Below, in pieces: positions 1-64,000 of a stretch of 64,000 nt of DNA. This stretch comes from Peribolospora baueri (Eukaryota). Under the pieces are notes generated by a model. It made no database searches. It was given only the letters and a program-made list of their open reading frames with translations, and was not told where the DNA came from. Position 1 is the stretch's first letter; every line of letters starts with the position of its first letter. The stretch spans positions 1 through 64,000 of the forward strand of contig JAMDHS010000045.1 of NCBI GenBank assembly GCA_029717555.1, read 5' to 3'. The position numbers were made by a program, and so were the translations under genes.

Positions 1-529
1 CGAGGGCGAAGTAGGGGAGGTTTGCAGACCTAGACCCTCCTTGCCCGGCAGCGAGCTGCAAGGGCACCTATACCTCGTCACTCCGGAAGGAAGGCTGCAG
101 GCCTACGAATACACACCGAACGACAGTCAGGGCGTCGAGGGGTTCGACGACTTCCTCGATGAGTTCGTGGGCTTCATGCAAGCCTCTCCCGCCGGCCGTG
201 CCTTCTCCCTCGAGCTGAGCAACGACAGGACCGGCAGACTGGTGAGGGAATTTGAGCTGCCCGAGCATCGCTCCACCGGCCTTCTCCCTGTGCGGTTCTT
301 TGAGGACGACGCCCCCCCAACGGTGATAACAAACCGCGTCTTCAGGGGAGGACTTACCACGCACGCCCAGCATTGCCTGTTCATCAAAAAGACTGAACTT
401 CACAAAATCTACTGGACCAAGTGCGACACCGCGATGAAAAGGCGCACGTCGCTCGTTCGTTCAGTACCACTGCACAGTGTCGCTAAGGGGCAGGGCGGGC
501 GGACAGCCATAGGCTGCGTGCAGGAATGA
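1..529 (+). CDS. 3' part of a hypothetical fungal protein (5' end probably outside the window)
   Basis: Open frame ending TGA at 527-529. Coding-like sequence (HLYLVTPEGRLQAYEY...FLDEFVGFM...VREFEL) resembles an uncharacterised fungal family. No ATG start visible. Confidence 0.5.
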   Translation, partial: EGEVGEVCRPRPSLPGSELQGHLYLVTPEGRLQAYEYTPNDSQGVEGFDDFLDEFVGFMQASPAGRAFSLELSNDRTGRLVREFELPEHRSTGLLPVRFFEDDAPPTVITNRVFRGGLTTHAQHCLFIKKTELHKIYWTKCDTAMKRRTSLVRSVPLHSVAKGQGGRTAIGCVQE

Positions 530-1229
530 CCGAACGCACTCCGCACTCCTCGGCACCTTTCTTCCCTCCTTTTGTCACTATCAAACTTTCTCATTCCTTT
601 GTCTTCTCCCCATTGTCCCATTCTGTCACTTGCAGCATAAACGTTGCAAATCTCGCTCGAGAAGGGGCGCTGCATCTTCCCGGACGAGGACACGCAGAAG
701 GGATTTTCAAATACGAACACATAGCTCGATACAAGGAGTGGTGCAGGTGAGGGGGCAGGGCAATGAATGCAGGAGGGAGTGCGGAGGTGGAAAGGTACGT
801 TCGCTGGACATCTGGGTGGCCCTGGCCGAGGGATTCGTGTTTTGAGGCGAGACGGCAACAGCAGTGGCCCCGTAGAAGACCTCGAGAATTCGCTGCAAAG
901 CGGCAGGCTGTACTGCTTGCCTCCATGCTCTCGGTGAGCACTGGCACCATCATAAGCGACGTAGACCACTCTTCGCTTACGCTTGACTTTTCCTGTCGTC
1001 TCTGCCTCCACAGCTTCAGCTTCGGCCACCTCGCCGGCCTCGTGGATCTGCGATCCTTCACAATGTGCCAAGTCGCCGGCACGACAAATACTCTCTTCGT
1101 CCGTCCTCACCCCCTCTCTAGACACCCGAACAGGCGACCAAGCCTGAATAAAGAGTTGAATACCGTTTCTGGGCGAGCACGCCGAATCCGAACGCGAGCC
1201 GATTTCGTAAACCGACCCCTCCATGTGCT

Positions 1230-4200
1230 TCATCCTACATGACTTATCCCTTCGTTCTCCATGTCAACCTTATGCGATCGCTCCGGCGTTATTCTCGCCT
1301 CTCGCGTCATCTTGACCGCCTTATCCTTCAGATTGTCCTGCGAAGCGAGGGACATGTCAGCGCCCGTTCGTCTCTCGCGTGCAGCCGGTCAAAGATGGGA
1401 TCGTGCGATACCGATCGTGGGTAACCCCCTGGCGAGAAAGCTCACCTTGACCCATTGCAGACTGCGAAACGCCGGCACCTGCATGACGCCCTTGTGTTCG
1501 CGGTGAATAGCCCGTCGCCTCTCCCTCCTCGTCTCAGCTTCACAATTACCGTCGCTCTCGTATGCCGACTCGTGCGTCTCGCTCGTCCTGGCACTCCGCA
1601 GACTCTCACGGTCGCTGTTATCGGACGCCTTTTCCCAAGCCGCTCGTTCGGCAGACGGGGGCTCGAGCTCGCCGGGTTGCACCCGACCGATATCAGAGCT
1701 GCTGTCTTTCGTACGGCTGATCGAATCCCAGCTCCGACGGCTTACACCTTCTCCATCAGATTGCGCTCCGCCCGACAGCTCCGCGGGAGCCGCCCGAGAC
1801 GCGGAGGCGACCTTGCGCCTATTTGTACGAAGCCGACGGCGTTCGCCTAGAGAGACGACCGTCTCGTACGTCTCGAATGCGTACCGGAACTCGTTGTCGC
1901 CGACCTTAAGGGTACGAAATATCCGCATGAGCTCATTTGATCATCACCATAAACGCGCGCCACGAGCGGGCAAAGATGAATCAATCCCACTTACAGCAAG
2001 CGATTCATGACGCGGCCCGATGCCGGCGTGGAACGTCAGGTCGATTTCCAGCTGGCCAATGACCTTCGATGGATTATGTGATTCTCCAAGCTGGGCGTCG
2101 CATATCCCCGTCAGGACAGGATCTTCGCGATCGTGTGATCCTCGGGACATGGCGCTCTCTTTTGACTTGGAGTCAGCGTCCAGCATGTTTAGGCAGTCCT
2201 GCTCGAAGTGTGACCAGTCCATCCACTCAAACACGGGAAGTCGCAGGACGGTCCTCTCCCCGTCGCAGACGCGGTTAAGGAAGACGATCGTCTGTCCACA
2301 CGTATGATGTCGACCAGCCATTCGCGAACTGCCGCGTACGGTGATTTGCAAGGCTGACGGGTATCGTTGTCGAACTGGTATCTGTGTCGTGACTTGCGGG
2401 AACCATGAGTAGGACGCGCCCGCGTCTGTGCTCTCTTGCTCTGCGTCCGTGGACGCGAACGAAGCGGTGCCGCCAACCGTTTCCAAGAACAGGCCGATGG
2501 GCCTTGAAGTGATCGACTCTGGCAAGCCGACGACGCGAACGCTTGCGATCTCCAAAGTACCCACGTTCCATCCTCGGAGCGGCCGAGGGACCGAAGCTTC
2601 GATGCTCCGCCAGGTGAAAGAAACGAGAATCCGTCCATACCCTGGCGTAAAAACGCAAAAAAAAAAAGAAGTCTGAAAAATCGCTAGAACTGGAGGCAGC
2701 CGTCCGGAGCACATCTCCCCTCACCTAAGCCACCTGTGAGCGGGAAATATCTTGTCACAGAACCAGACTCCTGGAAAAGATCGGCGAGTCTCAAAGAAAC
2801 CACACCGAGTATAGGATCGCCCTCCCTCATGCGCGCGTCACGGCAGACGATGTCGACCTGGGACGTCGTCTAAGGGCCACAAAGATTAGAATAACTCAAA
2901 CCCTCGAGAGGCAGCCAAAGACGCTCGGTTGAGCACTTACCCAATCCCCTACGAAGCGTTCGCTTCCGGCATTGATAAACGGTCGGGGATTGAGCTTCTT
3001 CATCCTGGTTCTGAAGACCACTACAAAACGAGAATGAGGACAAGAAAACGGGAGATAAGCTTTCAACCTTGGTAGAGAAAACGAAGCAGACGCTCACCTT
3101 CGTCGTTCAAGATCACATGACAATATGAACTCGGGAGCTTCTGCACCCCCTCGGCGGTTCCCTCCTCATGCGTGGAGGCAACATTGGGCTTTCCGCCTTT
3201 CATCTTCGCCGCCTGTTTTAAAGACGGACGACCGCCGTCACGCAACTCGAGACCATCGATCTGGCGGATGAGGAAGGACAGGATGCCGCTCGGCATGTCC
3301 GCCCGTGGAAGCTCAGAGACGGCATCTGAGGTGTCGCCCATCCTTTTCATTAGCTCGGCGATCCGCTTCTTGCGCTCGCACTCGCGTTGGTCGACGATTT
3401 CGTCGCGGAGACCAGGAATACGCCAGGTGCGGATGAGCCGATCGAGTGTGGTCTCTCGTCGCTCTGCGGGATAACCCTCTGATGGCCGCTTGTTTGGATC
3501 ATCGGCGCTTGCTTCTTCCCTACTTTTCTCGCCTTTCCTGCGCGGGCCTTCTTCGTCCTCCGCCCGCGCCTGGGAATCGTTCCTAGATGGTGCCGGTTCT
3601 CCGGTCAGTCGCCCGGAGAGCGGGAAATAGCCCACGCTGTAGAGAAGGGTACCCTTCGTCTTACCCCCCCTCCGTATCGGACGCAAAGCATCTTCCCGCC
3701 GATCGAGAAATGGAACCGACCCGGCTATTTGCATGGCGTGAGCCCGGTTGAGCATGGGTACGAGATCAAGTTCGATTTTACCCAGGCTGATTGTAACCAA
3801 TAGTGGTCGAAGATTTCAGCAGTGAACGCCATGTACAGCCGCTAGCAAGCAAAGGTCAATGAGAACAAGTGTATGACTCACGCGTCGTCCGCGGAGAACC
3901 GATCGGCATCCAAGAGAGTTAATCTCAGCTTTTCCTTGTTCCTAATCTCGTCCGGTGAAACTTTAATGAAAGCTGTCTCCTGCCAGATAGGGTTGAGCGA
4001 CTTCCTGATGATCCTCGTAAAGAACTGCGGCTTGCCAGACCGAGCAAACGAGACGCTGACGAACGGGTCCGAATATCCGCTCATGTCGGCGGCGGGAAGG
4101 CCAAATGCGCGATGAAGGACAAGGCACACGACGCCGGTCGAGTAGGTGTCCACAGCCCCACTACCTAAGATTAGGCGCGCAAGGTCGATCGTGTAGGACT

Positions 4201-6318
4201 TGGGGGCGACGAAACCTTCAAGGACCCTATCCACGGAGCGGAGGATGCTTTGTAGCGTTTTGAAGATTGCAAATGCGTCAAATTCCGTCCGTCGTCACCG
4301 TGTGAGTCACACAAGTAAGAGGCGCAGTGCTCACTACGAAGAGAGCATGGGCAAGTCCATCACGTCAAGGATCATAGACTTGCCCAATGGCTTTGCGCTG
4401 ATCTCAAGCTAACCAATGACGCGGGGGAAGTGGTTCAACACCGTGACTCTCGCGGCACTCGAGTGAAGAGAGACGTGCTCGCGGCTCACCTTTGGATAGC
4501 CGACAAAAGTGAAAGCAACATGCTTTACGAACGGGGCAACGGGGACGAGCTGCAATCTCAATCGGATCTATGTTGTCGAGCCCGAAATTATACCTGCGTT
4601 AGATACCTGAGCAATGGAAAAAGACTTCTCTCCGCAGGACAGAACCGTTTTCAGGCGCCTCGACCTGGGCTGTTATCACTCACAGTGCCTTTGATACCAA
4701 CGACTTCCACCCACACGGCTGTGTGTGAAAGGAGAAGGGACAATACCGTTTCAGAGAGCGCACAGCACTGGGGCCGGCCCATGGCTGAATTCCAATCGGC
4801 ACAACACGCCAACACTCACGCAAGTCTACAGCCAAAATCTTCTGTACCCCGAGGCTGAGGTAGAGCAGCATATGCGCCTGCGTTAGGCGGTTAAGGTCTT
4901 CGGGGTTCTGCTGAGCGGCCGTGGCAGGAGGCTGGAGCTGGGACTGCCAGAGACCCCGCCGGTGTTGGGGTTCTCCACGATATATGAAGTCCACCTCGAG
5001 ATTCTGAAATTGGTATGATAGGCCACGGAAATACGGAAATAGGAAAGCGCGAGGACGGATCATGAAAAGAAGGCAGCAATGAGTGTCGTCACCTTGGATG
5101 GAATGGTTGTGCCTACTCACGACGTAGTCACCGGTGTCAACGTCAATTTCATCGCCGACGGGAATTTTCGATTCGTCTTCATCCTTCATCAACGTAAAGT
5201 CTGCTGTCGACTTCTCCCCTTCCTGCTCAACCGTGCTTCCTGGCCGGTCGTTCTCAGGTGTAGGGGAGGACGAGGCAGCGGAGGCAGAGTTGTTGTGTTT
5301 AAACCACCCCCCGGCTTTCTTCGCGATGGCGTTTAGAAAGTCTTGAGGTCCGTTCGGCAAGACGCGGAAACCAGTGACGCGGAGGGGATTGGTGCCCTGA
5401 TCCAGATCCTCTATTCGCACGCTATGCACGATCGAGGGCATCTGCTTCTGGAGCGCGTCCTCGAGGAGGTCCACGAACGGGGTGAAATAGTCCGGGTTGA
5501 TTAAGGGCCACATGGAGTAGAGGAGGGAGTTGACCCACTCGGCGGTCTCGGACAGGGAGCTGTCTGCGACCTAAGGTGTTCGAAGACGACAGAAGAGCGG
5601 GACGAGGAAATAGACAAGTCGCGTTCGAGTTTGTCCATCGGATTCGACTACAACCTGCTTAAAGTCGTCACAAAACACTCACCTGCGCCTCCACCCTCAC
5701 TCTCTCCGCCCTCTCCGTCCAATCCTGACTGAGCTTGTTCAACTTGGTCCAAAGCACGCTAGCGTTCAGCGCAACGAAAATGACGCTAAGCCAAGGCGAG
5801 ACACCGCGCAGGGCGATGAGGACAACAGAGGTAGAAACGAGAAAGGCAATGCAAAGCGTAATGTGCTGGGTGAAAGGATGCTGACTGTGAAGGTCCGCCA
5901 CATCCTTCCCCTCAGAGGCGCCTGTGCTCGTGAGAGGGGCAGAAAAGCCGGTGTCCTGAGGCGGCGTGAGACTGGAATCGGCGCGTTGTTGGGCAGAGGC
6001 CACGGGTGTGACCATGGAGTCTTCATCTTCGCCCTCGTCGGCCGTGTTGGAGTGGACAGCCTGTTCTCCCCGCGTCAGCCGGACAGGGGGAGGACGCACC
6101 TGGCTCTTAAGCGAGTCCTTCAGGCTGCCACCGCGCCCAGCCTGTTCTTCTTGTGGGCCCAAAGGAATCTCCCCTCTGTCTAAGTCTTTCTCTCGGCTAC
6201 CACTGTCGGCGGCGGTGTCGCGGCTACCGACGACAGTGGTATCATTTTGCGATGACGTAGAGCCGCGGTCCGCCTGCCGATACGTTGCGGTCGGGGTGAA
6301 GTCGTGGGCGACGACCAT
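1230..6318 (-). CDS. mug190: Mug190-like SMP-domain/C2-domain membrane contact protein, multi-exon
   Basis: N-terminal TM hairpin. SMP start AEWVNSLLYSMWPLINPDYF...RIEDLDQG; IRLRLQLVPVAPFVK; C2 domain LHRAFGLPAADMSGYSDPFV...KSLNPIWQE. C-terminal HREHKGVMQ motif typical of this family. Last exon DNLKDK...SHVG* with stop at 1230-1232; ATG at 6318. Confidence 0.85.
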
Positions 6319-6660
6319 GAGCTTTGCAAGGGGGCGGGAAAAGGCCACCAAGCGTTCGGGACAAGAGGCGGGGGCAGAGGATGGTGGGAGAAGGCATCGT
6401 CGTCCAGCAGGCTGGGCGAGGAAGGGCTGTAGGCATCGTGTTTCACACGTCATTCCCCCACACGTCCCGCGAATGCCTAACAGCTGCCGGGAGCGGCTTC
6501 AAAACACTCCGTAAGCAAGAATTTCAAAATGCAACCGTATCTTCCATATTTGGTCGCAGCCGCAGCCGCATCCATCTCTGCTAATATTTGCCTCCCTGGC
6601 TAACACGTGCATGTTCGACGGACAAACATTCTTAGATAAGATACACGTGCAAGGACGGCC

Positions 6661-9600
6661 TCAAGACCGGCCCGCGTATCGCTGCTTCTCAAACTCCCTC
6701 CAGAGCATCTTGAACAAGACCTTGCCGCCGGCGTCCAGCAAGGCCACCATGGCAGCGTCACGCTCATGCTCGCCCATCATCTCGCAGAGAGCGTATAAGC
6801 CCGATTCGAGCTCCTTGCGCACGGGAGGCGGGACGGAGATGAGAGGTTGGGTGAGGTGGCGGATGTACGCCACCATCACGTACGCTGCGTGCTTCGAGAA
6901 CGGCTTGACCAACGACTGCGCTTTCGCCTTGCCAGACCCTGACCAGCCGGCTAGCTGCGGCAGCGGAGTCGTCTTGGCGGTCAGGGTCGTGAGCAGACGG
7001 GCGCACGCCCGCGCCTCGACCACGCCAAGGGGCCGCTCAGCGGCGAGCCAGCCGGGCAAGCGATCGACGACGGCCCTGGTCTGTTTGGCGCCCAAGCTGG
7101 GCCGAACGGATCCCAAGAGAGTGACTGCTCTGCTAAGCAGAGACACGAGGTGGGGCAGCATCTCCATGACGAGGTCTCGTCGAAGGCGGACGAGGCTGGT
7201 GGCGATGCTGACCACGGCCAGGTAAATCGCCGAGGCTCGCTTGCCGTCGTCATGCTCGTGCGCCCGCCTTGCTTCGAGACAGCCGGTCAGAATCTGCCAG
7301 ACGAGGTCGACGTCGACGTGGCGGAGGAGGATGGCCTTCTCAGAGCACACAGCCTGCAACATGGTCACCATCTCCAATTGCAAGGCCGTGCACGCTCCGT
7401 CGAGCAGAGAGAGGCGATTGAGAAACACGGGCAGGGTCGCGCGAATCGTGCTCGCTGTGCCTGTCAACGATGGGCACAAAATACGAGAGTGAGGAAGTGG
7501 CCGAGCCGACGCGGGCGACCCAGCCAAAGCAAAGAGTCGCTCACCCTCGGGTGTATCGCAGTACAGCACACGCGCTATTCGAACGAGCACCAGACGAGCC
7601 GACGGTTCGGCCATGGTCGTCAAGGCGTCAATCACCTGGTTGAGTAAGTGAGCGTGGACGGCCGACGTCGCTGTCTTACTGGCTTGTGACAGGACCTCGA
7701 GCAGAGGCGGCCATGAGGTAGGTGCTTTCACAAAAAAGGAGGAGAGATGAGCGCGTTATAACGCCGAGGAGACTGAACAATACAGAACTCACCATCATCC
7801 TTTGTTGCCAGCAAGAAAGCGATGCTCGTTGCTAGGAACGCCGAGGCCGGCTCGAAGGTGTCTGAGCCTTGTGTGACGAGGGACAACATGGCGAGGAGAG
7901 ATCGAGCAAATTGCACCGCCTCCTTGACATCACCACGTACGTTCTTTGGCATTCGTTGCAAAGCCGCAAGGGTCGGTGCGACTAGTCTCGTAGCTTGGTG
8001 CATCAAGTCGTCTGGCAAGAGGCACTCGGACGGGTGTGAGACGCACGTGGACGCTGTTGACCAGCATCGAAAGCGTCAATGAAGCTGGCTCACCTGCACA
8101 GATCACTACATTTTCTTGACTGTTCAACCATCGGTCCGCTCTTGCGAGAGGGAGAACAGCTTCGAGGACTTCCCCAGTCCCGAGCAAGACGCTGGCATGC
8201 TCAGACATTGTCTCATGGATCCTGCTGAGAGCGTGTTTGACAACGGCCCGAGCATCTGCCACTAGGGGGCGAAGCACAGACGAGAGCTCCTTCCTGAAAC
8301 GCGAATGCATCGAAAATCATAGGGGTGAGCAATAGATCTTCCCGAGCGACAGCAAGCAGAACAGGTCTGGCGAACACACCTAGCTTCCAAGCGCACGCTC
8401 TCTTGGCAGATCTCGAGCACGAGCAAGAATGCTCTGTCTCGCAAGCTTAATCGAAGGCGGCGAACGATGTCTTTCTGAGCCGAGTGCAGAGTCGCTTCGA
8501 CGTCTTTTGCCAATGCCTGCAGCGGACGCCCTTCGCTCGATGCGAACTGCTGGATCAGGCTGGGTATGAGGGAGGGAATTTCGCGGCTTCTGGCAAAAGA
8601 CCTGTACGAGAGCGAGAACCGTAGACGTCGAGACATGTGTGAGCTATGAACCGAACAAACGCTCGCTGCCCGAGGACATGGAGACGTCAAATCCACCGGG
8701 GAAAGGCGTCTGACCTGTTCGTGTCCAGACAGGACACAAACAGCTGCAACGTGTCCGCACGTAGCTCGCTGGCATCCTCCTCCTTCGCCTGATTTATTGC
8801 AGATTTAGCCTGGTCGCCGTCCAGCATGCCGAAGAGTAATGCCCAGTTCGATGTCTGCTCCAAAGGAAGTACGAAGACGTCCACAAAAGACGATGAGAGA
8901 CAATGGAGACCTCGGCGCTGCTTGTAGGTGATACAGCCAAAGCCGACGTCACAGACGCGCAAGAACTTACGAAGTACTCCATGACACCGCTCCCCTCCAT
9001 CATCCTCAACGCAAACCTCCTCAACACCACCAACGCCGACCCTGACCGGGGATATCTCATCTGGCCCTGTGCGACTCCGTCCGCGCTCCCGACCCCCAGG
9101 CTCGAGCCTCGTCGCAGCGCGACATCTAGCCAGACGGCGCGCTTCGCTAGTACGAGAGGTGTGGAACGGTCGCGGGTGATGTATTGTGCCGGGAAACGGG
9201 CGAGGCAAGCGAATGCTTGGGTCGCGGACGCAATGGAGTCATCGGTGAGGGATTTGCATTCCATTGCGCCCTTCTTTTTCGACGAGTCGGAGACGGATCC
9301 CTCGGCGAACGCCTCCAGCTCGTCCAAAGAGGCGGTCTGCTCCAATACAAGGTCGAGAAGGGCCTCTGTGGAGCAGAAAGCAAGTAAGGTGTCAGCGAAA
9401 TCACAAAAAAATTCAAACTAGGCGCCGTGCCGGCAAGGGGATGGGTCTGTCCGCACCTCTTAACCTCCTCAGCTCGTAAAAGTTAGCATCTCGTCCGATG
9501 TAAATAGCAACTGTGGCGGGTGTGATCGGGCGCGATTCCGGGTGGAGGTTCGAAGACGCCACGGACATGGGCATGGAGAGAACGGTGCTGGATATGGTAC

Positions 9601-12600
9601 GGAGCTGTGTCGGCTCTGCGATATGACTGAGGCGAACAGTCGATCAGAAAGACACCGTCAGCAAGCGAAGACCGGTCAAATAGCACGCTTGTAGATGGCC
9701 GGAGCACGGGTGAGAGAATGAAGAGAGAAGACTCACTCGAAAACAAACCACCACCTGGTCGCAACCTCATACCACAAAGCAAGGGTTAGGTTATCCTTCC
9801 GCAAGTCGACGAGTCTGCCGCTCCACGAACTGGTAGGGGCCGGCGTATCGAGATTCTTCATGATGTCAGACAGAATCATGCTAGCCATCTTTGGCGGACT
9901 TCCGGTAAATATGCGCTCAAGTTCAATGTGCTGGAGCAAGGCGCGGGTCTGACGGATGCGGGTAGTCATGTGGAAGAGCGTGTGTGAACAAATAGACCAA
10001 GAAGAGAGCACGGAGGTGGGTCATCAGCGCTCACCACCTCAAAGACCACCTCGCTGTCATCCCATTCCTTATGGGAGCCAGCGTGCGAAATGACGTCCCG
10101 CAGCGAGTCGAGTGCGGACCCCACGAACGTCTGCATCCAATTCGCCTTCAGAACGCCGCTCGAGACGGCATCCTCCTCCTCAGCTTGTCGTTGTGGCGCG
10201 GTCACGCCGGGCGCGTACTCAGCGACCCCCAAACCTCGACTGGCTATCGCATACTGGACTCGTAAAGCCTGCGACGCAACGTGGCGGATCGCCTTCGAGA
10301 GTGAAGACCGGTCGCTATCGTCGACCTGCGTGATCTTCACAAGAGGTCGTAGGTGCGGTAGCTTGACCGAGAAGAAACCGTCAGGAGAAATCTCGCTATC
10401 CAAAGCGCAGAGATCTTTGAAGCAAATGGAATGGGCGACTTGATTGATGTCATCCCTGAGAGGCGTACGTATGGGTATGCTCAGAAAGAGGATCTCGAGC
10501 AGAGCCCAGCGGGCAAATAGGTCCGTCCACATCGGAGGGCCGTCTGGAGAATCGGTTTTCAGGCTGTCGATCTGGCCGTTCTGCTTGAGTCGCTTCCTCG
10601 GCCTCGATTCTCCATCTAGTGTCGGCTCCCAGAGCTTCCCCGCCGCTTCTCGCGCGCCTTCGAGAAGAGGTAATACCTGCATGGGCGTCAAAAAGTCCCT
10701 AAACAGCCTCCTCAGGCATGAGGTGAACTCATTGGACAAGAGAACACCTCTCCGGATGTCTTCGATGGTGTTGGTGGGGTCACGCAGGGCCACACAAAGG
10801 GACATGGAGAGGAGCGCATAGAACGAGGGGAGGTCACGCATTTGGGCGAAGTATGTGGAAAGGGAGGTGAGAAAACGGTGGGCGGAGGGCGTGGCAGGCT
10901 GGGAAAGCTTTCATGCCAGTGGAAATGTGGGATGAGGGTCAGCGGGAGGGGACGACATGTCGTGTACCAGTAGTGGGAAGGGATTAAATCAGGGACGCTT
11001 GCCAGAGTGACAAGACTCACAGGCAAAGAGGAAAGGCGGACTAGGATTCTAGGTCCCAGAGCTTCAATGACGGTTTCGTGATGTAGGGAGAGCAGCACAT
11101 CGAGACATGTGATGCAATGGGCGGCCAAGGCTCCTGGCAGGAGGACGTCGACGAAGGAACAAAAAAGCAACATTTCAGCCTAAACATTGGCCTTGCACAG
11201 GAAGACATCCCTTTGAAACGGGAGCAAGATAGACTCATAGGCTCACCCTGTTCCTTATCGTCGCTCTCCATTTCTTCCACGCATCGCACAGCAACCTTAC
11301 GCAAACTATCCTTCCACTCCTGTTCATCTCTTCCCGTCGATCCTAGGGCGAAGACCTTCTCCTCCTCCACGACCTCCACCATCTTCTTCCTCGCTTCTGC
11401 ATTGCACATTTTCATCACTGCATCCGAGTGGTGGTCACGGAGAAACAGCTCTGAAGAAGAGGCGAAGAAGCGATGCACCTGAAGGCGCAGATCAGCTGCA
11501 GGATCTGATCTGTGGCCTGCACTGGAAGCAGCGGAAGTGGAGAAGAGGGCAGCGCGGTGGCGGCGGAGCGAGGAGATGTGCAACTTGAACAGGAGGGGAA
11601 GGCAGTGCAAAACTAAAGATAAAGAGCCAGAACAGAACGTTGAGCACGTTCATATCGCACCAGGGGCAGACAGCACCGTCGCACTGCGAAGCGACTCACC
11701 GCTCTTCCCTGAGGCTTCGTCGTCGCATGCGAGTTTGTCGAAGAGAGCAGCTAGTAGCTCATCCTGGTCCTCTTCGCCGCGCCTGACAAACTGCGTCACG
11801 ATCTCGAAGCTAAAGAGACATTCATTGCCGACCTCAATCACCCTCTGTCGTAGTCGTACGAGGTGCTCGGGAACAGGTGCGCCTCTTTGCGACGTGTTAA
11901 CCAGAGAATCGAGCTTGAGGACGGAGGAGAGCCATGCGGCTAGGCCTGACTCGAGGAAATGTCGATGGCGCTGAAACAAGGGAAGCAGGAGACGACACGC
12001 ATCTTGCGCATTCAAACGACCGCGTCTGTTGACAGGAAAAAAGAAAGCGCCCGGCTCACCTTCTTCTCCGCTCCCGCGGCACCCTGCCCTTTCCTGACGG
12101 CCTCCAGCCACGTCTCAAACCAATCGCCTAGCATCTTCGACCATAACTCTTCGACCACCGCCTCCATACATTTCGTCCCTCGCTCCACCTCCTCGCCCGC
12201 GAAGGGAAGCCGACTCAAGCATTGCAGAGCCGCGCAGAGAGAGTCATTGAGAATGTCCGACGAGGGGACTTTCGGAGTAGCTAAGGGAAGAAGGATCTTG
12301 AAAGACAAAGAAGCGGTGGAGAGAAGGGCGGCGGAGGAGGGTTGAGAGGAGAGAAAGCGATTGAAGATGGGCAAGATTGGAGATTTGGACAGCAGGGTGG
12401 AAAGGCTGGCAGCGGCAACAACGCTGGTGAAGGAGGTAGAAGGCATTTCGGCGGTGAAGGATTGGGGATCCGAATTCGTTGCTGAGACGCCTGCGCGCTG
12501 GAGGATGGAGGTCATGAGGCTCCAGTATCGGACGTCCAAGAGGGGATCGCTGCAAGTTCATGCATGGCGTGGCCGACGCGGCGTCAGCCGGTCGTCCTTC

Positions 12601-12901
12601 GAGCTCGTTCCTCTTTGCCAAGCCTGAAGCGCACACGCTCAACTCACTGCCTACTGCTCTCCTTCTCCTTCCCTCCGTCCAGCTTATCCTTCTCTCCCTT
12701 TCCGGCCGCCTTCGCGACATGCTCCAAGCACCACTCGAGCAGCAGCTCGGATTTGCGCGGAACGAACAACCGCTCGTTCTCCCATGCGAGCGTCGCGAGG
12801 TCGACCTTGGAGGGACCAGAATGTGAGGGGGGATCATGTGGGGCTTTGAGGGCCTTGACGAGCGTCTCTGATGTCAGCGACGGTGGTTGAAGCGTCGTCA
12901 T
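6661..12901 (-). CDS. URB2: Urb2/Npa2 nucleolar pre-ribosomal-associated protein, multi-exon
   Basis: C-terminal Urb2 motif SKHAAYVMVAYI...LESGLYALCEMMGEHER...LDAGGKVLFKMLWREFEKQRY. N-terminus SETLVKALK...KVDLATLAW...FVPRKSELLLEW. Long helical exons separated by canonical introns. Confidence 0.9.
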
Positions 12902-13206
12902 GGCTGGCTGCTGTAGACAAACCGAGGCAAGGAGCTCGGGCCCCCTCCCTCTTGCACTCGTCCAAAATTATTACTGCGGCAATCGCCGGTTCGCGGCGGC
13001 CCGGCGAGGCGCTGGGCGCGGGAATGCGGAAACTATGATGATGCAAGGCGCGTAGGGGGACACCCTGCTTTTCTGGTTGCACCCCTTTCTCTCCTTCTTC
13101 CCTTCTTCCATCTCGCTGTCTCTTTTCCTTTCATTCGCCTCTGATCCTCTCGTCAGTCTCTCGCTCCTTCTCTCTTCTCTCTTTTTCACCCACCGACCTA
13201 TCCGTT

Positions 13207-14693
13207 ATGGCTGCCGCTACCTCTCGCGCTCTCTTCTTGGCCGCCGCCGCCGCCTCCTTCGCTGGCACCGCGTTGGCGCAGGCCACCGGTCTTGAAATTG
13301 TGCGTGCGCTTTCCAGATGAACTTGTCCTTGCTCTACCTGATCGTAGCTCTACATGTTCACTTCCTTTGTTTGCTGGACGCATACAGGCTCAGGTCAAAG
13401 CCCAGTTTGCAAACGCTGGTCTGATCAACGGCACCGGCCCCAGCACGCAGTTCGACGGCCCCATCGATCCGAGCTGGTTCAACCCGGTCGCGACGCTGAC
13501 GGTCCAATACCCCACCGGCACGGTCGCCCTCGGTAACAACTTCTCGTACCACGGTAAGTTTCTTCCATGAGCCGCTTTCTCTCCCTCATGTCCTTTATCC
13601 TTCTCGCTCTCGCCGTTCTGACGCGTCACCCCGACGCGTTCTTGCCTTTGTTTGCATCACAGACGTCGCCGCTATGCCCACCTTCGCCGTCGTTCCCGGC
13701 CCCAATGCTGGGCAAACCTTCTCTTCGTCTGCACAGTTCACGCTGATGTACCTGGATGCCAATGTAAAGCTCGCCTTCGCGTTTCATTTATGGCGTTTGA
13801 CATACTGACAAAGGTCTTTCTTGTGCTACAGGTCGTTGGTATCGACACTCAGGGTCTGGTGTACCGCCACTATCTCGCCAACGGCTTGAACATCCAGCCC
13901 GCCGCCGCCAAGAGCTCGGCCCAGACCATCACCAACAACAGCGCCCCAATCACCCCGTACGCAGGGCCCCTCCCCGCGGCTGGCAGCGGTCCTCACAGGT
14001 GAGCCTAACCTAGCCGACGGAAGTAGGGGTTGGGGGCTGCGTCGCACATGATCATCTCGATGCGAGTGCTCATGGGAACTTTACTTCGTTTTCGTATTCC
14101 AGGTACATCCAGCTCCTCTTCGCCCAGCCCTCCTCTTTCAAAACCCCGGCGGATCTCTCTCAGCCTGGCTCGCAGACGGGTAACATGTCCCTCTCGGACT
14201 ACGTCTCCCAGTCCGGCCTTACCACCATTGTGGCTGCTAACTAGTGAGCTCTGTAATCTGAGCTTGGGCCTCTTTAAGTCCGCTTCCACTCGTTCGCAGC
14301 GAGCGAGCTGGATGTTCGTTGACGCTTCTACCATTCTGTTCTGTCTTTCTCCTCGCGCCTCTTAGCCTGACCGTCGAGAACAGTGAGTGATGAGCACTTA
14401 TCAACCGTTATCTACGGTTAACACGAAGGACTGACAGACTCACCTATCCATTCCCTCTTCCCTCATCCCCAATAGCTGACGGCAATGCACCCCTGACCGT
14501 GACCCCCGTTCCCACGAGCGCTGTCAACCCGGCGACGCTGCAGACGTCCATCGCTGCGAGCGCCACCAAGAGCGGTGGTAGCCCCGCTACCTCGACGGGC
14601 AGTGTCTTCGGGGGCGCTGCCTCGCTCTCCCCCGCCAAGGCCGGAACCTTTGCTGCGGGTGTCGCCCTGGCTGGCATCGCTGCCCTGCTTTGA
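13207..14693 (+). CDS. Secreted, probably GPI-anchored PEBP (phosphatidylethanolamine-binding)-like protein
   Basis: Spliced product has a signal peptide (MAAATSRALFLAAAAASFAGTALAQ), PEBP motifs FTLMYLDAN, YRHYL and YAGPLPAAGSGPHRYIQLLFAQP, a Ser/Thr-rich stalk and a hydrophobic tail (GTFAAGVALAGIAALL*). Includes a 17-nt exon at 14366-14382. Confidence 0.85.
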
Positions 14694-15644
14694 GGCGAGT
14701 CGGGCTCAACTGTGCGACGACTTCGAGCCCGAAGGGACAACGCATGGACGAAACCTGGAAGCGAATGGGCGAGCAGAGCGCAGCCATCCCATTCTAGAGT
14801 GCGGATATTCTCTTTCCTCCCTCCCCTTCCCTTCCTTTCCTTCCCTCCTTCCGTCCGTCTGAGACAATCGACCATTCTCGTTCACTTCACCTTCTGTCAG
14901 GGACGATCTGTCTCAGCGAGTATCGGACGACGTTAGACGTTGCCGTGGACATTCATACCGTCTCCCCGCGCGGGGTCGGCTCTCCTATTTCATTTCGATC
15001 CTCTCACTCTTCTCATTCCTGTATGCGTTCGGATATTGTTTGCGTCGGATCCCCTTGAACCCGTCGCCATGTAGCCACTCCCTAACAGAACATAGCACAC
15101 TTGTCCTAGGACGAGCAAACAACCGCAGCGATCTAGTCGTGTGAGCGTGCCAGATGGTAAAATGAAAGGGTTCTGGCCGTGCGCAGAGCGCGCACGAGGT
15201 GGTGGTGGGTCACCAATCTACCTGTGCTGAAGATGAGGGCATGATGGAATGAAGGCCAGCCAAGTGCGACTCCTCCCGTCTCTAATTTGTTATTAAACGT
15301 TTGGGCAAGTGGGTGCGGTAGGTGCTGTATGAGTCACACGGACGAGGCCATTGTGGACGGAGGCATCTCCCGCATCGTATTAAGGCGCCACCACCGCCGG
15401 CAAACGGACGACGAACAAGGTACAGGGCAAGAATAGAGCGAGGACGAGCATGGTCATCGCCCTTCATCGGCTGGTTGGACCGCTCTCACGCTTCGCACGT
15501 CCACGGGTTCAATCGCTCACGCCTGGGCATACGACGCTGCTATCAACCGCTCCTATCACCGCGTCCTCCTCACTCCGCTTCCACCACCACGGATCCCGTC
15601 TCCGTCCGCACGCCTTCACCTACCCCGTACGCACCTTCCGCACA

Positions 15645-18600
15645 ATGACCGCCGAGACCGCGCCAGGGTGGGACCCCAAGGCGACGCCGTACCCTCAAGC
15701 CCGCAGGGATGAGAACAAGGTGGACGTGTACCAAAGCAAGAAAGATGGTGAGTCTGACAAGAGTGCTCGCGCTTCATCGCACCCCCGCTGCACCCTCGTT
15801 TGATCGGCTGCTTCTTGCTTGAAGCAAGTCGGTATCTGTCTACGTGCATGTCTTTCCTGCGGTACCGCGCTCTCACATGTAGACCAGAGCTGACGAGCTG
15901 TTCATGAACACTCCCTTCCCCGCTGTGGTCCAGGCGAAGTTAAGGTCGTCAACCCCTACCACTGGCTCGAGGTGCCGCCTTCCCAGTCTGAGGAGACCAA
16001 GGCTTGGGTGGACGCCCAAGTCGCTTTTACCTCGTCAGTGCATAATACCGCCAGCTCTCTGTCGCCTGCCCTTGAATACACTTCCTCGCCGCCAGCCCGT
16101 TAGCTGACTCTCGTTGGCCTTTTGTGCGGACACTCTTCGCAGGGCGTATATCGACAAGGTCAAAGATGAGAGGGCGGCGATCCACAAAGAGTGAGTCTTC
16201 TCGCCACTCCAGACCTTTTTTTCGCTGCCATCTGCGGCTCATTTAACCCCGTCCTGGGGTAGAGCCAGCCAAGCTAACAATGTGTGCGTTCGGCCTCATC
16301 CCTTATCGCCTTTTCCATTTTTGCTGCAGGCTGGAGAAGAACTTCAATTATCCGAGGTGTACGTGTACTGTTCCAGCCCTTTTTCTCCCCACCTTATCTT
16401 GCCAGCTTACTGGATGGTCACATGAGCGCGGAAAGTTGTGACGACTGACTCGGACGTCTTCTGGCACTCACGACGCTGCTCGCATGTAGTCACCGCTCCC
16501 CAGTTGAAAGACAATGGATACTGTGAGTGCTAGAATCTGGGTCTGCTCCTGCGAGCACTTTGGTCATTCAGGTCATTCAGTCTGACGGAGCTGCCTCCTG
16601 CTATGTTTTCCTGGTCAATGCTTTGCACTGTCAGACTACTATTTCTTCAACTCGTAAGTGCCGTCGGGTAGCCCGTAGCATTTGGAAGTCTTTCCCTGTT
16701 CCTTTCTGAAAGCTGGAATCTTTCTCCTCTGTCCATCCTGTCCATTTCGCTACACAGCGGTCTCCAACCGCAGGCAGTCTTTTACCGCGTGGACGCCGCC
16801 GGTCTGCATGCGACCAAGTCTGACGAAGCAGGGCCAGGGGGAGAGGTGTTTTTCGATCCCAACCTCCTCTCAAAGGACGGCACCGTCTCTCTGACCACCT
16901 CCCAGTTCTCGAAGGACGGCAAATGGTTCGCTTACGGGATTAGCAGAAGCGGATCTGACTGGTTTACTATGTGAGTATCCAGTTTGGGGCATGGATGTTA
17001 CTCAGGCGAGCAGGGAGATGTTTGCGTGTCGTTCGTTTAATTTATTCCTATTCGAACTATTTCCTACCTCTCCATACGACGTGCAGTTACGTCCGCCCGA
17101 CTGACAAGCCTTACTCGTCCGCGACGGCGGGCAAGGACGGCGAGGACAAGGGCAGACTCGACGAGGAGATCCGGTGAGCTCATTTGCGGTCTTCATCCGT
17201 CGGCCTCCGCGGAGATGAACGAGTGAGCTTAGACCTTTTATCCATCCGCAGCTTCGTCAAGTTCTCAAACATAGAGTGGACGCATGATGGAAAGGGTTTC
17301 TTTTACCAACGTGAGTTAGGTAACTAGACTGATTCGTTTCCGCTATCTTATATCTAATTGCTCCCTACTTGCCATGCGGGCCACCCATAACTCATCCCAT
17401 TCCGCCGTGATGCCCGCAGGCTTCCTCGACCAATCTGCCGTTCACAGTCTCGCTGAGGACGACAAGGCTGGAACGGAGACGGACGTCAACGTCGACGCAA
17501 GGCTCTACTACCATCGCGTCGGCACGCCTCAGAGCGAGGACATTCTCATCATTGACAAGGATCCGGAGATACCCACCGCGCAGTGGCATGCGAGAATCAG
17601 CGAAGACGGAAAGTGGCTAACGATGTGAGTTGATGTGGCAGATTGGTCCCCTTCGTTCGCTCGAGGTGACCCCCCGTCTGAGAGGAAGAGGCTGATCCCA
17701 AATTACGCTCTCCACCCTCCCTTTAACTTCCTCTAATTATAGCCACAATCCCAAAGACACGGACACGAAAGAGCGTGTAAAGGTCGCCCGCATGCCTTCG
17801 GGTCCAGTTACCGCAGACACGAAGTTCGATTGGGTACACATTGCTCCCGAATATGAGTTTGAGCTCTCCGGCGTCTACGAAGAGACCTTGCAGGACGGCT
17901 CTGGTGTATTCTGGTTCGTCACGAACCGCGACGCGCCGAACAGGTAGGTTGAGTTGACTAACGATGTACCGCTCGTACGGTTAGCCTCCTCACATCTCAC
18001 GTGTCACTAACATCAAGGTTGTCCGCCGTTTATCTTTCATCTCCTCAGTAAATTGGTCAAAGTCACCGTCCGCCCTGACAACTCGTTTGAGTACGAGGAC
18101 GTCGTCCCCGAAGCCAAGGATGCCGTCATCTCGTCATTCATGGCCTTCATGAACGGAGAGAAGCTTCTACTCGTGTATGGCAAGGATGTTAAGTGCGCTA
18201 CCTTTCGTCATCCTGTTTCCGACGGTGTAGGCTGTGCGCGAGCAGTGAGTTTACCTTCCACCTCTCACTGTCCTCGTCACCCTGCTCGCTCGCTCCGTTG
18301 CATACGCAAGGGACGAAGTTTGGGTGTTCGACCTGAAGACCGGCAAGAAACTTTACCGGCTCGGAGAAGACCTCGTGGGGACGATGGTGCAGATTGCCGG
18401 AAGGACGAAGGACGATCACTTGTTCATCAACTTTGTCTCCTTCACCAACCCTGGCACCATTTACCGCGTTGGACAAGCTGAGGGTAACGATAGGCTAGAG
18501 CTCGTCAAGTTCAGGGAGACGAAAGTGGAGGGTATTCGGGGCGATGATTTTGAAAGCAAGCAAGTGGGTGTCCCCGGTCGGTTTGCCGAAGCTGCGTCAC

Positions 18601-20101
18601 GAGGTATGGACGAAAACCGAACGTGTATCTGTTTTGTGTTTGCGCAGGTCTTTTTCAACTCCAAAGATGGCACCCGCGTTCCCATGTTCCTGACTTACCT
18701 TAAAGGCACTCCCTTGGATGGAACCGCGCCCGTCTACCAATACCAATACGGTGGCTTCAACATTGCCCTGACCCCCTCCTTCAGCTCTGGCGTCATGACT
18801 TTCGTAAAGAGGTACGGAGCCATCTTCGCCTGGGTCAACGCCCGCGGAGGTTCGGAGTACGGCGAGGAGTGGCACAAGGGTGGTTCGGCGGCGAATAAGC
18901 CGAATACGTTCGATGACACGCTTGCCGCTAGCAAGTGGCTCGTCGAGAATAAGTACGCAGCTAAGGGCAAAATCATCTTGTCGGGAGGGTCGAATGGCGG
19001 TGTGAGTGGGCGGTCATCAGGATACCATCTTGGTAACTGGTGCAATGGTTTGACCGTCTTTGTGCTCCCCTTCTCGTGTCTCAACAGCTCACTGTTGCAG
19101 CCAGCTGCCAGCGAGCCACCGAAGAGCATGGCATTGGCGCAGGTTTAGTCGATGTCGGCGTGCTCGACATGCTCAAGGTATGTATAGTCTTTTCCTAAAG
19201 ACGCGCCAGGACTTGAGCTTCGCCGATGTGAGACTTATAGCTATATCTTTCCTTCCGGTAATGGTGCGTCCTCTGCTAAGTTCTCGACTTGGACCATTGG
19301 TGCGGCCTGGAGGTCGGGTAAGTTCAAGCCATCCTGCCCTGCTCTTTTCCTGCTCACGTCCTGAGCGCATCTTCGGCATACTAACGCGCCCTCGTTCTGC
19401 AACCGATACAGACTTTGGCGACCCGCAGAAGCCGGAAGAATTCGACTGGCTGTATCCCATCTCGCCGCTGCACAACATCGATACCAAGAAGGTCTATCCG
19501 ACGATGTGAGTTTAAGGTAGTCGTTACCGCGATATCGCAGGTATGCCGAGGAAGAGAACGCAATTCGGGTCACTGACGTTTTCGAATTGCTCGGTACCTT
19601 GCTGGCACCTCGTTCAGGGTTATCGCCACAGCTGATCATGATGATCGGTGAGCAGAGGTTCCCAGTCGAAGCGTTTCGCAACTATCTGCATTCCTGTCCG
19701 GGGAATCTGGCAGCCAGCTGACCCGACAAATCTCGTGGTTCCTCCGCCGTGTTTGCTGCTTCCAGCGTCGTGCCTGCTCATTCGTTCAAGTACGCAGCAG
19801 CGCTGCAGCACGCTCTGCCTCTCAACCCGAATCCTCTACTGGCTCGGATCGATACGAAGAGCGGTGAGTTCGTCGAGTCGAACGCGGGTCCTTCTCGAAA
19901 AAACGGCCGACCTTCTGAGCCGGATCGAGCCGCCGAGTATGACCCGAACACTGCGTGGGGGATGCTAATTCTGCTTTTGTCCATGAACCAAACGCCGCAG
20001 GTCACGGTGCGGGTAAGAGCACGGCACAGAGGATCAACGAGGCGGCGGACAAGTATGCCATCATCACCCAAGCCCTCGGCCTCAAGCCCAAGGTTAAATG
20101 A
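15645..20101 (+). CDS. Prolyl oligopeptidase (S9A), many introns; possible upstream start at 15450
   Basis: Motifs [48 protein letters not shown] and [11 protein letters not shown]. Catalytic Ser in GGSNGG, Asp in [14 protein letters not shown], His in GHGAGKS. Exons splice in frame to TGA at 20099-20101. Confidence 0.95.
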
Positions 20102-20541
20102 GCGTCAGCTCAGCCGGCGTCTTCGGCCTGTGCCTTGACCACGTCTGGGTCAAAACGGGTGCAGCACTCGCTCAGTTTTACGTGCGAGCTCGTGTTCTCT
20201 GATCCTCAGATTAGTTTGGCACGCGTCCGTATCGTATCGTCTCCCGCCGCCCCTCTCTCTCCATGTCTCGCATCTCAAGATTAAAGGACACCCGGAACCA
20301 ATGCATCCATTGCATCGCCGCGCTTGCATCGCAATGAACCGTTCAAACCGTTGCGTCGTTCTAGCCATGGATGTAGTCATTGTCGAGTAAAACACATTTC
20401 CTCCGTCACCTATTGTAACCCATGCAGCCTCTCATCTGCAGATGGGCGTGGGAAGTCGTTCGCGAACGGATAGGCGGCAGTCGCTGTTACTCGACCGAGT
20501 CGGTCGAAAAGCGCGCCTCAACGGCGAAACTTGTCAGGCGT

Positions 20542-21369
20542 TCACTCCTGCCCTCTCAGTTTCCTTCCCGTCGGTACAACGAAGAACCTTCCCTGCGTGC
20601 ACTTAGCAGCCTTCAAAAGCTCCTCACCGTGCCGAGCGGAGCCTTCCCACTCCTTTGCCGAGAAGGCAACAGCCGCCTTCCCGGCTGATGGCGGACGCAA
20701 CGCCATTCCCCTCCCTTCCGGGCGTATCCTCGCGTCCACAACCTCCAGCACCGGCGGCGGTGGCATAGCGTCGGTCGCAACCTCCGCCCCTCCGTCCGCC
20801 TGCCAATTACCAAACTCGGCTGCCCACAACTGATCCTCCCGCTCCCCCTCCCCCATCACCTCCTCCGCCGCCGCTCGCACGTCCACCTCCCTCACAGCAT
20901 CAACGAGAGTAACCATCGACTCCAGCTCTCCTCGCAGCTTTTCGAATTCCGTGAAGGAAGAGGGAGGGAGAAGGGCGGAGAGCTTGTGCAGGTGACGGAG
21001 CGTCTCTGGCGAGAGTCGGGGCGGGGTAGAGGGGTCCGTACGACGATCGGTCGGGGCGCGAAGGAGCTCGGAGACGTCCCATGTCGGTGACAGGGGAAGG
21101 GCCAGGTCGTCCGTGGGGATATCGTCTGCTAGGGTCAGCGAGGACGCCGCCTTCTGGGACAATTGACCTTGGTGCTTCTGGTTCTGTGCGTCGAGTGCGA
21201 GACAGGTCCGGCAAAAAGACCTTCGACTGCACACCGTGCTGCTCGCCTCGCTAGGTCTCCCGATCGTAGGTGTTGCCCTCCCCGCCAATGAAGGCTGCAC
21301 AACGGTGAGGCTGGCGAGCCGACGCCAAGGCCGTCTGGCCAGCACTGGCGGCGCAGAGCCGAACAACAT
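20542..21369 (-). CDS. Mitochondrial Glu-tRNA(Gln) amidotransferase small subunit (GatC/GatF-like)
   Basis: Arg-rich presequence; PTWDVSELL; TLRHLHKLSAL...LESMVTLVDAVREVD; C-terminal ELLKAAKCTQGRFFVVP, matching the GatC pattern. Confidence 0.75.
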   Translation of the reverse strand: MLFGSAPPVLARRPWRRLASLTVVQPSLAGRATPTIGRPSEASSTVCSRRSFCRTCLALDAQNQKHQGQLSQKAASSLTLADDIPTDDLALPLSPTWDVSELLRAPTDRRTDPSTPPRLSPETLRHLHKLSALLPPSSFTEFEKLRGELESMVTLVDAVREVDVRAAAEEVMGEGEREDQLWAAEFGNWQADGGAEVATDAMPPPPVLEVVDARIRPEGRGMALRPPSAGKAAVAFSAKEWEGSARHGEELLKAAKCTQGRFFVVPTGRKLRGQE

Positions 21370-21656
21370 GACAGCTCGACCTTGCGATCGTGAGCCTGCT
21401 TTGAAGACGGTGGTCTGGAGAGAAGTATGCGCGTCACGTGCGCGATCTGAGAGACGCAGCGATGAAGGTGCTGAATTCCTTCACTTCATCCGTTTCAACG
21501 ACGGAGGCGTTCAGTTCGTTCACGACTTCATCCGTTTTGAGCCGGCGGCAGATATGGTCGTGTGAAAGGGCATCTCTGCGCCAAGCTCGAGACGATCACC
21601 TCCATCTGCTTTCCCTCCAGATCCGCCAGCCGTTGTCCGCGTACCATCCCGAAATC

Positions 21657-23148
21657 ATGCGGCTCGATCTGACGCTCTGGGAGGCCGTCGTCCTGCCTCT
21701 ACTTCCTCTTCTTGTTTCCGTTCAGGCGGCGCCCGTGGCCGAGGTCACGCCCCAGCTTCCTTTCTTCGTCCAGCGGGCTCTGGCAAAGGTCCACTTTGAC
21801 GAGATCATCTCCTTCGGGGACAGCTTCAGTGATAATGTGACCATTCGTAGTCGCGTGCTTCAAGTTTCCAGAGCCATGTCATACTTACAAGTACAATTGT
21901 CGACCTCATTCATTCTTTTTCAGGGAAACGGTACTTACCTGCTCACCAATCGGACTTGGCCGTCCAACCCGGCCTACTATGATGGCCGCTTCTCCAACGG
22001 CCCCACCTGGGTGGAGGATCTGCAAAAACTGACGGGAGCTGAGACGCTCGTTGACATGGCCTATGGCGGAGGTGAGGCGCCCGGTGCCTGTAGCACGGAG
22101 GAGAGAGGGACCCTTGCTGATCGTCTTGCCGTCCCTACGCATTCATCGCGCTTTTCATTAGCCACGATCAACAACTCCCTCATTCCTGGATACACGGGAC
22201 CCAACTCGACGATTCTTGTACCCTCCGTCGTCGACCAGGTAGCAATGTTCCTCAACGGCACCAACGTCTTACGTAACGTTACCTCCTATAACGCTACGGT
22301 GAAGACGAATTCTCTGTGCGTCCTCATCGCCGGAGCCAACGATGCTTACTTTGGTGAAGCGACCGCCGAGGTGGATTCGCTCACGGGCAGTCTTGTCAAT
22401 GCAGTAAAGCAGCTGCGCGGACGAGGTGAGCGTGCAGAGGACGGAGGACGCCGAGCAGGGATGCCTCCGCTAACCGCTACCTCCCGTATCCCCTTTCACC
22501 ATCTTGACGTTTTACCTCCGTGCTCTTCGCCAGGCTACAAGCATTTCCTTCTACCCTCCTCCCAACCTGGCTCTGTCCTGCCCTACTACCGTCCTAACTC
22601 TTCGGAAGTACAAGCACAGGCCAAGTTCTCGCGTGTCTTCCATACAAGCTTAATCCGCTCCCTTCGAGCTGCAGGCCTTCCCTTCTCAGCCGCTTCTTCT
22701 TCCTCTTTGACTGAGTCTTTTGCATCGTCCGCGAACAAAGACTTGAAAGCAAACGAGACGGGGAGCGTCCACGTGACCCTCTGGGACGAGCTCGGGGCGT
22801 TCCAGCGCATCATCGACGTCGGCAAGTCCAAGCGCTGGGACGTCCAAGACGCATGCCTCTCCGGAATCTACGGAGACGCGCCAAACGTCACGCTCTGTGA
22901 CGACCCCGATCATTACGTGTTGTGAGTCGTTGTCATCATCGTCGTCATCGTCCTTTGGCTTTGTTTGATAGGTCCAAGACCGCCGTATTCAGTCCACTAG
23001 AATACTAATTTGGTTCTGTTGTCTGTCTCTGGCTCCTTTTCGCTCTGATCTGGCCGTGTCGGAATTATAAAGCTGGGACGCCTTCCACCCGACACGCCAG
23101 ACCCATCGGATGATAGCTCGTGACGCGCTCAGGACATTGTCGTCTTAG
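21657..23148 (+). CDS. Secreted GDSL/SGNH hydrolase (CE16-like esterase/lipase)
   Basis: Signal peptide. Block I FGDSFSDNG, GRFSNGPTWVE, block II YGGAT, block III GANDA, block V WDAFHPT in the last exon. TAG at 23146-23148. Confidence 0.92.
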
Positions 23149-23913
23149 ACGGATTACGAGGGTGAGGCATCATGAGCTGGTGTCGGGTGTGAGAACGTGA
23201 GAACGCCCGTGTCCCCCCCTCCCGTCTTTTCCTTCGAGCACTTGATGGGCCGGTATCATAGAGTAGAGTAGATAAGGCCAACACAAGTCAACATTTGTGT
23301 TACCCGGCATTAATGCACAACATGGATAAACTCCAAAGCCGAGCCATGGACGCTCAGGCAGCTGGTCAATTTAGGTAGGCAGCGACTCGACGTCTCGCCC
23401 GTATGCGTAGTCTTACCGGACGTCGACCAATGGATGACGAAATGTCTTTTCCGGGTATCACTGTCGTCGTCGTTATAATCGGCAGACGCCCATGACGACA
23501 TGAGACGACTCGAGACGGTTGACGCCGAAACCGAAGTCGACGGAGCCGATTCGCTTTCCAAAGACGTCGATCTCGGCCACTTATTACAACAGGGCCAATG
23601 GCAACACGGGCTCTTCCAGTCGCTGGCTCTTATCGCTCCTTTTGCAGCGCTCTCAGGCCACTGTGAGCGTTGCTGCAGGGAGATAATGACATAAGAGGAC
23701 TGCCCGGAGTGATAAGGCTGCGACATATTGGTGAACCCGTGGTCGGTACCGCTTTTAGGAATTGAGGCGACTCAGATCGGCTCCATTTGTGACGACATCC
23801 CTTCTGTTGGAGGTTGGCGGCGACGAGGGCGGACATGATTATATAGGCAACTGTACTGTTACTGCGGCCGAGTACTGCCGTCTTCCTCTACCCCTGCGGC
23901 TTTCCTTTTCGTA

Positions 23914-24046
23914 TGCTCTCTTCTCTTATGAACCAATAACATCGACTTCCGTCCATCCACCGCTGATTCCTGGGCTCATAACCTGTTGGTACTAGCAGTG
24001 GATGGACGGAAGTCGATGCTATTGGTTTTTATATGAGAAGAGAGCA
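23914..24046. repeat. 133-nt fold-back inverted repeat (pre-miRNA-sized hairpin)
   Basis: 23931-23964 pairs with 23994-24027 at 32 of 34 positions. Outer stem 23914-23925 pairs 12/12 with 24035-24046. Loop is 29 nt. Confidence 0.95.
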
Positions 24047-24166
24047 ATTTGCAAGACTCCCTCTTGCACTTTCTCGCGGAGCTCAACGCTTTGGACTTGC
24101 TGCCCTAGTCCTAGCACAAGCCGCTTGACCCAGATCGCCTCGTTTTGGTAATGTCACTGGTATCAC

Positions 24167-24346
24167 AGGCCACAGAACCCAAAAGAACTTTTCAACCTCC
24201 GCCATGCATCCCTTCGCAATGCCATCCAGCGTATTTTCGGAGCAGCAAAGAAAAAATTCAAGGTTCTCAAGCGAGGCTCGGAGTATCGACCCTCCGAGCG
24301 CGCGGTTACCCACCGAGATACCTGCGCAAGCTGTTCCTCAGCATGA
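24167..24346 (+). mobile_element. Degenerate PIF/Harbinger (IS5-like, DDE_Tnp_4) transposase fragment
   Basis: An ATG-less frame from 24167 reads RPQNPKELFNLRHASLRNAIQRIFGAAKKKFKVLKRGSEY. This matches the Harbinger motif around the third catalytic residue (P.N.KELFNLRH.SLRN.IERIFG.LK.RF.IL). The inverted copy retains IERIFG (GAG at 24704-24702). Confidence 0.85.
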
Positions 24347-24724
24347 ATTATTTGTTGGATATGAGCGTTCACGGGCCGGTGGAACGGTTAGCTCCGATGT
24401 ACGTACAGTGCTTGTGTTCGACTTGATGGTTGTGTTCGATAGAGTAGCAGCAGGAGCGCAGTGGTTCATACAGGTTCTCAGGTCCCCCTATCGAATACAA
24501 CCGTCAAGTCGAACACAATCACTGTACGTACATCGGAGCTAACCGTTCCACCGGCCCGTGAACGCTCATATCCAACAAATAATTCATGCTGAGGAACAGC
24601 TTGCGCAGGTATCTCGGTGGGTAACCGCGCGCTCGGAGGGTCGATACTCCGAGCCTCGCTTGAGAACCTTGAATTTTTTTCTTTGCTGCTCCGAAAATAC
24701 GCTCGATGCCTTGCGGAAGGGATG
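24207..24724. repeat. Long inverted duplication: arms 24207-24442 and 24488-24724, 45-nt spacer
   Basis: By direct comparison 24257-24410 is the exact reverse complement of 24520-24673. The few differences lie near the loop (3 substitutions), in an A-run (1-nt indel) and at the outer ends. Confidence 0.98.
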
Positions 24725-25396
24725 GCAAGGCCGACGTCTGAGTGTTCTGAGTCGTCAGAGTGTTCTGAGTGGGTTGTGAGGGCAAGAAGGTGCCTAGGCT
24801 CTCAGATTGCAAGCGGGGACGCAGCGGCGGAGGTGTAAAGGCGCTGCGGGGTGAGGGAGTAAAGGAATTGGCACATGGATGACCGTCCATACCCCAAAAA
24901 TAAAATGCAAGAGGACGAAGAAATGTCAGAGTGTGAAAAAGGTAGAGATGGGATGGAGGAAGGAGACGATGTGGAGGAACGCGAGTCGCGACGCGTCGAG
25001 CGGATGAGATCAGATCCGCACCAAAACCTGCGTCTTTCTGGAAAAGCCGCACCCCCGGGCTGCGATTTTCTTTTGGCTGGGAGAAAGAAACACGGGTTTT
25101 TGAAAATTCAAATTTTCAAAGTGCAGCCGATGTCGCTGACAGCCCGAACGCAAGCAGAGTTCATCAGAGATGCGCTGGGAGGAATATATACACGAGGGGG
25201 TGCACATATAAGGTCTACTGAGAAGGACGCCGTGGTAGCACGCAGGAGAGGCGGGTATTGTACAGCCGCGCGATCACAAGGAGCGAGGCATGCAGAAAAA
25301 AAGACAAGGGGAGCATGAGGCCACAAACCCTAAGGTGAGTGAGCAAGGATTACAAGCGAACGCGTACGAGAATTTTACAAATCTCTATAGTCCTAT

Positions 25397-28300
25397 TTAG
25401 GCAGCCTTGGCGGCGGCATCGGTCTTTCTGGCATGGTCTTTTCGAGCCGTTGCAGAGCGCGCTCGAGCCAAGGCATCGGCAGCGTGAGGGCCGAAGTCCT
25501 GCTTAGGAGCCGTCGCTGACATCTCTTCGTACTTGAGCAGGTCGTAGAGGCCAGCGATTTGGTCCGCCTGACGAAACATTGGTGCGCATGTCAGCTAACT
25601 TTCTCTATTTTGCTAGAGAAACGACGGCATCGTCGGGATAACGTCTTCCACGTACCTTTTGCTCTAGCTCCTCGATGACCTCGATCAGGTGCTGAGCGAG
25701 GATTCGTCGCTTGGCCGCGTTCATAGCTGGGTCCATGCGCTTGTACTCGTCAGCGAGCTCGATGTAGAGCCTGTCAGGTCGACGCCGCAGGGGGGAAAGC
25801 AAAGCAGCGGTGAGGAAGGGAGAACTGAAACGAAAGCGTGCCAGGGCGAGCAGCGGGGTCCGACTCACATCCTCGAGTGTGCGAAATCGTCTTCAAGCTC
25901 CTGCAGAACCCTTGCCAGCGTCGTCTGGGGTGGGAGGCCCTCTTCAGCGACGCGAGGCACCTCCGCTAGCGGCGTACCCGTCGTACCACCCCGACGGGCG
26001 GCACCTTCCGCGTCAACCCGAGGCCCAGGGTCTTCCTTGGTACGACCATGTCGAGCGGGAGTGTCTCCGACGGAAACGTCGGCCGGCTTCCGCTTCTTGC
26101 GGTGGCAGACCGAGCAGGTCTGCTCGTCGTGGTCCTTGACCCTGACCTTTGCAAACACCTTGGCCATCCGTTCAGACTCTTGCGCCGAAGCCAGGCGGTC
26201 GTCCACCTCTTCCACCGTCGGTCGCCAGCCGCTGCCGTTAGTGGTTTGGCGAGAGCGAGCAGGACGCTGGGCTGCTTGGACGCCCTTGTCGACGCGCCGG
26301 GAGAAGCGTTCCTGTTCAAGCCGTGGCTCTCTGCGTTGCGCGGCGGGGACGTAGGCCGACGATGCTGGTCCGTTCGCCTCGCGTCGTTGCTCCATCTGCT
26401 CCACATAGTGATCAGCAAAAACACGTGCTCTCTCCTGCGCCTTCTCGCGCTCCTGTAAGCTCATCTCGACGGTCAGCTTGAGCTTGTCGATCTCAACGGC
26501 CAGCCTTGCGACCTCCGTTCGCAGCCGTACCACTTCCTTCACTCGAAACTGCTCCGCCTCCATTTCGCGGGCCTCGCGCACGTCCGCGCGTCGACGCACA
26601 TCCTCCTCGTCGACGTTGACGGCCGCACGTCGTCTTTCTCGTTCGACCTGGCGACGGCAAGCGTCTAGCTCTTCTTCGAGCTCGACAATCCTTGCGTTCG
26701 ACGCCACCGTTTCGCGCTCGAGAGATAAGAGTCGCATCTTCAGCTCGCTGAGAGCCGCGATCCCTCCTTGATGCACACCCTCGGCATTGATTTCAGCTGC
26801 CGCGCGCTGCCTCTCCCGTTCGACTTGATGACGACACGCGTCCAACTCCTCTTCAAGTTCGACGATCCGCTCGTTAGAGACCAGCGTCTCCCGCTCGAGA
26901 GCTCCGAGACGCATTTTCAGTTCGCTAAGTGCAGCGGGGTAATCTGCTCGTGGTAAGGAACGCCAGGGAATTTGCCGTCAGTCGCCGGACCACACCACGC
27001 TCATTTGGGCTCAGCTTGAGCCCTGGTCTCTTCTGGGAGAAATCTGATGGCCACTCACCCTCGTCATCCCGACGCCCCTTGTCCGCGAGGTGCACCCTCC
27101 AGTGGTGCACACCATCCCTCATCCTATCTGGGGAGTCGAGCGCCGAAGACACGCCCGTCACATCAGGCAATACAAGGCCCCCGTCGTTCTTCTGGTGATG
27201 CGTGCCGTCCGCTGCAGCTACTCGAACTGCTTTCGCAGATTTGGTGCGTTCGAAATTCAACCCTTTTCCCGTGCCCATAGTGTTCGATGCCGCCTTTCCA
27301 TTTCCACCGGCAAGGCGGTTAAGCAAGTCTGCGAGCGGCGCCCGTTTGAGTTTATCCCTGTCCTCGGCGGGAGAGTATCCGGCAAGGCGGGCGTCCGTCA
27401 CGTAGTCGTTCTCGTCGGCCACCTTGGTCCTTCCGGAGCTGGGGACCGAGACCGGCGTAGAGCCGGTCTCTGCGGAGCCGCCGGAGACGTTTCGTCGGAC
27501 TGATTCCAGCCGAGTTCGTTCGTCTCTGATCTGCGTGCGAAGGTCTGCGGCCATGGAGCCAAACCCGCTGCCGACCCATGATGAACTGTGGGCGAGATGG
27601 TGATGTTGATGAGCAGCATGGAGCTGGCGATGGTCGTCCACCATGGACGGGGGCCTAGCGGATCTCACACGGGCGCCACCCGACAGGGATGGCGCAGGGG
27701 AGGGCGACTCGGGAGACAGGACCGCGTTACTCGGCGCGCGGACGTGCGGCAGAGGACGTGAAGAGGCTTGTGAGCGGTGTCGGTCGCCACGAACACTGTG
27801 CCCGTCGGCGGCGTGTCGAGAAGGGATTTGCATGCCCTGTGCGCTATGAGGGCGCGGAGGAGACAGCATGGCAGTGCCGCGCCTATGCCCGTCACTGTCC
27901 ATACGAACGACACGGTCGCCGGCGGTACGGGCAAAGCGCGAACGCACCCAACCGCCGTCCTCCGTCAAGTACCCATCATCCTCCGCTCCGATATGACCGT
28001 CCGCGTCGTGAGAGTACCTACTATCCCTCCCCGTCCCTTTACGATCCCCACCTCGCGCGTCAGGCCTCACCACTTCGTCCGTTCCCACCGTCATGGCAGA
28101 GAGGTCGATAGCGTCAAGAGTGCGCGTCCCGATGCTAACGTGGGAGCGATTGGCGCGAGAAGGTCGGATTGGGGACGTGAGAATGTTTCTTCCTTCTTCC
28201 CTCCGTGTCGTCCTTCTGGCGCCACCACCGCCCAGAGGGGTATCGGCCAGAGCGCGATGGTTGCCAGTGGAAGAGGCGAGCGACCCGCCGTATCCAATAA

Positions 28301-28544
28301 AGTCCGAGTCAAGCTCAGACCCATCATCGCCTGCGGAGAGTCCGTAGCCATGGTGGTGTTCGTAGTCGGCACGCGGGGTCCGTCGCGCTGGAGATCTACG
28401 ACGACCATCTTTGGCGTAGGACGGTGTGCTGGATAGAGGCGCCGACGCTTTGCCGGCGGGGGTGGGCATCGAGGCGTACGTGACGTCGAATGAAAGGTCG
28501 AGGGGAGCCGCGGCGCCGCCAGCGTAAGCGTCGCCGAAAGGCAT
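25397..28544 (-). CDS. Cep57/translokin-like spindle-pole-body coiled-coil protein with C-terminal microtubule-binding domain
   Basis: Disordered N-terminal half, LVLPDVTGVSS motif and coiled coils. Cep57_MT_bd-like PPQTTLARVLQELEDDFAH...YIELADEYKRMDP...KRRILAQHL...LEQKADQIAGLYDLL. Start ATG uncertain. Confidence 0.85.
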
Positions 28545-28803
28545 GGCGGTTGGAGTCGGTATGTACAGACGGTTGGCCGGTCCGAGACTTGCAGCAGAGC
28601 GTTGACGGGTGATGAAGGTCTCACGCGCCCCGTCGCGGTGTCGATTCACGGTCACGTGATACATTGCCCCATCGGCGGTGTGCTGCGGCCCCGATCACGG
28701 CCGGGGGGATATCGCCACGTCGAACTGGCGAGAGGCAGGATGATGTCGACGACCAACGCCATTCCCTCCCATCGCCATCACATAGATTCATTTTCTTCAA
28801 CCC

Positions 28804-31661
28804 ATGTCCAATCCAGATTCCAGCATTAACCCCTCCTCTCCCTCTCTCGCTCCTTCCGATCACCTTGATAACGCCGCCTCGCTCCTTGCTCCAGCTAACG
28901 TCGCACCAACCGCCCCCGACGATGCTTCGGTTGCACAGCCCGTCGCTGGCCCAGACTCGCTCCTACTTTCAGTAAAATGCCCCTCCCTTCCTCATGATCC
29001 CAGTCCGTTGGCCGTCGGACGTTCGTGGTCCGTCAAGGAGGTCAAAGAGCTCATAGAGCGATCGTGGGTTGGCAGGCCCAAAGCGGAGGGCATGCGGATC
29101 ATCAGGTCAGGCAGGATTCTAGGCGACGACGAGAAGGTCGATAGGGTTTTCGACAAGGTGAGGTTCTGCGAAGCTTACCGGTCTTCTCTATCGATTATGA
29201 ATGGGATCCGTCGGTGAAAGTTCACCACTTCTTCCCCTCTCCCCCTTTTCTTTATCAGAGCGACGACACCCCCACAATCCACCTTGTCATCCGCCCCGAC
29301 GCATGGACCCAGCCGCGTCCCACATCTGCCGCCCCTTCGACAAATGACAAAGCCCCCTCCGACCCTAGTCCTTCGCTTTCGCGATCTGAGTTTTCCACCT
29401 ACTTTCAATCGCCGGCAAGTCCGGGCTGGCCTGCATATACACATGAGGCCTCCATAAGCGGAAGCTCGGCGCCCGCTGGAGGCGGTATCTCCGCATTAGC
29501 TCTTGGAGACCGTGGATTGGAGGGCGGCTCATTCGGTGGTTTCCACTCATGGCATCCAGCACTTGAGGCCACCCAACCTCCTTCCCATCTGCTCGCCGCC
29601 TTCTCCATGAGGTTGGCGTCCACGCCTCCGACGGATTTCGATGACTTGCATACCCTTCTCGAGTCTGCGTATGCTTTCTATTGGCAGCGCTATGATCGCG
29701 CTTGGCGAGCTGAATATGGCTCATCGCGCGCTCCGGGGCCGGTTGATCGTTCTGCTGGTTCGGTTGGCACGGACGCGGCGTCGGGGTCTGATGACGACAG
29801 ACTGAGCGAAGGCGAGGTGAAGAAGCTCATGACTTCGCTGCGCGTACCTCATGGCCTGGACGATAATGCCGAGGGCGAGTCTCCCGCGGGATCGTTCACA
29901 TATCAACAAACGATGATCAAGTAGGTATTTGGCACCCGTTCTGTTGATTCTGCAAGCAGTTCTATTCTACGCAGGTAAACTGATTTGGCCACTTTTGTTT
30001 CTTTGCCCAGCGGCTTGCCGTACGTCGTTCCCGTACCAGCTCCCACGTCGTCGCAGCGTCGCCTGCACAACATGTTCCAGCAACTCGTTCTCACGCGGCA
30101 CATGGCCGCCATGACCCGCGGCGCGGCGCTGCGCCTGCAAATAGGATCGGCGAATCGTATAATGGGGACACCTTTTCTCCCAAACGGAGGTATTGCCGGT
30201 GGGCCGGGTCGTGATCCACTGCAGGCATTCGCAGACGCTGCCGCTCAAGCTGGCGGTGACCCTGGGGGTGCGAACGGCGGACTAGGCGAGCGGAACGACA
30301 ACCAACTAGGTGGCGGTGCCAGAGGGGCTGCAGATGGTGGCGCGCTATACTTGATAATCGACCTCACGTCGCTCCTTTCCATCGCGCTGCCCCTGCTGTT
30401 CCTCTCCTTCAAGCTCGGCATTCTCGTGTACGTCTTCGCTCGCCAAGCATCGCCTCTCAAGCGTGCCGTCATGATCACTGCCAGCGTCTTCTATGTCGTT
30501 TGGGAGGGCTACTCGCTCTTGCAGCGTCGTAGACGCATGCGTGGTGCCCAAGAGCGCGTCAGGCGCGCTGTCGCCGAGGGAGTAGCTGGCGCAAGGGCTC
30601 GGAGGCAAGGGGATGTTGGGACTCCCGGCGCGGCTGGTGCTGGTGGGGGAGGCACTGAGGGCCGCCAGCAACGAACGCAGTCTGGTGCTGCGACTAACGC
30701 TCATTTGACGAACTACTTCTCCTTCGATTACTGGCTCGACGTTGTGTCCTACATCGGGCTAGAAGAGGAAGCCGCAGAACTCGGTCTCCCTGGTCCGCGA
30801 GCAACATCTACGACGATGCGCAATGGTCGTCCCGTGCCCGACAACGGTGCACAGTCTCCACCTCCATCTCCAGCGCAAAATCCAGCAGGGGAGCAGGAGC
30901 AGCGCCGAAATGACGTGGGAGGACGTCGGTCAGGAGCGTGTCGCGCGCTACAAGACCACCTGTTCATCCCACTCATCCTGTTCGTGGCGACACTGTTTCC
31001 AGAGGTGGAGCAACGGAGGCGAAGGGCATTGAAGGATCGAGAGCGCAAGTTGAGGGAGCGAGCGCGGAAGGAGCAGAGGGAAGTGGAGGAGAGGGAGAGG
31101 AAGGAGAAAGAGAGAGAGGAGCAAGAAAGGCGAGAGAGGGAGACTCCTACCGAACCTGCGTCGCGCGCGGAGACGGAGGAGGTTAACTTTGGCGCTGGAC
31201 CGAGTGGCGCACAGACTCAGGCGGTGTCCGGCACTGCTGCCACCGAGGAACGCACCGATGAACGCGCGACGAACGTCCAGGGCGGCTCGACTTCCGCGCT
31301 CGGGTCTTCTTCCGACTCTCAGCTCCGTCAGCGTCACTTGAGTCGCCTCGTGGACGACGCCCCCTCCGTCAACACTGTTCAAGTATCGCCCGACGGTGAC
31401 GCTCAGCCGGCGTCGACGTCGAGTGCCAACGTCGCACGGGCAGAGCCTACGTCTGCAAGCGGTCCACCGGCCACGGGAGGCTCGACGAACGGCGAGCGGG
31501 ACGGTGGCGATGGCGACTTGGGCTCGGACACTGACGTGGAAGAGGAAGGGGGTTTGGATCATGTGGATGGGGAGGGACGAGCAGAGGTGGTCGAAGAGGA
31601 TGGAGATGAGGACTTGTTCGGGTTGGGCGAGGCGGATGAGGGGATTGATTTCATCTTCTGA
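28804..31661 (+). CDS. Ubiquitin-like-domain membrane protein (HERP/Usa1-like architecture)
   Basis: N-terminal UBL (SWSVKEVKELIERSW...GMRIIRSGRILGDDE...TIHLVIRP), hydrophobic segments (LLFLSFKLGILVYVF; LFIPLILFVATLFP), a charged coiled coil and an acidic tail. Two canonical introns. Confidence 0.75.
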
Positions 31662-32437
31662 TAGGCTTCAAGGATCCACCCATCTATCCGTCCTTGGACA
31701 CGCTCACACTCCATCCACCGCTGTCTTTCGTTTTTCGTTCCCGCACCGGTGCACGTTTTCCGCTCGTTCGACAGACAGACACATACAAATGCAGACGCTA
31801 CGCTCTACATCGACGCTCCTTTTTCATTGTTCATTGACCGAGCGAGGGGAGACGAACAACGGGTATCCTTTCTTTCTAGTTTTCTTGTCTTTTTGCTCCG
31901 CTCCTATTCCCCGTCTCTGTACGCTATCTATTCTATCGGTTGAAAGAGGAGGGTTGTCCGCGTCCTTTGTCGGTGTGCAAAAGTCGAAAAGCAAGATGGG
32001 TTTGGGATCGGTTCAAGCCGTCGACGCGATGACGAGCGAGACGAGCGAGACGAGACGAGATGAGATGAGACCAGCAAGACCAGACCAGACTAGACGAGCA
32101 TCTCCCATTCGTCCGCCCACCTGTTCAAGGATGGAAAGATAGGATCAAAGAACCCGTATCGAGATATTCCATTCATCAGAGGAAGGGGGGAGGTACTTGT
32201 TGAGAGGGAGGGAGCTACTACAAGTACAACATAAGCGAGGAAGAGAAGAGGCTAGCGGCATGGTCGGGTGACGAGCGGCGAGCGGGCAAGTAAGCAAGCA
32301 AGCAAAGCAGGTGAAGCAAGCGAAGGAGGTGAACAGACGAACAGACGAAGAAGCGAGGGAAGCGAATGGACAAGGAAGATGGAGAAAGGGAGTCGAATCA
32401 TGGGGATGTACGTGGGCCGAGTCATCGACCGTCCCGT

Positions 32438-32647
32438 TCACCAGGAGCAGCACGATGGGCCCCAGTCCTCCTTGGGGGCCGCTGGTGAAGGAAGTAAAGA
32501 GAAGCAAGACAGGTCAGCGGGCGCAGGACGGCGAGAGCGGAGGGACAGGCGCTCACCATCGTCGGCGGCCGCGGGTGCGGGCGCCGCGGAGACAGCGACG
32601 GCGGCGGCGAGGACGGCGAAGAGGGCGGTGAAGGTAGAGAGCTTCAT
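32438..32647 (-). CDS. 44-aa small secreted peptide precursor MKLSTFTALFAVLAAAVAVSAAPAPAAADDAAPKEDWGPSCCSW
   Basis: Exon 32647-32557, intron 32556-32482 (gtgagc...ctgac...ccag), exon 32481-32438; total 135 nt. Classical signal peptide and C-ending codon bias. Also a 5'-UTR intron-like segment and a TATA-like element upstream. Confidence 0.8.
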   Translation of the reverse strand: MKLSTFTALFAVLAAAVAVSAAPAPAAADDGERLSLRSRRPAPADLSCFSLLPSPAAPKEDWGPSCCSW

Positions 32648-32948
32648 GAAGGAGTCTGCAGAGGGGAGGGAGGGAGAGGGTACGATGTGAGCGAGACGAG
32701 AGATAAGGGGACAATGAGGTGCGTCGTGGGCGAAGGAAGGCAGGAGGGTGAAAGCCCAAGGCGAGGGACGAACAAACAGACGCGGACACGGACCGACAAG
32801 ACGAGACACTCACTTCACGCTCACAAAGTGCGGGGGAGGGGGCTGGATAAGAAGGTGGCGAATGAAGGATATGGGATCGATCGGGCGTGGAGAAGGAAGG
32901 GGAAGTGGGAAGGGAGCGTGGAGGGAGGAACGGACGGGAGGGAGGAGA

Positions 32949-32954
32949 CTTATA
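32949..32954 (-). promoter_or_regulatory. TATA-like element upstream of the small peptide gene
   Basis: Minus strand reads cctataagtctcc, followed by a CT-rich tract, about 300 nt upstream of the ATG. Confidence 0.4.
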
Positions 32955-34080
32955 GGCGGTAGGCGGTTGACTAGGCGGGACTAGTGAGACGGACGGACGG
33001 CTGTACCTCTCTTTCTTTCGCTATCTTTCCCCGGCTCGGGTGTGCAGGGTGTGCGAGATGAGGAGAGAGACGAGACGAGACGAGACGGTCGTACATCGTC
33101 CTCGCTATCTATCGCCGCTGCACCAGCGCCGGGTCCGGGTCCGGGTCGGCGGCGAGCTGTATGTGACGCAGGCGCATCTGTGCAAAGAGAAAGAGCGTAT
33201 TGCACAACCGAGGCGTCGTCGCCAGCAGGACTGGACAGGACTGGACTCAGCTCGCCGCCCGCCGTCGGCCCGGCGGGTGGTGCGGCGCGGGCCCCACACG
33301 CACGCACGGCACGCCAGATCGCCATGGCCATCTCAAGATCGACGACGACGACGGCGGCGGTGGTGTTGGGTCCTGGTCCGCGAGTGGCGGCAGGCATGAA
33401 TGAGGTCATCCGTGGATCAGCAGACAGACACGGACGGACGGAGGAGGGCACACCGGTCAGGCGACGACGACCGCCGGCCTGACTGACTTGAGCCTGACCG
33501 CCTGACCGCCTGACTGACGTGACCGTGACACACCTTGTGACGCTCCGCCTTTCACTTTGTCCGTCTTGTGTCAGACACGCCACGCCCGGTCGAACAGGCT
33601 GGATGGGAGAAAAGCAAGCGCGCAGGTGAGACTCCACTGCATCCGACAGCCAGCCAGCCCCACAGGAGCAGCTCGGCCACGGCAGTCCCTTCACCCCTCC
33701 GTCAGCCCGTCGTCATTTCATCCCGTCTGACCGTTCCTCCGCCACAGCGGGTCGTCTGTGTGTCAGTCTGTCCGTCCGAGCGGCCGCCGAGCGATCGGAC
33801 GGACGTGATCTGATCTGGTTTTGGTCGTCCAGGGACCAGTTGCCGTCGGCGGACGGGCGGCACAGCAAGGAACGGCATTTGACGGGCCGGCTGTTGGGTT
33901 GGTGTGGCTACTGCGATGCGCGCCGTGGGGAGGGTGGGTGAGAAAAGCGGCGAGAAGGAGGGCGAAGGGAGCCGGGCGCCGACGCCGCGCTCCACTTGCC
34001 TTGCCTCGCTCGCTGCCTCCTCGGCGACGAAGGCACGCGGAGGAACCGATCGGCCCACTCACTCTCACACTCACACTATA

Positions 34081-34131
34081 CTGTAACTGTAACTGTAACT
34101 GTAGCTGTAGCTGTAACTGTAACAGTAACTG
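34081..34131. repeat. (CTGTAA/CTGTAG)n hexamer microsatellite within an SSR-rich intergenic region
   Basis: About 8 hexamer units. Nearby (GTATT)n at ~34276, (GAGAT)n at ~34383, (TACA)n at ~34568 and (GAGAC)n at ~33067. Confidence 0.9.
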
Positions 34132-35132
34132 GGGGCGTCGGCGTCGGCCAACGCAAGCCAAGCCAAGCCGAGCCAGGGTAAGCCGGTCCTTATCTCCTTC
34201 TTACCCGCCTGTTGCCTCCGCCCTCCCTTCTCGTTCTCACCCCTCCGTATGTAACTTGCAGCGACCGTGCGTATCGTATTGTATTGTATTGTACACACTC
34301 GACCGGAACTGCAGGACTAGACCGGACCGACAAGACTATTTGGCTAGACGGACGGAGGAACGGAGGGACGGCCGTTGGAGACGAGATGAGATGAGATGAG
34401 AAGCACACATATGCCGGATCCAGTCCACCCCCTCCCTCCCTCCCCCCGACCGTCCGTCCGACCGCCCGTTCGGCAGACGAGGCACGCTTTCGTCGACTCG
34501 GCTCGACTCAACTCGGTCAGAACACCTCGCCCGAGATGGGAAGAAATACGCGCTGCGCTGTCCAAGGTACATACATACATACGCACATACACACGTACAA
34601 CATACATTTCGGGGGGAACAGTGAAACGTACATGTGCCCCACTCTTCTACGCCCTGCTTAACACGCCCCGCGTCCGTCCCGTCACACACCCCCACCACAA
34701 GTCAAGCCAAGCCAAGCGGACGGACGGACGTACGGACGGACAGACGGGACCCATCTCAGACAAAAAAACCTTGTTCTCGAACAGACGCAGGTTTGGACGG
34801 AATGACGGATCGAATCCATCACTCGACTCGTTGCTCCCTCGTTCATCATCGCCGTCGCCCGTCGACGTCGACGTCGCCTACCTCCCAATCGGGACAGAGC
34901 AGCAGAGCCGCGGAAAAGAAGCAGGATAGGCCTGGGATGAGCGCGAGGCAAGGCTAAGGGGTCGTAAGGTGAAGAGGGAACGCGTGGCGAAAAGGAGGGG
35001 GAGGAAGCGTGAGGAAAAAAAAAGAGGGGCCAAGGCGTCTTTCTCGCCAACGACACGGCAGAAAGAAAAAGGTAACACAGCAAGGAACGGATAGGTAGAT
35101 GGGATATTTTGTATGCTTCGTTTCCAATCTCT

Positions 35133-36908
35133 TCACCCCGACTTGTTCTTCTTCTTGGGCGGCTCGTCCTGCGCGGAAGAGTTTGTCAAATCAGCAGACT
35201 GCCTACCGTCACGTCCACCTCCGGAGGTGCTCACTTCGAGATCAATCTCCTGGTCATCGTCCTCGCTGGAGATCACGAGAAAAAACAAGGTTATGACGCG
35301 TCAACACGTCGTTCGCCGCCGTCAGCCACAGCGACTACTGGCTGTCCCACTCACTCATCCTCCTCGTCCTCGTCATCCTCGTCATCCTCGAAATCGCTCT
35401 CGAAGTCGCCTAAGACCAACACGAGGATGGAGATGGTCAGTCCCAAGCATCACAATCTCTCTGTCGGAAAAATGAGCGAGCGAAAATCGAGGCCGAGGCC
35501 GGAGACGGGGGAGGACCGTACATTTGCTGCCCACATCTCTCCGCCCTCTGCTAGGCGACCCCTTCCTCCTCCTCCCCGTCTTCTTCATAGTCATCGAAAT
35601 CAAGCCCGACGAGCGAGTCCTCAGCCTCACCTGTGTAATAGCTGATGGCGTTCGGCCAAATGTCGTCGACGATGATCCCGCCGATGCCGTTCTGCGCCAG
35701 CCAACAACGTCCGGTATTCAATGAATCGCAACATCAGCCAACCGTTCCCGTCCGACTGTCGCCGACGGCCCTGTCCAACGCCCCACTCACCGCCGTCTTC
35801 GTCTCGCTCTCGAAGAAGCTCGCGAAAAAGCTGCCAGGCTCGTACTCTTCGTCCTCGGGCACGTCGCCGTGCGGAGGGTGCACCTTGGCGAGGTTCTTCT
35901 CGTCCGACTTCCAGTCGATCTTCGTCTTCTACTCCCGGTTGGCAAGGTGTGCAACGTCATCGTCAGGGACGGGATTGCTCCGCATACGCGAGTCTCCAAG
36001 AACGCGTCGTGACACCACCCCTTTGAGCAAAAGCTCTGTCCGTACCCGTCCATCCAAAGGCGATCGTGGCACGATGGCGCTGCGAGGAACGAACCGACCG
36101 ACTCACAATGGGCTTGGTGTGCTCGTAGAAGTCAAACTTGATCATCTCTTCGTCCGACACTCCCTCGGCCGAGCTGCTAGCCTCTCCCTTCTCCAGCACA
36201 AATTCCTTGGTAAGAGTCGTGTTGCTGAAATACGGGTTCTCCTTGAACGTCTGTTGGACGAAGGACGCGTCGACGACAAACACGCGTTCGCTATCCGGTC
36301 AGCATAAGGCGGCTCGGCTCGACCGGTCCTTCTTCACGTGTAAAGCAGTAGAGATGCTACGTACAAACTCGATCTTGACCTCGCGGGGGTCCTTGGGCAC
36401 GCGGTGGACGTAGACATTGGTCAAGTACTGGAGCGCGTCGTTGTCATCTTGGTCAAGGAAAATGCTGAAGGACATGTGGTTGTTGAGCTGTTCGCCGATC
36501 ATGCCAGGCCCGAATGGTAATTTCGTTCAGCTGACGTGCGCAGGGACTTGGACGTAGAAACATAGACGCTCCCACGAGCAGGGATCACCGCGACTCACAG
36601 CCGTCCGCCAGAAGTCGGGCACGGTGGAGAGCATCTCGGACCGCTTCTTGTAGACAGGCTCCCGGAGCTCAAGCGTCTTCTTCACTGCAAGAAATCCGAG
36701 GGGGATTTACACGTAGTGCAGATGTCAGTGAACCCGCCAATCACTAGAATACACGCTTCCTTCGTCCCGAAGGACCCGACTCGGAGAAATGGACGCGTGA
36801 TTACTCACGGACCTGCGCCTCGACCATGTCAAAGTCCTTAGAGAGGTCTTGGAACTTGCCCTTGAGCTCTTCGGACAGCTCGACATTGCTGTTGTCTTTC
36901 GCAGCCAT
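35133..36908 (-). CDS. Nucleosome assembly protein family histone chaperone (SET/Vps75-like)
   Basis: PVYKKRSEMLSTVPDFWRTA; DDNDALQYL; TFKENPYFSNTTLTKEF; KIDWKSDEKNL; acidic tail ending DEPPKKKNKSG* (NLS-like). Confidence 0.9.
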
Positions 36909-37211
36909 TGTGACAGAGGAGGAGCGGTGTAGGGGATGGAAAGGGCAGAGACGTGGAGGGGAGAGGTGGAGACGCGACGGGAGGTGGGTGGGAAGAATGC
37001 CAAAGGAAGAAAGAGACGACGGACCTTTTTCTTGACTGCGGCCGGCAGACACGTGCGGAGATTCCCGCCTATCTCCGCTGTCTCCCTCACGCTTCGACTC
37101 GATCAAGCGTCGGCCAACCGAGCGTTGTGCTGCTTGCTACGTTTCGCTCGCCCGACGACCGTGGCTTTCTACTATCCGCCACCGAGGACGGCAGGCAGCA
37201 ACTCTGCGGTC

Positions 37212-39815
37212 ATGGACACACTTCAAGGGTACGGTTCGAGCGGGGAGGAGGACAACAGCGGTCCCTTCGTGACGACGGAGGCCGCGACGACCGAGGTGGA
37301 TGTCGCTCCTGCCGAGGATGGAGACGAGGAGGAGGTGGACGCTACAGATGCGTTTGGCCTTGGAGCCGTCGAGCGAAGAGGGACAGCCAGCGGCGCGGGT
37401 GCGGAGGCGTACGGAAAGGACGTGGTGGCGGCTGCACCAGAGGTCATAGGCGAGGTGAGTTCAAGGCTCGTTCTCAGCTCGCGCAGTTTCAGGGTATCCT
37501 AACTCATTCGCCCGCCCGCCCTCCCCTGTAACGCACCATTTTCAGGACAAGTCCGACGGGGCGTTGCTCACTCGGCCGACAGATACTCAGATGAACGTCA
37601 ACGTGCCGTATGCGGACATGATGCGACCCATCGTCGGTCCTGCCAACCCGTGGAGCGACAAGAAAATGATTAACCAAAACGTTCTGTCAGGTAGGTCCAG
37701 CGGCGTAGACGTGTCGTTCTGTATCGCGGCGCGTTCGTTCAACTTGCCTTATCTTCATCTTTGGCCACCTGCCAGGTCACGCTGAGGAGACGACCATGAA
37801 CGACTTCGACTTCCGACTCCAGCAGCGCACCTTCCAGACTCAAGGCTACGCGCGCAACCCATCTCTTTATGCGTCCACCACTAACGCTCCCTTCGTCGGG
37901 AACCTCGCTCTGGCCAGAATTCAGAACGGAGCCACTGCGCTCGATGTGAAATCTCCGAAAGGAGCGGTTCGGGAACATCGGAAGAAGCGAAAAGGCAGAG
38001 ACGGTGATCCGAGCATCGTGGAGGGCGAAGGAGCGTACGTCGGACCGTGGGGCGGATGGGAAGGAGAAAACATTGGCGTCCCTACCGGACCGACGGAGGA
38101 GGAGATTGCGAGAGCGGAGGAGCTCAGCACGACCAAGCGGCGGAAAGAGGAAGACGAGCGGGAGGAGAAGAAGAAGGAGGACAGGACGGGAATGGAGAAG
38201 TCGATCTTCCATGGTGAGCCTTTTCAACAGGTGGCGTTCTGGTGCCCCTGTGCGAGGACTTTTTTTACTGAAAGTTTTTGCTCATTTCGTCTTTTGCTTC
38301 TTTAGGCAAGTCTATGTACGACTACCAAGGTCGCACATACATGCATGTCCCTCAAGATGTCGATGTCGACCTAAACAGCGAGCCAGGGAGCCAGGAGGCG
38401 TTCATTCCCAAGAAATGCATCCACACCTGGACAGGCCACACCAAGGGTGTTTCGGCCATTCGCCTTTTCCCCAGAAGTGGTCATCTGTTGCTCAGCGCGA
38501 GTATGGACAGCAAGATCAAGGTGAGTCGCTTGTGTGCGAGGCCTTCCTTCGTGATGAACGGAACGAAGCTGATACGGGATCTCTCGATGCTCTATGTGCC
38601 AGCTGTGGGACGTCTATCGAGAAGGAAAATGTCTCCGAACGTTTATGGGACACTCCAAAGCCGTACGCGACATCACCTTCTCAAACGACGGACGAAGATT
38701 CCTGAGCGCCGGGTACGACAGACAGATGAAGTTGTGGGATACCGAGACTGGTGAGAAAGCTCGTGCGCCCATCGTATCGTGGCGATTTGAATGCTGATGA
38801 TGCTGTCCTCGCGGTGCCACCGAATTGCAGGACAATGCCTCAAGGCCTTCTACAACGGCAAGATCCCATATGTCGTCAAGTTTCACCCCGACGACGACAA
38901 GCAGCACATCTTCCTTGCCGGGATGTCTGACAAGAAGATCATCCAGGTGAGAGTTTGTTTCTGTTTTGTATTTTTAGACCTCGCTCTACTCACCAAAATT
39001 GTGCTGGTTCGTCTCAACAGTATGACATCAACTCCGGCGAGATTACGCAAGAGTACGACCAGCACCTTGGTCCAGTGAACACGATCACTTTCGTCGACGA
39101 CAACCGGAGATTCGTCACCACCTCGGACGACAAGACGATGAGGGCGTGGGACTTCGACATTCCGGTCGTCATAAAGTACATCGCCGAGCCAAGCATGCAT
39201 AGCATGCCCGCGGTCACCGTTCATCCCAATAGTGAGTGGGAGTAGGGCGATGATGTGCTGTCCGTCAACGTGTACTGAGCGCACCTCATTCCTTCCGCGT
39301 TCTTTGGCTGTGCAGAGAAATGGTTTGCTTGTCAGTCTCTCGACAACCAAGTCGTCGTCTACGCCGCAGACTCATTCCGTCAGAACAGGAAGAAGATTTT
39401 CAAAGGCCACACCGTCTCTGGCTATGCCTGTCAGGTCGGTTTCTCTCCCGACGGCCGGTTCCTCTCGAGCGGTGACGGGGAGGGTAACTTGTTCTTTTGG
39501 GACTGGAAGACGAGTCGGTACCTCACGAAATTGAGGGCGCACAAAGAGGTTGTCATCGACCATGCTTGGCTGCCTCATGAGACGGTACGTACGCATAAGT
39601 GGAGATTGGAAGGGCCCTACCGAGTTGCGGAGACTGATCGATCGGGGTCGTGTTCTGATTCCATGCTCAGTCCAAGCTCGTCACCGCGTCTTGGGACGGC
39701 ACCATCAAGCTTTGGGTGAGCGTCGACGTCCATGTCGGGTCCGTCCTGATCTTACCCCGTTCGACTGGCTCACATGTTCCCTTCTGTACCTTGTCCCTTT
39801 ACCTCGCAGGATTGA
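37212..39815 (+). CDS. PRP17: Pre-mRNA splicing factor Prp17/Cdc40 (WD40)
   Basis: [57 protein letters not shown] and further WD repeats. Terminal exon codes only D*. Confidence 0.96.
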
Positions 39816-40310
39816 TTGCTCTTCTCTTCCCTTGTTCCCGCACATGTATCATTAGACCTCCCTGCTGCTAACACTGGGAGCTGGAGGCCTGGTGCATTGG
39901 GTGGCGCGACGAGCGGAATGACCAATAAGACGGGCAGGTCGTTCGATTGTGTGACCCATGTCCACTTGTGAACGAAGTTCCAGGGCAGCTGGGGTTGGAT
40001 GATGTTCTACGTCAGCCCGATGGATGACGCATGGGCGCCTCGACGCGACGCGGTGATCGATGCCGCAGCCCGACGTCGGAGTGCGCTCGCCCGCTCCTCA
40101 CAAACATTCCGCCGTCGTCCTCGCCTTGCCCCTGAACGCTGTGACATGTAGCATTCTCATCCTTGGCCCTGTTCCTCTGCCCCAACCCCACGGACCTGTT
40201 TCACTCTCTCTCTCCCCCTCTCCGAGACCTCAACCTGCGCATCCATTATTGACCCGACCTCGATAGCTAGGTGAGAACGCCGCTCGCCGTAACTGGCGGC
40301 ACAAACGACC

Positions 40311-43300
40311 ATGCCCTCCGTCCAAGCGGCCAGCACGCCTCCTCCGGCCTCGTCGCCCTCCTCCTTCGCCGCCAGGCTCTCCTCCTTCCGCCCAAAGATC
40401 TCCACCCCCTCTTCACTCGCTCGCCTTTCACCGACTAAGAGACATGCCTCCCTCGACTCATCGCCCCCTGCCGCGCCTAGGTCTCGCCCCATGACCCGTT
40501 CCCAGACGATGGCCGCTCGCAAGGCCGGCACGGCGTCCTCGGCGGTCCCATCCGCACCATCGGACGGCCTAGCGAAAGAGAAGAGCAAAGGAGGCGCCGC
40601 CGGGCGCAGGACCGTATCTTCAACGTCTCAAGTGTCCGACGTTTCCAAGTCTCCCACCGTCACCACCGGCGCCTTGCCCCGGTCTCCATCCAAAATCCCC
40701 TCCGCTACGGTTGGAGGAAGCGGCGTCCGTGCAGGCATGAGCGCCACTTCGTCTCGAATCAAGTCGGCGGTCGGGGGGTCTAAGCTGACCAGATCTACGG
40801 CGCGGGGAGGCGTTTCCGCGGGATGGATAAAAGGGGCCGAGGAGGCGGCCGGGGTCGACGAGCTGGGGCGCCGGTTGTCTTCGGCAATGAAAAGTCGGGA
40901 CGACGCTGCTCGGTCTCAGTCTCGAGCTTCCAGTGACGTCAGCGAGATTCCGTCGAGGTTGGTACATGCGCGTTTTGTCGATGCTCATGTGCTGTTGTCC
41001 TGGGTGCTCCGCGCTGACCGCTTCTTTCCTATTTTCTTTCCTATGCAGAGCAATCACTCCGGCAAAGCCATCTTCAAAGGCTCCAACCATCCTGCGATCC
41101 AAGACGAGCAGTCAATTCAATTCTAGCATCCCGGTGGTCAAAGGGACCACAGTTATGAAGAAAGCGCCTTCGAACACCAGGCTTTGCAAATCGGCTTCGA
41201 TGCTCGCCGACTCTACCCGTTCCACGTCCGGAAAGGGTACCGTCCCAAGGGAAGGCATGCTGACGGCCGGTCGCAATGCAGGAGAACGGCGTTTGAGCGG
41301 GCTGGATCCGCCTGGTGAGGAACTCGTCGAGGGACCTCAGGACGACACAAGCCTCGACAATGATGTGTGCGGAAAGGGAAACGAGGACAATCGCTCTCTG
41401 GTTAGCGTTAAGTCGACCAGGTCGTCCGGTCCCAGTAAGGCCAAGGGAAGCGAAGAGGAACCCGAGCGAACTGCTCTCGGTCTTTCGGCAGGTCGGAACA
41501 GGAACAGCATTCTCGTCCCCGGCCCCGCTCCAGCCTCTCTGAGGCGCGGAAGCAAGATGTCGGCCGAATCGGTCGCCTCTACTACGGCAGGCACGGAGGC
41601 CAGCAGCTCCATCACCTTTTTGGACCCTAACAGATTAAATCATCCTGCAGTGGTGCTCACTCCCGAAAAATCCCTCGGAAAGCATAGCGCTCTCGGAAGC
41701 TCCATTCCAACGAAGAAGAAGCAAGCCAAGGGGGCCAAGTTGGCAGCTGATCCGCCTGCTGCTAGTGGGTCTCGTCTCTATGACCTATCTTACATTGGAA
41801 CTTCTTCACGCTGATACCGGCCGCCCTGTGGGCGCTTTCAATTTTCGTCCCCTAGAACCTGGGGCGAACGGCTTGGCAAGTAAGGAGCCCTCGAGCGCTC
41901 TGCCGACATCAGGGCAGAGCAAGGTGGGAGCCGCGAAGAAGGTCCAGAGCGTGGCGAACGGGTCCAAGAAGCGGGGCAAGACAGTGATCGAGGGAGGCGG
42001 TCCTATTGGAGGACAGTACACCCGGAACGAAGGCCGTGCAGGACTCGGCTCTTCGTTGAGCTCCCGATCCTTGATTCGGAAGGACAGTGTGGATCAATTG
42101 CTCTTCACTTCGCTCCAGGCAATGGCCGTCAAGGCAGGCGTGCCGCTGCAGCGCGTACAGTCAATGATGCAGGAGGCCGCGAACAAGGAAGGTCAAGAGG
42201 ACGACGACGCGGCATCGACGACGTCCGCTCTCCTTAACATGAGCGTAGACGCTAGCATGTCCTACCTCGGTAGTCCTTCATCCATGGGTCCAGGATCGCC
42301 TCACTCGCTGCCCGCCGAGCCAGACGAACTGACCTCGCCGGCCCTTCGCGCTCAGCTGGGCTTGCGCTCACCGCAAAAAACATTGGCCTCCTCACTGCTG
42401 GCGTCTCCGGCGCTGTCAGCCATCGACGCTGGCGAGGGAAAACGTTCACTCGCCTTTCTCGACGACCTCGTAGCTCCCTCCCCCAGCAGCGGAGGTCCAT
42501 CCAATCTCCTGACAGATGACGCTCTCCAAGACCTTCAACGGGAGATGGACAAAGCTGCAGGGACGCTACTCGAACACTGGCCGGGGCATACCAAGGCGAG
42601 AGTATCGGATACTGCGCTTAGTCCAGTGTCACCCTCGGGATTGGGACCGGTCAAGCCGGAAGGCTTGAATCTTACGACGGCGGCGGCGGCGGAAGACAAC
42701 GGCAAAGCTCCGCGAAAGTCGGCTTCCTCTTTCAGCCCGCCCGTCTCACCGCCGCTCTCCAGCGTCTCCTTGCAGAGCTCCGGTCACCGCCGTGGCGGTA
42801 ACTCGTTCTCGTCCGTTTGGGCGCCAGGCAGTAGTAGTGTGGCGCCAGTCGCTGCGCTGGAACTGGAGAATGAGTTGGCGCAGTTGCGGCGAACGACCGA
42901 GGCCGCTCGCCGTGCGGACGCGGAAGCCGTGGCGGAGGCGGAGAAGCGGTTCGACGAAGAGAAGGAAGGCAAAGAGAAGGCGATCCTGAGAGTGAAGGAG
43001 CTGGAGAAGCAGGTCGAGTGGCTCAAGGAGCAACGCGAAATCACCGTCGAAGAGCTGGACAGGCTCGAGACGAGGCAGACGGAGATGAAGGATGAGGTTT
43101 TGAGGCTGGAGCAAACGGGGAGGGAGGCGGAAGCGGGGTACAAGAAGGATTTGGACGAGCTGCGCAGCGCGATGGAAGGGGCGAGGAGGGAGGCGGAGCT
43201 GGAGATGCAGGAACTGGAATTGACGAGGCGGTTGGATTTGGGCGTGACGGCGTGGACGAGCGCCAGAAGGGCGTCGCAGGTGGAATATGATACCATCCTG

Positions 43301-43564
43301 GATGGCCAGGATCTGGTGAGTCAGACGGTCTCTCTCTTTCTTTCGAGCGGCTCATCCGTGCCTTCTCTAATCCGCTTGCACAATTCACAGTGCCGAGGCA
43401 TCCTCGCCGACCTGGACGTCTTTGAGCACTATCTTGCCATAACGCTCGGCAATGGCGTCGTAACCAGTGAGTTTCTTTCATTGTCCTCTCTCTTCAGTCA
43501 GTCAGCGTTCCATGCGCTAAAAGGAATGGTTCGCTGTTTGCCGTATTCCGTCGTAGGCGTTTAG
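40311..43564 (+). CDS. Uncharacterised Ser/Lys-rich disordered protein with SxIP motifs and a C-terminal coiled coil
   Basis: Three long ORFs join in phase through introns (~40958-41049 and 41765-41855), followed by two 3' introns. Coiled coil at ~42860-43230. Confidence 0.75.
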
Positions 43565-43827
43565 ATGCGCGAGTATTCGGCCCAACCAGGCAGATAACCC
43601 TTGAAAGCGCAGCTAGTTCAGGCACGCTTTTTGATACCCAGAAACGAACATCATAGATTGATATCCCCTCCCCTCGGAACGTCCGACCAGTTCCACTCCT
43701 GACAGCGCCTAGTGTTACAAAGCTGAACGACTCTCAAAGCCGACAAAGCACGGGTGTACAAAAGCATAACGAAAACGAATAGCAATGCGCGCCGCACGTT
43801 GCACCTGATGAAATGTACAAGTATATC

Positions 43828-44315
43828 TCAAACCGAAGCGATGGCGTCGAGCTGTTTGGAGAAGTGAGAGCGGAGGGCGCTCGTGCTGTCACAGGAGGAT
43901 GCGGAATCGATGGTCAGCGAAGGAAGAAAAATTGATGAGCGATTCAAAACTCCTTGACGGAGACTCACCTCATCGAGCCATACACCACTTGGACGTCAAA
44001 GTCCTTCGACCGGAATGGCTGGTCCACAAACCAGGACACTATCTCCCCATCTGCGATTTCAAACGAGGCGGTATACTTTGTCCTCTCACGTGGGAGGAGC
44101 ACGGTCGCCTCAGCGCGCAGGGCACGGTCGTCGAGTTGGATGTCCAGCGGGAATCGCTCGCCTAGCATCGCCAGCTCAGCTTCCAGTCTGCGAGAGGCGG
44201 CCCAAGCGCGTGTTATGGCCCTGGTAGCCTGCGTCGGCGCAAGAAGGGAAGACATGCGATTCGGTGTCAGTGCTGAGAGCGAAGGGCGTGCCTGAGCGAA
44301 AAAAAAAAAAAAGAA

Positions 44316-44347
<32 letters not shown>

Positions 44348-47300
44348 AAACCTCACCTCTAAGCCAGTCTTGGGACCCTTGCTCGCCCGCAAATACCGCA
44401 AGGCGAGCTGAGCAGGTCTACTGTGCTGAGCGGGTCCGAGAAGAGAAAAGTCGAGAACGGTGGGCACACCGTTCTGGACGCTATGGTGAACGACCAGCGC
44501 GTTCTCGAGCACCATGTCAAACGAGCTCGCGCCTAGGTTCTTGAGTGCGCAGCCAAAGAGGCTTCGAAGAGAGTCATACTCCTCTGACCGTACGGGACGG
44601 GCGGGTAAATTGGACATGCTCCGTCAGCTTCACGTCAAACCAGACAGCACGGCACTCATCACTGACCTTTGACCTTGGCAGCAGTGCAATCATCCGTGGC
44701 CGTGCGACGCGCCGCCTTGATAGCATCCAAGGCCGCCCTTTTACGCTCCTCGATCTCAGCGAGCTGTGCGCGCAGGCGTTCCAAGCTCTCTTCAAGCTCA
44801 GTGTTCTTTCTTCGGTACTCCTCCACCTCTCGCCTATCATGAACGTCGTCAACGAGGAAGGTCAGTCAGTCAGTGGTCGTTGCACGATAGACGGGCTCAA
44901 GGACCGTAAAGGAATAAATAGCCCCACCCCTGCTCCTCAATGCCCGCTATGAGCTCGGAGAGCTCTTCGGGGTCTGCGTTCGCAATCTCGGCCTGTCGCT
45001 TCCTCTCGAGCTGCAGCTCTCGCACAAGCGCTTCGTGCCTCTCCCTGATGGCTGGCATGGACGAGGTGAGGCCATCGCCGGTGTTGTCGAGAACGTTTTT
45101 GTCCTGGGAGACGAGAAGAAGCCAGAAGGACGCGGGTTTAGGGCATCGAAAGGAGAATGCAAGCGGGAAGAGCGGGTTGAGGTGTCCACCTCACCTGACG
45201 GAGCAGGTCGAGATTGCCTTCGAGCCTCTCTCGCGCTTCTCGATAATGTTGGGCTCGCCAACTGCGACGACGAAGCGACAGACAAAACATTTAGCTCGTG
45301 CTTGCCACCGGCACATGTCATCGTGAAAGGGACCCACTTTCGCCAAGACCACAGGGACTCGGCCTTACATGCCTGCTTGTGCTGGCGGAACATGGCCTAG
45401 AAATACACGGATCAGGAAGGCATCGTGAGCGAGCGGGAGGCAGTCTCCGGGCCGAGTTGAAGGAGAGAAAGGAGTTCGGGGAGGAGGAGGCATGTCACTC
45501 ACCACCATGTCCAACCTCTCTGGATGGCTCATATCGAGGAACTCTCGCAAATAGAACGGTTGCTCGGCCGCAAAGGTGGCCTCCATCTGTTGCTGATACT
45601 CGCGTCCCTCTTGGATGTAATCTTCCAACTGACGCGTCGTCTGCATGAACAAGGATGGAGCAATCAATGTACCATCAGCTCGTACTGAGGCGAGGCGAGA
45701 CGAGACGTAGCAATGCTCCCAACTCACATTCTGCAAAAGGTCAAGCAACGGCATGGAAGCTGCCGCAGACTGCACATACCGAGCGAGGCTCGGAGCTGAT
45801 TGCTGGCCTTGCTCCGACTTGGACCGAGCATCCTTGTTGACGGCACTGCTGGGGCGCCCTCGACGGGGAGTGATAACGGTGAGCCCGTCCATGAAGGATA
45901 GCCCGACCATGTGCAGGAAATCGTCCATCCCGACCGTAGACATGCCGGCCGAGGTGTCCTGAGAAGCGTTCGTCCCGGTCAGCGTCAAGGCTATTGACAG
46001 CCATCTGCGGTGGCGCGGAAGAGAAAGACGAGGGATCGCTCACCGAATCCGCGGCTTGACCGGTTCCGTCAGAAGAAATCTGCCTAGTGGGCGTCCTCGT
46101 GATCGCGCTCCAAAGACCCGTGGTCGAAGGCCGCGAACGCAGTGGTTGGGGAGATCGAGCGAAGAGAGGGGCGGCAAGCGCGCTCAGCGTCTTGGTCGGA
46201 GAGGGAGATGTCGGCAGACCAACTTTGGCGGCCGAGCTGGGCGTTCGGACTCTGTGTCTGACCGGCGAAGTGGGCGTGGTCGCCGAGTCGGTGCGCCTTG
46301 TCCTCGGCGATTTCGGCACGTCGCCACCGGCAGAAGCGAACAACTTGGAAGGTGTGAAGCGCTCCACAGCCCTGAATGTGGGCGGCGGCACTCGGGATGG
46401 CGTATTGGACACGGACAACCTGCCAGGTGGTTTGGAGGGCGACATGGTCCGCCGGAAAGGGGACTTGAGAGGGGAAGCACGGAAAGACGAGCGGGAAGGC
46501 GTCGGCGGCTTGGCCCTTTCCGGGCTGCTGAAGAATGGGTCGGGGATAGGGACGGACGTGGCCGCCTTTGAGGGACTCGCTGCCTTTGAGGGACTTGTAT
46601 ACCTCGAGTCGTGGAGGCGGGATATGGAAGAACGGGGCATCGATGGTTGAGAGGTGGAAGCCGACCGAACCTCCGCCTCATCCTCGTCCTCTTCCTCGTC
46701 CACATCGCTCAGCTCAGTTGGGGCCATAGACTCGCGGCGCAGACCGCCCACGGTCGTGACGAAAGACATGTTCATGTCCTCCTCCTCGTCATCGTCACCC
46801 AGCTCGGTTGGAGCCATGGACTCGCGCCGGAGGCCGCCGACGACGGTAGCGAAAGACATGTTCACGTCATCGTCCTCGTTCTCTTCCTCCTCTTCCTCCT
46901 CCAAAATGGTCGGCGCCATGGACTCGCGCCGGAGGCCACCGACGACAGTCGTGAAGGACATGTTCGTGTCCTCCTCTTCGTCACCGCCAGCTGTACCGGT
47001 GCTGAGGCGGGAACTGTAAACGGAGGAGCGCCGTCGGATTCTGCCTACGGGGCTCGTTAGCTGCATGTCTACCATACTTTCGTCTGCGTCTGAAGAGGGA
47101 GAGTCGTCGCGGTCACTGGTCCGGAATTCAAAGGTGAAGGTGGTGCACCACCATGATCAACTTGCGATCGACGCTAATCATCAAGAATGGATCGCCTTCG
47201 CCGCCGCGCGCGTACTCACAGAATCCGACCTAGCGGAACGGTGGAGTCCATCATTCTTGTTTCGTCCATCATCCCCGACTCGTCCTCCTCTCCCTCCTTC

Positions 47301-48029
47301 TCCTCCTCCTTCTCCTCCTCCTCCTCCTCCTCCTCCTCTTCATCCTCCTCCTCCTCCTCTTCATCCTCATCCAGATCCATGCTCTCCTCGCTGTCCGTCG
47401 ACTCAGCAGCAGAGGAGAGGAAGGGTGCGGCTGGAAGCACCTTTTGGGTCTCGTCATCTGGGTCATATGACCTGAGAACGTAATGTCGTAAGTGAAAAGG
47501 GGAACGGACCTAGAAGCATAAGCACACCACCGGTGGGAGGGAAAAGCTAAAAAGGACAAATGGCTTCTATGGGGAGAAGGAAGGAGTGCGGGAGCAACAC
47601 ACCAAACTCACGTAACAGCGTCCGTCTCGCTAAACGTGACTCTCCTCATCAACCGCTTCTTTTTCGCCCTCCCATTCTCCGCGTCCTCATTGTCCCTGCT
47701 CGAGAATGCCCAAACGCCACTGTGGCGGGTCTCCTCTTCGTTCGGCTGTTGGAGGCTGATGTCGCCATGGTAAGTGTGACGGTCGGTGTGCTGGGTGGGG
47801 ATGCTGGCGATACGTAAAGCGCTCTTTCGTGGAACCTGCGTGAAGCAAGGATGGGGTAAGACCAGGACAAGGATAGAAAAAGAAAAAGGCGGAGGAAGTG
47901 AACGGAGAACGGACTCGTCAGTTCATCTCTATAGACCGCCTCGTCCCGCCTACGGATATGAAAACGAAGGCCTACCAAAGCCCTCCTCGCCCTTTTCCTA
48001 GGCGTCAAGTCTTCTTCCTCTTCCCTCAT
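43828..48029 (-). CDS. SPC105: Kinetochore scaffold KNL1/Spc105/Spc7
   Basis: SILK-like RKSALR and RVxF motif RRVTF near the N-terminus. MELT-like repeats (MDLD, MDST, MQLT, MSFT). Spc7 domain (MDDFLHMVGLSFMD...LEDYIQEG), coiled coil and RWD-like C-terminus. Ends approximate. Confidence 0.88.
44298..44350. repeat. Poly-A/(AAAG)n microsatellite inside a KNL1 intron
   Basis: An A-run followed by tandem GAAA units. Confidence 0.9.
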
Positions 48030-50801
48030 ACCGTCTCCTGTCGTCTCTTAACGTTTCTTTGCCAACGGTCGATGGAGGTAAGGCGGTTAGATCGGTTTCG
48101 CTCCTCCGGCGTTCACAAATCCCGGTCGCGTGTGCCTCGACGCGTTTTGCTTTAGATCACGTGACATTTAATTCGCCCACCAGAACCCGGCTGGGGCGCC
48201 CTGCTGAACGGGACGTAGTTGCTATGAGAGACGAGCGTGGATTAAGGGGGGGCAGACGGCGAGAGAATGATCAGGTGAAGAGGCCATTGTCAAAAGGAGG
48301 AAGCATCTTCACCATGTCAGGTTCAGCTGAAAAGAGAGGTGAGCGCTAGTCCTGCCGGTCGGACGCTGGGATGGGCAAGGGATGCGTCTCGTTCTGAGCG
48401 TGAAACAGGCCTGTAAGTAGAGCTTGCGTGCTTATCAAGACGCATGAGGCCACTCGTCCGTCCCCTCGTCGAGAGGGAGCTCATATGGCTCGTGTCAGCT
48501 GATCAAAGGCGCTGGGCGTCTGTGCGACGGCCATGCAATGCAGACTTGTGCGGCGGAGGAAGTGGACGAAGAAAGAGGTATTCAACGTGAAGTCGTGCTG
48601 TACATGGCGAAATAGTGCGCTCAACAAGAAAGTCGTCCAGGGCAATCATTCGTTCGCCCGTCCAATCAGACGGAGCGAGACGCCACTTCCCTCGGTAAGC
48701 TTGTGCTTTCACGTTCTCTAGCCGCTCTGTCGCCATTTGGCGAGATGGACGGTGGTATAGTTGCATGCTCGAGGTAAAGTTGAGTGGCTCGGTTGCGTAG
48801 ATGGAGAAGCGCTCTAGAAGCGTCTAGCGAAGCAGAACGAAAGTAGGAAGGGCTAGCCTAACACTCGTCGTCCTCCCCTTGCAGGGCGTGCGTGGACAGT
48901 CGGACGAGCGTGGAGGTTGCCGCCTATCGAGGAAGGAGAAGAGAAAGGAGGTTGGTTGCCGGGCGAGGCTTCCATGCGCTCCACCTCGATGGAGAGCAAA
49001 TGGTCTCGTGGCCAGACAGGATGAGCGCCGGGCCGGACGTCCGTGCCTAGCTTATCTAGGTCGCTGGACCCGCCCATCATGGGCCGGGTGAGTGACTTGT
49101 ATATGTACGGTGAGGATCTGCCTAGTTGGGTCCACGCTAACGAGAGTGACGGTGGTGAAAGCGAAGATGATCCGCGCCTCGCAGATCGATCCGCGAACGA
49201 CGCTTGTCGCGTCGTTACTGGGAAAGGAAGGGCCGCCGGGGGAGGGGGAAGGGGAAGGGGCAGAGATGAGCTGCATGCACGCGGACGATCCTCGATGCCA
49301 CCGGCGGACTGATACAGCAGGTAAGGTAAACGGAAGGATCATGTGCTCCACCTGGGAATGCTCATCCGATCGTCTCGAGACGCCAACCGCGGACCCGGCG
49401 TGCCCGGTCGATCCGGCGGCGGAGGGGAAGGGGGATCGCTCGTCCGGATTCAGGTTTGCCATTTCGCATCTCTGACATCAGGTGTTTCATGTCTCGCAGT
49501 GGCCGCCGGGCCTTGCTCGTTCATTGCTCGCTTGCTGATCGACCCGTCGTCGCCCTGTCGGTCCGCATGCCCGTCCGTTGCGCGTGACGAAGGAGAGAGA
49601 TGAGGGCGACTGGGAGAGTGGGAAGAAATTGCACGGGGCGGACGAACGACGGCGAAGCCAAACCAAGGCGATGGAGTCCCCATCCACTCCACTCTCACTC
49701 TCACTCTCGCTCGCCTGTCGTAGTGTGCGTTCAACGACGACCAGCGCGGGTCATGCCGGCGGTTGCATGGATGGATGGCTCCGGCCCGCGCACGAGCCGG
49801 CGGCCGATCCAAATCACCAACGCTGCCACGGCGCCGCCATCCGTTCCTCTGCGACCACCGCTGGACCTAACCGAGGGCGCTTCCGTTGCTCCTCTTCTTC
49901 TCCTCTCCTTCCTTCCCTTCTCTCTTCCGGCACATCCTCTCCAGGCAGCCCCGGACAAGCGGCATCACCGAGGAGTGATGCCATCGTGCCGCATCACGGG
50001 CTCGCCACGGACGAGGCCGGACGAGCTGCCTCTTGTTCGTCCCCGGCCCAGCTCTGCCTTGACTGGCGCGGCAAAGGACACAGGAACTGAGCTCGTCTCC
50101 TAGGCGCTCGCAACCTCGTACTCTCTGCCCTCGGGAGGGCCCGAGATGTCAGCGGCCTAGCGGAGTCGTAGCGTCGTCGCAAGTTGTTCGAGATCGACTT
50201 CGACCAGGACGGCTCGAGCGCCCTCGCTGACTAGCATCGACTAAGTCGTCTCAGACCCACTTATTATTATCCGGCCCCACCGGCGGCGTCGTAGGCGCCA
50301 TAGCTTCAAGCCAAGGACAGCAACACTGCCCCCGACGGCAGTATGCTTGTCTTCCGCTCCGCTCCACTCAATCGAGCCGTCCTTCGTCTCTCCCCTCCCC
50401 TTCTCAACAATCCCGTGGCACTCAGACCGCTTATCTTCTCCACCGGCTCCCCGCTCTAGTTCCACTTGATCGTCCCCGGTGATCCTCGCTCATCACCATC
50501 ACAGATTAGACTGGGACGGCGAGGTCGTCATGAGAGCACCCGGGCTCTCAGATGTTGCCGCCGGCTCGTGACCGGGTTGCAGTGCCGTGCTCCGCTTGAC
50601 CTTCGAAGGGCTCTAGCTCGCCTCCAGCGCTGACGGTGATTCCGCACTCTCATCTCAGCCAACGTCTATAAGAAGGCCATGATCGTCGTCCGGATCCCGT
50701 CCTTCACCTTCCCCCTCCCTTTTCCATCCCATCACTTCCTTCCCCCCCACTCCCTTACCCTTCCCACCCTGCCCTAGCCAACCCACTCGTTCTCCCCAAT
50801 C

Positions 50802-51983
50802 ATGGTCGGTCGTACCCTCACCGCTGCCTTCGTGGCTACCCTCGCCCTCGGCGCCTCCGCCGCCCCCGCTCACTCTGACGGTGGCGCTAAGATCCCCCTC
50901 ACCAAGAAGGGCGACCTCCTCGCGCGCGATGGCACCTTGGACCGCGCCAAGCTCGTCCGCCACATCGACCTGGTCAAGGGCAAGTACGCCCAGATGATGG
51001 CCAACTACGAGAAGAACACGGGCATGCCCCACCCGTCTCGGATCGCTACGAACGGCCCCAGCAAGCGTGCTGGCACTGGTTCTGTCCCTCTCTCTGACCA
51101 GCAGGGCGAGCTTCTGTGGACCGGCTCGACGACCGTCGGCTCCAACACCCAGCAGGTCACCGTCGACTTCGACACCGGCTCCAGCGACACCTTCTTCCAG
51201 CCCAACGTCTACAACCCCTCCTCCAGCTCGGACAGCAAGGACACCAGCCAGACCTTCCAGGTCCAGTACGGTGACGGCAGCCAGGCTTCCGGCGAGGTCT
51301 ACACCGACGACTTTGCCGTCGGCGGTCTTACCGCCAAGAACCAGGAGGTCGGCGATGCCAAGAGCTCTACGCTCACCGGCCCTGACCAGGGTCTCTCCGG
51401 CATGGCTTGGCCCTCTCTGTCCACTTTCCCCTCCAAGAAGCCCTTCTTCAACACGCTCATGGACCAGAAGACCGTTTCCCAGGGCGTGTTCGGCTTCAAG
51501 CTCGCCAAGTCGGGTTCCGCCCTCAACCTCGGCGGCGTCGACTCGAGCGCCTACTCCGGCAGCATCACCTATTCGCCCGTCGACACCTCCCAGGGCTTCT
51601 GGTGGACCTCTGCGTCTGTCAACGGCCAGAAGATCAACGCCATCCTCGACACCGGCACCACTGTCATCGTGGCCCCCACTGCTCAGGCTCAGCAGCTCTT
51701 CTCCTCTCTGAACATCCAGACTCAGTCCGACCAGGGCTCGACCTACGGCACTTTCGACTGCTCGAATCCGCCCAAGGTCACCTTCACCTTCTCGGGCACC
51801 GACTTCACTCTCTCCCCGGACACCACCTCGTACGGCGGTAGCCAGAACGGTCAGTGCCAGACCAGCGTCCAGGGTGCCGACACCGGCATCAACGCCTGGA
51901 TTCTCGGTGATTCTTTCCTCCAGAACGTCTACGCCATCTTCGACTTCGACCAGAGTCGTGTCGGCCTCGCCAAGCAGGCGTGA
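50802..51983 (+). CDS. Secreted pepsin-like aspartic protease (A1), intronless
   Basis: Signal peptide, propeptide ending KR, catalytic DFDTGSSD and ILDTGTT, flap YGDGS, and WILGDSFLQNVYAIFD. TATA-like tataag at ~50668. Confidence 0.97.
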   Translation: MVGRTLTAAFVATLALGASAAPAHSDGGAKIPLTKKGDLLARDGTLDRAKLVRHIDLVKGKYAQMMANYEKNTGMPHPSRIATNGPSKRAGTGSVPLSDQQGELLWTGSTTVGSNTQQVTVDFDTGSSDTFFQPNVYNPSSSSDSKDTSQTFQVQYGDGSQASGEVYTDDFAVGGLTAKNQEVGDAKSSTLTGPDQGLSGMAWPSLSTFPSKKPFFNTLMDQKTVSQGVFGFKLAKSGSALNLGGVDSSAYSGSITYSPVDTSQGFWWTSASVNGQKINAILDTGTTVIVAPTAQAQQLFSSLNIQTQSDQGSTYGTFDCSNPPKVTFTFSGTDFTLSPDTTSYGGSQNGQCQTSVQGADTGINAWILGDSFLQNVYAIFDFDQSRVGLAKQA

Positions 51984-52689
51984 GGGTATTAAACGGATCA
52001 GTCGATGCTTGCGGGACGATCCAGCTTCTGCTTCGCTGTCGTCTGCGCCTAGCTCGCCTCTTTTAGACCTCTTCTCTCTCTTCGTCTTCTTAACGGCCCA
52101 TTGACACGACCATGTTGTGAACGAACCCCCCCCCCCTCTCTTTGGCTCTCGGCTAGGGCCCCCTCCCCCCTTCCACCCCCCTCGAACCCGCACCACCTCC
52201 CCGACCCTCCCTTCCCCCCGACGGACATTTGCACCCCGCGCCTCGTTGCTCCTGCGTCTTCTGACGTTCGCTCTGCTCTGCTTCCTTGCCCCCGCTTGCT
52301 CTCTTCTCGCTGTACCTAGCACCTGCTCTCGCTCGCTGGTAACATAGCTGAGCCCCTTTTTTGTTTATCATAAGACTTGTGTGTGAACTGACTGACTGGT
52401 CTGATCTCTGGTAACGCGACGCGTCTCGATCACCGCTGTCACGCACCGATGTGGTGGTTGTGACCTTCGAGGCCATCGTCCCACTCATGATTGTGTACGG
52501 ATCGGATACCTCACTCTCAGGCGCGATTCGACGCGGCCACAAACGGCTCAATGCAGGAATGTATTTATTTCCCTGAGGAAAGGAAATAGAGCTAGAATGA
52601 AATGGCTACACGTCTGTTATACACTTGTACGGAGCGAGTTCAGGAAACACAACACCGGGCAGGAGGAGTGTGCCTCTACCTCGCGCTAC

Positions 52690-55381
52690 CTACCGTCCCG
52701 CCCCTTCCTCCTTCCCATGTTGACCCCCTGCCACCCCCTCCCCTTCGAAGCGCCTCTTGAAATCGTGCAAAACCTCCTTCATCCTTCCCAATTCGCCGTG
52801 CAATTCCACAAACTCTCCCGACAGCTTCTCCAGTTCCTCATAAGAAAGGGGCTCCGTCGGTTCGTCCGTCTCGCCCGAACTTGAACGCTCTTCCTCGGCA
52901 GAGGAGGATGACGGGGCGTCGACACCAGGCGGCGTCGGTCGCGGCCGCGGCCGCCAGACGAAGGTGGCAGATTCGGCGAGCGCGGCAAAGTACGCGGTCG
53001 AGGAGCTTCCTGGGGCCGGCTCGGGCTCCGGCGACGTTCGGAGCTCGCCCTCTTCTTCGATCTCACCCTCTTCCTCTTCCTTCTGACTCGCTTCGGGTGG
53101 CCGCCTGTGCTGCTGCTCCGCTCGAGCCTCCGCCTTTTCTCTCGCCCGCTGTTCCTCTGCCGCCCTCCACGCCTCCTCAGCCGCCGCCGCTTCCACTCTC
53201 TCCATCTCTTCCCGCCTCGCCAAGACCAAATCCTCTTCCAGCCTCTTCTGCTCCCCTTTCAGCCGACGATCCAACTTTTCGTACTCTACGTACTTCTCCC
53301 GGAAGCGCTTCCTCAACCGGTTGAAGTCGTCCACGTTGCGCACGTCGCCCCAGGGCTCCTTGGAATACGTCGAACCTGCGCCGGTGGGACGATGTTGGGC
53401 CTGCGGTGGCGGCCTTGCGGCAGCGGTCGCGGCCGCGTGCGAGTCGGGCGGCCGGGAGGCGGATGCAGAACGAGAGGAACCGGCGTCCCCCGCCCCTCGT
53501 CTCAGACTCGAGGACGCCAATGATGATCGAGCCTTTTTAGAAATTCTGGTTGCCATCGCCTCGCTAGGCGTCAAAGACGAAGAGTCGGAAGCGCTCGCAT
53601 CTCCGGCGGCAGCAGCTTCGCTCTTGCGCTTCTTCTTGTTCTTGTCCGAACTGGACGCCTTCGGCGAGCGCAGGAGATTGCGCTGAGCGAGAGGCACGTC
53701 CGGTTCCGACTCGGAATGCTCAACGTTCGGACGTGGTCGCCGTTTCTCCGCCGCCTGTTTCGGTTCCAAGCGAGTCTTGTCAGACGTTGCCACGGCCGCA
53801 GGCGCATTGAAGCCGGCCGATGGCTTCGATTTCAGCCCGATCTGACCGACGGCGGGCTGAGTATGGGCAGCGGGGACCATCTCCTCCGTCCGTCGCGACC
53901 TACGCTCGTCTGTTTGGGCGTCCACTGGCGCCTTTGAGCCTTCCTTCTCTTTGTCCTTCACCTTGCTCTTGGCCTTTATTGCAGGAGAAGGCGCTCTTCC
54001 CTTGGCCGCTCTTCTGATCCGCTCCAGCGCCTTGGCCCTCTCCGACTTGGGCGCTTTTGAGGCTTTCTTGGGAGCTGAAGAAGACAGACAAGGTTCGCCG
54101 TCATCCTCGTCGCCGTCGCTCGGATCGACCGCTCTCTCTCCCTTGTCTCGGCTGAGACTCGATAAAGACGTCGAATTGGTGACATCCGCGTTGGAGCGAT
54201 GGACGTCGGCTTTCTCGTCCACGAAATTCAGCCAAACAGGATCATCGGGTTCAAGGCCGAGCTCCTGGAACGCTTTGATCGCGTTGGCTACGGCTTGCTG
54301 GCGCTCACGTGGCGCGTATACCTTCCAGTGCGGGTCGACTTCCAGAAATGCATCCGCCTTAAGGCAATAACGGACGGCGGGCCCGGTCGAAAGGGATGGG
54401 ATGGGTGCAGAAGCGGCGCGACGGCCCTCGCGCCCGGCGTGAGTGTCCCTCGCACTCGAGGGATCCACGCGCGCGACGTCCTTGAGGACTTCCGTTACCG
54501 CTGCGTCTTGGCTGCCTGTCCTTTTGACGATTTCACTTCTCGGAGCAGGTCCTTTGGCCAAGTATTGGATGATGCGTTTGCGGAGAGGCGCGACATCAGG
54601 CTCTCCTTGCGAAGGGGTGGAGGAAGACGTTGTTGCGGCGAGAGGAGATGTCTGAGGCGTCGGTGCGGATGACTTGATAGCTGATTTAGCCGGCGTGGAC
54701 AGACGTGAATGGAGTTGTCCTACGGTGGAATCGTCGTTTGAAAGGTCAGAGCGAACTCCCCAGTCAAGCTCGTGCAAGCCATGTTCGAACACCCCCCGGA
54801 GACTGTACGACTCGGATTCAATCAACAGGCTCTTCTCCGCCAGGAAAGGCACGATGGAGTAAAAAGACGAGGCCCGCTTGGTCAATACAAGCATGCGTAG
54901 ATAGAGACGGGCGAGCACAAGCATCAGCCGGTCATGAACCAAGGAACGCGACGCTCACTGGCTGCTCGCCTTTCTCCAACCGCAACTTCATAACAATCGG
55001 CGAACGCCCTGCTCTCCGCGACCTGGCTCCGCGGGATCCCTCTTTCTCCTCCACGATGTCCTGTAGATGACTGAGGGCTTGATGAGGCAGCTTGACGTGC
55101 ATAGCAAAACGTCGGGACCGGGAGGCGCCGGGAGGGAGTGCTGCAGAGGCCGACGGCTCTCCACGTTGGGAGAAGTCAGAAGAAGGACCACCGAGACGGA
55201 CGGGTCCAGGCGAGTGGTCTCTGTCGGCATTCGCGTTGTAGCCAGCTGATCGAGAAGGCGCAGACATCTCGTAGTCTTCTCGAGACGGTGGCGGTTGTCC
55301 TGGGAAGGCTCGTGGGGGAGGTGTGCCGTCGGCAGGGGATCGGTGCCGGCGAGCTGATCCTTGGAAAACAGAGCGGGTCAT
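52690..55381 (-). CDS. RNA polymerase II elongation factor ELL-like protein
   Basis: ELL central domain pattern LRKRIIQYLAKGP...VLKDVA...YCLKADAFLEVDPHWKVYAPRERQ. Occludin/ELL-like C-terminus VRNVDDFNRLRKRFREKYVEYEKL...FVELHGELGRMKEVL. One intron at ~54957-54842; start uncertain. Confidence 0.7.
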
Positions 55382-55664
55382 ATCAACAAGGGCCCTGCAG
55401 CCCTGTAGCGTTGAGGGCCAGAACGGAGGTGGTGGAGGGAAACAAAAGACGAGAAAGGGCGAGCTCGTGATTCGGCCAGGAAAGTTATTCCGATCAGACA
55501 AGGGAACCGTCAGTGCCCGCCGCGGCCGCAGCAGGTGTGATCATATTGCATCGCCTCGTGCTCGTCCTCTTCTCCCTCACCAACCCGCTCCTCATCCCAG
55601 CTAGGGCCGACAAAGAGAAGAGAGAAAAAAAGGGAGCTCAGAGTAGAAAGGAGCACCGCGCAAC

Positions 55665-56590
55665 ATGTCTTTCGCTGATTTCGCCTCTCGCCCAGGGCAG
55701 ATGGACCTCGAGGCGCTAATCAAAATACACACGGTGCGTCCTTGAGATCCCAGGACGTAAACATATCGGCACGGCGCCTCTTGTCGCTCGCCCCTACTGA
55801 CGAAATCTTACTACTCCGTCTCTGCATCATGCCGTATTTCTCTCGCTGCCATTCCTTCCCGGTGCGTCCCAGACCGTTGCCGCCGCGTCTGCGCCGTTCG
55901 CTTCGCCGTGGTGGAACCTACCGATCTTCCTATTCGGCTACGCCGCCTACGACCGAACGGAGAGCAACGACCCATTGAGACTGGTAAGCCGCCCTTCCCC
56001 TCCCGCCCATATCAACTTTCGTCTCCTCTCTACGCAACCCGGAGCCTGACCGAGGTGTGATTGCCGCACTCTGCTGACGCCCGTGCCTTTTCCGCATTCG
56101 CTCGTTGCGCACCTCTCCACCCCCTCCATCCTTCACGCAGTTCCTTCCTATCCTCGTCTTCTCAATCCCGCTAGACCTAATCTTCTTCTATAACACCAGG
56201 AGCCCACGCAATATTGGGGGATGGCTCCTATGGATCATCTACGTCAACAACATGGGCCTCAAGTTCGTCACCATGCGCGCGACGGTCGCGTCTCTCTCTC
56301 GCAGGGGAGCCGAGCCCGGCCGCATTGGTGGATGGGTCGATGCCGCGACGGGACAATTCCGTGGAGGCGGCTTCGGCAGCGGCGGCCAGGGTGCGTTCAT
56401 GCCTGGAGGTTACCAGGACGTGCCCGACCTCGAGGACCAAGTGCACGCTCCTCCGGCCGTCCCTGCCGGCCCAGCCCCACCGTTTCAGTCGGCTCCTCCC
56501 GCTGCTGCGACGGTCGCCACCCATACGCCTGCCCCACCCGCCCACCCCGCGCCCAGTGGGGTGACAGGCGGTTATCATACCCTAGAGTGA
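55665..56590 (+). CDS. Small multi-pass membrane protein, AGTRAP-like
   Basis: Three exons splice to MSFADFASRPGQMDLEALIKIHTTVAAASAPFASPWWNLPIFLFGYAAYDRTESNDPLRLFLPILVFSIPLDLIFF...MGLKFVT...SRRGA, plus a Pro-rich tail with YQDV and YHTL. Confidence 0.7.
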
Positions 56591-56941
56591 GCCAGTGCTG
56601 GCCACCTTATTAGTCTGTACGTGTCGAATCAAGCCAACACGGCTACTTTTGTAAATGGAAAGAAGAAGAACGCTTGGATGTCTCGCCTTTCCTGTTGGGC
56701 GGCCTTGGAAGTCGAAAAAGACTTCCGCACGGATAAGGGCTGTGGTTATACCCTGAGGTCTCGACAGTGCGTCCATCGACCTCACTGGCCGGAAAAAGCA
56801 GGGAGATGCGTAGGAACGGAGATGCGTAGGAACGGAGGGAACGGTAGAATACTAAGATTCCTTCACACCCCTTCAAACGAGGCCGTGGCCGTTTGTACAA
56901 TTGGACTCCTTTGCACATCCGTCCCAGATTTCCGCGACCGC

Positions 56942-58053
56942 TTACTCGTCCTTCTTGCCACCGGCCTTTTCGGCTTCCTTGATCGAAGCCTTATCCGTGG
57001 CGGGGTCAGAGGTATTACCTGACACGTGAAGGCGAAAAGAGGTTGTCGGAAATTCACAGGTCAGAAAGGCTGGATTCCCATGGACGAGTGACAACCTTTC
57101 AATCGAGGTCAAAGGTCGACTCACCGAAGAGGCCGCCCGCCTTGAAAGGCCGCTTGAGGTCGCCCGTGGCAGGCTTCTTCCAGAGGTAAAGCTGGGCGGG
57201 CTTGGATTCGAGCGCGTTCTTGAAAGGCAAGATGGCCTGGATGACGAGCGGGTTGGTGTAGCCGAGATAGAGGTGCATGAAGCCGACCATGAGCACGCCA
57301 ATGAGCACGCCGCGCATCGCCTTGGAAGTCTCGGTCAAGTCGTAGTCCTTGTGTGTCGTCGTCACCAGTTGGCCGGGCTCTTGGGACTACGGGGAAGACA
57401 GGAGGGTAATTGAGCTCGAGACTCAAATGTCGACGGGGCCGCTCCGACGGTAGCTAAAAAAGTTGTATAGGCTTGTGACTCACCATCGGGCTCTTGGGCT
57501 CGACATATTTGAGCACGGTCAGGTCGTTCTTCTTCTTGATCTGTAAAACGAGCCGACATGTCACGTACGATATTAGGTGACAATGTCACGACCATTTTGG
57601 AGCGTCCCTGACCCCATTCGTTCCGCCACCATCGCACGCACGACTCACCTGCTGGCTGATCCAGAAGAAGAGCACCAAGCTAGCGAGCTGGGAGGTGACG
57701 TACGCGATTCGAACGTACATCAAAATCTCGGGCTGGTCCATCGGGATGCGTTTGGCGACTAGATCGTACCGGCACGTGGACGCAGCGGTGCACAGAAGTG
57801 GGAAATACCAGATGCCAGACGGGCGACCATAACCCTGTGTTCAGTGCGCTCCCTTCGAGAGTGAGAGCCATAACAGAAGATAGAAACAAGAAAAAAGCCT
57901 CACCCTGCATGGCGCCAAACATGATGGCCATGTTGGTAACCTGGTAGCAGGTATTGAAAAGAAAGATGTCATTATTAGCAATCTATTGTACCTTTTTGTG
58001 TACGTCGAAGGACCATGTCCCGCATGGATGACCCAGCTCACCTGAGCGTTCAT
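56942..58053 (-). CDS. PHO88: Pho88/Snd3 ER targeting protein
   Basis: MNAQVTNMAIMFGAMQVAKRIP, IKKKNDLTVLKYVEP, TTHKDYDL, MVGFMHLYLGYTNPLVIQ, KPATGDLKRPFK, TDKASIKEAEKAG. Confidence 0.96.
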
Positions 58054-58366
58054 GTTGGCAAACTGCGTCAGAGCAGCGTCTAGTCAAAAGAGCGCAAGAG
58101 GGAAGATGAAGTCGGATGGGAGACGAAGCCAACCCTGAGGGTGGGTGGACAATGGTGGTGGCGGGGTCGGCGGAGGTGGAATCGGCGTCGACTGGAAGAA
58201 ACCAATCTCCAGCTGGCCGGGCCGGGTCAGCCACGTGGCGTTCTTCTGCCGCAGCGGGCGACCGGCTAGGAACCGGGGCGAGTTTCTATGCTCGCCTTTC
58301 GAGGACGTCTGACCATTTAAGAAAGGACCTGCGACGGCGTGCGACGACGTGACCCCCGCAAGCGAC

Positions 58367-59386
58367 ATGCCGGCCGAGTTCGCCTCGCAGGCCTACTGGG
58401 ACAAGCGTTTTGACTCGGAAGATCGCTTCGAGTGGCTCGGCGACGGCGTGAGCACGCTCTTGCCTCTGCTCGTGTCGTTCCTGTGCAGGTGGCATTCGGG
58501 AAGCGATGCACACGGCGAGCCGGATTTGCAGGGAGTGGAGGGTGAGCGTTCGACAGATGTGCCTCCGCGGTTATTGCACATTGGCGCCGGGACTTCGACG
58601 CTGCACCGATCCATCCTGGAGGCGTACGAGGAGCGCTTTGGCCAAGGAGAATGTTGCTGGGCCGAGGAGGCGGAGAGCTCGATCGTCAATGTGGACTTCT
58701 CTGAGTCGGCGGTGTTGAAAGGTCAGCAGGCAGTGGAAGAGGAAGGCAAGAGGAAGAGCTGGTTGGGATTGGTATCTTGGGCACAGGCAGATCTGCTTCA
58801 CTGGGCGGACGTGGAGAGCTTGCTTTACGTCCGTACCCGCAAGGATGACAGGCCACAAAGAGAGCTGTTCCACATCGTCATCGACAAGAGCACGTCGGAT
58901 GCTATATCTTGTGGCGAGGACGTCGTCTTCTCCGGCGCGTCAGCGCCGTCGCTGTCTTCCCAGTCGACCGTCCGACAACGTTGCTCGATCGTTGAGGCGT
59001 TCCTTTCCGACGAGGAAGCGGTCACCCAGCCGAAAAGCTCATCCTCTCCGAGCCTGTGCCTCCCTCCGGTCCAACTCCTCGCCCTCCACCTCGCAGAAGT
59101 CGTCGGACCGGGCGGGGTATGGATTTGTATGAGCTATTCGTCTGCTCGCTTCGACTTTCTCTCAGTTACGAACGGCAAGGCATCCAGCGGCAGGACCGGA
59201 GGCAATCGAGGCGTACCGGACCCGGGCACGTTTTGGACGCTAGAAAGCGTCCAGCCAGTGGAAGCGCCTTCGGGACAACATAGAGAGGGGGTGCACGCTC
59301 CACCCGTGTGTCATTACGTCTACGTACTGCGGAGGACTTTTCGCGCGTCCGGCCGGCCGGTCGTGCAATGCAAGGGAGAACCCTGA
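58367..59386 (+). CDS. Class I SAM-dependent methyltransferase (EEF1AKMT4/METTL13-N-like), intronless
   Basis: FASQAYWDKRF...FEWL, motif I LLHIGAGTSTL, NVDFS, VIDKSTSDAI, PGGVWICMSYS. Confidence 0.85.
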   Translation: MPAEFASQAYWDKRFDSEDRFEWLGDGVSTLLPLLVSFLCRWHSGSDAHGEPDLQGVEGERSTDVPPRLLHIGAGTSTLHRSILEAYEERFGQGECCWAEEAESSIVNVDFSESAVLKGQQAVEEEGKRKSWLGLVSWAQADLLHWADVESLLYVRTRKDDRPQRELFHIVIDKSTSDAISCGEDVVFSGASAPSLSSQSTVRQRCSIVEAFLSDEEAVTQPKSSSSPSLCLPPVQLLALHLAEVVGPGGVWICMSYSSARFDFLSVTNGKASSGRTGGNRGVPDPGTFWTLESVQPVEAPSGQHREGVHAPPVCHYVYVLRRTFRASGRPVVQCKGEP

Positions 59387-59507
59387 AGGCGCGTGAGGAA
59401 GAAGATGGAGTCAGTCGAATCTAATCTCACCGCGTTCCGACGCGATTGCCTTCTACGCTGCCATCGTGACGGTCCGTCCAATTTCAGTTCGACCGATCTA
59501 ACGAGCT

Positions 59508-61756
<2,249 letters not shown>

Positions 61757-62556
61757 GGTCAACGTGAAGAAGTGGGAGGACGCGGAGCGAGACGTCCGTC
61801 TAGGGCTTTCTGAGTCTGTGTCTAGGAAGAGAAGTGTGCGAGGACCGAGTGTGGACGGACGACAACTTGGTTCTAATATAATGGCGAGAGGAGCGGCGGC
61901 GTCGGCTCGGCCACCCCCGCATGGACCCCACACCGACGGCAGATCCTTGCCACCACCGTTCCGCGTCTGCCGGGGCGCGTATGGGAGAGGCAGACGCCGA
62001 TGGAACGCTCGGCTGGAGAAAAAGTCAATGTCCGGTGTTGCGTCCGCCCGTCGACGTTGTTAACGTAGTACAAGAACGAGGAGGAGCGTCGTCGCTTCGC
62101 TTCACGTCCCTTCCCATCGGCCACCAACCCGCCGGCCGCAGTCTCCGAATGCGCACCCCGCTGATCTCCCACGAGCCGTTTTCATTACCTGCACAGGGAA
62201 CCAGAGAGATTTTGATACCGCCTGGATAGCATACATTTCAGAAGGGGAGAAAAGAAGAAAACGAGTCGGGGAAATAAAGACGACGGTGGAACACGCAGGA
62301 ATCCGTAATTCGTCCGAAAACGGGGACAAAGGCAAATGGGAATAGAACACGGTTAACCGTGTGGAGCCGGCGGCGCGGGGGCGAGGGAGGGTAGGTCAGA
62401 ACGGTCACAGAAGAGGAGGGCGATGAAATGCGGTGAGAGCGGCAGAGAAGGGTGCCTCCGCTGAAAGCGAACTATCAGCGGTTGAGACGCTAGGAAAGAG
62501 TGAAAAAGAAAGAGAGGCTGAGGGAGAAGGACGTGAAGGTTACGTGCTCCGGGGCC

Positions 62557-64000
62557 TCAGTTACCCCTGCCTTGCAAGAACCTCGACGGCCGTCGGGGGG
62601 AATCCCGCTGGGAGGCCATAGAGGGCGCAGGTGACAGGTTCGAGGGGGGGCTCCACTCCAAGCGGAGGTGTACCTGCCCGCTTCCGTGGCCGGAAAGTTC
62701 AATCCAGACGTCGGTCTTGGTGACAGGGTGAGGAGCGAGCGGCATGACGTGCTGCCAGACGTTGACGTCCGCATCGCCAAGGTTCTATGATCGCGAGCAG
62801 GCATGAGAAGAAGACGAAAAGACGAATTAGAACAACAAAAAGCGCGGTTGAGAGAGGTCGCGCAGAAAGGAGCGGGTACGTCTTCTTCTCTCTCTCACCT
62901 TGTCGCTGCCGAACGTGTGATGATCGAAAACGCCAAGTTTGATGACGAGTGGCTCCCTGGCCGTCTTGATGGAGAACGTGTCGTTGAACTCTGGTGCGAC
63001 CGTCTTCTTGACCACCTTCGTCTTCGCCACTTCCTTCTTGCCGACGTGCGCCTCGATGTAGACGTCGTGTTCCTCCCCTCCGCCGACGTCCTTGGCGCCA
63101 AGGATGGTACACATGAGACTGCCCTCCGCACCCAGTGCCGACGCAGCGGTGGGGTCCATGGGGAGGGCCTTTTCGGTGCTGGACGCGCCGGCCGGCATGG
63201 CACTGTTGACAGAAGTGACGGGCTCGCCGCCGACGGCGGCGGAGGACACCTGCGTGGCCGACATGTTCTCCGGCACGTTTTCCAAGTGGGAGGACGAATG
63301 ATTGGACCTGATCCGACCAAAGACGCCTCCGACGCCGCGTCCCACCGTGCCGACGCCCTTGACCACGCCCTTGCCCGCACCGCCCACGAGACCGGCACCG
63401 GCACCCACGCTTTGTCCGACAAAACCGGCGCCAGCACCGATCCCCTGCGTGAACGTCCGACCGAGGCTGGTGCCTTTGCGAACGGAACGGACAAACTCTG
63501 GGCGGAAGACGTACCGCAGGCGCACCTCGCCGGCCTCCCTGTCCTTGTAAATCACCGTGGCCGTTTGCTCGAACGGCTCGAACGGTTCGAGCTCGGCCAG
63601 GCTGAGCTTGACATGACCGAGCTTGTCGGGCTGGCCCACCTGATCCCAGTCGAAGAGCTCGATCTCAAAGTCCGCTTTGACCCGGTTCGGCTGCGCGCGT
63701 TTGTTCGATGTCAGCGAGGACGTAAAGGAGGCCAAAAAAACCCACGAACAGACTCACCACATCGGTCTCAAAGTTCTCGTTCCAAGTCGGGTTGAGAGTC
63801 TTCTTGACCACCTGCGATTTGAAGACCTTGCGACCGTTGAGGACGAAGACGGCGTACGGGTCAGACTTGCCCGACCGGTCGGCAGCGCGGAGGCCCTTGG
63901 CGTCGAGGAGATCGACGCGAAGGATGCCCTGGTTGTTGACGCTCTCGATGGGCTCGATGTAGACTTCGCAAGGGATGTACTTGCACGCAATGGTCACCGT
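62557..64000 (-). CDS. 3' part of a tricalbin (extended-synaptotagmin-like multi-C2 protein)
   Basis: ESVNNQGILRVDLLDAKGLRAADRSGKSDPY...KSQVVKKTLNPTWNENF; IELFDWDQVG; Gly-rich segment; final C2 domain; stop at 62557-62559. 5' part lies outside the window. Confidence 0.92.

What the first reader, a model, noticed from the sequence alone, without database searches (positions are those of the whole stretch)
24167..24724. Long hairpin built from a Harbinger transposase fragment: a natural transposon-killer-like locus
Seen: arms of ~236 bp around a 45-nt spacer, with more than 150 bp perfectly complementary. The left arm and its flank translate to RPQNPKELFNLRHASLRNAIQRIFGAAKKKFKVL, a frame missing from the ORF track. 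Established: this is the PIF/Harbinger DDE transposase motif around the catalytic Glu; inverted duplications of transposon coding sequence can yield hairpin RNA that silences the family in trans, as with maize Mu killer. Inference: a fungal equivalent, or a domesticated hairpin-siRNA gene. The repeat covers internal transposase sequence, so these are not ordinary TIRs.
Basis: partly seen in the sequence, partly recalled or inferred. Interest (0 to 1): 0.85.

Follow-up and report, generated by a model that had tools for sequence, protein, structure and literature searches.

The report
Fold-back repeat in dead Harbinger transposon
A real 540-base hairpin-forming inverted duplication sits inside a broken Harbinger transposon of a basidiomycete fungus, but only its outer third comes from the transposase gene and nothing yet shows that it silences anything.

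Summary
Arms 24195-24442 and 24488-24737 flank a 45-nt loop, with 239 of 251 columns identical and a 160-nt perfect core. The RNA fold has z -44. Short-read contigs of four public runs contain the loop path and a double-depth core, so it is not an assembly fold-back. A related organism B also carries it.

The peptide is truly Harbinger/DDE_Tnp_4. However, transposase similarity covers only 24158-24298, about 43 residues out of roughly 400. That is the outer 93-104 nt of each arm and 37 nt of the perfect core. The inner ~150 nt of each arm is unrelated sequence with no protein relatives.

The hairpin lies in a 1.3-kb patch of multi-copy repeat DNA between two convergent genes. A paralogue keeps the transposase frame open past 24287, exactly where this copy breaks.

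Best reading: a fold-back or template-switch repair scar inside a dead Harbinger copy. A Mu killer-like silencing role is possible but untested, since no RNA run and no host genome were available. Interest is modest.

The parts
24142..24287 (+). Harbinger (PIF/DDE_Tnp_4) transposase relic. It is about 43 codons covering the NLRH...IxRIFG motif, with the catalytic-Glu codon changed to CAG (Gln) at 24227. A probable intron tail ending in CAG lies just upstream.
   Evidence: All 9 Harbinger proteins tested by tblastn hit only 24158-24286, with E from 2e-10 to 1e-17. The family HMM scores 72.9 bits over 24164-24298. Pfam DDE_Tnp_4 gives E 3e-4 and 20.8 bits, below the 24.8-bit cut-off. Contigs of other copies diverge at 24141 and at 24287.
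24195..24442 (.). Left arm of the inverted duplication
24288..24442 (.). Block X: the inner part of the left arm, which has no Harbinger similarity. It is mirrored at 24488-24642.
   Evidence: The family HMM finds nothing for profile positions 49-119 in any of 6 frames. Pfam finds nothing. No protein relatives were found. Other copies in organism B break at 24291 and at 24352/24353.
24251..24410 (.). Perfectly paired core (160 nt), pairing with 24520-24679
   Evidence: A single 160-nt contig covers 24251-24410 at 1.4-1.6 times single-copy depth in X1 and X2, as expected for two collapsed arms.
24443..24487 (.). 45-nt loop (spacer)
   Evidence: A 169-nt contig covering 24381-24549 spans the loop with 0 differences in X1 and X2.
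24488..24737 (.). Right arm. Its outer part (24643-24737, minus strand) is the inverted copy of the Harbinger relic. It keeps the GAG (Glu) codon, but its frame is broken by three indels.
   Evidence: right arm 5.4 bits, SLPQGIERIFGAAKKK
23830..24141 (.). Multi-copy left flank of the repeat patch. It includes a second, small hairpin at 23914-24046.
   Evidence: Summed contig depth is 2 to 4.5 times the single-copy level in organism A and up to about 10 times in B. Inverted repeat I3 appears.
24738..25130 (.). Multi-copy right flank, probably the 3' non-coding part of the same dead Harbinger copy
   Evidence: Depth is about 4 times single copy. A 5669-nt paralogous contig carries the relic (up to 24287) and 24738-24877 on the same strand and in the same order. 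Copies diverge after 25129/25130.

Best explanation
This is a fold-back (inverted) duplication inside a dead, fragmented Harbinger copy. It is a scar of break repair or replication template switching, not a gene. I infer the history as follows. A Harbinger copy lay between two convergent genes and was broken at 24287, inside the transposase exon just after the catalytic-Glu motif. The 3' end copied about 200 nt of unrelated repeat DNA (X plus the spacer). It then snapped back on itself at a short quasi-palindrome and copied X and about 93 nt of the transposase exon in reverse. Finally it was joined to the 3' part of the element at 24738. The result is a 248-nt stem with a 45-nt loop, which replaces the C-terminal coding region. 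The arms have probably since been kept alike, at least in part, by arm-to-arm gene conversion. Any small RNA made from it would be a by-product. If a read-through transcript crosses it in an RNAi-proficient host, Dicer would cut the stem. Most products would then match X and only a minority would match Harbinger.

Shown: the structure, its reality in reads, the extent of transposase similarity, the multi-copy flanks and the break at 24287. Inferred: the order of events, the repair mechanism and the gene conversion.
For: The structure is real. Contigs built from reads of X1 and X2 include a 169-nt piece (24381-24549) that runs from the left inner arm through the loop into the right inner arm with 0 differences. 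They also include a 160-nt core piece at 188.5 and 130.2 depth, against 112-118 and 87-93 for the single-copy flanks.

Organism B differs by about 2% in the flanks (18 letters and 12 gaps in 931 nt; 22 letters and 5 gaps in 1098 nt). It nevertheless holds the right arm (24488-24607), the loop edge (24487) and the arm-to-flank junction (24649-24784).

Transposase similarity stops at 24286-24298 in all 9 tblastn queries and in the family HMM. Contigs of other copies diverge at exactly 24287. In one of them the 30 letters that follow read, in the relic's frame, as ten codons without a stop, with Q-T-Q where the family consensus has E-T-Q. So this locus lost the C-terminus and gained foreign DNA at that point.

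A paralogous contig has the relic and 24738-24877 in the same order and strand. Differences between the arms are confined to the two ends, 8 in the outer 56 nt and 3 in the inner 32 nt. A clean run that long arose in 13 of 200000 random placements.

Insertions of two inverted copies from one locus, and fold-back priming at microhomology, are documented products of break repair in yeast (PMC11724301, abstract read). Spaced fold-back duplications are documented in humans (PMC3907307, search listing only).

There is no ORF, Pfam domain, Rfam family or tRNA in the stem or patch apart from the relic.
Against: The pre-duplication state was not seen, so the microhomology at the fold-back point and the source of X are inferred. 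Uneven arm identity (160 nt perfect against 88% outside) is not what a single copying event predicts. It needs either gene conversion, error-prone synthesis near the junctions, or a second event. Persistence of a near-perfect palindrome in two organisms could instead reflect selection for a double-stranded RNA. The 'between' length in the paralogous contig is given as not known, so the claim that 24738-25130 is the 3' end of the same element is not proven. No terminal inverted repeats or target-site duplication were found for the patch.
Confidence: 0.6

Rival explanations
1. It is a natural trans-silencer of the Mu killer type. [quoted passage not shown] Dicer makes siRNAs from the stem. Those from the 93-nt transposase part silence intact Harbinger copies, and those from X silence a second repeat family.
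For: There is an inverted duplication of internal transposase sequence with a short loop. At least one other Harbinger copy in the same genome keeps its frame open past the break, and the relic stretch 24164-24260 has about 3.5 times single-copy depth at 80% likeness or more. The hairpin is kept in two related organisms. One paired position, 24395/24535, is C-G in A and A-T in every contig laid there in B. The core is perfect for 160 nt. The locus lies between convergent genes about 1.2 kb from each stop. RNAi is known to suppress a Harbinger element in another basidiomycete, C. neoformans HAR1 (PMC6643885, passages read). Inverted TE duplications do trigger silencing in maize (PMC3440606 and 10.1101/2020.01.07.897926, abstracts read).
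Against: Only 37 nt of the perfect duplex and 93-104 nt of each arm are Harbinger-derived. Arms of 248 nt compare poorly with the ~4-kb hairpin RNA proposed for Mu killer (PMC3440606, abstract). A and B are only about 2% apart, so conservation says little. Four other A/B differences are listed on one arm only, and 109 rows were not shown. Nucleotide identity to the intact copies, transcription, siRNAs and the presence of Dicer, Argonaute or RdRP in this host are all unknown.
Confidence: 0.17
2. The stem arose in two steps. Two old Harbinger relics were already inverted relative to each other (about 88% alike, as paralogues are). A later gene conversion or duplication then made the inner 190 nt identical.
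For: The outer 56 nt are 88% alike, with independent derived changes in each arm: Glu to Gln on the left, and paired frameshifts on the right. This is similar to the roughly 89% identity of the paralogous contig over 24738-24877, which has 12 letters and 4 gaps in 140 nt. The right outer arm is identical in A and B apart from 3 gaps, so this divergence predates their split.
Against: X is not Harbinger sequence yet is mirrored perfectly, so an inverted duplication of X is still needed. No second complete relic with its own flanks is visible.
Confidence: 0.13
3. It is a mobile fold-back or MITE-like non-autonomous element with long terminal inverted repeats.
For: In organism B, pieces of the arms (24261-24357, 24552-24648) reach 3.4 to 5.5 times single-copy depth. 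Several contigs begin exactly at 24353 behind unrelated DNA, as the end of a mobile unit would. A second small hairpin next door (23914-24046) is clearly multi-copy.
Against: In organism A the core has only the depth of its two arms, at most one extra partial copy is seen, and the loop is single copy. There is no target-site duplication at 24194/24738 and no second copy in the window. The arm ends are internal coding sequence.
Confidence: 0.06
4. It is an assembly or library fold-back artefact.
For: Palindromes with short spacers are a known artefact class (my own knowledge). The best holders X1 and X2 may be the sample the window was assembled from.
Against: The loop path carries arm-specific letters on both sides. 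It is found at about 0.6 times single-copy depth in both runs of A, and a loop-edge contig is found in both runs of B. The arms differ from each other at 12 columns, which a chimeric read would not give.
Confidence: 0.02

Closest known systems
Maize Mu killer (Muk)
   Same: A partial inverted duplication of a DNA-transposon transposase gene, at a locus apart from the intact element, able in principle to give a hairpin RNA by read-through from a neighbouring gene (PMC3440606, abstract read).
   Different: Mu killer includes the TIR and a long part of mudrA, and a ~4-kb hairpin RNA is proposed for it. Here each arm is 248 nt, only 93-104 nt of it is transposase-derived, no TIR is included, and about 60% of the stem is unrelated DNA. 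Transcription, siRNAs and trans-silencing are shown for Muk and untested here. The host is a fungus, not a plant.
Ac/Ds composite insertions made by alternative transposition (maize)
   Same: Inverted duplications of fractured transposon fragments that arise as accidents of the transposon's own activity or of replication, and can be transcribed into dsRNA (10.1101/2020.01.07.897926, abstract read).
   Different: Those involve the termini of two nearby elements and re-replication. No element termini are recognisable here, and the event cannot be tied to transposase action.
Fold-back and templated inverted insertions at DNA breaks (yeast); fold-back inverted duplications with spacers (human)
   Same: Two copies of one sequence in inverted orientation around a short spacer, inserted at a break together with DNA copied from elsewhere. 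These are attributed to microhomology-mediated fold-back priming and template switching (PMC11724301, abstract read; PMC3907307, listing only).
   Different: The yeast local fold-backs are mostly 5-34 bp and the human ones are very large. This one is 248 nt per arm. The mechanism is inferred here from anatomy only.
PIF/Harbinger transposons of fungi, e.g. C. neoformans HAR1
   Same: The relic belongs to the same transposase superfamily (DDE_Tnp_4). HAR1 shows that RNAi restrains Harbinger in a basidiomycete (PMC6643885, passages read).
   Different: HAR1 is an intact active element. That paper contains no occurrence of the word 'hairpin' in its main text. Here only about 43 of roughly 400 codons remain.
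Fungal hairpin small-RNA loci (milRNA/hpRNA)
   Same: A stem-loop in intergenic DNA next to TE sequence.
   Different: Those hairpins are miRNA-sized. A review of fungal hairpin loci states that whether long hairpin RNAs act naturally still needs exploration (PMC9757828, Introduction passage read). Rfam gives no family at gathering score here.

Membership tests
PIF/Harbinger transposase (Pfam DDE_Tnp_4, PF13359) | Sequence similarity to the DDE_Tnp_4 domain | tested here: met
   Pfam gives E 3e-4 and 20.8 bits (below the 24.8 cut-off) on profile positions 106-142 of 158. 108 database proteins match at E <= 0.01, best 8e-12 at 67-79% identity, and 104 of the 108 carry PF13359. A family HMM scores 72.9 bits.
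PIF/Harbinger transposase (Pfam DDE_Tnp_4, PF13359) | Complete domain with the full catalytic triad in an open frame | tested here: not met
   Only residues ~276-314 of ~400 are present. Nothing lies upstream or downstream in any frame. The Glu codon is CAG on the left arm, and the right arm keeps GAG in a broken frame. That this Glu is the catalytic residue is recalled, not tested.
Autonomous or non-autonomous Harbinger element | Terminal inverted repeats and a 3-bp TWA target duplication; second Myb-like ORF | tested here: not met
   No TIR is found between the patch ends at 23830 and 25130, the best match being 7-9 nt. There is no Myb/SANT hit in any ORF of the patch.
Mu killer-type hairpin silencer | Inverted duplication of transposon coding sequence | tested here: met
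   This applies only to the outer 93-104 nt of each 248-nt arm.
Mu killer-type hairpin silencer | Cognate, potentially active element in the same genome | tested here: inconclusive
   Extra contigs at 80% likeness or more cover the relic (about 3.5 times depth). One runs on in frame past 24287. Whether any copy is intact, and its identity to the arms, could not be read.
Mu killer-type hairpin silencer | Transcription into hairpin RNA, siRNAs, heritable trans-silencing | not testable with these tools
   No RNA holder was listed and no host genome is held.
Fold-back / MITE-type mobile element | Several full copies with the same ends and target-site duplications | tested here: not met
   In organism A the core is at the depth of two arms and the loop is single copy. 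No other copy is in the window. There is no duplication at the arm ends. Partial copies in organism B leave some doubt.
Assembly fold-back artefact | Junction absent from independent reads | tested here: not met
   The loop-spanning contig 24381-24549 has 0 differences in X1 and X2. A loop-edge contig is present in X3 and X4.

The most novel reading that the evidence does not exclude
A conserved, natural long-hairpin siRNA locus in a basidiomycete. It would have been born by accident inside a dead Harbinger copy and kept with a perfect 160-bp duplex by selection or gene conversion. It would silence live Harbinger copies and a second repeat family (X) in trans. That would make it a fungal counterpart of maize Mu killer, and an example of how a genome first 'learns' to recognise a DNA transposon.
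Probability: 0.12. Interest if true: 0.65.

Novelty: new member of a known kind. Interest (0 to 1): 0.3.

Why it matters
If it is only a repair scar, it is an ordinary piece of transposon debris. It still gives a tidy natural example, in a fungus, of the 'two inverted copies plus filler DNA' product seen at experimental breaks, and of a palindrome whose arms stay alike. If it is transcribed and diced, it would be a natural long-hairpin trigger of transposon silencing in fungi. The fungal hairpin-RNA review I read says the natural use of long hairpins still needs exploration (PMC9757828, passage). My two literature searches on fungal hairpin and transposon terms listed no such locus among the 27 titles shown. 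Small-RNA sequencing of this one species would tell the two readings apart.

Tried and rejected
1. Whole-genome search of the host: no genome is held. Copy number and intact Harbinger copies could therefore only be glimpsed through read laying.

2. RNA evidence: no RNA holder was listed. This says nothing about expression.

3. Exact 28-nt word of block X in metagenome contigs: 0 matches.

4. Earlier findings of this scan by place, sequence and words: nothing.

5. Block X as coding sequence:
- Pfam on all long frames of both strands found nothing relevant.
- Frame 2 had no relatives in the 'near' length search.
- Frame 3 against 1.84 billion representatives gave 2 hits (E 1e-5 and 7e-4). Both are translated tandem-repeat junk, so I rejected them.
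- The minus-strand frames of X were scanned against Pfam only.

6. X as the degenerate C-terminus of the transposase: rejected. The family HMM finds nothing beyond position 48 in 6 frames.

7. tRNA/SINE origin: no tRNA.

8. Rfam: 8 matches at E <= 1, all on the small neighbouring hairpin 23932-24026. All are miRNA families at 22-43 bits against gathering scores of 70-92. I treat these as generic hairpin matches.

9. TIRs for the whole 23830-25130 patch: none.

10. RIP-like AT enrichment: GC is 50-54% in the patch against 58-66% in the genes, a mild dip only. Arm differences are mostly C/G transversions and indels, not C-to-T transitions.

11. Whether organism B's two arms are identical could not be settled. 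One paired site is changed on both arms and four listed sites on one arm only. In addition, 109 rows and 177 pieces were not shown.

12. The 'opposite strands' joint 24287/24708 in B could not be interpreted with confidence.

Full report
**1. The observation**

The sequence and the repeat finder show an inverted repeat with arms 24251-24442 and 24488-24679. These are 192 nt long, 98% complementary and 45 nt apart. They are continued outward by 24207-24256 and 24675-24724 (50 nt, 88%).

A global alignment of 24195-24442 against the reverse complement of 24488-24737 gives 239 identical columns of 251. The longest perfect run is 160 nt, 24251-24410 pairing with 24520-24679.

As RNA the 631-nt stretch folds at -509.9 kcal/mol, against -198.2 +/- 7.1 for 20 shuffles, a z-score of -44. 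In the whole 64-kb window repeat finder reports only four inverted pairs of 40 nt or more, and three of them are in this patch. blastn of 23800-25100 against the window finds no further copy; all other hits have E >= 0.24.

**2. Is it real DNA?**

No genome is held for the window. Four public DNA runs of one study hold the stretch. X1 and X2 (organism A) hold 0.94 of the sampled words, and X3 and X4 (organism B) hold 0.47-0.48.

When their contigs are laid on 23000-25900, organism A gives the following:
- Single-copy flank contigs at depth 118.3 and 112 in X1, and 93.4 and 87.5 in X2.
- A 160-nt contig covering exactly 24251-24410 at 188.5 (X1) and 130.2 (X2). This is what two identical arms collapsing into one give.
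- A 169-nt contig covering 24381-24549, with no differences, at 72.9 (X1) and 53.3 (X2). It runs from the left inner arm, with its own letters at 24411, 24427 and 24434, through the loop into the right inner arm.
- In X2, a 134-nt contig covering 24650-24783 that joins the right arm to its flank.

X1 and X2 may be the sample the window came from, but these contigs are built from reads independently of the assembly.

Organism B differs from A by about 2% in the flanks: 18 letters and 12 gaps over 23000-23930, and 22 letters and 5 gaps over 24803-25900. It still has a 120-nt contig covering 24488-24607 (3 differences), a contig over the loop edge at 24487, and a 135-nt contig covering 24649-24784 (no substitutions, 3 gaps).

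An assembly fold-back is therefore close to excluded, and the structure most likely predates the split of A and B.

**3. What the arms are made of**

Pfam places the 64-residue frame on DDE_Tnp_4, positions 106-142 of 158. The score is E 3e-4 and 20.8 bits, under the 24.8-bit cut-off.

The large protein database gives 108 proteins at E <= 0.01 among 119 candidates. The best has E 8e-12 at 67-79% identity, and 104 of the 108 carry PF13359. Full-length members are about 400 residues long.

tblastn of nine of them against the window hits only 24158-24286, corresponding to residues ~276-314, with E from 2e-10 to 1e-17. Every other hit has E >= 0.035.

I built an HMM from 107 of the hits, covering the motif and the following 110 residues. 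It scores 72.9 bits on 24164-24298 (profile positions 4-48) and 5.4 bits on the right arm. It scores nothing in any of six frames for positions 49-119.

The Harbinger identification is therefore right, but the relic is only about 43 codons. It fills the outer 93-104 nt of each 248-nt arm and 37 of the 160 perfectly paired bases.

The inner ~150 nt of each arm (block X, 24288-24442) has no detectable relationship to the transposase. It also has:
- no Pfam hit;
- no relatives for frame 2;
- for frame 3, only two hits, both to translated repeat junk;
- no tRNA;
- no Rfam family.

The left arm has CAG where the family has the conserved Glu codon. The right arm keeps GAG, but its frame is broken by indels. 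That this Glu is the third catalytic residue is recalled knowledge, not a test made here.

**4. The surroundings**

The hairpin lies in the middle of a ~2.9-kb spacer between two convergent reading frames. These are 21405-22925 on the + strand and 25865-28694 on the - strand. The hairpin is about 1.2 kb from each.

GC is 50-54% in the patch against 58-66% in the genes. A Urb2 domain elsewhere in the window has its best matches, at 45-49% identity, in Agaricomycetes. The host is therefore a basidiomycete with no close relative in that search, and the runs hold about 23 million letters of contigs.

Summed contig depth rises to 2 to 4.5 times the single-copy level from about 23830 to 24287 and from 24738 to 25130. 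The hairpin thus sits in a 1.3-kb patch of multi-copy DNA.

Contigs of other copies leave the window's sequence at sharp points: 24141, 24287, 24291 and 24352/24353 (the last two in B), and 25129/25130.

The break at 24287 is the same place where transposase similarity ends. In X2 a contig continues beyond it for at least 255 letters of unlike sequence. Its first 30 letters, read in the relic's frame, give ten codons without a stop. They carry Q-T-Q where the family consensus reads E-Y-S-v-E-T-Q. At least one paralogue therefore keeps the transposase frame where this copy has X.

A 5669-nt paralogous contig carries the relic up to 24287 and, on the same strand, 24738-24877 (12 letters and 4 gaps). 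The length between the two pieces is not reported. I infer that 24142-24287 and 24738-25130 were once parts of one Harbinger copy. On that reading, 24288-24737 replaced its C-terminal coding part.

No terminal inverted repeats were found for the patch.

**5. How it arose and what it does**

The anatomy is filler DNA, then a spacer, then an inverted copy of the filler and of the adjoining 93 nt, then a rejoin. This is the product expected from fold-back priming and template switching at a break. [quoted passage not shown] It has also been described for spaced fold-back duplications in humans (PMC3907307, listing only). Abortive gap repair with filler DNA is, from my own recollection, the classic origin of internally rearranged DNA transposons. 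My search showed only titles and abstract openings on this.

The arm differences are not spread evenly. There are 8 in the outer 56 nt, none in the next 160 nt, and 3 in the inner 32 nt. Only 13 of 200000 random placements give so long a clean run.

The inner mismatched 32 nt could be a pre-existing quasi-palindrome that primed the fold-back. The outer part needs either a second event, error-prone synthesis, or a gene-conversion tract limited to the core.

One paired position, 24395/24535, is C-G in A and A-T in every contig laid there in B. Four other differences are listed on one arm only, and 109 rows were not shown. Concerted evolution of the arms is therefore a hint and no more.

**6. The silencer idea**

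The structural analogy with Mu killer (PMC3440606, abstract) and with the Ac/Ds composite insertions (10.1101/2020.01.07.897926, abstract) is real. RNAi is known to hold down a Harbinger in another basidiomycete (PMC6643885, passages).

Against it, the Harbinger share of the duplex is small. Nothing could be learned about transcription, small RNAs or the RNAi genes of this host. The two organisms that share the hairpin are too close for conservation to argue for selection.

I put this reading at about 0.15-0.2 as a whole, and at 0.12 for a truly selected trans-silencer. A review of fungal hairpin loci notes that the natural use of long hairpin RNAs still needs exploration (PMC9757828, Introduction passage). 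My two searches on fungal hairpin and transposon terms listed no fungal Mu killer-like locus among the 27 titles shown. That is weak evidence that none is in print.

**7. Verdict**

The feature is real and correctly described, and the Harbinger assignment is right. However, 'built from a transposase fragment' overstates it.

The most likely explanation is a repair scar in a dead transposon. It is a new member of a known kind, and interest is about 0.3. It would rise to about 0.65 if small RNAs and a trans effect were shown.

Noticed in passing
window 23914-24046: A second, small hairpin lies 150 nt upstream of the big one. Its arms are ~49-52 nt at 78-82% with a 29-nt loop. It sits in the bins with the highest summed contig depth: about 4 times single copy in organism A and up to about 10 times in X3. 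It therefore looks like a multi-copy MITE-like or fold-back unit. Rfam gives only sub-threshold matches to unrelated miRNA families (best 42.9 bits against a gathering score of 80). No clear target-site duplication was seen by eye.
   Followed up: partly
window 24738-24780: There is a short tandem repeat (about 13-nt unit, GAGTGTTCTGAGT-like, two to three copies) directly at the outer end of the right arm, where the palindrome joins the right flank.
   Followed up: no
window 24819-24957: In organism B (X3, X4) the orthologous contig replaces these 137 nt with 37 other letters. This is a small indel polymorphism in the repeat patch between the two organisms (tables 5 and 5c).
   Followed up: no
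window 26593-26936: There is a direct repeat of 167 nt (two copies, 72% identity, spacing 177) inside the long minus-strand frame 25865-26977. That frame reads as a Glu/Arg/Leu-rich, coiled-coil-like protein with no Pfam hit.
   Followed up: no
window 24277-24300: An 8-bp inverted microrepeat (GCTCGGAG ... CTCCGAGC) straddles the 24287 break between the Harbinger relic and block X. It may be the microhomology used in a template switch (seen in the sequence; the blastn self-hit 24276-24299 appears).
   Followed up: no
window 46660-47390: There is a long run of CTC/CTT-rich trinucleotide-like repeats and three 102-nt tandem units (46686-46979) on the + strand. This would be an acidic low-complexity coding stretch on the minus strand.
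   Followed up: no
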